Source of the DNA: Thalia democratica
Taxonomy: Eukaryota
Direction: 5' to 3'
Assembly (NCBI GenBank): GCA_965202585.1
Contig: OZ241827.1
Location: 52,266,001 to 52,330,000, forward strand
DNA length: 64,000 nucleotides
Position 1 is the first letter of the stretch; the number at the start of each line of letters is the position of its first letter. The translations under genes were made by a program, and so were the position numbers. The notes beneath the pieces were generated by a model that searched no databases, was not told the DNA's origin, and was given only the letters and a program-made list of their open reading frames with translations. Shown in pieces: positions 1 to 64,000 of this stretch.

Positions 1-3000
1 TGCCTAATGAATACTAATTACGGTAGACTTCCTCTTGAGTTCGCACTTTTAGTCAAAAAAAAAGTGAAAATTTAAAATTTCTTAACTTAACTTAAATAAG
101 TATATAACTAATTAAGTATAAATAAAACAAAAACTTTATTATACTAAATAGCTTATATAGATCAACCTTTTTTAATAAATATACTTTTATGTTTCAGTGG
201 ATTTTACGTTTAATCATAACAGTATTGCATTATATTATGTTGAATTTTGCCTTTTGTAAAAAATATGATAAGGCATTTTTGAGTTAGCACTTTTTGATTT
301 TGTTCAAAGTGCAAATTCAAGTCTACTGATTTATTGAGTGGTTTTGTTTTGACTTGGTTTATATTTGTTGTTTTAAATTACACTAAAAGTTTTTATAGCA
401 TAGTGAATATAATATTTGTTTAAAAGATATTTATTTGACATATTTTTATTATTACTTGTTTAGTCTGTATAAGTAAAAAAATCTTGTTAAACAATAAAGT
501 TTTTATTTCAATAAAGATTTTTGGACTTTAAAAGAGTATAGATTTGAGGTCTCTATTTCGAATGAATTTAACTATTTCACTAAAAACATTCTTAAAGTCA
601 GTTTTATTTTCTAACTTGATTTATTGTTGTTAAAAAACCGTATATTAAGGATTTCACACTATTTTTTTGTTTTATCTTAATTCAAAATATTTTGGCAATT
701 AAAATGTGTTGTTTATTTTAATATTTTAACCCTAGCTTTTAATTTTTCACTATTTTTCTCTGATAAATTATTATAGGTTGAATTATAGGATCATTTTTGA
801 ACAGAATTAAATAAGCCATCGAAAAGACTGCTACAGTTACAAACCAAAATTTTAATCTAATAAAAATATTTTTAATAGATTACTTTCTGTTCACAAAATT
901 AACTGTAAAACCTTTAATTTTTATTTATATAAACTTGAAAAGAAATTGTTAGGATTAAGGTTTAGTTTTAAAGGTTATTCCAAGTCAAATACTGAATCAT
1001 GGTATTCTACTAAAAAACGTATAGTTTAAAAAGTTAAGTTTTTATCTTTTCAACTAACTTGCTTATAATATCTTTGAGCATTAAAATTAATAATTTTTCT
1101 GTAATAACAGAAGCTATTGATTAAACCAATTTTCATGTGAGATAATCAACCAGTCGGTCAAACTTCCTAATACTAGATCAGCAAGGATGTCTTAATATTT
1201 ATTTCATTTTATGTAAAACAAGCTCTTAATTCTTTTGTATTTTTTTTAATCTTTGGTAAAATAGTTTTAGAATATGCCTAGGTTTCAGTTAAGATTTTAG
1301 ATGTGTAACGTACGGCCCAGATCCAGTCAAATTTTAGCCCGCTAAGTAACTTAAAAACTACTTGTGTGCAAAACAATAAACTTTAGCTTCTTGATACTTA
1401 TTACTTTAAAATACGCTATCAATTTGGTTTTCAGTTCACAATAGTACTTCCTAGATCGCAATAAGAGTAAATCAATTTCTTAAATTTTGCTCGAGAATTT
1501 TAATTTTCTTATATCTCAGTTTTTTAAATTATGTAGCCCGCAAGTACATTTTTTTAACAAGTCGACACTAGAAAGGATTTTTTAGTAAAAATGACTTGTT
1601 GACTACAAAAGTTGTCCACAACTAACCTAAAGGTTTCATCAGTTTCAAAACAATTCATATTTAAACAGAATTGATTACAGAATACAAGACTTTTTAATAT
1701 TTAAGTATTTTTATACACTTTCCTGGGCTTATAAGAAAATAACGGTAAATTATTTTTCAAGCCCTTTAAATTACTTTGAACATTGCCCAAAAGAGCGTGA
1801 ATAATAAATTCAAGACATTTCGAATACAACTTTTTTGGCTAAAAAGTGCATACTCAAGAAGAAAAAAAATTTATAAAACCATGGGGGGGCGATTTTTTTT
1901 CAAATTTCTGAAAAGGGGGCGATTTAGTAAATGAGTTTGGGAAACCCTGCTCTACACCATTAAGCTACATACTGACTAATTGTTAAAATTATGTTTTAAT
2001 TTAACAAATAGAGATCTAAACTCCTGGAGGAGAAATAATTAATTTATTATTTTAAGGTTTTATTTCACTAACTAAGTTTCGGTCAAAAACCTTGTCAGTG
2101 CTTAAATAAATCTAAAGACATGTGACAGTCATGGAAAATAGTATTTTAACAATTAAATTGATATAAATTCAAATTTTTTACTTGAGAACTAAACAAATCA
2201 AACTTTTGTATTAAGACTGAGTTTAAGGTAAATTTTAAAATCAATATACGATTATGACAAAAGTTTAAGTTTATTACTTAACAATTGTTACACGCTAGAG
2301 CGATGATCACAAGTAAAAAAGTAAACAAACTAACAAGTTGCAACAGACAAGCATTTTATAGTTTTAGAAAAGTAATTAGCTAATTAATTAAATTTTAGTA
2401 ATTTTTAGCAAGTAAACTATCTTTAGCGTAAAATACAATAATAACAAAAAAGTGCCAAGCAGCAAATTGGCCATAATTTGAAAATTACAGTATATACTCA
2501 CAATGTAGTCGATGGCGAAAACAAACATAATTACAGTCCTTCGCGTATTTGATGGAAATTTATTGAGGAAATGTTGTCGGAGAAAACCTTTGTTTTTTAT
2601 ATGGGGGCTTTAAGAAAAATTAAGAAACACTATTATCAATGGTACAAAGTTCATCTGCAAGGAACAGCAAGAAGCAATTTAACTGAGCTTAAAATTAAAA
2701 AAGATCATCTTAATAGAGTAAATGATGAATTTAAATGTAAATTTTTTTAGTTATTTCTTAAGCTATGGTTATTCCTTGACTTTTTTCAACTTATGTCGAC
2801 TCATTGACATCAAAAAACATATGGTTATTTCTTTTAAACTTAATTGGATATGTTTAAACAAAACAGACAAACGAGGCTAGGCAGAATATTTTTTATTTTA
2901 TTAGAAAAACTACACACAATAAATATAATCAACTGGGCTCGTTTGGCAAAACTTGTAGATTTTCGATTATCGCATTTATCATCTCCAGCTGTCATCGGTA

Positions 3001-3817
3001 GCCCGTAAAAACACAATCTGAATAATATATATCAAATTAAAGGATTTTGAAATTTAAGCATTCGTAGCTTTAAAATTTAGTTTCTTAAAACAAATTACTT
3101 TAAAATCTTAAATAAAATTACTTTTTGATGGCATAATTTGGTTTATTATTTTCTAAAACTATCATTTATATAGTTATTTCTCTTAACTAAATAAGATAGC
3201 TCAATTTACTGAAATGTAAAGAGCTTATTTATATAAATAATATATTTATTATAAATTATCACTACCATTACAAAAAAAAAGCTTCAATGATTAATATAAA
3301 AATACCTTGATAATGTTGATGCTATCCATTAGCTGAGTTCAGAAAAGACTGTCTTCTTAACTGATTGAAACGAAATAGTTTGCTGCCAACTTTGTAAACA
3401 CCAGATGAAACGAGAGCGACTTTACTTAGATAAATCAATTTTAAGAACATAGTTATTTAACATATTAAAACTTAATGGAAACCAGATTTTTTTATTTGCT
3501 AGTCGTAAAATTTCAACATTGATCAATGATAAAATCAATTCATTTTAAGCGACGATTTAAGTAATTTGAGACGAAAATTTTCTTAAGTTCTTGTAAATGG
3601 GACTTGCGTGTGCAGAGTGTAATAATAATAAAACACTATCATGAATTATTAAAAAATATACTCTTGGTATTGTTGTAATTCAAATAAAAGTCTAAATCAA
3701 GCTTTGGTAAGTGAAGAGCAAGTGATAGAAAAATAAAACCAATTGTAACTATACAAAATTTAACCTTAAAGAAATAAAAATGATAAAAAAATTACAATTG
3801 GGGTTTAGGTATAACAA

Positions 3818-6800
3818 TTAGAGAATAGTGGGAAAACCATGTTCTGACATTCCTTCACAAAGTGATACAAGTTTTGAACAAATGAAGCTTATCTTATCAT
3901 CATCAAGGTCTGCAATTCCAAATTTGCTGATCATGGAGTCTCTTACTACTTGTTTGTATGCCACCAGCTGACCTTCCATAATTTTTAAATTTGATGCAAG
4001 CTGTGCAAGGCGTTCATCCTGCTCTTTCTTCTTTTGAGCTTTCTTAGTGCGGTATCTCTGTGCTGCTTTTCGGTCAGACTCCTTTTTCTTCTCATACTTT
4101 TCTTCCTGAGAAAGCTTTGATCTGCCAACCTTTCTTTTAGAAATTTTACTAACATGCAGGGCGGATGTACTTTTTAAAATGCACTTGTTAGGAACTAGGC
4201 GGGGCTTAATATTGATTGTATCATATGAGAATTCTTTAGTGGAGTTATAGAAATCCTTATCAAACGTATCATAAAGTAATTTACCTTGGAAAAGACTGGT
4301 GCCATCTATCATGGAAGTATTAGAGAGACCCTTAACCTGAAAATTTGGCTGGGGTGAATCAAGCTTAGGAGGACTTGCAAACCCGCTGTCACTAGAAAGT
4401 GGTGAAACGCTTCTGTTAAGTTTAAAAGCAGATGGTAAAAGTATATCATTATTATTTGGGTTAACGTTCAAGGGGGAGAGAAAGAGGTCAGAATTGTCGG
4501 AATCTGCGTTAAGGTTTAAGTTATTGCTATCATACTCTGCGGTATTATTAAGTCGGTGCAAACTGTGATTGAGCACGTTTGGATCATTCAAGCCAGGTTT
4601 GAAGAGGTCATCATATATTAGTGGTTCAGCATCTAGTTGTTGTGGAATTGGAGTTGTTACTCTAGGGTGCTGGACAAATTGATCTGAAAAATTATTTTAT
4701 ATTTAACAGGGATGTTAGCAACAAAGTGTTAATAAATCTTAGTAACTTTTTTAAAGACAAAAAGGCTTTTTTTAATAAATTTAGTATGGCTTAAAAAAAC
4801 TAGTTTCTTTAATCACAAGTTTTACCATATATAACATTTTAACTACAACAAACTAAAAATAATTAATATGTAATTACTCCTATGTCAGCATTTATAATGT
4901 CATGTTTTATTTGATTTTAATAAAATTTTTGCCCAGTAACTAAGCATTTGAAAGATTTATGATAAGGCCATAGGGTTAGGACAATTTTTACAAAAAATAA
5001 CTTTGACACTTTTTGAAAGTTTAAGGCATTTATTATATGATAAATTCAATAAAACATAAAAATCTATTTTACTTAAGCTATCAAAGTAGAACAGTTTAAC
5101 TTTAATGGGTTCCTTATTTAAGGACCAAATGAAAACCATAAAAAATATTAACTAACAACTATCTTTTCCTACAGCAATTGTTCATAACTTTTTGAATCTT
5201 ATCTTAAATTAGTAATATAAACTTGTATTATACTAGTTTTCAGTTGAGGTTCTTTTAATTATACAAGAATTTATTTATTCTTTTGGTCACTACATATTCT
5301 TCTTCAAATGTTACGATAGGGTTTTTCTTATAATGAAATAATGTCATGTGTTTCAAAACTGGAGGTCAATTGCTTAAAATTAACAACACTAACATAATTT
5401 TACTATCAAACTTAATCTAAAAGTGTCAATAAAAAAAATTCAGGCTGTAGTTTGTACCAGAAGCTTTTTACAAAAACAACTTTATCTTAACTACTGTTTA
5501 AAGATTCTTTTATAGTTTATACTTTTTAAGAACCATATTTATTTTGGTATGAAAATGCCCTTATCCGCCCCATTCTATAAATTACAGCTAAAAATAAAAA
5601 GACATTTAAGCATTTTCAAATTCACTAAAACTAAAAATCAATATTCAAACATTTAATATTTCTCAGAATTTACAACAGTTTTTAACAATGAACCAAGCAG
5701 TACATAACAAAATGGTCAAGAAATATTTTTTAGCACAGTCTTGTTCAAAATTTTAGATATAAATGTTTCAATTTATCTATAAACTACCGTGTTGACTAAC
5801 CATTTCCATTAATGTATTGCAGTGTAGGCGTACTAGATGCAGGAAATGTGACTTGGCTGCTGATCAAACCCTTGGAGCTGTTAGGTGAAGGACAAGTAGA
5901 AAAGCCAGCAGAGCTTTCACTTGAAAATGTTGCACCATTAGTGGAAGGGTCTTGCATAGCACAACCATCTCTGCTTTCATTCAGCAGAGCTGTTTTTTAT
6001 ATTTATAAATTAACTTTAAAAAAGATTCCCACTTCTAATTTATAAACGAAATCAAGCCTAGTTAAGGGCATATGGGAGGTGAATCACTTTTTTCACAAAT
6101 TGATCTTAATAGAGCTACTAGATGCAATTTGGAAATTTTAGAAATTCAAATTATTTTTTTTAATATAGCCGATTAAAGTGAGAGCCAAAAATAGGATCAT
6201 TATGAGAGGGGCAAACAAAAAGCAAATAACTAGAAGTCACAAAAAATATACCTTCTTCTACATATTTTGAGATAAATACCTCAAAATTTCAGGAAGTATT
6301 CCTTGGGATTGTTTAGAAATTTCTGTCAGAACAAAGTTTTCAAAAATTTAAAAATTTAAAGTTTAAAATTGAATCCAAAAAAACTTTTTTTTTTTTTTAA
6401 TTCCTTCAGACAGAATTTTCTAAATATTTAGGGTCGCCACATTTTTTTTCAAAAAATTTTCCAGGTTTTCAAAAGTACACATTTTAGGGTTTATTTTAGT
6501 TTAAAGTCAAGTTTAGGGTAAAAAAACTTGTTTAATTGTATAAAAAAATTAAAATGATACTGTAAAGCTACTTTAAACATGTTTTTTAGAAAAAAATTGT
6601 TAAATGATGACAAACTTTTTGATTAAATGATAGATTTTCAACATCAAAATTTTATAACTACAAATGTGAAAATTGTTAACATTCCAGGTTTCTCAGTGAA
6701 TTTTGTTCAAAACTCCAGGTTTGAGGTTTTATTTTTTTCTAAATTGTCAAATTCCAAGTATTTCTAGGATTCCAGGTAAAGTGGCAAACCTGAATACTGC

Positions 6801-8229
6801 AAGGAACATTTCCTGAAAGTTTGAGGTATTCACAGGGTTGCCACTTGTTTTCTCTAAATTTTTTCCAGGTTTTCCAAACTTCTTCCAGGTTTTTCCAGTA
6901 CACATTTTCAAGTCTATTCTTAGTTTTAAGTTAATTTCTATATTAGAAACTTAGTTAAATAGTATAAAAACATTGAAAAGATACTGTAAAGTTGCTTTAA
7001 ATGTGTTTATTAATAAAAAATTTTTTGATGATGGCAAAAAAATCTTATTTATGATAGATTTTTTGTGTCAAATCAAAATTTTACTTCTGAAAATGTTTAA
7101 ATTATTTTTAATTCCAGGTTTTTCCAGGTTTTTTGATCAAAATTCCAGGTTTTTCCAGGTTTCTTTCAAGATTTATCAAATTCCAGGTTTTTCCAGGTTA
7201 TTTTTGCCTTAATTGTCGAATTCCAGGTTTTTCAAGGTTTTTCCAGGTTTCCAGGTAAAGTGGCAACCCTGTATTTAACTCAAAAAATGTAGAAGATAGA
7301 TTTTTAGTTACAGAGTCTTTTTTTTTTTTTTTTTGATTTTAGTATTTGTTTCCCATAAGGAACTTATTATTGCCTTAGACTTGGACCTGCTATATCTCAA
7401 AAATTATTTTGAATTTTTAAAATCTGTATAAGCATCTTGTAGCTTATTTAAAATTCTATAAAATAAGATTAAATTGTGAAAAAAGTTTTTACCCTCTATG
7501 CCCTTAGCAGCCAAAAATATTTATCCATCAATAATAAGATGAAAAAATATAATACTATTGTATTAGAGTTAAGATTTTATTTATGGGAAGAGTGTTAACT
7601 TCTGTTATAAACTGTAGTTTACTAAATGTAAAAATGACTTACCAAAATCAAAGCAGCTTTGAGGCTTCTGAAGTTGATCAAAAATGTCCATTGGACAATC
7701 ACCCAGGGAATATAAATCAGAACATTGTAGTGAAGGATCTGTAAATATATTTACATATATAGAAGTTTGTAACAAAATTAAGTCAAAATGAATAATATTG
7801 AGATCTTGGTATTGTAAAAATTATCAATACTATCACAAAATAATATCAATACTAATACTTAGACAAATCTTTGTTATTAATGAAGACTGCTGTTAAAACT
7901 TCTAATCACAAACTGGATACTCTTAGTTTTGGTAAAAGGTATAAATAGGTGAACAAGTTATAATTTTCTACCTGAATTTATAAATTCATCTTCCAAACGG
8001 GTTGAAAAAAGTTGATCAATCTCTGATAGTGCTTGTTGTTGATAAGCATCTTGGCTGGAAACCACAGCTGGAATAATACAAAAGTTATTAGCAATTTTTC
8101 TCGCAACAACTTATTTAATATAATATTATCGTTGAGATTAAAACCTTTACTGTGTCCCGCCAGAATCATGTTGTTTGACATATTGCTCATATTGTTCATG
8201 TACATGTTCATAATTGGTGGATAAACCAT
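3818..8229 (-). CDS. ATF4: ATF4/ATF5-family bZIP transcription factor, 5 coding exons, up to 443 aa
   Basis: GT-AG exons 8229-8145, 8067-7972, 7738-7643, 5989-5801, 4683-3818 sum to 1332 nt and join in frame (all phase 1). The protein has a DSGFAS beta-TrCP-type degron and a C-terminal bZIP (KKKESDRKAAQRYRTKK...L-x6-L-x6-L) resembling ATF4 KKMEQNKTAATRYRQKK. The two-uORF leader supports the ATF4/5 assignment. The exact start AUG (seven candidates) is uncertain. Confidence 0.85.
6429..6792. mobile_element. MITE family B (TAGGGTCGCCAC...GTGGCAAACCTG), hAT-like termini
   Basis: Imperfect TIRs, internal TTCCAGGTTT repeats, flanks AATATT/AATACT. Confidence 0.65.
6833..7271. mobile_element. MITE family B (CAGGGTTGCCACT...AGTGGCAACCCTG)
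   Basis: 13-bp perfect TIR, many TTTTCCAGGTT subrepeats, flanks TATTCA/TATTTA. Degraded relatives occur at ~20380-20658 and ~58940-59260. Confidence 0.75.
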
Positions 8230-9305
8230 AGTTATAGGTTGAAAAGGAACTGTTGAAAAATAATTATGTTAAATACATTTTCAATAAGCCATTTAAATGT
8301 TATTAGAACTTTATTAACCTGGAAGAATTCATAGTGTATTTATTGATTTTGTAGTTTTCTTATTACAATCCTTTAATTATTTTATGTTTTCACTATGATT
8401 GATATATTTCCAAAAGCTTAACTGGCTAATTTATTAACTTATACAATATAAACTTAGTTTGGAGTGCTTTAAAACAAATTTAAGGGCATAGGAGGGGTTA
8501 ACACCCTTTTTTGGTTTTTGATATTATTCTATATAGTTTTTATAAAGCTACAAAATGCTTTTTGAAGATTTTAAAACTTCGATATGATTTAGGAGATATA
8601 GGCGGTCAAAGTCAGAGGCAACAATAGGATCCTTATGGGAGCCACAAACTAATGCCTCAAATAACTAGAAATCACTAAAATCTATCTCCTCCTATGTTTT
8701 TCGAAATAACACTACCTCAAGTTTTCAGGAAATGTTCCTTGATATATTAAGAAAATTCTGTCAGAGAAATTTAATAAAATTAAAAAGTATAAATTTATTA
8801 TAAAAAATAAACAGAAAAGTTTTTTTTTCAGCTTTTATATTATAATTTCTTTTCCAATTTTTTAAAAATTCTTTCCGACAGAATTTTCTAAATATATTAA
8901 GGAACATTTCCTGAAAAGTTGAGGTAGTTATCTCAAAAACATATATAGATTTTTAGTGATTTATAGTTATTTATCGTTTTAGTTTGCGCCTACCATAAGG
9001 ATTCTATTGTAGCCTCTGACTTTGACCAGCTATATCTCAAAAACTATTTTGAATCTTTTTAATATGTTAAAAGCATCTTGTAGCTTAGTAAAAACTTAAT
9101 AAAATGAGATCAAAAACCAAAAAAGGGTGGTCACCCCCCTTTGCCCTTAAACAACTTGTGTATTTCATATAAGAATGCATTTCTATAATGGTTGATAAAA
9201 AGGTGTTGTATAAATAATTTTTGCCCAATAGATTTCAATGTATAATTAGAATTAATAAGGTTAATAAATAGCTCGTGTAAAAATGTAAGAAAGAACTCAC
9301 TTCAT
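8147..9305 (-). promoter_or_regulatory. uORF2 of ATF4-like gene, spliced, 35 aa, overlapping the main AUGs out of frame
   Basis: ATG AA| (9305-9301) splices to T TCC TTT... (8249 onward), giving MNSFSTYNYGLSTNYEHVHEQYEQYVKQHDSGGTQ*, with the stop at 8149-8147. Confidence 0.75.
8483..9147. mobile_element. MITE family A
   Basis: TTAA/TA flanks, AGGGCATAGGAGGGG ... CCCCCTTTGCCCT. Lies in the intron that splits uORF2. Confidence 0.8.
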
Positions 9306-9349
9306 ATTTGCAATTTTGTTGTAGTGGTAGTCTTTCTTGAAGAAAGAAA

Positions 9350-9361
9350 TTAGCAAGCCAT
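9350..9361 (-). promoter_or_regulatory. uORF1 of ATF4-like gene (ATG GCT TGC TAA, M-A-C-stop)
   Basis: Three-codon ORF in leader exon ~9372-9301 (acceptor CACAG at 9373-74, donor GTGAGT at 9300-9295). It has the same size and position as vertebrate ATF4 uORF1. Confidence 0.8.
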
Positions 9362-9999
9362 ATTTACTGACACTGTGTAGGAAAGTAAAAAATTATACAA
9401 ATGGTTGATAAATATTTTCTTGGCAAACAACTATTTGTCTGCAGTAGAAAAAAAGGCTTCTTATATATTCATACGCTTATCGAATAACAGATACCAGGGC
9501 AAAAAAAAAAGCTATTTCAAACAAATTTAAAATAAAACAACTATCAATAATAAAATAGAAAAATTTAAATAAATCTAAAATATTTTTGATTTAAATTGAT
9601 AAAAAAACAAAAACTTTTTATAGTAGCTTAAAATTAAAATATAGTTTTACTAAGTTTTAAAAAGCCTATTATTTTATAAACTTAAATTAACATAAGAAGC
9701 GAATTTAATGATTTTTTAATAACTTTTTTACAAAAGATAACAAAGATAAGATTTTTATTTTTTTACCAAATATACAAAATAAATAAAAACTAAACTAAAA
9801 AGTCGAGTTTCCAGAATACCAAGAAAATAGTATTCTAAATTTTGAGTAAAATTTTTTTATTATATCTTAAAATAAAATACTTGAATAATTATCCGGATAC
9901 TAACATGCGTATATTTTTGTAGCTTTTTATGAAAGTTTTATTCACAAAAACTATAGCTAAATATCGTATTGTATAAATAAGTTTATCGAGCAATATATA

Positions 10000-12047
10000 T
10001 TGAACAATAAAACAACAATACTCAAAAAAAATTCGTCTAAGGTCCTAGCTGGTGTAAATATAAAGCTTCTTAGTCATCAAGTAATCAACAACAGGCTTAA
10101 ACTTAATGTAAAACACTCTTGTAAAACGGATGTAAGGAAAGACAGAAACTTGGACATAAAAATAGGTAATTCATCTATATTAAAAGTAGAAAATTATAAG
10201 TATCTCGGTGTTACAATTGATAGTAACTTCAATTGGTCTGACCATATTAAGGCAGTAAAAACTAAGTTATTGCAGACAATAGGCATTTTACACAAAACTA
10301 GGTACTTTTCAAACCAAAATTCTTTATATTATATCTTTAACTTACTTCTGATGAGTCATGTAAGATATGGTCTATTATGTTGGGGTAGGGCTAGTAAAAC
10401 TAAAGTTACTGAGATTGATAAACTTATAAATAGAGCATTAAGGTGCATTCATTTTAAAGGTTGGAATGAAAGTGTTAACAGTATAAAAATAGAAAAGAAA
10501 ATACTAAATGTTGAAAATATGTTTAAGTATAAGTTAGGAGTTTTTATGCACAAGTTTAAAAGAGATATTGCTAACCGTATTTATTTATAAAAAATTAAAA
10601 GAATATCATTTTATTTCTATCTTAAACGGGTATAAATAGGCAAGGCAACTTAATTTAGTTATAAAATAAACAATAAAAACTATGTACAATTTGTTACTTT
10701 CACGAAGAAAAGATACAAAATGGTGCGCAACGCTTGAGTTTTCTACACATTAATCTTATACGAACTTTAATATCGATAAAGGTGGAAAAGACGATATTTC
10801 TGAAAGTAGAAATTCTATCAAAATTATTTCATATCATTCCACAGCTTACGTCTTCGGCCTCGAATTCATACGTAAGCTGTTTTATATTGTTCTATAGTTA
10901 ACCTCTGCGGCCGCGCAGTCCCAAGCCAACTATTTTGTATCGTACTGCTATTCACCTCTCCGGCCTCGAAGTCCCTAGTGAAAAGTTGCAACTACTTCCA
11001 CGAAGGAAAAGTCGCTCCGATGAAGCGGCCTAGGTCCGCTCCGTAGGGTAGTTGAGGTATAATAACCGGTTTGTCGATGTGCTTCATCGTTTATATACAT
11101 TTTTACTCTTTTTTTGCAGGTGGCTTGGCATGTTGACAGTTGCAGGTGACTTGGCATGTTGACAGTTGCAGATGACTCGACATGTTTTTAATAGCCATCT
11201 AACATTCTTACCTAGCTTTGCACACAGCAATTAGTAAATACAAAATTGTATTTTTTGCCGTTGTCAATCAAGAAAAATCGAGTAGAATTAAAATATAAAT
11301 TAGAAAATTGTTGTTATTATTTATTTGAAACTCACCTATTTTCAAAATACAATTTTTTAATTAAATTTTTTTTTAAATACAATTCTATTGCATCCATCGA
11401 TATATGGACGATTGAAGTGAAATGAGTATAATTTCACATCAATGTCCAACAAAGATACTTTACCACAAGCCTTACTTTACAAGAGTAAATAAAATTCACA
11501 ATCATTCAACAAGATTTTCAGAGAAAAATTATTATATCTCTAGAGTAAATATTCTTTATGGTTTTAAAACCTTATCCTATCTTGGATGTAAAGTATGGGA
11601 GGAAATTCCAAGAAAACTAAAAGATCAGAGCTACCTTGGAGCTTTTTAGTCTGGACTAAAAGTTGTTTTACTTAAAAATTAATCAGACAGACCGCAAACT
11701 TAATTTTCTCTATTTTTTTTAACAACTATGATAAATTTCTATTATTGGTACATTTTTAATTTATTCTTTGGCTGATTAATGGTGGCTTGATTGGGTGTGA
11801 GCAGAGATGGCTAGGTTCTTGTTCTTTAAATTTGGGATTTAGTGTCACTGTCTTGTCTCCATTGACTATGTGGCTAAAAATAGATTTGCTTAGTTATTAT
11901 TTTATTTAACTAAGTTCTAATATCAATTCATGAGTTAGATGAACAGAGTTTTTTTTTACAGAGGTACAATATGTATTTAAGTATCTTTAATAATTTAAAA
12001 TTTATTTACTTGTTAGATTATTAATATTATTGTTTAGAAAAAAAAAA
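10000..12047 (+). mobile_element. Decayed 3' portion of CR1/L2-group non-LTR retrotransposon, interrupted ~10590-11450
   Basis: ORF 10000-10590 has post-RT motifs (YKYLGVTID, FNWSDHI, SHVRYGLLCWG). The C-terminus resumes at 11422-11680 (IHNHSTR, LSYLGCKVWEEIP), followed by a UTR and an A-tract at ~12037-12047. Confidence 0.75.
11114..11185. repeat. 26-bp tandem repeat, ~2.8 copies
   Basis: TTGCAGGTG(G/A)CTTGGCATGTTGACAG repeated. Confidence 0.85.
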
Positions 12048-15000
12048 CAACTGATGAGTTCACTATACAAGTAGTAAAAGTTTTCAAGTATGTACAGTAT
12101 TATTTGATAGAGTATTTATTATTTTTTATTGTGATTTTTTAAAAACTATTAAAAAAAGAAAAATTTCTCTTGATCCATTATCAAGTTTATTATATAAGTT
12201 ATATTTTACTTTTAAATTTGTTTTTACCTAAAGTTTATTAAATATTTGTTAAGTTATTTTTATGTAAAGTTTATTAGATATTTGTTCAGTTTTTTTCAAA
12301 ATACATTTCTACATTAAAGAGTATTCTTAGTTAGATATTGACATTGCCTTAAGTTTTTACAACAATTATAGTTATGAGAATTAGCAATTATAATTGAGCA
12401 ATAACATAAATTAGAAGTACTCTATATTTATATTTTATTTTTTTCTAAATAAATTTAAGCACATACTAAGAAAGTTTAAAGATATTTCTTAAGTATAGTA
12501 TGATTTACAGTTATTGTTTTATACTCGTGTTTATTCTTACTTTTATATTTAAAGACGAGATATATGTTTTTTATTCACTGTATTTCTACGACTTCTCCCT
12601 TTTTATGTTATTATGAAACATTATATTGCATTTTTCGTTCTTGTAAAAAGAGCAACAAGAAAAATGTGAACGTACATGATCGTAAAAATTGAGGTCTAAG
12701 GGGAGGAGACGGTGTGATGTCCATGGTAGACTATGGTTTCCATAGTCAATATTGGCAGAGATCGGTACAAAAAAGAGTGCACAACAATTTTTCTTTTAAA
12801 AATAATTATGTTTTGAGTTAATTTAAATAATGATACTTTGAAAAAAAAACAACTAATGTTGATTTTTTGTTGAATTTAAGTTTTTTTTTTTTTGTTGTTT
12901 TAATTAAAACTGCTCGAAAAAGTTATAAAGTGTATGGTGTGACGCTCGATAACTGAAAGGTCTTTCTCCACACCAATCCATTGGCCATAGTTGTGAGCGA
13001 TCACATTTTTCTTTCGTTCACACATTAAATGATGGAATTAATTATAATGAACTAAAAAAGTATTTAAAAATAGTTAAAACTTAATCTTGAAAGAAAGAAA
13101 AACTAACAATAAGTTTTTAAAAAAACTTTATAAAATATATACAAGACACTTAATTACGCAGCATAAATTTACATGAGTAAAATAGTACTAACTAGAAAAC
13201 TTATTGAAAAAACAAAAGATGAGTCATGTTATTTTTTGATAGTTTTTAAAAAATTTGAAAAGATAGATTACAACAGTTTAAAAATTACACATTTAATAAA
13301 AATAGATATCAAGTTTAAATAAAATAAAATTAAACAACTTTTAACTGCAAATTTAACAATTGTTAACAAGTATCTAGAAACCAACAATTAATTATCAAAA
13401 AAAGCACTAATTGTAGACATAACATATTAAAAGTATTAACAAAATACTATGTTATTAAAAATAATAATAAAATAGATTAGAATATTTTTAACAACAATTT
13501 AAATCATCAATAACTTAATTTTTTTTCTATTATAAATCTAGCTGCCATGTATTTAAATGTTTTGTTAACAAAAATATTTAACATAACTTCAGAAAGCTAC
13601 TAAGTTTCACTACTGCGTGGCGGAAATAATTTTCTACACTAAACAAATTGACTATTATATAGTATTTAAAGATTATACAACTATTTCTTATATTTATCGA
13701 TATAACTACGTTTTTATAAGTTTTCGCATAGTTTATTTGTTAAATAGCTTAATAACTACAAAATCGCAACTTGATATAACGTTCAGCGGTGAAACTTACT
13801 AACTGTCTAAAATTGTAATAACTATTTTTCAATATAAAAAGTAAAAACTCTTCACTTGAATTTATGTCTTTGTTAAATCTGTTTTAACAAGATCTTTTAT
13901 TTTTATATAATTATTAAGAGTCTACAAAGTTAAAGTCTTTAACAATATGCAACATTAGACATTTTAAAACCTTTACTTTTTTTTTTACTTAAGTTTTTAT
14001 TTATAAAAAAAATATTTAAAGCATTGTGTATTTTAGTTAGTATACTTCTTCCAAAATGTAAACTAGTTATTACAGGTAATATTAAAGTAATGAAATTATT
14101 GGCTTAATAATTGACTTTATTAGTTTAAAGTCGTGTTGCTAACTATTAAAAAAAAAAAAATTTTTTGTTAGAATAGGGGTGTGTCTAAACTTTTTTAAAT
14201 GAAATGCAAAATTTTTTGGTGAATAATAGAGTATTTCGTGTAAAAGCTTTTAATAATACGCATTAGAATATAATATAGACAACTGTCTAAAACTTCTCAG
14301 GTATATAAAAAAGTTTAAAATTTAATTTATTAAAAAATATCACTAAAACTGAATGCAAATCTTTATGTAATCCAGTTCTTCAACTTTTATTAAACAAAAA
14401 CTTAAATATAAACCTAATTCCTGTTTTTGAAAATGTGAAAAATTTGCCTTACATTTAGAAGCTAACTCGAATAAGAAAATATTTTATACATGAAAAAACT
14501 TAAAACAAAGTACAGATAAAAATTAATAATTAACTTGTCAAAATAATAGAAAAACATGTTCAATGGTATGTAAAAAAATACTTAATTAAACAGTTCCAGT
14601 TAAAATAATTTAGCTACTAACTAAATTTAAATCAAAAACAAATTATACTTTTGAAAACAAATTAACAACAGACGTGAACCATTATTTTACAACTTGATGA
14701 AAAAGAAAACAAATTTAAAAACTACGGTTTTTTCATGATCTAAAAATGAAAACAACATGTTGATTTCTTCAAAAGTTTCTAAAGTTGAAAATAAAAGTCT
14801 TTGAGTTGTATAATCATAAATAAATAATTTTTTAAACACTTTTGATTGGCCTATTTTAAATAAAAAGTTTCATTTTTTAAATTGTGCAACTTTTGTAGTT
14901 ATAAAATTTTTGTTAAAAAATATGAATAAATTTTTACTTATTATCAAAAATCAACTATAATGATATGAACTTTTAGTAAACTATTTTAAAAGAAAACCAT

Positions 15001-18000
15001 ATTTAATCACTTTCTTATAACACTTTTTTTCAAATACTATAGGGGTTCCACAGGAAACAAGTCAAAACACGCTCCTGGTTCAGAACAAAACATTTATCAA
15101 AAAAATAATTTTTATTTTATATAGAATGCGTCCCAGTGAGTTAATTCTTAAAATTTATTTATAAAAGTTTTTAAATTGTATCAAAAATTTTACTTCTGTA
15201 GTTTAAAATTTTTTAATCATTTGAATTTTTTTAACCAACAAAATAAATTCATTGGAAAGTATATTCAAAGGTTAAACTGAGCTGACCGAGTCAGCAATTA
15301 TTTTAAAGACTTTAATTAAATTTATTTTCTTTATACCCTTATTTTATCCCTAACCAACCTTACCCATTTATATTAAAATCTAATTAAAAAGTAAAGTTTT
15401 GAATATTTGAATAAAAGAAGTTATGATTTTTTTGCTGACTCATCATTTTTTCAGCTCAGACTGACCTCTAAGTATAGTAGCCAAATTCATTTAACATATT
15501 TCGAATGAAATTAATTTTATCTTCATAGTTTTTTTTTAAACTTTTCTATCGGAATACTCAACTTTAAAGTATCAAGTTTATTATATTTAAAAAAGATTAA
15601 ATGCACCATAACACAGAGCTTAAGTTAATATTTACATAGGATTTAAAAAAAAGTGTTTCTTACAAAAAAATTTTTATTGGAATCTTTTGAAACAGTGCTG
15701 TGCAAACTGAAGTTATTAAAAAAACTTTTATTAATAACGTACTTTATGAAGGTTTTCCAGTTAAAAAAAGCACCTTATTATCAAATCAATTTCTAGCTGT
15801 ATATGAAAAATTTAAGATTGTCGCGTATTGTTATGTTAATATAAATTTTTGGGTCGTTTTAATTAATGTATTTCAACACTAGTGCAGTTAAAAATTATTT
15901 AAACAACTTACAGATATTTTCAAATCTAATAAAAGGAATCAGTAAACCAGAGTTTAAAATAGTTTAAAGTTGGATCCAACCCTTTTTTTTTGTAGAAAAG
16001 TATTTTTCATACACACAACTTTTATTACTAGGTATAAACGTGTTCAGTATTATGTGGCAGTCTAAGTAGCAAAAATACGTTTAGTACTAAAATTTATAAA
16101 AAATATACTACAGAAACTTTGTGTGGCTTTAAATTTAATTTGTGGTATAACGATTACAACAGTAAAAATTTTCCTTTAAGTGTTTCAAGTTTTAGTAGGC
16201 TAACATTTTTTATAATAAAACTTATCTTCTAGAAAAAAAACTGTTTCAAATGGATTGTTTACACATAGTTATTCAAACATTTATTTGTTGATTAAAACAT
16301 ATTTTTCAAAAATAAAACGAAAACTAAAGCAGGCAACTATTTTAATCCAGTAAACAAAGTATAAGAAAATTACAATTTTAAAATGCTAAATTTATATCTT
16401 TTGTATCTTTCTTAATTACCTGTAAAATTTTCTATAACAATTGAAATGATAAAATAAATTGTACATCTGATAGGTAAAAGTTTATTTAATAAACTATTTT
16501 TTAAATTAGCTGTAAAGTAATGTGAAGTTATTAGTATTTCTTTATAAGCATTTAAATTCATTTTTACATTACCTAGATAGTCTCTAGTTAACATGTTCTT
16601 TCGTTTCTATCAGTAAATCGTAAAATTAAGAAATAAACACAACAAACTATTTTTGCACATGTTTTGGTGACTTTAGGATGAATCTATTTCAATAATGAGG
16701 AAGTAAATCTACTTTTAACTAATTCATAAAGTTAACAATATTTCTAAAAATTATACTTAATTTTAAAATCCATGTAAAAACTTTCATTATTTAAGTAAAT
16801 CTAAAAATAATAATATACTATAAACTTGAAATTTTACAGTAATTTGTATAAAATACTCTTTTAAAAAAATAAAATCTTAGTTTTCATAAAAAAAAAAGTG
16901 AAACTTTTCGTGAGTTAATTAAATACTAGTTTATTTTCTTTGCTAGAAGTTTGTGGACTTAATAATTAGATTTAAAGAGCAGGTTTACCAGTTATAAAGT
17001 AATATTAACGGGTAGGTGTCAAATGTTAGTAAATTTTACATAAGTTATTGTAAACAGGAAAGAGCTCAACTAAAAAGAGCAAATAAATATCAATAAGATA
17101 ATTTTAAATTCCAAGTTTAATATTTAATTCAATAATAAACTCGGAATTTGAAATAGACACATCTGTTTAGGTGTCAAATAAGCACGTGTTTTATTTTACC
17201 ATCACTCTTACCCCTAACCCGTGGTCGACATTTTTGTTTTGTATTTAATTTTTTTTACTATCACTGTCACCTCTAACTCTTACCCTTAGTCGGTTTTTAT
17301 TTAAATCAATTTTTAATATAATAGTAATAATTATTAATTATAACATTTGCTTCAACCTCGAGCAAATTGACTCTTTGTGCAAAAGTCCTCTGATAAAAGT
17401 GTGTTCGTACAAAAGTTTCCCTTCGTGCAAAAGTTTTTTTATGCATACTTGACCTGTCCCCATTATTAAAACCTTAATTTATCTTTCAGCTCTAGCTTAA
17501 TTTTTATTACCCCCTATAAATAGTTAATTGTGTTTATTAATATCTAATTGAAGAACAATGGTTTAAAATTTTTTCAAAAAGTAAGAAAATACTTAAAATA
17601 AAATTCTATTTATACTAGTTAATTTAGTACATATATTTCAACTACTTAAAATTAGTTTGTCGCATAATAAAAATCATAACATCGGCAAAAATCATTAGAA
17701 TCAAAACTTAGATTTCATGTGTCGTGAGACAAGCTCCATATTTATTAAAAAATTGTTTCGATCGTTACACTTTGATCACATAGTATCAGTACTTTTGATA
17801 GACGTATAATTAGGTTTTTATAATAAAAAAGACAAACCAAACGTCACTTAAAAAATAGTTTTTACTTTGCTAAACGTTCCGAGCACGGTAAAAAAATAAT
17901 GCACACTATTGTACACAGGTACGCACAGTGTCGACCACTGTATCACACTACAACAGTTTCAGTTTAAAAAAACGGTTGTAGTGTTAATCTAGCGTCACTA

Positions 18001-18082
18001 TAAACCTGCTGTGATTAGAATGCATATATATCAAATTAAGTCATAAAATTTTGTTCTTGATTAATGTTAACGGTTACATGAA

Positions 18083-19995
18083 AATTCGAATTCCGACAAC
18101 TCAAATTCTTAAAAAGTATTTTTATTGGTCACAACTTGAAAAATAATATATAATTGATAAAAACAAAAGCTTGGACAATTAAATTCTAACAATTCCAGTT
18201 TTGACAACTCAAACCCCGAAAATTTAATTTTGGGCAACTCAAATTCCGACAATCCAAGTTTTGAAAACTCAAATTTTTTACGACAAATCAAACTACGGCA
18301 GTTCAAATTTGGACAATTCAAACTCGACAACTCTAATGCGTCAATTCAAATTTATGAAACCCGATTATTCAATTTTAGAAAATATAAACTTTGCCATTTC
18401 GAATTCCGACAATTAATATTTTAAAAATTACAGTTTTAGTCATAAAATATTTTTTAAATTTGTGATATTAAAGTTTTGACCGAACTTTTTTTAATTATCT
18501 TGAAGAAACAAATTTTGCTTTAAAAATGTTTGTTAGAAGTAAAATCATGTTTTTAAATTAAGCTATTATTTAGATATTAACAATAAATTTTCTTTGTAAT
18601 TTTAAAATAAAAAAATGAAGTTGTCACATCAGTTTATACTTCAAGAAAAAAAAAACCTTTGAGGATTTCCAGTATAATTTTTGTATAACTCATCTTGATT
18701 TGACTTGAACATGTACGTACACAACATATTAAGCGCAGGTACTTATTTGATAGTTTTTGTGGCATACTTACAAATATAGAATAAAAATGTATCTTGTTTT
18801 TTAATTTACATTTTTTTTACCAATTTTTTTTATTTTATTGACTTAATTTGTAAAGTGTACTTTTGAAAGTTAACTTATTTAGATTAACTGTGACAAACAA
18901 AGCAATTAATAAAAACTGTATATAATAACCTTTTAGGAATTATTTTACTTAGTTAATTTTTATTTAATATTTTTCTCTTACTTTTATCGTATGTTTTATT
19001 TTTTGAGGTTTAAAACGTTTAATTAGAAAAATCAACTATTTTTAGCTCGTAATAGATTGTAAAAGCATGTGGTGTACGGCTCAAAAAACGTTATCAAAAC
19101 CGTACACCAGGTCCTGAGAACAAAATTTTTAAGCGCTTTTTATTTTATCGTTCAATAAACGATATATACTAATTTTGATTCTAAATATCTTTCATTTATT
19201 TAAACACTTTATTAGATTTATTTAACAACTTAAAATCTTTAATAGTGTACTATTGGAGTGCAACATTTTATTGTTTTTAATAAAATGCAAAGTAAAATAT
19301 AAAACGTTAGAATTAAATGACTAATAAATACTTTACAATACTGCGACTACACATTAATTTGTGCTTTGAGGTTTAAACAATAGTAAAAAAAAATTTTTAT
19401 TATCTTTAAAGGGTTTTTATCAAACTCTGTAAAGCGTTCATTCTAACGCTAAAGTATTTAAAAGCACAACAAAATTAATTGAACAAATATGCAGTAATCA
19501 AATAAGCATGTTGTATTTTAAAACTTTAATAAGTTTAAACGCATATAAGCTTAAAAACAACAATTATAAAGATGCCTTACAAAAAAAAATATCAATTATC
19601 TATCATTTTGCTCCTAACAATTTTTGTATTTATTTTTGATTTCAAATTTATTTTTTGGAATTATAAAAAAATAAATAAAGCTGTCAAAACTTTATTAGAA
19701 AGAACCGAAAAGGCGATGTTTTGATATAAAAAAAATCTTAAATTTTTTTTCAAATTCCTCGATTTTAATTATCGGAATTTAAATTGTTAAAGTTTGGGTT
19801 GTCTAAATTTGAATTGTCCGAAATTGAATCGTCAGAATTTAGGTTATCGGAACTTGAATTGTTGTAGTTTGGAGTGTCAGAGTTTGAATTGTAAGAAATT
19901 CTAGTTCTATGAATTTGAGTTTTTGGAGTTTAAGTTGTCGGAAATTAAGTTTTTGGAATTTATTGTCGTAATTTGAATTGTCGTAATTTTAATTG
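18083..19995. repeat. Two oppositely oriented arrays of a ~15-bp unit (TTCCGACAACTCAAA) at ~18083-18420 and ~19750-19995
   Basis: The left array reads AATTCCGACAACTCAAA and the right array reads the reverse complement (AATTTGAGTT..GTCGGAA). Probably subterminal repeats of one old DNA transposon. Confidence 0.6.
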
Positions 19996-19999
19996 ACTT

Positions 20000-20227
20000 T
20001 TTCCCTAACTCATATTCATAATCTCTCCCTTGGAAAAGAACAAATCCTCATTAAGAGAATCTCAGAATATCTAGTATAAGTTTTGCGGTTCCCAATTAAA
20101 AGTAGAGAAAAAAAGGACTGAGGGGTAAATGATGAGATATTTCAAACTTATACTAGATATTCTGAGATTCTCTTAATGAGGATTTGCTTTTTTCCAAGGG
20201 AGAGATTATGAATATGAGTTAGGGAAA
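20000..20227. repeat. Near-perfect ~84-bp inverted repeat with 60-bp spacer (MITE-derived)
   Basis: 20000-20083 is the reverse complement of 20144-20227 with one small mismatch. It shares the GAATATCTAGT(A/G)TAAGTTT motif with family C. Confidence 0.85.
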
Positions 20228-23200
20228 CCTAAAAGGCCTAAAAAATTGTGAAAAACCGATAATCTTTAAATTTGTGTTATAATTTTCAAAACTAATGCAA
20301 CTTATTCAGTCCAACTCTGGATTGAAAACAGTAAAACCAGCTAACACATTTGTTAGGATTTTAAGGTTTATTGCCAAAGGTGTTTTGAGCTTTTTTTTTC
20401 AGGTTTTCTAATTTTTTTTTCAAGTTTTTAACAAACAAGTTTTTTGGTCTTGTAAAATTAAATTTTAGATAAAAAATACTTTAAATATGTTTTTTAATTT
20501 TGATAATTCTACAGATTTTTTTTCTATATGAGAGATTTTTTGTATATCTGATTGAGATTTCATTACTTTAAATCTAAAGATTCCAGGTTTTAGCAATTTT
20601 CGTTGAAAACTTCAGATTCAAAAAAAATTCTCAAATTTCAGGTTTTTTGGTAGCCCTGTTTAAACTATTTATTCCGGAATCTTTTTGTTATTGCACTCCG
20701 CAAGGTTTAGTAATATAGAGTCTGTAAGTTAAGTTAGAGGTTTTTATGTTGTACACTAAAACTATTTTTTACATTGCTTATTATATTCTTAATTTGTGAA
20801 ATGGTAATGTGGTCTGTCTCTTTAATTTGATAAATTTTTATGTTAAAATGAACAGATTCAAGGTTTCATCAGGAGTTCTTTGTATAAAGTTTCTAAATTT
20901 TTATCAAGAGTATCTTTAATTAGCTTAATGTATATAGGATATCAGTCCTTTAGTTGCTTTATTTCGTTAATTACATTAACTTTTATCTTTTTAAGCTTTC
21001 TGACATACAAAATTTTAACTCAATATATTCTAGATAAAGGATATTTGACTTCAGTAGATGCGTTTTAGTAGTATCATCTTTAGATTGCGTTAACTATAAG
21101 GGTTAAAAGATTTTAATTGCGTTTTATCAAGTTACTTCAATCAAGCTAAGTTTAAATTCAAGAAATAAATGTAAAGTTTATATAGTTTTTAAGAATAAGG
21201 TACGATTTTACTAATAAAATATTTTATGAAGTAGGATAAAATCTTTTAAAGTAACATTACAAGGTTAACTAGACTTTTCTTAAAATCATTACAAGGTTAA
21301 CTAGACTTTTCTTAAAATCATAACAAGTAATTCCCTGGACAAGACATTAAACTTTATCCGTGGCGAACGACTCGATAACCGAAAGCTTTTTTGTACACCA
21401 GGTCTTTGAACCAAAATGTTTGAACGCTTGTTTTTTTTTTGTCGTTAAATAAACAATTCAATTAGTTTATTTATGTATTTACAAGTTTAATTGTTACATA
21501 CTTATTTTAATACTGTGTAATTGTGTTCAATGTAACAGTTAAAACATTAAAGCAACGTCAATGAACTAATTCAAACATAAATCAGATTTGTGCCACAGGT
21601 AACTCAGTAATAGCTCTGTGATATTTATTTTCGTCGGAAGATTAAATACGTGCATTAATAAGTCATGGAACTTAAAAACTATTTAAAATGTCAAGAGTCT
21701 AGCTATTTCATTAAATAAATACAATCATAAACTAACAATTCTACAAATATACATACTAGGTTGAAAAACATTTATTTTATGGCTAGTAGTTTTCAAAGAG
21801 CTTTATTATGAATATATACAAAAGCCCCTAATATAACTATTAAAATTAAGCTATCTGATCAGGGACAAAAGCTTCAAATGTAGATATTTAATAAGATTTG
21901 CGATACTTTGTCAAATTATCGTCAAACAATGAAAAAGTAGTACTAAAAAATTAATTTGCAACAAATCAACAATAACTATTAAAAAAAATGAAGCAAATAT
22001 TTTTTTCAAATAGTTAGCAAAAAAAAAAAATTAAAAGACGAAATTGATTGTTTATTATATAAACTTAAGAAAATCTTGTATTATATACAATTTCTTTTCA
22101 TTTTAGTAATCATTCCAATTTGAATTTTAGTCTATAATAAGATAATTTAAACTTACTAGTTATATTAGGAGCTTTTTTTATATTTATAACAGAATCCGTT
22201 TTCAAAGTGTCATTTGAAAAAGATTTGCTTTTTAGCATGTTGTTTTAAATTTCAGCTTATATTTATTTTTTGCTACTTATGTTCCATCATGATCAATTTA
22301 TATACTTAGTAAGAAAACTTTCAAACAAAATTAAAAACTTCGTCACCTTAAATAAATTACGGCGATTCATTATAGAAATTTTTTAATTTAAAAATTTTTA
22401 GATAAAGAAGTCATCAACTAGAAAGTATAAGTATTAAAAATTATTATCTAAAACAAATAAATAAAACAAATAGTTTTTTTATAAAAATAAAACTTTATTT
22501 TTGTTAAGTAATTTCCCATTAACAACCAAGTGTGACTACAACTTGATCTCATTTAACATTAAAACTGAAAATCAAAAAATACCTAATTCTAAAGTAATTT
22601 CATATTATTTTAAAAAGGCTGATTTAAAAAATGTTAACAAATACTTGTCAAACATTGATTGGACTTCATTATATAATAAATCAAAAAATCTCCAAGACTT
22701 TTATGACCAATTTATCGACTTAATTCAAATTTCAGTTAAACTCTTTATTCCACCTTATCCTAAAAATAACAAATTCAAAAAATATCCATCTAACATTAAA
22801 AAACTATCAAAAAAAAAAATTATTCTTTACAAAAAAAGTAAGAAAAATAAATAATTTTCCAAAGATTATAAAACTAAATCAAAAGAATATAAATTAGCTG
22901 TTAAAAAATACAATTTAGAGTATGAAAAATACTTCTGCACTAATCCAAATTTAAAAAAGTTTTATAGCTACGTTAAATCTAAAGTTATATTAAATACTTC
23001 TTCATTGCCTCTTTTATTTGATCACCATAAAGACAAAACAGTAAGTTCAGAATTTAAAACAGCCGTACTTTTTAATAAAAAATTTCAAAATGTATTTAAA
23101 CAAGATCACAATCATCAAAGTTTTAAACAACTCCAAAAAAATGCAGTAAAATGAAAAGTTTTTTCATAAGTTATAAAGACATAAACACATCGACTAAGCA

Positions 23201-23542
23201 CCTTAAAGATAAAATCATCAGAACGCCAGAAAGATTCCACCTTATTTTATTAAGCATGCTATTTCATCACTAGTTTTTCCTTATTATTATTTTTTAATTG
23301 CTCCCTAGCATTATTAGAAGTACCAAAACAATGGAAAACATCTTATGTAATTCAAGTACGTCAAAAAGTTCAAAAAGGTAACAAACATGATCTTTTAAAT
23401 TATAAGCCAATATCCCTAACCAGTACGTTTTCCCTTAATTTTTAACACATTATTTCTCAAGAAAAAAAACCATCTTTCAGACTTTAATTTATTAAACCAA
23501 AAAAATTTAGCTTTGTTCCTCACCGATCATCAGGAATTCAAC

Positions 23543-23698
23543 GGTTTTAGCCAGTATTTATTTCGGCAATCATCAACAAAGTTGAGATGTTTTATGCCAT
23601 CGATAATAAACAATGAACTTCACCGTACGACCAACAACAACAGCATCTCAACATGTCTCGGATGCTGTTGTTGTTGGTCGTACGGTGAAGTTCATTGT
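23543..23698. mobile_element. 156-bp insertion with 9-bp TSD (GAATTCAAC) ending in a perfect 38-bp hairpin
   Basis: TSD at 23534-23542 and 23699-23707. Removing the insert restores the LINE frame SSGIQLLKCLHTW. Confidence 0.8.
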
Positions 23699-24541
23699 GA
23701 ATTCAACTATTGAAATGTTTACATACTTGGTTAATAATTTACTTGAACAATGAATCAGTCACAGTGGTCTATACTGACATCAAAAAAGCTTTTGACTCTG
23801 TGCAATAGGTTATTAAAATTTTCGACTCAATATGGTTTTGATGAATTGGTTAAACGAATTGTTAAATAATAGGTCACAAACAGTAGTCATTAACAACACA
23901 TTATCAGATCCTCTGAAAAATCACAGTGGAGTATTGCAAGGTGGAGTCATTGGTCCTCTTCTTTTTTAAATTGACATCAACAAAATTACTTTAAATACTC
24001 ACATTCAAAGCGAAATAAGTCTATTTGCAGATGACACAAAAGTATTTCGCAAATCAGAAACTTTTTTACAATTAACATTAGATAATGTTCACGAATGGCT
24101 AAAAACAAGAAAACTTGATTTAAATCCAAAAAAATGCCAAGTTCTAACCATCAATAAAAATAAACCCTTCCCTAACAATCTTTTAATTAATAAAACTAAA
24201 ATACCAGCAGTAATTTTTTTTAAAGACTTAGGAATATATCTGAAAATCTAAAATGAAACGAACATGTAAATTATTTATATAAAATTTCTCAAAATTCATC
24301 TTATCAAGTACTTAAAAGTTTTAAGACCAGTTCTGCTAGTATTCTTACTAAATTATTTAAAATCTACGTTCGCCCTAAACTCGAATACAATATCCCAAAA
24401 TGGTTCCCCTATTTAAAAAAAGACATGATTAAAATTGAGTCTGTGCAGAGAAATTTTACCCTTTTTGTTTGTAATAGATGCAACATTTCAAATACTTCAT
24501 ACAAAGATAGATTGGTAAAGCTCGGATTGGAGTCTCTAGAA

Positions 24542-25783
24542 TAGGGGTGGGCAACGTAAATAATTGACAATCCAAAAAAAATAAGTTCTTAGCGGGCCGA
24601 AGGATTTCGAGTAAGTGATCTACCGGATTCAGTTGGATCCTTTTTTAGATCCCGATCTTTATACAAAAATGATATCCGGATCCGGCTAAATACTAATTTT
24701 AGACAAGGTTTCGTGTCTGGTTAGAACTAATTTCAAAAGACTTGGATCCAGCTGGATGCTAATTGATTTGGTTTTTAAAATTTTGAATAAATTTATTAAT
24801 TACCAAGGTTCTCAAGTATAAAATTTTAAGTTAATTTTTATTAAGTACTCTTAATTCTGTATTTATTACAACTCTGGACCGAATTAGTAACAGTTAGTTT
24901 TATAAAAACAATAATTTACTTACTAAAAGTTACTCGAGCCTAAGATTTCAAACTAAAACATTAAAATTTTTTAACTATTCGAAATTATCTAATTTTGGTA
25001 ATCGTTGGCTCGAGGCTTCATAAATAATATTATTCAGAAATTAACTAATATTACAATATTAAACTCCTATCGTTTTATCTAAAAAAAACTTATAAAGATT
25101 CATTCAAAATTTTGTTAGATTGTAAACTGTTATTACAAACATACACAAATAAATTTCCTAAAAAAATCCTAAAGTTTATGAGATATTGTTTTGAAATATT
25201 GTCATCAGTTGGTCATCATTAAACTAAACCATTTAATTAATCAAAAATTCCTTAATTAAAATATCAATACCAGAAAAGAGTGCAAACAGTAGTCTCAACT
25301 TGGAATATTCTACTAAAATGTAAATTTGAGCAGTTTTACTTAAAGTAGGTGTCAATTTTATCAAAAAATAGTTTTCTTTTCATAAGAACAACTCACTACA
25401 CATCTGGAAAGAAATCAATTTTTTACATGTCATTTTTTATGAAAATCATTATGATAGGTAAGATCATCAAAGTTAGTTCAGCAAACAATCTTTTTGGATA
25501 ATTTGAGAAAGAATTAATTCAACTGACTTGAAACAGAACAAGGTACTATAACAAAAGAGTGTTTTTATTACTACAAAAATTAAAAGCCTTTCTTAAAAAC
25601 GTTTTCAGGTTAAAGTCTTACAGTTTATTTTGTGAAAATAATTTAAAAAAGGTTTTGTACAAATTTTGTAATATTTACATTGGCTTGTAGGATTTCATAT
25701 AATTTTGAAAATGCCTAGCGGGCCGGATTCCATTTAAATTTATAAAAGGTTTTGGGGCCGGTCATTTTGTCTCCGGACCCCTA
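24542..25783. mobile_element. hAT-type non-autonomous element inserted in the LINE
   Basis: TAGGGGTGGG ... GGACCCCTA termini with an 8-bp TSD CTCTAGAA/CTCGAGAA (7/8). A related end occurs at ~53620-53791. Confidence 0.75.
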
Positions 25784-27493
25784 CTCGAGAATATAGCAGT
25801 TTGATTTGATAACACTTTTAAAAACTTTTAATGGCAAATACAAAAAATTTTTAATCAGTTTTTTCTCAGACCTATTATAACTTGAGAGGAAATGAGAAAA
25901 AAATAAAATGTAAATATATTTTTAATAACAGTCAGTGTCAAAATTATTTTATCTGCAGAACAATAAATATGTGGAATAAGTTACTGCAGGATGTGGTTTC
26001 GTGTGGGAGGGTGGAACATTTTCGACTAAAAGTAAAAAAAAAAAGATTTAAATAATATAAACACCAGTTAAAAACAGTGATTATCGATTAAAAATTTATG
26101 ATAATGATGGTTAGAAGTAATTTTTAATTACTTATTTCAAAGTATTAGTATCACTGAGAATAATTCCCTACGCCTTCCCCCTACAGATTATAAACTGTTA
26201 TATATAATTTTTGTAAATGTGTAATCTTTTATAGTCAATACATATGTTTATATATGGAAACTTATTTTTTTTGTGCATACTAAGTTATATTTGATCTCAC
26301 AGGACCATTTGTTTGTGTTTTTTTTTTGTGTATTGTTCAAGCGGCTCAGGTTTTAATGCCCGAGTCCATCTTCGCACAATAAACTCCAATAATAATAATA
26401 ATTTATACGAAAACATCCCTGATGCTTTGATCTAAACAAGTACTTACAATGCTCAATGTAGTAAACTTCCATAAAACTCATGGCATAAATGTTCTTTATA
26501 GTTATATACTTTGATTTTACTGCAAAAACTTCAACCAAACTAAAAAATATTTTCTATAAAAAATGTAACAAATAAACGAAAGCAATAAGTGAATTGAATT
26601 TATTCAAATGCATAAGATTTTCAACTATATTGACGACTAGGCATGCTCTAAAAGTCATATAAACATACTTTTCAAGAAAAAATTCAACAAAAAGTCATGA
26701 CAGGTTTATTTACATAAAAAAATATGAGTAAATAAAAATGAAGAGCGTTGCTATTATTATTATTTTTGAATAATACAAAAACTTTGACAGTAACCAAACT
26801 TAAAATTGTTTTATACTAACTTTATTTTAAATTTATCTGATCAAAACAAAATTTTGCCTTTTAAAGTGAAGAACAATCTTTTATAACAAAGCAGCATAAA
26901 AAGAAACAAAATTTATTTTTGTTGCTTCTTGGGCTCAAAAAAAAGAGGAAAAAAGAAACCAACAAACACTAAAAACTATTAGTTGCTAAACTAAAAAACA
27001 ACAATTTTCAGTGAATGATTTGCTGTATGGCTTAAAAGTCTTACTTTTGCCAAATAGAACTGTTCAACTTATTATAGAAGATTAATTTGTCAAAGATATT
27101 TAAATAAATTTATACATAAAAGTTTGAAACATATTTCAAGTTCATAACAAAGTATATACATTTAAAACTAACAAAAACTTTTTAAGTGTTTAACTGCATA
27201 AAGTGCGAAAACAAAAAACTAGAGATCAGCACAGTTAAAGTTGTCAGAGGACTAGGAAAAAATATTTGGTAACAAATTTTATTAAAAACTTACTTGAATT
27301 TGAATAGCTTGAACGTTTAAAATAAAAATAGAACTAATATCCAAAGGCTTCTCGTTAAAAATTTGCAAAATCATGCCGATCAGAAGCCCGCCAAATTTTC
27401 GCGCGCCTTTTTGGAGAAGATTGCACAGAACAAGAGTTGAATGAAAAATAAAAATTCTCTCTGATTGGTTGCCGGATGTCGAACGGAGAGCTC

Positions 27494-30400
27494 TCATTGG
27501 CTGCTTGATGTTACCACGTGATCGCTTATAAAGTCCATGAACCGTTTGGCGTACTGTGAAGGGCCGATGCTGGATATTTCTGCTCCGTGCTAAAGTTGTT
27601 TGTGTAAAAAAATAGTTAAAATAATGAATACTAAACTGATCTTAAATTTAATTTTGGGAAACTAAAATACGAAAATATTTAAAAACTTCATTCCTGTATG
27701 AACTTGGTGATCGAACAATAATGTTACAATTGTTAATGAGCTATAAAAAAAAAAGGCTTAATCTATATATTTTATACAAAATCATAATGTTACTACTTAC
27801 TGATAATATAAAAAAACCTATGGTCCCTTCCAATTAGATTTCTCAAAAAACTAATCTTAAATAAGAGCTTTTTTGCTCTTCATAACTTCTAGAATATCTA
27901 AATAAGTTTTGAACTATGGTCTTATTACCCCTCTGCAGCTTATGGTCCCTTTTTTTTCTAAAACGGCCTATTTCGGGAAGCTTTTGTTTAATGTAAGTTT
28001 AAAAATTTCCCGTAATATCTAGTGTAAGTTTAAAATTATGGTTGTAACCCTGCTTTATAGCATCAAAAATAAAGCGTGAGTAATTAAAAAATAAGCTAAG
28101 TTTAATTTTTGTTATAATTGTATTTACGTTAATTATAATTTATCTTGCTTAATATTACTAAAATTTAATTAATTAACCAATCACCTAATCAACTAATTAC
28201 TTATCTAAAACTATATAAAATGTTTGTCCGTTGTAACTTGTTAGTTTGTTTACTTTTTTACTTGTGATCATCGCACTAGCGTGAAACAATTGTTAAGTAA
28301 TAAACTTTTTAACAATTTAACTTTTGTCATAATTGTAAGCTTAATTAAACAGTAAAAAAAACGCTTAGTATAAGCAAAGTATATGACCAAATACTTAGGT
28401 TAGCTTTGTAATAAACATTTAGGTGGTAACAGCTATAATTTATCATGAAAAAAAAGTCATAGCAAAAATTAGCTGGACATCTAAAAGAAATCAAACTAGC
28501 CTGAAACTTTTACAGCTTGTCTAATAGTCAGCATAAAAACTGAAAACTAACAAAAAACACACCTTGAGTATCGTCGAACTTAAAAGTAAACAAGAACTAT
28601 TCTAACCACACTTGAAAAAAAAATCTGTAAGTTAAGCAAAGTGTCTCGTGCTCAACTTAAACAAATACTCCTCAAGAATACAAAACTCACGTTCACAGCG
28701 CGCTCTTCGACCTCTTGTTCTTCTTATCAGAGGAGAACTTCCTGTTCGCCTTCTGGTTTACCGGGGTTCCCACCACGCGATGGCGGTACAGCTCATCGTT
28801 GCTGTAGCAGTGCCTGAGCACCTTGAGGTCGGGACGGAATTTGGCCAGGTTGCCGCAAGACAAGGAGTGGCAGTCCCCCGTCGCCTGGTCGTCGTTAGAG
28901 GTGGCTTGTTCGAGTCGTTGGATCAACCGGTGCGCGTACACCCTGGGAGACTTGACTGAAAAATCCGCTCCCAGCTGAACGGTATGTTGGTAAAATAAAA
29001 ATCTGACTTTCAACAAACTCAAACAAAATTACTTTATTTTATCTCTCAACTAACAGACGACTGAAACAAAACTATGTTTTAACTGAAAACTTTATGTTAA
29101 AACTAAAACTGTTACTCCATGCTTAGCGGTTTTCAAAAAATAAAATGTTACAAAAAATGACTATTTCAACTAACAAATTGATGTTTACATAAAACTATAA
29201 ATTAACAAACAGCTGAATGAAACAAAACAATTATTTCAACTTAAAATTTGACGCTAGAAATATAAATGATGAAAAAAACATTTCAGCAAACTAAAAGCTC
29301 AAACAAAATTACTTTATTTTTATTTTATTTCTCAACTAACAACTGACTGAAACAAAACTACTTTTTCAACCACCAACTTGAGGCTATTAACCAAATTTTT
29401 TCAAAATAATATTATGTTACAAATTACCCCGTGCTTGGCGGTTTTCATGGCGTGTGCGGCCTTTTTTTTGGTGTCGTAGTGGGTCAGTATGTCTATGAGG
29501 CCCATGTAGTACACCTCCCGTTTCGTTGAATCTGTACGAAATATTCAAGCATTAAAAGTTTATACAGTACTGTTAGAAACTAAGTTATTAGTATCACATT
29601 AAACACTATCAAAAATAAGCATTAATTTCATATTTAGTTTTATTTAAAATTAAGTATTAATATTTTGTTCGATATTAATTTCCAGCTAATATGTGTCAAA
29701 TATACTTGCAAACTGACTTGCAGCGGAGTTGATCGCGTAGAACTGCCCGTAATCAGCTTCGATTTCGTTTTCACAAATTTGCGGCGACATGGGTCCGCCC
29801 GCGAACTCCGTGGGACTTTCCGGCGGGGACGAGGAACCTTGGAAGTTGAAAAATTACAGTTGATTGGCATGGATATGTGTAAAACAAGAGCAAGAACTTT
29901 TTTTCCACGAAAAAAAAGTAATTGTCAAGTTCATTATTACATAGATTAAAAGTTGTTTGAAACAGAATTTGATAGCAATGAAGAATCTAAACCTTGTTTG
30001 ATTTGAATTTTTTTTCTATTCAAGTTTCTACATATTAAACCAACTAAACTTAACTTTATAGATATATTTACGTCAGAAAAAATATAAAATTTCTTATAAA
30101 AAATAACAGTTTTATCATAAAGTTTAAACATTTTTTTTGGAATTTGCTTGTATTTTAACGTTTACATGTTTTTAAATACAACATGAATTGGAATTATTTT
30201 AAAAATTAAGCTATAATAATCTTGACTTTAAATTTTCTAAAATTAAATGTAATTAGTTTAAATGTTACCGTTAAAAAATTGAGTTGTTTAAAATTTGTAG
30301 GTTTAATTTATGTTTACCTATACGAGATTTTGCTTAACTATTTTAAGTGAGAAATGACGTTTTGAAACATTTGTATGTATACATCTATAATGTAAATAAT

Positions 30401-33400
30401 TAAGTCTACATAGATAAACAACTGTTTTTTTTTTATAAACTTAAAGAGTTTTTCCAGTAAAAAAGAGAGTGAAAATAACTGCCTTTTACATAAAACTAAT
30501 ACACAAACTTATGATTTTAAGTTTAAAACCTACTTAATATTTTACAAAGTTTAAATAAAATTAAAATTTATACGCTTATCTATATGTATTTTTAAGCTTT
30601 TTACAAGTAAATCATTAAATAAAAGTTTAGCTTTTAATAACTTGTAGGTATAGACATACAATTGTATAATTTCTACAGAATATACTTAAAAGTGATCTAG
30701 AACCTGTCGGACAATAAGACAGTTGAGTTTACTAAAACAAGAGCTTACAAAAGCTTTCATACAGTCAAAAACATTCTAATCATTCAGTAATACCTGCACA
30801 GTTGTCATCGGTGGAGCTGTCAGTGTTTTCACTTGAAACGTCGCTGTTGTGTATTCCCACCAGCAAGCTGTAGTCCATCAGCTTCAGCTTGGCCAGAAAC
30901 TGTTTCAATCAGGTTTAATGTAAAAAAAATATCCAAGATTTATTATGTTTTAGAAAGTTTTTTCTAGGTTTTATAGTGTCAAAAAGTAGTGGTTTTGATA
31001 GAAAAAACTAATTTACAGTTTTTTTTTAATAACAACTTTTTTGTTTATCTATTCTGTTTATTAATAATTAGAATTTAATAAGTTTTGTGTGATAGACATG
31101 TATAGTATCAACAAATTATTAACCAAAACTAACTACTACTACTTATACTAATATATCATACAATCGAAATTTCTGATAATTTATTAACAAAATGAACTAA
31201 ATCGATAGTATTAAACGATTAGTGTTAAGCGAGCACTTAGTTTGGAGAAGAAAACTTATCACGGATCTAAATATTCTTTAAACGTTTTATAAATAAGCTT
31301 TTCTTACGCATACTGAATACTTAAGCAAGCATAATTAATTAAAATCTAGTTAGAAAAAAAGCTTAAAATATTAGATATATTTTACTTGCTTTTGAAGTAA
31401 AACAATCATACAACGATAAACTTGTATTATGAAAATATAAACCTACCTGTTTCAACGTTTTATTTATAAACCCTTTAAATACTCTGAAGCTTTTTAAATT
31501 AATCCGCAAAGTGAACTAAATAAGTTTGTAGACATTTCAACATCAATCATCTTTAAAGTTATGTAATGCTAATGGGAATTGATGAGACAAAGCATGAAAA
31601 GTACAGGGTAATTAAAAAAAAGAGAAACTTATAATTTTCCATAAGTATAATGGTGAAAATTAAAATTGCTAAAAATATAACTAATAAAAAAATGTAAGAA
31701 GACGCAAGTAAAAACATCGAGAAAACTTAGAAAAAAAAAACATCATAAAACATAATCTTTAACGGTGGTAGAAAAACGTTTAAATATTTTTAAAAATAAC
31801 ATAATTAAAAAAACGCAACCACATGTAAGTAACAACTTTTCTTACCTCGGCATCGTTTTTGAGCTTGGTGAGAAATTCCTCTCTGACGCTTTGATCCAGG
31901 TGCAGCTTGATATTCGCTTTGACGAAGTCGTTGTCCTTGAACGTGGGCAGGTCCTTCTTCTTTTCCTTGTCGCTCGCATCCCTCTGCACCGTCGAGCCCT
32001 GCAGACAATTTAATTTGCATAAAACATGAGTTCTTTTGAAAAACTAAAAAAACTTAATATTAATTTTGCTGTTTAATCTCTTACCATCAAATATTTTTTG
32101 TTCGTGTAAATAGTTTTTGGTGATTTTTAATTTTGTTCGAACATGTGACACCGATATAAATGATTAAGTTTGGTATAATTATAAATGGTAAAAGTACAAA
32201 CGTTTTGCAATAACTAAATATCGCAATGTTATGGTCCAATAGACATTTTAAACTTTTTATTACACTTCTATAAAACAAACAGCAAATTATTAATTGTAAT
32301 TTTCAAGTTTAGTACTTTATAAATAGTGCTACAAAAACATATAAACTTTGAATACTGAAGAAAAAAAAAAAAAAAGGAAATTTTTATCTATACATAATAC
32401 CTTAAAAAAAAAACCTATTTAAAATTTACGATGTCAACTAAAATACGTCAAACAAGTTATTTTTACTAAAATTTGATTCAACACGGAATTTTAACAAGAA
32501 CTTAAATTATTCTTAAAACAACGGAATAAACTTTATTCTAAAAATAATTTAAATATTCAAGTTTATTCTTTACAAATAAACAAGGTTAAATAAGTGATTC
32601 ATTCAGCTTCTAGTATATTCTAAACTGTGTAAAAATGTAAAATTAAAAAAACGTATTAAATTTTTTTGATGTCAATCTAAAGACGTCAAACAGTTATTTT
32701 TATTAAAATTTGATTCAACACGGACTGTTTAAAAAAATTTTTTATTTTGAAATCGAACAAACAAACTTCATTTCAAAAAAAAAAGTTTGTTAAGTGATTC
32801 ATTTCTGGTAAATTTTAAACAGCGTGAAAATCTTATCTTCACAATGACGTGCGCTTTTGTTGAAAACAAGTGTTTAAAGTCTAAAAATAACTCACCCATA
32901 CTCGAATAAACTTCCCGTTATTTAAAAACACAATAAACAATGCAGCGAAAGATATTTTCCCAATAATTTAATTGTAATACAAGATTTTATGCTCAATTTG
33001 ATTAAAATATCTAAGTATTGTGTTCAGGTTTCGTTTAAAGTTTTTTTAAGTCAACAGAGAGAAATATGAAATTAAACTGTAAAAAGAAAAATATTTTTAC
33101 ACTGGTAAAATTTTAGTCGAAAAAACTTTGAGTTTAGTAAGAAAAGTATTTAACTAATAGATAAAATTTTACTAAAGCTATAATACATATATTCTACTAT
33201 TTTATCTTATATTGATTTTCATTGATACTCATAACTTAATTTATTTAATGAGTATTTTAGAGCGTAATAAAAAATCATTGATAGTTTCTAATGTAAACAT
33301 ATGATTTAGTCATAATTATGGGTTGCATTAAGAAAATATCATGTACTGTAGTCCTTTTAAAGCTGTTTAAAATACTTTTGTACAAACTATCTCGTTGCTT

Positions 33401-36400
33401 ACTCATTGTAATACATGCAGCAGTTTTCGCACACAATTAATACTTTACAGCATCTAAAAACACGCAAAAACTTCAGTAAACAACACAAAATTTTCTGATA
33501 AAAATGTTGAAAAAACAGCCAAAAAAAGCAAATCAACAAAGGCTGGAAAAAAAAGAAACAAGGTGAACAGTTTGTTTGTGATGTAAAAGTTTTTCTACTT
33601 TTCAGATGCTGAACACCTGCACAGTGAAAAAAGCTCAGTTGATTAAATAGAAGATAGACGAAAACTTTCACTGCTGGCGAGCTGCGTTGCGACTTTATTA
33701 AATTTTAATGAAGCTTTCCGCAAAGCGAAGTTGAGCTCTTCCAACTTTTTCAGAATCAAGCGGTTTTGCATGAGAATGTTTTTGTGAAACTGAGCTGGAA
33801 GTTTCGGAACGATTCAAAGTTTTCAAACAACTACTGGCGCAACTGTGAGAAAATGTTTGCTTTTGTGAAGCAATTAATAAACAAATATTTAACCTCTTTA
33901 GAGAAAATGTAGCGCCTGCAAAACAAGTTCCCTATAAAGAATAAACAAAATGCTTACTTGCTGGTTTTTAAAGTTAAAAAAACTTGCGTCTAATCACAAT
34001 GGCTAAAAAACAATAGTTTTTTGTGATAATTATTGAAAAAGTAAAATAATGTAAAACCCGTAAATTATAAATGAACTTGTATGTTAATTTATCAATTAAC
34101 CTGCTGTTGTTATGAAAACTTAGCAAAACAAAACAGTATGTTACATATCATATAAAACATTCACTATATACAGTTTTCAATGAATTTAATTGTTAATAAA
34201 TTGTTATATGATATACTTTGAGTTTAAAACATTATAAAAAGTTACTGATTTAAACAACCATAAAAAAAAACATGTTTGAGGATAAAACATGAACTTCAAC
34301 AACTTTTACAAGAAAGTTTATATTGTGCAATAAATTATTGATTTTAAAAGTAGCAGAAGTGATTTGTTTTTTATAATTGAGCTGAAGGCGGAAGTAACGT
34401 TTAGAAAATTTACGTTGGTCAATTCTTAATCACACACTTTTCTTTTTACTATACAAAACAATAGTAGTCGTGCAAACAACTTAATGCGTCTTATTATAAT
34501 TGAATGACTGAAAAAATTTCAAGTTTCTTTAAAATTTTCTTAAAAAATCCTGCTTTTTGAAATACTTTTTTTTAAATAAGTTAAAATTTTATTGCAAAGT
34601 TGTACAATTTATTTGTTGCACAGTGGTTAAAGCAGTTTTACCAGCTATACTTATACAACATACATGTTTATAAACACTTATGACTTACAAAAATACTAAA
34701 CGTTGTTATACTTAAAATTAAGTGATAGGAAAAAAAGTTACTAAATAAAGAAAAACTAAAATTGAGTTGATAAGTATACTACTTTTCCTATAATTTAAGT
34801 TGAAAAAAAATGCTAATAACAAAAACTTACTTGAACATTACTTAATATACTGAAACTAGAAAAATAGCAGCTACTTAAGTTACATAACAATGTCAAAAAG
34901 TACTATTATTTTATCTTTTAAATATTTATATCATGTTTGCTTAATGCTATTTTGAATGTCTTATTTTACTGTGATAAAGGTGTAAAAAAGGTTTTACATA
35001 AAAAGTTTATCTAACAGATTCTAATTACATTACAAACTTTCTCCCAGTAGGGCTCTTCAGTTGTAAGTCAAATCTAAAAAGTAGAATAATTAACTAGTTG
35101 GAAGATATTACAACTACACATCAAAAACAAAACACAACAGACTATTGTTTTAGATTTAATTTACAACTAAAAAGCCTTACACGGCGTAACATTGTTTTTA
35201 ATTAGAATCTGTCAAATAAAAACTCAAAAATTTGTTTACAAAACTTGTACTTATATGAGTTGAGAAATAAAGGTACAATGAAAAAAAATCACTGCATACT
35301 GATTTAATTCACACTGTTCAAGTATGCACAAATTCTGTTATAAAAAAAAAAAAAAAAATTAAAATATAATTTTATTAAAAAATGCTTAACTACAACAGTA
35401 CTTGCAAAACTTAAAAAAATATTATAAAGAACATACTAATTAACAATATACTATTTTAAGTAGATTTTCAGTACTTTTGCTGTTTAATTGAGAATTTTTT
35501 TTATATATCTAAAAACCAAGTAGAAAAAATACTTTTTACCATTATATAATTTACTGGTTAGAATATTTTCCTAAACATTGTTAGAAAAAGTTTTAAAAGT
35601 TGATTTTGAAACAAAATTTATTAGTAAAAACATTTATTTATACTATGTTAAAATAAATTGACTAGTACTATAAAATAATTCAATACACCAAATATAAAAT
35701 TTAAAAAAGCCAAAATAATTATTAATAATTATGGCTTTTAAAATACTAATTAAAAACCTTAACTCAACTTTTCTTCAACCACTTAATATTTTTTCATTCA
35801 ACTTTTTTTTTACTAAACAATTTAACACAAAAACTACCTTGAGGTCGTATTTGGTCTGAACGCGGTGCTTGGGACTGAACACGTTCTTCATCACTATCAT
35901 GTAGTGCTCGCTGTTATTGAGAGTCAGCCTGTACATTCCCATGTACTGCGGCAATAACGTCTTGCAACTGTGCTCCACTACGTACTGAAAGTTATCATAT
36001 TGGGTGTTTGTATGCATTTAATAACTTTTTTCATAACTTTCACCATGTTCTGTATGTTTAATACTAATAAGCTGAATAAGCACATATAGCACGTAAGTTT
36101 TGGTTACTTTCTTAATATACATGCAGCTGTGCTCAACTACATACTGTATGTTTTGTTTGGAAATTACTATTTATTTTTTAAAGTTTTATAAATAGTGTAC
36201 TTGCTAGTTTAGTATTTTACTTGTGATCGTTTCAGGTGAGAAAAAATTTGACCTTCACAAATAATTAACAAAATAGTGCACTGTTTGATAACTATGCTGA
36301 TCTGCAAATAGTTTTAAATTTTTCATAATAAATACTTTCATTATTTTCTTAAAGAGCACTCTTAAGACAGGTCACTATTAGCACATCATATTTGCAATTC

Positions 36401-39400
36401 TAACCTATATATTACAGGAACTGTTAAAAAGAAAAAGGTTTTTTAAATGGAAATAATTTTAAGATGAAGAAAAGTTAAATTTTTGGACGTAGTCTGCATA
36501 GAAGTTGACCAAAAAAACATAAATACTATAAGAAAATAATAATTTTTTATAAATAAAAACTTATTTACAGCTGTTGCAACTAAAATAATTTATACCAAGT
36601 TAAGCAAACTTAGTAAAAAAAAAGACTTTATAAATTTAATAGTTGGCATGGTAGTTTAAAAGAAAACAAACTAAAAATTGAAACTAGTATATTTCACAGT
36701 TGATACTTTAAACATATAATTTTAAATCAACCTAATGATGTTTTAAAACTTTTAAGATTGTTTAAATAAAATAATATTCATGGTAGGTAAAAAAACATAA
36801 GATAAAACTTTATAGATCTTATCTTAGTAATTCAAGCAAGTAAACAACATATAATCTTTAACTTAATGCTTTGGTAGTTTGTAGTACAACTTGTGCAACA
36901 TACTTATTTTATTTCAAACAAACAAACCTGATGATACTTTGGAAGAAGTTCGTGCATCTCGGCTATGTCCTCGCTCGACAGCGTCTTGATGACGAACCTC
37001 TCGTCGAATGACAAGAGGAACCTCGCTCCCGACCTGCCCGAATTGTCCGTTCTGATTGGCTGGCTGAAGCACAGCGAGTTCTGTGATTGGTTTAGAAATG
37101 AGCTTGATTAATTAATATGAAGTTATATGGGGTGCACGACAACCAAATTCTGGCAATTAAAATTTTAATAATTCTGAGTTATTGTTTTTATTAATAGTTT
37201 TTTTCAGATTTTTTATCATCATAATCTTATTATTTAGACGTTTAAGCGCATTTTTAAATATATACTACTTTTTGAGGTATGGCCACCTAAACATTTTTAA
37301 AATAATTTGAACTATTATGTAACAAGTTATATGCATGTTCACCGAAAAAAGTGCGCATTAAATATACTTTATTTAGCAACTAATATTTATTTATTTATGT
37401 GCATACATCGTATAATGAACAGTTTAACTTCAAGTCTGGTAATTTTAAAGCAAAAGTGCACAAAATAAATATAATAAAGACTATTAAATTATAATTAGTG
37501 TTAAACATAAATGTTAGTATATAGCTTTCTGGGCACATATTTTCATATCAGTAACAATTTCTGCATATTCTTTAAGTGTCATTTTTATCAGAAAAAAAAA
37601 CTTGTTATTCTCATATAATTAAGTTTCAGTACAAAAAGCTGAAGTAAATTAAGTTCATTAAAAAATTCTTAGATTATTTATGTTATTTGTTTACGTACGT
37701 AAGAAGAACGAAGCACATGATGTATTTATTGAGAAAATTTAGTAAACATTTTAAGTGCCTATTATGATGATATAAATTATAAAGTTTAAAGACACTTATT
37801 AAAGTTCATAACTTAAAAAAAAGCAAAATGGTAATCAATTATTAAAGAAGACAGTCTTATAAATAATTAAATATACATGATAAAAAATTCCAACTTTTAA
37901 AATCTAAAAAATTGAATAAATTAAAAATTAAAACTTAATGTTATGTAAACAAAAAACATTAATCTAAACTAAAAGACAAAAATAAAAAATAAGAATGAAG
38001 GAACACATAGTAAGAATGAAAAGTATAAATTTATTAGTTTAAAAAAAACTTATAAACTGTTTATATATAAAAAAATAGTCTTCACTTAAAAATATTTTAT
38101 ACTTACTAAAATAGGCTTTAAACAAAAATCAAAAACTAATATTCGAAGATATCACAATAATCAACACCATATAGCCAATATCTCACCACATAATCTTTTT
38201 CAGTTATGCCAAAAATTTCACGCAGTCTGCGAAACACAACTGGACAATACTCTTTCACTTTGAAGTGGCTCGGAAGATTCTCCCTGATAATAAACAGTAC
38301 TTGTTACATGTAGAACAACACTGAACTAATTAAGAAGGATACAAATATAATGTTAATATATTTAGAAAAAGGTACAGTAACTAAGAAAAGTTAATAAAAA
38401 GTATAAAAAACGTAGTTAAAAAGTATAGTTATTATTATAAGTTGCAGATTTAATTATTTTATACATTAAATTATAAAAAAAGTCTACAACATTATATATC
38501 AGTTATAATTAAATATTTAAGTTATTTAAATTTGTAATTTTGTTCTAAACGAAGAATCAGAAAATTTTAGGAGAACAAATCATGAACATTTTTGTGTGTT
38601 TAAACGTTGCATAAACCTTATATACGTTCTTACTGTATAGCTAGTCTTTTACTAAAAGAAGACTAGTAAGCATAAATAAGACTTAGTAGCCTTTGTGACT
38701 CTGACGTTATAGGTAATGCATACTGTTTGCAAAGGTAGTAATGATAATATATAATTGCTCACTATACCTGGTTTCTCAATAGCATTGAATGTTTAAATTA
38801 CAAAACAGCAAAACTAAAACATAGTCTTTATTTGCAGCTGTAATGTGTGAGAGTAAGCATCTTTATTTGTTTATATTATACAACATCACTGTCTGTGGGC
38901 TGTAAAATAAAGGAGCTTCTGATTGGCTAAAAATACATTTCTGTTTATTTTAAGTTTTATTTAATAAAACATTTGTTTGTTATATGTCTGACTAAGGTAG
39001 GTTAGGGGTAATGTCTTAGGTTTAATATTTAGTGTGAAATTGGTTAGGAATAAGATTTAGATGTTATTAATGTACTGCTGTATTAATACCTTATCTCATT
39101 TGCACAATAGTATAAAAACCTTTCTAATGCAGCAGACCTCATCATATCTACAGATTCAACACAAACTTATGATAAGTTTCCTTTAAAGCTGTAACTAAGA
39201 TATTTTTACTGACAAGTTTTACTAGCTGCACTGCCTTATTATATAATTGAAAACTTAATCATATTAGTTATTTTCTTTGTCAAATGGAAAGCGAAAAGTT
39301 TCAGTTTATATAAGAACAATCAATAATAAGAACAATCAATAATAAACTAAAACAAACTAAGCAGAAAGCTACAACACAAATAAAAAACATGGCGTATATA

Positions 39401-40894
39401 AAAGATATCCTCATTATTACTTAAATTAAGAAGATAGTTTACGCTAAACTGAGTTAATTTTAAATATTTTTACGTATTAAAAGGAGCTTTTTGAAAACAG
39501 CAAAGTTAGTCTGACCAACCAGAAAGATTGTTAATCATGTTGTTCAGTTTAAAAATAGTTATCAGGAAGACCTTAAATAGCCATAAATCTACTTTTGTAT
39601 TTCAAAAGAATTAAATAAGTCAAGGCCATAGGGGGGTCCAAGACTTTTTTTACAAAAAATAACTTTAGCTTTTATTTGAAGGCTTTAAGTACAAACTACA
39701 AGCCAGTTTCTATAGAATTCAAAAATATCATATAACTTTTGAGATATTTTATATTTTGTAAAAATTTTCCGATACTAACGTACAGACCGCAAATTTTTCA
39801 AAGTCAATTTTCTTGGAAATTTTAAAATTCACTAAAAATATACCTCCTCCTTCATTTTCCAAGCAATTTTCTTCAAATTTTCAGGAAATGTTCCTAATTT
39901 TATAAAAAAAAAACTTTATTTATTAATTTGTTTGAATAAGTTTGAAGATTACTTGAAAATGTAGGAGGAGATAGGTTTTAAATAAAATAGTCTTTTATTG
40001 CTGTTTTAGTTTTCCCTTCCCATAAGGAACCTATTATGCGGCCCGACTTTGACCGGTCATATCTCAAAAAATAATTCGAATTTTTTTAAACGGTAAAAAG
40101 CAATTTGAAGCTTATTAAAAACTCTACAAATTAAGATCAACTTGCAAAAAACATGGCCTTAATAAATAAAAAATATACAACTGTTCAGTTTGGATCTAAG
40201 AAATATATAACAAATACAAAATTAACAAAAATATTTTAGAATACTCATGAAAAACTCTTTGATACGAATATAATAGTGTAAATGTATGAAATTATAATAA
40301 TTATAAACTATATAGTTTACAGAAATCTTATTTCGATTTATATGGTTCTTTACAGTTTTTATTTTGTCATTATTTAAAATAATAATCAACTAAGCAGTTA
40401 AAGATGTAAAAATTAAGAATGTTCACTTATAAAATATAGTTAGAAAATTTCTATATTTAACTTTTAGAGTGTTTAACTCGTAAAAATTCAGTTACTTAGC
40501 AATACTATTGTAAATATTCTACCACAAAAAGAAAAACTAACTTGTTGAAAATGTGGTTGTCAATTTTAACTTTTGAGTAAGCTTTGAAATCGTCAGGCAT
40601 CAACATCAACGGAATCCGAACACAAGCAAGTTCCTTTATCTTAAGGTTACAAAGTAGTAAATAGTATTTAAAAATATTAAATATAATTTTTTTTCACGAA
40701 GCAAAGAAAACTACATTAGTAATTAGTTTATTTGATAATATTAAATCAAAACTTACCGAATGGTTTACACCCCACATAAAAACGCTAATAAAAGGTTCAT
40801 TTGCACGAAACACTTTTTGTTTCTGCTTTTGAAATCTTTTTACTCCTTTCTTGGGAATTTTAATTTTTTTCTTATCACCTACTGCAGATGACAT
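27494..40894 (-). CDS. PIP4K2: Phosphatidylinositol 5-phosphate 4-kinase type 2, 10 exons, 403 aa
   Basis: GT-AG exons 40894-40757, 40639-40542, 38283-38187, 37080-36928, 35984-35838, 31998-31846, 30899-30794, 29837-29718, 29531-29428, 27589-27494 total 1212 nt in frame. Diagnostic motifs are [68 protein letters not shown] and [20 protein letters not shown]. Confidence 0.95.
27815..28052. mobile_element. Partial copy of MITE family C
   Basis: Shares TTCTAGAATATCTA..TAAGTTT..TTATGG and CTTATGGTCCC blocks with 52940-53356 and ends ..AACCCTG. Confidence 0.55.
28691..28974 (-). CDS. Putative alternative terminal coding exon of PIP4K2 (93 aa + stop)
   Basis: TTCAG acceptor in phase 0 after [24 protein letters not shown] aligns without gaps to the canonical [21 protein letters not shown]. 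The ORF is open and GC-rich, with a stop at 28695-93 and a GTGAGT donor at 28690-85. Confidence 0.7.
36020..36143 (-). pseudogene. Decayed tandem duplicate of PIP4K2 exon 5
   Basis: CAG|TAT GTA GTT GAG CAC AGC TGC (YVVEHSC) versus the real TAC GTA GTG GAG CAC AGT TGC. Residual similarity continues downstream (GAA CAT; AAA GTT ATG AAA vs ATA GTG ATG AAG), but the frame is broken. Confidence 0.6.
39623..40159. mobile_element. MITE family A (AGGCCATA variant)
   Basis: AGGCCATAGGGGGG ... CATGGCCT|TA with the shared internal motif AAGGAACCTATTATGCGGCCCGACTTTGACC. Confidence 0.75.
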
Positions 40895-41501
40895 GCTTTT
40901 TTACTTATCTGAAAGAAAAAAAAATAAACATTTAATTTTAATGTACAAGGGTTTCATAAAATTTACCTAACAAAAGAATTTGAAAACAAAACAAGCAGTA
41001 TGTATGGCGAGTATAAAGTACTATCTAAGGGTTTTTATAGTATAAATTTATAATATTTGAAAATACGTGGAAAACAGAAAAAGTTTAGTACTAATAAATT
41101 TTTCCTTTATTTAAAAATATCAATTTCAAACAAATACTGTCCTATTTTACTTTAAACTAAAAAAACAGTTTTCAAATATAGCTTTTTAACTGTAATTTTT
41201 ATTGTAAAATAAAAGAAAGCTTGTTATGTAATTGAATAACCATCAAACAGATTCTTATTACATGTTGTTATTACAAAATGGAGTTATCTAATTACACAAG
41301 CCAATTACTACATTTAAACTAATTAAACATTTACTAAAAAGTAATAAAACAATGTGTACTACAGTAATAACTACAAATGAAATTTATAAAAAAGTAAAAC
41401 ATGTTACTATTGTTTTGTAATTATGAAACTTGATATTAAGCATAACTATAAATTATTAATTAATTAAGAAAAAGCTGAAAAAATAATGAAAAAATAGTAA
41501 T

Positions 41502-42425
41502 TCATTCTTTAGCCTTTTTGATAAAAAACTTTTCGATAGTAGCTGCTGATTTTCGTTTTTTTGGTGTAACATTATGTGATAAAGGAGATTTAACTGTTTT
41601 AGAAGATAGCCAACTCATCATACTGTTTGCTGAAGCTGATAGTTTTTTCTGTTGGTTCTTTTCAATTTGATCAAGACTGATTTGCTCTCGACACTGAGCA
41701 CCTTGATTGCGGGAATTACTCACATACCTGTCAACAGGATACCAGGTCAAACAGGGCTTGGACTTGATCAGCTTCACTGCTTCATCAAGCGGAACATTTC
41801 TGTAGTCCAACCACGAGTCAATTTCTTTGTCACTTTCTAAAATTGCAGGCATGCGGTGGTGAATGCAAGAAAAGTTCTCGTGAGAATCAACAGTGATGAC
41901 TGAAAACGAGTACAAGTCTTCATCATCCACCCTAGCCTTTTCAAAAATTCCTGCCATTGCAAGAAGCGGTGCTTCAGATTTTTCTTTTTCATCTTTGGGC
42001 AAGTGAATGAAGTAAGGCTGCTTTTTACCACTTTTAACTGCTTTCCATTCGTAAAAACCTTCTGCAAGAACAACACAACGCTGGCCTTTCTTGAGCGGGT
42101 TCTTGTAAGACTTTTTTTCAAGCATGGTGTCACTTCTGGCGTTGTTCATGCTGAACTGGCCATTGTGTGAATTTCCCATCCAATTTGGAACTAGCCCCCA
42201 TCTCATGCAAGCCAGAGACCTTTCAGCGTGGTTTTCCTTTGATTCTAGGTGATTGCTGCTGATCAACACTGGGCAGTAGGAAGTTGGAGCAACGTTGTGC
42301 GCAGCTTTGTACCTGTCAGTGTTGAGCTTCCACTCTGGCTTTTCTTCTTTTCCCTGCTTGTTTTCGTACTTGCACTTCTGTTGTATTTCGGCAGGCTCAA
42401 GCGCACAAGCTGTCCTTCCACACAT
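41502..42425 (-). CDS. HMCES: HMCES / SRAP-domain abasic-site DNA-protein crosslinking protein, single exon, 307 aa
   Basis: N-terminal MCGR (catalytic Cys2), MRWGLVP, NARSD, RCVVLAEGFYEW, LAMAGIF, IHHRMPAIL, WYPV..VSNSRN and a C-terminal PIP-like SMMSWL. Confidence 0.95.
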   Translation of the reverse strand: MCGRTACALEPAEIQQKCKYENKQGKEEKPEWKLNTDRYKAAHNVAPTSYCPVLISSNHLESKENHAERSLACMRWGLVPNWMGNSHNGQFSMNNARSDTMLEKKSYKNPLKKGQRCVVLAEGFYEWKAVKSGKKQPYFIHLPKDEKEKSEAPLLAMAGIFEKARVDDEDLYSFSVITVDSHENFSCIHHRMPAILESDKEIDSWLDYRNVPLDEAVKLIKSKPCLTWYPVDRYVSNSRNQGAQCREQISLDQIEKNQQKKLSASANSMMSWLSSKTVKSPLSHNVTPKKRKSAATIEKFFIKKAKE

Positions 42426-44395
42426 TTTACAAACAATTTAACTTTATTTTTGTATCAAGTAATATTCTGAAAATTATGTTCGATTTTAGTCAGTATTTTT
42501 CCTTTGAAGCTAAAGCTTGCTTTAAATGGTTATTACATACAGGAAATTTAAAATAAATAAGTTTAAATAATAAAGTTTCTGATAAACTTGAACGATACTA
42601 TTTTTAAACTTAAGTAATTTTAAGAGGGTTTTGTGTAAATATTGACCAAGATTATATATAAAGTATAAAGTTATGTTTAGTTTAAGTACATTTTAACTAT
42701 TCTAAAGTTAAAGTATAACTGAAACCGAAATTGCTTAGATTTGTTTAAGGCTTTAAATATATTAGTCTTAAAACAATTGCACTACTTCTGATTAATGCTA
42801 AAACTATATAAATAACTTTGTTTTAATTTTGTAAATAATCAAATTCAATTGAAAAACTTTAGAAATTTAAAAAAAAATAAAAGTCTAAAATTTAACTTAT
42901 ATTTTTAACTATTTATTTTTATTATATCTTCAATATCAATAAAATAAGGCTTATTATAATTGAAAGCAAATTAAAAAAAAAGTTTATGCTTTAATCATAT
43001 TTTAAAATCATAAAATTGATAACATGCATATATACAAGCAGAAGAAATATAAAAAAAAAGTTAAAATGAACTAATATTCAATTAATTTAGCTGATATTTA
43101 CACAAGTACCATCACAAAGAGTATAATAAGATTTATCTTTAAAAAAACTATCTTATATATAACAATAAAAAATTCAAACAGTACTCTTTCTTTATTACAC
43201 TAACACATGTTTCTGAGTATTAACAAGTTAACACACTTTAACAGAGCTCTGTAAAAAATAAATACTTAAGGAAAGAATAGAAGCTAAATAAGGTATATAT
43301 ATATGTGTTTATTAAAAATAAGAATAAATACTATAGGTTATCGTAAATTAACAGTTAATAATAGATACAACATATAATTTAAACTGTTATAAACTATATA
43401 ATACTAGTAATTGTTAAGTCTAAATTATGATAAAGTAAAGTTAAATACAAAATAAAATAATAAATCATAATATAAAGCACTCACATGAAAGTTCAAGAAA
43501 TACTGATTCATAAGATTAAATGGTTGTCAAATATTCAAAACTTTATTTAATAACTACATCACAATATTACACTCTAATACATTAACATTAAAAAAAAAAT
43601 CATTTTGTTGCAAACTAGATAATTTATTCTTTATGTTTGGAAGAAAGCAGCAAAGCACTTTAATTTATTTTTTTTTAAATACAGAATAAGTAATCTATTG
43701 TAAACAAAAAGAAGAAAAACAACAAATATCAACTTATTAATAAATCAATTAATAGTTTAAGGTAATTAAAGGCATAGCAACTTGGGGTAATAAATATTTA
43801 TAAATTGTTTATGCTGGTTAAATCTGAATTACAACAAAGTAAAGTTATATAAAACTTAAAATAACAAACACATTTTTTTTTCTATTAACATTTACTTGCA
43901 GACCCAAAAAACACCTAAGCAAAAAACTACCTACCCCTTTAAGAATTACATTGTACAAACAAAAAAATAAAAACTACTGATGTTAACCAAAAAAACCTCT
44001 TGGTTACATGCTATTTATACTTAGGTTAAAACCTCAACACTAAAAACCATAAAGTGTGGGAAAATCATGAAGCTTAAATCTCAAAGAAAGTATTTGCAAT
44101 GATGTTAACTGCACAAATAAAATACATCAATGACCCAATCATGTGATCACTGCCACCAAAGTTAACTCACAATCAGCTGTTGCAAATTAAAGTAAACCAA
44201 TAACTAACTAAAAGTATAAAGTTCTTTAAATATATTTTGAAAAAACAAACAAAGTACTAGGAAAAAAAGGTAGTTAAAAAATTTAAGTAACAACTTGTAT
44301 AAAACCTAAAATGAAAATTTTTATTAAACTTTTACTTTTCCGGTAAATTGTAATTCAAAAAATAAATATATATATAATAAATTCAATCTCTTATA

Positions 44396-45023
44396 AGGCC
44401 ATAAGGGGGGGGGTATCCCACATTTTTTACAAGTTGATCTTATTTTATAGAGTTTTTAATAAGCTTCAAATTGCTTTTTATGGTTTAAAAAAATTCAAAT
44501 AATTTTTTGAGATATGACCAGTCAAAGTCGGGCTGAATAATAAGTTCCCTAAGAGAAGGGAAAAATAAGATAGCAAAAAAAAAGAATATTATATTTAAAA
44601 TCTATCTCCTACTACATTTTTCAAGCAATATTCTTCAAACTTAAAGTCTAATCTTTATACAATAACAAAAAAAACGTTACTTTGGAATAAAAAAAAACTT
44701 TAATTTTTGGGATAAAACTTTTATTTTTTTAAATTATTCAAAATTATAAGTAACGTTTTTCTTTTTAATATAAGGAACATTTCTTGAAAATTTAAAGAAG
44801 ATTGCTTGAAAAATGAAGGAGGAGATGGACTTTTAGTTAATTTAAAAATTTGCAGTTCATACGTTTGTAGTATCGGAAACTTTTTACAAAATATAAAATA
44901 TCTCAAAAGTTAAATGGTATTTTTTTATTCTATAAAAACTGGCTTGTAGCTTGTACTTAAAACTTTAATATAAAAGCTCAAGTTATTTTTTGTAAAAAAA
45001 AGTGTTTTACCCCCTTATGGTCT
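44396..45023. mobile_element. MITE family A
   Basis: TA|AGGCCATAAGGGG ... CCCCTTATGGTCT with the shared internal motif GATATGACCAGTCAAAGTCGGGC. Confidence 0.75.
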
Positions 45024-45828
45024 ACAAAATAAGAGAGACCCAACTCAATCTGGTGTACATAACATCTTATAAATTTTTGATACATATGAACCATTCATTC
45101 AAAAGCATTCTAAGTTTACTTCTTGTATTGTTTGAACAAAAAACTCTTATAAACATATTTGAAATTATCTTTTTGTAATTTTTAAAAAACTTCTGGAAAC
45201 ATAGACAAAACCTTTGGACACATTTACCTAAAATGGTTTAGGTCAAGTCTTGACCTAAGTCTTTCAGTTATTAATTTTTATTTATTTGAAAACCTTGAAT
45301 TGTGTGAATGAACAGGTAAATGAGAACTAGCAAGTGCAAATATAAGCACTAGTTTTAAATTAACTTTTAATACTGTGGTCCACACCAGCAGCTGTCAATT
45401 ATTTGCTTAGAAACTTCAATTTTTACATACCATTTAGTAAAATATTAAACATTTCACTTTTGAAGGCTAAAAAATGTTTTAGCTTAATTTAAATTAAGTT
45501 AAAAATGTCATGTTTTACAAAAACAAGACATTGAAATGTAAATATATTTATATATCTAAAGAATTAATACTTAATAAATCAAAATCGCATAGTAATGTTT
45601 GCTTTGTGAATTTAGGAAAAGTAAACATACAGGTAAGTATTTAGTGTTCAAATAAATTATTTTTTGCTCATAATATATAGGAAATAACTTTTAAGGCTTC
45701 AACCAAAATAGTTAACTAACTTTAGTTAAAATTTTTAAGTACCATTCTTGATGAAATTCTTATTATATGTAGAAGAAGTATTACAGTAGAGTTATTCCAC
45801 TTTTTTTTTTTAGTATAGAAGTATTTTG

Positions 45829-46777
45829 ACGAGCATAAAGTTATTGTTATAGGAAAATTTATTAATTTTTCAAAAAACATAAAACTTTAATGTCAATTAT
45901 TTTCCTTATCTTAAAAGCTATCTAAAATTTTTTATTTTATTTTAGAGAACGCACCTTTGCCTTTAATTTAAAAAAAAAATTATTTAATTTGGGGTTGGAA
46001 TTATTTCATGGGGTCCCTCCAAAAATAAAGGTTTTTTTTTCGTTTTTTTTCATCAAATGGTATTAGAACCAAAAATAAATATTTTTTTTTAATTTTTTTT
46101 TTTGATTTCCCTTAGTTTGCATGTTATAAAAACTCTTAAATAGTTATTTTATAAATAATGTTAATATCTTTTACGATTTGGCCCAAAATCAAAATGTAGT
46201 ATATTACACTATCATTTGCCTTGGCCATTTCCTAGATAAAAAATTGATAAAAGGAAAAAAAAGTTAATAAGAATGTGAATATACAACAAATTTAATTAAA
46301 TTATTTTATTTTAATTTAGTTTGATGTAATTCACATTCTTATTAACTTTTTTTTTCCTTTTATCAATTTTTTATCTAGGAAATGGCCAAGGCAAATGATA
46401 GTGTAATATACTACATTTTGATTTTGGGCCGAATCGTAAAAGATATTAACATTATTTATAAAATAACTATTTAAGAGTTTTTATAACATGCAAACTAAGG
46501 GAAATCAAAAAAAAATTAAAAAAAAATATTTATTTTTGGTTCTAATACCATTTGATGAAAAAAAACGAAAAAAAACCTTTATTTTTGGAGGGACCCCATG
46601 AAATAATTCCAACCCCAAATTAAATAATTTTTTTTTAAATTAAAGGCAAAGGTGCGTTCTCTAAAATAAAAAAAAAAATTTTAGATAGCTTTTAAGATAA
46701 GGAAAATAATTGACATTAAAGTTTTATGTTTTTTGAAAAATTAATAAATTTTCCTATAACAATAACTTTATGCTCGT
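45829..46777. mobile_element. 949-bp foldback (almost fully palindromic) non-autonomous transposon, 9-bp TSD, Mutator/Foldback-like
   Basis: Termini ACGAGCATAAAG / CTTTATGCTCGT. An exact AGTATTTTG direct repeat lies at 45820-45828 and 46778-46786. The arms of ~450 bp are nearly identical. Confidence 0.9.
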
Positions 46778-49700
46778 AGTATTTTGATGATGATAAACCA
46801 AATACTACTATTGCTTGCATTTTAACAAAAAGGTTTCTTTAAGCTTCGCCTGATAAAAACTGACACTGGTAAAACATCGGCATTACTCAAGTTTCTGTAT
46901 AAATGATATTAATGTAAACATAATATTTAAAACATTCATTAAAACTTTGAAAAGTTCTTACTTTGGTAATTCTACATGTTTGATAAAATTTTCTACAAAA
47001 CATCTAAAACCTATTTAAAATTAGAGTAATGTAGAAACAGAAGTTTAATTAAGATTATTGTAATGATTCTGTCACAGTAATTAAATTAACAAAATAATAT
47101 TAAAAAAGCGGATCAAATACACTAATTGTCTGTAGAATATTTTAGTTTAATCTTTATAAAATTTAGAATTATATAAATTCTACTTAATCCGAAATAAATA
47201 TTTCTCTTAATTACTAATAATTTCTATAGTGTAACGTTAGAAAAAATATTTATAAATTTACACAAAACTTGGTTTTAATAATCTATAAAACGTAAAACTT
47301 TTATATGAAAATGCACCCGTAACCAGTTTTATCAATCAAAACAGCATACGGTACCTTTTTTTAAAACTTAATCATTATCCGTATTCCGTACATATTTTGA
47401 TGTGAAATGGTTCTTGAGCAGTCAATTAAGAAAAATATGTTTAAAAACATAGTTTAAAAATGGCGATGAGTATACCGTACCGCTACACAATTATTAATAA
47501 TCAAGGCAGAGCCGTTATAAACAATATTTTATTAACTCTAACCGCTGTAAAAGTTTAATTTTTTTGCACGTTATTTGTTAAAAGTAAATACACGACGGTA
47601 CAAAAATAAAGTATCTACAACTTCAAGATAAACAAAAACTTTAACCTTGGAAAGTCACAACAATATGCTAATATAATAGTTCTTTAACTATTTGCTTTTG
47701 TTTTTAGTAAAATAGAGTAAGACAAAATTTAAAAGTTGAGATTGTATGACCATAACATGTTGTTCAGAAAAATAGGACTAAAAAAAGTAAGCTTGCTTTA
47801 TGAGCCTTTTAAAATTAATAAGTTAAAATTATAAACCACTTCAGAGTCTAGTCCAGACTCCAGACTCCATATCATGTTTGTCAAATATAAATTGCAACTA
47901 TTCTATCAAGCGTGTTTTTTTTTCTAATTCAGAAACTTAGCAATTTTCTTTTTAAAGTTACGACAAAAATTCTTATAAATCAAAATTAGTATAGACTAGG
48001 ACAGAGTTGCCAATAACAGCTATTTTTAACTTGTTTTTTCATTTTTATGAGAAAACTGAGATTCAAGTTTTTTAATAATAACAAACCAAACAAAAATACT
48101 TGATTGGCAGCTACAATTCATCCATCTTTATTTTTCTATTTAAAGTATAGTTCACATACTTTAGCTGTACAATTAAAAAGCGGATATGATTAGCTTAAGC
48201 AGTTTATCAGACTTTATATTCTACTATGAAAAATGAGAGTTCATATTTAAGTAAAACGTTGTGCGAGTGGAAATCAAATAAATACTTTGGATCTTTAGAA
48301 GATTTTAAATACGAAATAACTAAAAAAGTCATTATTGAATATATGAAATCTTAATATACTAACTTGAATTGTTTTGTAATTTAGAATGGTCCTTAGTCCG
48401 TACACTAGGTCCTTAGACAAAATTTTTTGAGCGTTTTGTTTAAAAAACAATATAATAACTAAAATTGTAACACCATAAAAACAAAAACCTCAATCAGCAT
48501 TGTACTTTACTTGTATATTGATTAATGATCAAAAAACAAGTTTTAATATTTAACTTGCTTCTATCAGCTATTATATTATTAGAGTGCTAGTTTGAAAAAG
48601 TTATTAAGTTAGCATAAAGGTCTGATTATACCACTTCAATCACCAGACCACAAGCTTTTGTTAACTTTTAATGTTAACTTGAGTTTTTCTCACGGCACAT
48701 GTTCAGGCTTAGGCTTTATTAGACGTTCACCGATATTATCTTTGACTGAAATACTTAAGGCAGAACTTTAAAGTCTAAGTATAATTGTATGTAGAATATC
48801 TCTAAAAAATAGTCATAAAATTCAACGAATTAATATGTTATAAAGAACTTTTTATGGCTGTGCAAAGCAGATCAAAAAAAAAAAGATATTCCTTGCACGC
48901 TAGGTAGATAAGTTAAAATTTTAATCAGCAAAAATACTACATTAAAGTTGTTTTGTGTTTTTTAATAGAAAAATTATTAAACCCTACAAACAACTATCAA
49001 AAAGCAGTTTTAAAAAATACTAGAATAAAAAACACTAGTCTATTGAAAACAAAATAATATACGAAAGTTTCTGTCCCTAGGTTAACACTTAGAATTATAA
49101 TGATTTAAAGGTCAGAAGAGAAATTTAAAGTAAACTTTTTACATTGAAAAAGTCCAAACAAGCCTTACTTTTAACCTAATCAATATTTTAGGTTTTTAAT
49201 ATTTTGTGTAGAGTTTTCCTTGATTCAAAGTTTAATGAATTTAGTTAAATGAGGTAATACTTAGTATCAATAAAGACCAAAATATATTCTAAGGCATATA
49301 AAATTTTGCCAAATTTGGTGATCAAGTATAAATTTGTTTTCAAAGCAGATCTGTTATAAATGATCTAACGAATATAAAACTTTTGCTACTTTGTACTTAG
49401 TTCGTCTAGACTAGACATATGTCGTTTAAAGCGTAAAAATGCATAGCGTCTAGAACATCTAGGTTTACAAAACTTAAGTTAAGGCAACTATGATGTTAGT
49501 CTCTAAGTTCCGAAAAGTGTTTGTTAAAATCAATGTGTATGACAACAACTTAAACTTACAATGCTATAACTGTTAAAAAGAGCCAACTAGGCTTACGTAA
49601 GACTTAACTCGTAGAAAAAAACTTTTTAAAGTCTATTTTAGAACAGATTTTTGTGCTAAATTTTTAGTTCCATATGAACATTCAACATACATACAAAAAA

Positions 49701-50594
49701 ATTTAAACTGTCTAAAATTTTAAATATTTATGTCACATTACTTAATGAATATTCTTAGCTATTAAAATTAAATAAACTTAAGCTTAAAAAAATTGTAAAC
49801 GTAAGATGAAATAATATTTAAGCTTAATGTGTTTTGTATTTACTACTATATAAAATATTCTATACATAATGTACAAATGTAAAAACATTTCACCTACTTT
49901 TGAAAACAAAATCTAACACTTTACATTAGAGGAAGGTAAATTTACTAGTCGATTAGCTTGAGTTTTCAAAAATTTTATTTGTGAATCAAAATTTTTCTCA
50001 ATTTAGATAAGTATGTTAAAAACGAAGAATTTTTTTTGAATCAAGATTCTCGTTAAATGGTCATTTAATAAATTATAATTTTTACGGAGAGTAAAGTTTA
50101 TACCACATTTCAAAAAATAAGTCTGAAGGCTGTACGTTAACCACTCCTACATTATATGATGTATTTGTTAATTATATCAGTTTTATACAGAAATGTGTTA
50201 AAAGGCATAATAGATTAGAATAACTTCTTAGATTAGTATTTGTAAATTTATTTTTTAAGAAAATATTTACTACAGACTTTTAAGTAGAATCGGTTATATA
50301 GTAAAAACTAATTGCTACTAACCTAATTTTACTTAAGAAAAAAGTATTTAAATTTTACCAGCTATTTATAACCATATATATGTTTTTCATAAAAATGGAG
50401 AAAGTAAATTTTATACCAGTTTTTATAACACTTTTTTCTACTTTTTTTTCTTATACTACGTTACATAGTTCAGCTGAGTATTTTACAAACTAAAATATCT
50501 TTTTATACTTAATTTTATCCACAACTTAAACAAAAGAGACACACAATTAAAAATTTTTTTATTCAATCCTAACATTGACGAACTAAAAAAGAAA

Positions 50595-51775
50595 CTAGCA
50601 CACGTCAGTTACTAGCTCGCAAAGAGCGTAGTTACTGTCGGTGCAACGTTGGTCGATGAGCTTTTTACCATTATAAGTAGCAACACAATCTAGGATGCCG
50701 TCTAAATTGTACGTGGGCTAGGCTGCCCTGCACTATCGTAGTCTCGCCCGACGACCAGTATTTAAACTGTCCGTCCAAGTACAAATCGGTCAGACCGACC
50801 CAGATGTCACCCAGTCCACTGTAGTAGGCTGTCATATCAGTTTGCTGCATTTGACTGTGAAAATATTTGTATCTGTAACTTATTTTGTTAGCTAATTACA
50901 ATTTAAGTTATTTTTAACGTTTAGTTTTAAAACCACGAAAAGCTTATGTAATTTTAAACATTAAAATATATCCCTTTCTTACTAATTTTGAATTACGCTC
51001 GTCTTAAAACATTTTTGTTAAATACATTAAACTTAATTGAGATGCTTAGCTAAAACTATTTTGTAGACATATATAAACTTAAAGCTTTTTGAAAAAGTTC
51101 TGAACTTATCTGAAGTTAACTACAGAGTGTTGATTAAAGGTCTAGTACTACAGTAGTATAGTTTATTATAAATGTTTTATTGAACTAGCTAGAGAGTCAA
51201 GTTATGATGTATGTAATAATAATTTTTTAGATACAAAATCATAGAAAATACCCATTTTTATAATCAAGACCAAACTCTAAACAATTTAATTTAAACACTG
51301 CATACCAAAAGCTTTGATAAATTTTATAAAAAAATCAAACAGAATATTGTAACAATAAGAAATTTGTACAGAAAACTTAAAGTTTGTTATTGAAACAACT
51401 GAAAATTGGTACTAAATTTTATTATATTACATACCGGGTTTTATTTTTAGACAAACAAATAAAGCTTGTTTTATGCTTTAAAATATTACTTTTAAAATAT
51501 GTTCAAAAACAAATGCTGTTCTTTGTAATATTTGGTCAATCATTCAAAACATATATTTATTTCACTTTAGTTTTAACTACAGCAAGTTCAAATTTCAAAC
51601 TTTAGAGCTGTGTACTAAAAGTATCAATAATACAAATTTACCTGTGAAATTTCACCCCATTTTTCCCGATCACCTCTTGCACGACATCGCCCCCTAGTGC
51701 CAAACACATTCCGCGCGCTTTTTCGAATGGGCCTTCGCCGGCGTCAGGATGAACATTTTTCCGAAGCAGTTTTCT
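50595..51775 (-). pseudogene. C-type lectin domain gene with two apparent 1-bp frameshifts
   Basis: Exon ~51775-51642 reads NCFGKMFILTP / FEKARGMCLALGGD in two frames. Exon 50854-50595 reads DIWVGLTDLYLDGQFKYWSSG then shifts frame to DCVATYNGKKLIDQRCTDSNYALCE*. The WxGL motif and Cys pattern fit a CTLD. Confidence 0.7.
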
Positions 51776-52939
51776 TTAATTAAAAAAATCTACCTTCTTA
51801 AGTATTTAAAATTAAAATATTTTTTGAAGCTTGTAAACATTAAATTTCGTTTTGTTTTATTCATAACAATATAAAAATATAACAAAACAACAATTACTTT
51901 GTACCAGGGACGTAGCTAGCTCAAAAAAGTTACAAATCTGCAAAAATCAAAACATCTGAAATGACGCGTGATAACGTCCTAGCGGGATCACAGCAATTTA
52001 AACTACCTCTAATGTTATTGAATTTATTAAGAAAAAATGCAGTTATGTTAATACTTCAAAAATGGAATGTTGAAGTATGGGTGATAACTGCATGCAAGGC
52101 AATTTATTTTGCTCCACACCCCCTATGACTCTAACAACATTAAACATAAAATTGTATGATTTTGAAATAAAAGCTATAGCTTCCATTAGAATCAATTTTG
52201 CAATGCAGCTTTATGACAATTTATTAAATGTTTAACGCGTTATATGTATACAATTTAGATGTATTTAATTCGTTTTACGACACTAAAAATGCTAAAGAGT
52301 ACATACATGTCAAAATTATTTTTCAGCAGTGCATAACTAAGCTGAGAAAGCAGAGTCAAGTTTTTTCGCACATAGTATACGTTTCAGCATATTTGCAGAA
52401 ACCTACGTGCCTGCATTGTACACAGGAGTTGGTGCAAACATTTAAACCAGGTAAAATTGAAATAAATGCAGTTAGTGAAAGTTGACATTATATAGCTCAA
52501 GTATTAATATCTGCAACATAATTTTTTATAGCTGACAAACATCTACAACTATTAAGTACAAACTAAATTAAATTTAAAACTTTGAATTTGTCTCCATGAG
52601 AGTTTTTCAAGTTTGGCTTCAGTTGAAACTTGCTTGCAAAATAAAAAAAAATATATCATTACATATTTAAATTTTTAAACTATGTGAAGTTAATTGAAAG
52701 TTACATATGTTGTTTTCAATTGAAATAAATGAAATTTTTAGCTACAATTATTGCGAAAAGATGAAGTTTTGAAATAAAATTTATGTTGAGTTAATTTTAG
52801 ATAAAACAAAAGCATATCATTAGCGAATTATTTTTCAAAGCCCAATGTTTTGTTTGTTTTACGCGCGATACATTTTTTATTATTCTCAATTAGAATAAGC
52901 TTACTAGCTTTAAGTTAAAACCACTAAGAAACTTTAACC

Positions 52940-53356
52940 CAGGATTTCCAAAACTTTTTTCATAAGGCCCTCTTTAAAGAAATAAAAAAAGCTATGACCC
53001 CCTCCGACAAGATTCTAAAAATTCTTCCCCAAAATACACATAAGAGCTTTATTTTTTGCTCTTTACCATCAGTTCTAGAATATCTAGTGTAAGTTTCAAA
53101 TTATGGCCTAATAGTTCTCCCTTTTATAGCTTATGGTCCCCTACACTTCCTCATAATATCTGGTATAAGCTCCAAAATTACCTTTAAATACTTTTGAGAC
53201 CTTTTTTACTTTTCTATATTAACTCCAGAATATCTAGTGTAAGTTCCAAATTATGGCTCTCCTGTGGCACCTTTACTACCCATGGCCCACCTTTGTTGCT
53301 TATGACCCCCTAAATTTCTGTAATGGCGGCCATATGGCTCATTTTGAGAAACCCTG
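52940..53356. mobile_element. MITE family C, hAT-like termini
   Basis: CAGGATTTCCAAAAC ... TTTTGAGAAACCCTG with internal repeats GAATATCTAGTGTAAGTT.CAAATTATGG. The TSD is poorly preserved. Another end (AGTTTGGGAAACCCTG) is at ~1934-1949. Confidence 0.6.
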
Positions 53357-55243
53357 GTTTAAAGCAAAATATAAAGTCATATTATTTTTAAACCTTACTA
53401 GTGTTAAATGTAGTTATTTCACGACAAAAAGAAACAAATATTTCAATTAAAATAGTAAGTTAATTGACCATCGTCTCACCATAATAGTATTTTGAAATAA
53501 AGTTGTTATTTAAAATATTAAGTAAGCAGCACTTGATAAATTTTTGTTCGAAGAAATGTTTTACTAAGTTAGTGCTGAGAAAATTTTTTGTCGGTGGACT
53601 AGACTTATCAGAAAAATCTTAGCGGGTCGAATTTGTCAAAAAAAAGTGAAATTGAATGAAGTAATTATTTCCTTTTGCTAAAAATTTAATTATCAGTACA
53701 TTTCGATTCATTTGTTATCAAAACTCCAAGTTTTATTTGCTTGAGATGTTTCCAATTTAAAAAAGTACGTCGCGGGCTGCTGCCCATTCCTATACCAAGT
53801 GGTTCTACTATTTTTTTAGATTAGTTCAAAAAAAAAACTATTTAAGACTAATAAACTGTTCAAACAGAAATTTTATTCAAAAGTTTTTTAATTAAATGTG
53901 TTTTAAGTATCTTTCTATAATTTTGTTTAGCTGTTTTTCTATTGCTAATTTGTTATACAGCACAAAATGTGATAATGTTTAATAATTACTATTATAAATT
54001 TTTTGTGAGAAGTATAATATTAAAGCACCTTATCGAAGTAGACCAAGTATGGAGTATGAAAGGAATATACACAGTATGTTAAAAACTTAAGGTTGTTTTC
54101 ACAACTGAAATAGTCAACAACTACTTTTATAAGAGATATATAATGTATTAAAAAAAAATTAATTAACTTAATATTTTGTTAGGTTTTTTTTAATCAAATT
54201 TTTTTTTTAAATTTATTTATCATTAAACTGTCTATAAATGTGCGAAGCAAATAAAGTAATTAATTTGATGTTCAAAGTTTAGCTTTTAAGTACAGATGTA
54301 TATCTCTGAGAAATTAACTTGAAACAAGTTTGTTTAAAAAAGTTTGTACCGTTTTCAATGTTTTTTATTTACAAATGTTAGCTATTATGAATATATATAT
54401 ACTGACTAAAAGTAAAAAAAAAAATTTAAAACTTTCATAAGCAAAAATTTTCAAACTTATTTTTTAATGTTTAACAAAAAACAAAGATATATTACTAAAA
54501 ACAAAAGGTGATAGTTGACATTTAGAAATTAAAATGTACAGAAAACACAAAATACTCACCAATAAAATTTATTTTAATCAAATAAACTCAAACAATTTTT
54601 TTCAATGCAATACTTTTGGATCATAAATGTTTATTTTTGAGTAATCTATGGGCACAGCTTTTTCTAGTTTAACATCGACTAAATAGTCAATGAAATACAG
54701 ATACCTAATAAATTATATCTATAAAAAGCTATAAAAACTTTAATTCTGAAGGCAGTTTGAAACCTTTATATAAATATACTCAAAAATATATAAATTAAAT
54801 TAATATTTACATGTTTAAAAATGAAGTCTAAATAACTGAAACAGTTTAAAACGCTAAAAATTACTGTCTCTTAATAAATAACTTATTTCAAAAACTGGAT
54901 GAGTTAATAAAAACTGCACGAAATACACAATTATAAAAACCTAGAAAACAATTTCCTTAAAATTAAACTTTAAGACAACAGAATATAATATTCCAAAAAA
55001 AATATTTTAGTAGAGTTTTATTTCGATAAAATCTTAAAACAGGCAATTTCAGCCGGGCTAATTTCTTAACTCACTTAAAAAATAGACTTATGACTGTTGG
55101 GTATTTTTTGCAACAAATATTTATATTTAAAAAACACAAAAAATTGAACTTGTAAAATCTGACGCTCGCTTGCCAAACCACCTCTTTTCGATTCAAAACG
55201 TCACACGCAACAGTGACGTAACAATCACCCGATGACGTCACGA

Positions 55244-63449
<8,206 letters not shown>

Positions 63450-63546
63450 CTAATAGAAAATTAATGCATATGAATATTATTAATATTTTAAGTTAATGCA
63501 ATTTAAAGAACATATATATAACAATATTTTTGTACTTGCTTATATA

Positions 63547-64000
63547 AGGGCATAGGGGGTGGGTTGATTTTTACAAGTTGATCTTATTTTATAGAGTTTT
63601 ATCTAAGCTATCAGAATTTTTAACCGCTTTAAAAAATTCAAAGTATTTTTTGAGATATGAGAGATCAAAGTCAGTGACCTTAAAAGGTTCCTAATGGAAG
63701 AGGAAAACTAAAAAGGAAAAAAACCATTTCAGTAAAAATCTATCTCCTCCTTCATTTTTTAAACAATCTTCTTCAAATTTTCACAGAAAGTATACTAATA
63801 AATCTTAAAAAGATTGAATGCAGGAATTTTTTTAATTTTAAATAATAAAATTTTTATTGAAAAAAAATCTTTTTTTTTTTGTGTTTTTATCTAAATTTTT
63901 TCTTTTTAAATATTTTTAAAATTCCAACATTCAAAGTCTTACAAACTATAAAAGGAACGTTTCCTGAAAGTTTAAGGTCTCTATCTTAAAAAATGAAGGA
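63547..64000. mobile_element. MITE family A, truncated by window end
   Basis: TA|AGGGCATAGGGGG start followed by family A internal blocks. Confidence 0.7.

Follow-up and report, generated by a model that had tools for sequence, protein, structure and literature searches.

A putative compact ATF4/GCN4-type two-uORF leader on an ATF4-like bZIP gene of Thalia democratica

The leader of a minus-strand gene in the window (the whole 64,000-nt stretch of DNA analyzed) carries a short upstream open reading frame (uORF1) and a second, intron-split one (uORF2) which overlaps the main ORF out of frame. It is probable that this leader of the lineage's ATF4-like bZIP gene is functional, with translational control of the ATF4/GCN4 type. 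As far as can be judged from sequence comparison, it is a genuine but expected case of a well-known translational stress switch, in a compact version, and it leaves the known mechanism unchanged. Strong selection would have maintained the ATF4/GCN4 logic in a marine invertebrate lineage which evolves fast, and in which the transcription factor itself has diverged past recognition by homology searches. Comparisons were made to metatranscriptome mRNA contigs of four relatives (L001 to L004) and to a paralogue in the same genome. A check of tunicate affinity by way of the GH6 domain of tunicate cellulose synthase gave no match and was uninformative.

Gene model and anatomy of the leader

Based on the window sequence, the gene was modelled as six exons on the minus strand, encoding a product of 443 aa with an ATF4-like basic region, and this constitutes a corrected gene model. 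Within leader exon 1 (9301..9372, donor GAA/gtgagt) lie uORF1, the spacer and the opening 5 nt of uORF2. This exon is followed by exon 2 (8145..8249, donor AAG/gttttaat) and by exons 3 to 6 of the main ORF, located at 8067-7972, 7738-7643, 5989-5801 and 4683-3818, the last including the stop codon. The frame is open through exons 3 to 6 and all introns of the model are GT..AG. A sequence which may function as a TATA box (TATATAA, 9461..9467, minus strand) lies approximately 90 nt upstream of the leader exon, and the stretch between it and uORF1 is free of ATG. Directly before the leader exon is an acceptor-like tract, ttttactttcctacacag/ (9373..9390, minus strand), which is kept in the paralogue and in L002; the 5' ends of the L001 and L003 mRNA contigs fall at, or 2 nt before, its AG. 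This tract could possibly serve as the acceptor for spliced-leader trans-splicing, or it may mark the 5' limit of the leader exon.

uORF1 (9350..9361, minus strand) reads ATG GCT TGC TAA (MAC*). It has three sense codons, is 5'-proximal and lies in good initiation context, with A at -3 and G at +4; the same holds for L001 to L004 and the paralogue. The start of uORF2 (ATGAA, 9301..9305) was found exactly 44 nt past the uORF1 stop, the spacing claimed by the original prediction. An A at -3 is common to all three starts (uORF1, uORF2 and main). Intron 1 (8250..9300, 1051 nt, GT..AG) splits the second codon of uORF2 in phase 2, with its donor ATGAA/gtgagt at 9301/9300 and its acceptor ttcaacag/TTCC at 8250/8249. 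The remainder of uORF2 (8147..8249, minus strand) ends with TAA at 8149-8147, giving a spliced product of 35 aa, MNSFSTYNYGLSTNYEHVHEQYEQYVKQHDSGGTQ. Because the intron splits it, uORF2 is missed by ORF-based pipelines, and an annotation of this overlooked element is supplied here.

The overlap of uORF2 with the main ORF (ATG at 8229-8227) is 83 nt, in the -1 frame. The uORF2 stop sits 2 nt short of the exon 2/3 junction (the exon ends at 8145), with four exon junctions downstream of it. Six further in-frame ATGs follow the main one, at 8211, 8205, 8199, 8190, 8181 and 8169, so that the run occupies 8167..8229 of the minus strand; the other two frames are free of ATG from the main start to the uORF2 stop. 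When read against the window sequence, the two-uORF anatomy originally proposed was correct in all coordinates as well as in splice, phase, length and out-of-frame overlap. The description of intron 1 as "MITE-containing" was also fair: a foldback element of approximately 640 bp lies within it at 8494-9137, with arms at 8494-8680/8951-9137 and 8711-8779/8860-8928, and its word depth in DNA runs is 10^5-10^6 versus about 100 for unique sequence.

RNA contigs of this species over the window covered exons 5 and 6 only, one of them bridging the junction of 5801 with 4683, and none were found over exons 1 to 4, including the junction of 9301 with 8249. The latter was read directly in L001, the contig of the nearest relative (GCAAATATGAA/TTCCTTTTCAACC). 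The exon 1/exon 2 junction is common to the mRNA contigs of all four relatives, and exon 2/exon 3 was also read there. The leader exon and the same junction, which had been set beforehand as a refutation test, are present in the transcripts of the relatives. A different exon 2 donor (CA/GTAAAG, 8151/8150), which would give a uORF2 of 51 codons, was rejected since the mRNAs of all the relatives read CACAGTAAAG/CTGTGG; this fixes the donor as AAG/GTTTTA at 8145/8144 and uORF2 as 35 codons.

Conservation in relatives and in a paralogue

Protein identity of the four relatives ranges from 89% down to 35%, and over matched exons the product shares 89% identity with P0001. Against this background uORF1 is identical (MAC*) in L001, L002, L004 and the paralogue, and reads MSC* in L003. 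The spacer between uORF1 and the uORF2 start codon (uAUG2) is 44, 44, 45 and 47 nt in the four relatives (44-47 nt over all six sequences), while the distance from uAUG2 to the main AUG is 25 nt in all six. The four uORF2s have 35, 35, 40 and 34 codons and are out of frame with the main ORF in every case. The run of in-frame Met codons is partly kept (3-7 Met in the relatives).

The L001 contig differs from the leader at 2 positions in a 94-nt alignment, and the first 34 codons are identical. In the paralogue (G000:C2, 78.32 Mb) the leader is 95-96% identical (exon 1 itself 96%) and the coding sequence approximately 64% identical at the protein level; the intron is at the identical position and is 2289 nt in length. 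ACG replaces the first main AUG in this copy, and the start would fall at the equivalent of M9. Nucleotide identity was 0.79-0.98 in the leader versus 0.54-0.94 in the coding sequence, and at identical residues 85-100% of codons were identical within the first 34 codons versus 57-95% elsewhere. Judged from these alignments, purifying selection acts more strongly on the geometry of the uORFs than on the protein. Conservation of the uORFs in relatives, the lack of which would have refuted the original prediction, extends to sequences where the protein is only 35-38% identical, and to the paralogue. In the distant family members P0006 and P0007 the leader was absent from the available contigs, which are genomic last-exon pieces. 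A search with the leader motif pattern also returned 108 metagenome stretches, all of which were chance matches.

That the two upstream ATGs are functionless products of chance in an AT-rich leader is very improbable. At least two ATGs occur in approximately 30% of shuffled 92-nt leaders of the same composition (P ~0.3), so that chance could account for the single sequence alone. On comparative evidence it cannot account for the geometry kept in the transcripts of four related species and in the paralogue: positions, lengths and frames persist with protein identity down to 35%, which contradicts a chance origin.

Comparison with known leaders and proposed mechanism

Published ATF4 leaders have a uORF1 of three sense codons and after it a longer uORF2 which runs into the main ORF in the -1 frame (PMC11058473, PMC5972666, PMC5666893). 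Their uORF2 is of 60 codons with an 83-nt overlap, in which a conserved stem-loop lies, and there are several near-consecutive in-frame AUGs, the first of them leaky (PMC11058473, PMC5666893, PMC5972666). A match of the present layout to published ATF4 is supported by its sequence. Shared with mammalian ATF4 (and ATF5), whose leaders work by delayed reinitiation under eIF2-alpha phosphorylation, are the three sense codons of uORF1 and the 83-nt, -1 frame overlap (PMC5666893, PMC11058473); shared with mammalian ATF4 are also an overlap hairpin and the several in-frame AUGs at the head of the main ORF (PMC11058473). The bZIP proteins would be alike in their RYR basic region and DSG degron, which here are motif matches.

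Several features differ (mammalian geometry from PMC11058473, PMC5666893 and PMC13587735). uORF2 has 35 codons here versus 60 in mammalian ATF4, and the distance from uAUG2 to the main AUG is 25 nt versus approximately 97 nt (derived as 180 - 83). With a spacer of only 44-47 nt after uORF1, both distances are much shorter than in mammals. Seven in-frame AUGs are found here versus three, and no equivalent of the mammalian start-stop uORF0 was seen in this leader. The overlap hairpin, unlike that of mammalian ATF4, has the uORF2 stop codon within it and extends across an exon junction, and the protein is too diverged for any search to recognize it as ATF4.

The Drosophila ATF4 gene crc likewise has two uORFs, of which the second enters the main ORF in a different frame (PMC4433282). 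Mutation showed a positive role for uORF1 and a negative one for uORF2 of crc, its uAUG mutants behave as the delayed-reinitiation model predicts, and the leader was described as "conserved across phyla" (PMC4433282). The crc overlap is 125 nt (PMC4433282) versus 83 nt here. Yeast GCN4 and Neurospora cpc-1 also have a reinitiation-permissive 3-codon uORF1 before an inhibitory downstream uORF. GCN4 differs in having four uORFs, none of which overlaps the main ORF, and far longer spacers. The output of GCN4-type leaders is set by the level of ternary complex and by the intercistronic distance (PMC5972666).

By analogy, uORF1 would be translated by most ribosomes, after which the 40S subunit would be retained on the mRNA and resume scanning. 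With plentiful eIF2 ternary complex the subunit would be recharged within the 44-nt spacer and initiate at uAUG2; translation of uORF2 would end downstream of the main start and little protein would be made. Termination upstream of four exon junctions would probably also expose the mRNA to nonsense-mediated decay (NMD). On phosphorylation of eIF2-alpha, recharging would be delayed, and subunits passing uAUG2 would initiate either at the main AUG or at any of the six in-frame AUGs within the next 60 nt. In a toy recharging model, the 44-nt and 25-nt distances gave a 1.2- to 8-fold switch, and only with fast recharging; the switch was useful only if unstressed recharging averaged approximately 25 nt or less, and it was improved by a run of in-frame AUGs.

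Two local hairpins were identified. The first, HP1 (9331..9347, minus strand), is a 7-bp A/U-rich hairpin, UCUUUCU-UCA-AGAAAGA, beginning 2 nt after the uORF1 stop (dG -5.1 kcal/mol; z -4 to -6.5 versus shuffles in all six sequences). Its stem is invariant with variation confined to the loop, and no compensatory changes were found. The second, HP2 (8052..8162, minus strand), can form in spliced mRNA only, by pairing of 8162-8145 with 8067-8052, and holds the uORF2 stop codon in its loop (dG -11 to -15 kcal/mol; z -2.0 to -3.8). The consensus fold includes it, with a single pair changed from G-U to A-U and without any double compensatory substitution, and synonymous sites on either side of the uORF2 stop are conserved in this region. 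Folding stability of the leader as a whole was not above that of shuffles (z -0.11). As a lead only, HP1 and HP2 may tune scanning or termination.

A tentative extension of the reading, which we consider possible though doubtful, is that of a miniaturised ATF4 switch. Its timing would depend not on a long distance from uAUG2 to the AUG but on up to seven in-frame AUGs within the uORF2 overlap, which would serve as a "landing strip". Both conserved hairpins would contribute, one just past the uORF1 stop and the other presenting the uORF2 stop beside an exon junction. In this reading the leader has outlasted any recognizable homology of the protein, and ATF4 orthologues in fast-evolving genomes would best be traced by the architecture of their leaders rather than by protein sequence. 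The leader is in any case a natural compact variant (44 nt/25 nt/seven in-frame AUGs) which could be used for probing the gain of delayed reinitiation, in particular the effects of intercistronic distance and of multiple start codons.

The conserved uORFs could instead be translated as a constitutive brake, giving low output coupled to NMD, rather than as a switch sensitive to eIF2-alpha. The short distances yield little or no induction in the simple model unless recharging is fast, the uORF2 stop upstream of four exon junctions is the arrangement expected to trigger NMD, and translation of human ATF4 uORF2 is reported to continue under stress (PMC11058473, PMC5972666). A plain brake, however, would work without a 3-codon uORF1 or a fixed spacer, yet both are conserved to within 3 nt, and bypass with late start is a better fit for the out-of-frame overlap and the in-frame AUG run. 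Stress induction has been seen for all two-uORF ATF4 or crc leaders tested to date (PMC4433282, PMC5972666), and the brake is regarded as unlikely.

Rather less likely again is conservation of the leader for some other reason, with the uORFs as by-products. Candidates are RNA structure, signals for splicing or trans-splicing, a binding site, and a uORF2 peptide with bioactive or stalling properties. This reading draws on the hairpins, which are more stable than shuffles though without compensatory changes, and on the C-terminal residues of uORF2, KQHDSGGTQ, which are nearly invariant. Synonymous sites also stay conserved for a further 17 nt after uORF2 ends and over the exon 2/3 junction, for which dual coding cannot account. 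The non-overlapping part of uORF2 nevertheless varies freely in its residues (MNSFSTYN, MNSLLTYN, MISFSIYK and MYFLPIYK), yet its start, frame and overlap are always kept. In L003, where the usual stop is lost, the frame extends to the next stop and is still out of frame with the main ORF. These observations argue against the uORFs as mere by-products.

The encoded bZIP-like protein

The ATF4 identity of the protein is unproven, its basis being the AAxRYRxKK basic region, a DSGxxS motif and the lack of any other candidate in the genome. The signature AA-x-RYR-x-KK is typical of the basic regions of ATF4 and ATF5. The corresponding core, AAQRYRTKK (4040..4066, minus strand), is invariant in the family as KAAQRYRTKK, and a search of the 802-Mb genome for AAQRYRxKK returned this gene, two paralogue copies and nothing else. 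The other bZIP_2 matches in the genome are C/EBP-, PAR/NFIL3-, XBP1-, CREB- and Fos-like, and the ten which were fetched and translated are without the AAxRYRxKK signature. The otherwise invariant bZIP Asn (N-x7-R) is replaced by Asp (ESDRKAAQRYR) throughout the family, the distant P0006 and P0007 included.

Homology searches gave little beyond the family. Pfam bZIP_2 matched three of five members and bZIP_1 two of five (best E 0.003 and 0.007, respectively), all of these matches (E 0.003-0.09) being too weak to pass Pfam's cut-off. In a single-sequence search of the PDB the best bZIP match was GCN4, which was not significant (E ~0.8), and PDB profile searches returned no match. No homologues beyond the family were found in 5.8 billion clustered proteins, to which a profile word search was also applied, or in an HMM search of 1.84 billion representatives, and Foldseek comparison of the AlphaFold model to Swiss-Prot models was uninformative and gave no link to a named protein. 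An Atlas feature search pointed to bZIP_2 clusters (0.91), which is no more than a lead. The AlphaFold model has a continuous 63-residue helix across the bZIP-like region.

The degron of ATF4 is of the form DSGXnS with neighboring proline-directed sites (PMC2963346). Based on motif matching, a degron-like DSGxxS motif of the beta-TrCP type with flanking Ser-Pro sites, SVSPLSSDSGFASP, was located at 4370..4411 of the minus strand. Its pattern in the family is SVSPLS[SN][DE]SG[FY][AS][ST]P, and the core residues are invariant in a five-protein alignment.

Structure of the gene and its leader

The ATF4-like gene is encoded on the minus strand; the genome is AT-rich, with a GC content of about 0.22-0.34. 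Based on direct reading of the sequence and scripted reconstruction, six exons were modelled at 9372-9301 (leader), 8249-8145, 8067-7972, 7738-7643, 5989-5801 and 4683-3818 (-), with GT..AG introns throughout and a main ORF product of 443 aa. The first upstream reading frame, uORF1 (ATG GCT TGC TAA; MAC and stop), is located at 9361-9350 (-), and exactly 44 nt beyond it lies uAUG2, the start of uORF2, at 9305 (-). Exon 1 ends in ATGAA before the donor gtgagt (9301/9300, -), and the uORF2 frame carries on across the splice from the acceptor ttcaacag (8250/8249, -) to a TAA at 8149-8147 (-), making the spliced uORF2 35 codons long. uAUG2 precedes the main ATG (8229, -) by 25 nt; the two frames overlap by 83 nt, with uORF2 in the -1 frame, and each of the seven ATGs that follow uAUG2 within uORF2 belongs to the main frame.

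A second exon 2 donor, CA/GTAAAG (slash, splice site), with which the TAA would be lost and uORF2 would have 51 codons, was ruled out by the transcripts of relatives. These read ...CACAGTAAAG/CTGTGG, and the donor is therefore AAG/GTTTTA at 8145/8144, placing the exon 2/3 junction (exon end 8145) 2 nt beyond the uORF2 stop. The original prediction of MAC followed after 44 nt by an AUG at 9305 proved correct on re-reading, as did the 35-codon, intron-split uORF2 lying out of frame over the main start, for which the relatives' mRNA fixes the exon 2 donor. The repeat which it placed in the leader intron (1051 nt) is also present; it is a large foldback, of extremely high copy number in the DNA runs of the organism.

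RNA contigs from two marine metatranscriptomes mapped to exons 5-6 only, bridging 4683/5801, and none of them covered exons 1-4; the leader junction and the 5' end therefore rest on relatives. An mRNA contig of one relative, L001, contains the proposed 9301/8249 junction (GCAAATATGAA/TTCCTTTTCAACC). A polypyrimidine-AG tract resembling an acceptor, ttttactttcctacacag/, is found at 9373-9390 (-), ending at 9373, 11 nt upstream of uORF1. It is kept in a paralogue of the gene, and the 5' ends of the contigs L001 and L003 fall on its AG or 2 nt upstream of it. Trans-splicing of a spliced leader may use this tract as its acceptor. The candidate outron, with TATATAA at 9467 at one end and the AG at the other, would span about 90 nt and has no ATG.

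Introns 4 and 1 (6164-7542, 8331-9315) are full of very high-copy repeats (word depth 10^5-10^6 in DNA runs), among them foldback elements and, at about 6700-7290, arrays of AACCTGGAAAAACCTGGAAT-like units. A 196-aa ORF lying immediately upstream of the gene at 10000-10590 (+) carries the motif ...YLGVTIDSNFNWSDHI..., which resembles C-terminal sequence of non-LTR (LINE) reverse transcriptases, and is probably a retroelement fragment. The GH6 domain of tunicate cellulose synthase was looked for as well and gave no hit, which is uninformative as to tunicate affinity.

Conservation of the leader

When the 92-nt leader was shuffled, two or more ATGs arose in about 30% of cases; on one sequence two upstream ATGs are not beyond chance, and the comparative evidence is decisive. 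Five relatives were found when the last exon was used as a protein query, and contig look-up yielded mRNA-like metatranscriptome sequences, 2.1 kb long, that represent four different relatives. Counted outside the uORF2 overlap, protein identity to the window product was 89% (L001), 68% (L002), 53% (L003) and 35% (L004/L005). Both uORFs are kept in all four: uORF1 has three codons (MAC, or MSC in L003), the spacer to uAUG2 is 44, 44, 45 and 47 nt, uAUG2 to main AUG is exactly 25 nt in every case, and uORF2 is out of frame with 35, 35, 40 and 34 codons. No ATG was found 5' of uORF1 in any of these contigs, of which L002 reaches 27 nt and L004 34 nt upstream.

Nucleotide identity to the window was 0.98, 0.89, 0.82 and 0.79 in the leader versus 0.94, 0.82, 0.71 and 0.54 in the coding sequence, and conservation is greater in the leader. 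Over codons 1-34, the stretch that spans the overlap, the same codon was used at 85-100% of identical residues, compared with 57-95% elsewhere. Synonymous sites stay conserved for a further 17 nt after uORF2 ends, reaching exon 3, and dual coding cannot explain this part. Compared with L001-L004, main ORF codons 1-34 (8145-8229, -) are the best-kept nucleotides of the mRNA, exceeding the bZIP region.

Two small hairpins were predicted. HP1 (9347-9331, -; 7 bp, z -4 to -6.5) begins 2 nt past the uORF1 stop, while HP2 (8145-8162 with 8052-8067, -; dG -11 to -15 kcal/mol, z -2 to -3.8) requires the removal of intron 2 and has a loop containing the uORF2 stop. The two hairpins are kept in all relatives with stability above shuffles; no compensatory substitutions were seen in either among the relatives compared, and the whole leader folded no better than shuffles. 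As functional elements they are leads only. Human ATF4 carries a conserved stem-loop within its own overlap (PMC11058473).

A search of the 802-Mb genome placed the paralogue (G000:C2:78320300-78330100) about 26 Mb from the gene on the same contig. Identity is 95-96% over the leader (96% over the leader exon) and 88% over exon 2, with only about 64% for the protein. It retains uORF1, the spacer, uAUG2, the 35-codon uORF2 and an intron at the same site (ATGAA/gt; 2289 nt). Its AUG1 is ACG, and therefore translation would have to start at the Met9 equivalent. The shorter C-terminus, ...CEGM and stop, is shared with P0003, a protein of another species, and this points to a genuine second gene. 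In two more copies, near G000:C2:78434805 and 78517497, several in-frame stops interrupt the sequence and a leader could not be detected; they look like decaying duplicates.

Identity of the encoded protein

ATF4 identity could not be shown by homology. Pfam bZIP_2 and bZIP_1 gave sub-threshold matches only, PDB searches gave nothing significant (top bZIP, GCN4, E about 0.8), and nothing could be learned from Foldseek with an AlphaFold model. When 1.84 billion representatives were searched exhaustively by HMM, no more than seven proteins reached E 0.001 or lower, six of them from the family itself; the weakest of the seven, P0008 (905 aa, E 2e-7), seems to be a chance match through a repetitive basic region. 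A profile word search found the same five proteins and none further.

Four features favour ATF4. The basic-region core KAAQRYRxKK is invariant in the family, and RYR is the hallmark of ATF4/ATF5. Genome-wide, this pattern occurs only in the ATF4-like gene and its copies. The remaining bZIP_2 matches in the genome are C/EBP-, PAR/NFIL3-, XBP1-, CREB- and Fos-like, leaving no better ATF4 candidate among them. An invariant SVSPLSxDSGFASP motif fits, as a motif match, the beta-TrCP degron described for ATF4, DSGXnS flanked by proline-directed sites (PMC2963346). Against ATF4 identity counts the replacement of the bZIP-invariant Asn by Asp (ESDRKAAQRYR), read at 4040-4100 (-) and in the protein alignment, in all family members, the distant P0006 and P0007 included; the substitution may alter DNA-binding specificity, or the main role may be that of a heterodimer partner. 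On balance, ATF4/5 orthology is considered fairly probable.

Proposed translational control

Published ATF4 leaders have a uORF1 of three sense codons, permissive for reinitiation, and a longer uORF2 in the -1 frame overlapping the main ORF by 83 nt (PMC11058473, PMC5972666, PMC5666893). In fly crc, the opposite roles of the two uORFs were shown by mutation and the leader is described as conserved across phyla (PMC4433282). The layout of the Thalia leader is that of ATF4, agreeing in uORF1 size, frame and overlap and conserved in relatives, and the delayed-reinitiation architecture originally proposed is supported. The two-uORF observation is confirmed; the ATF4-type interpretation is supported for architecture and selection, and we infer stress dependence and ATF4 orthology.

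Conservation of the ATF4 two-uORF leader between invertebrates and mammals has already been described (PMC4433282, PMC5666893); a literature search covering ATF4, uORFs and Ciona found no paper on such a leader in a tunicate. The present leader is no surprise and is a useful natural variant, with compact geometry, an AUG run, a leader outliving protein similarity, and a paralogue. The distance from uAUG2 to the main AUG is about 97 nt in mammalian ATF4, whereas here it is 25 nt, with a 44-nt spacer. Human ATF4 has three in-frame AUGs, of which AUG1 is leaky (PMC11058473), echoed by the seven-AUG run of Thalia.

In the proposed mechanism, which follows the standard model, the 40S subunit would resume scanning after uORF1. 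With ternary complex plentiful it would start at uAUG2 and terminate past the main start; with eIF2-alpha phosphorylated it would bypass uAUG2 and start in the main frame. In a toy Poisson model, the AUG run lifted output and fold induction 1.5-2 times relative to a single AUG, and a working switch was obtained only with unstressed recharging within about 25 nt or less on average. uORF2 ends 5' of four exon junctions, and coupling of this mRNA to NMD is therefore likely.
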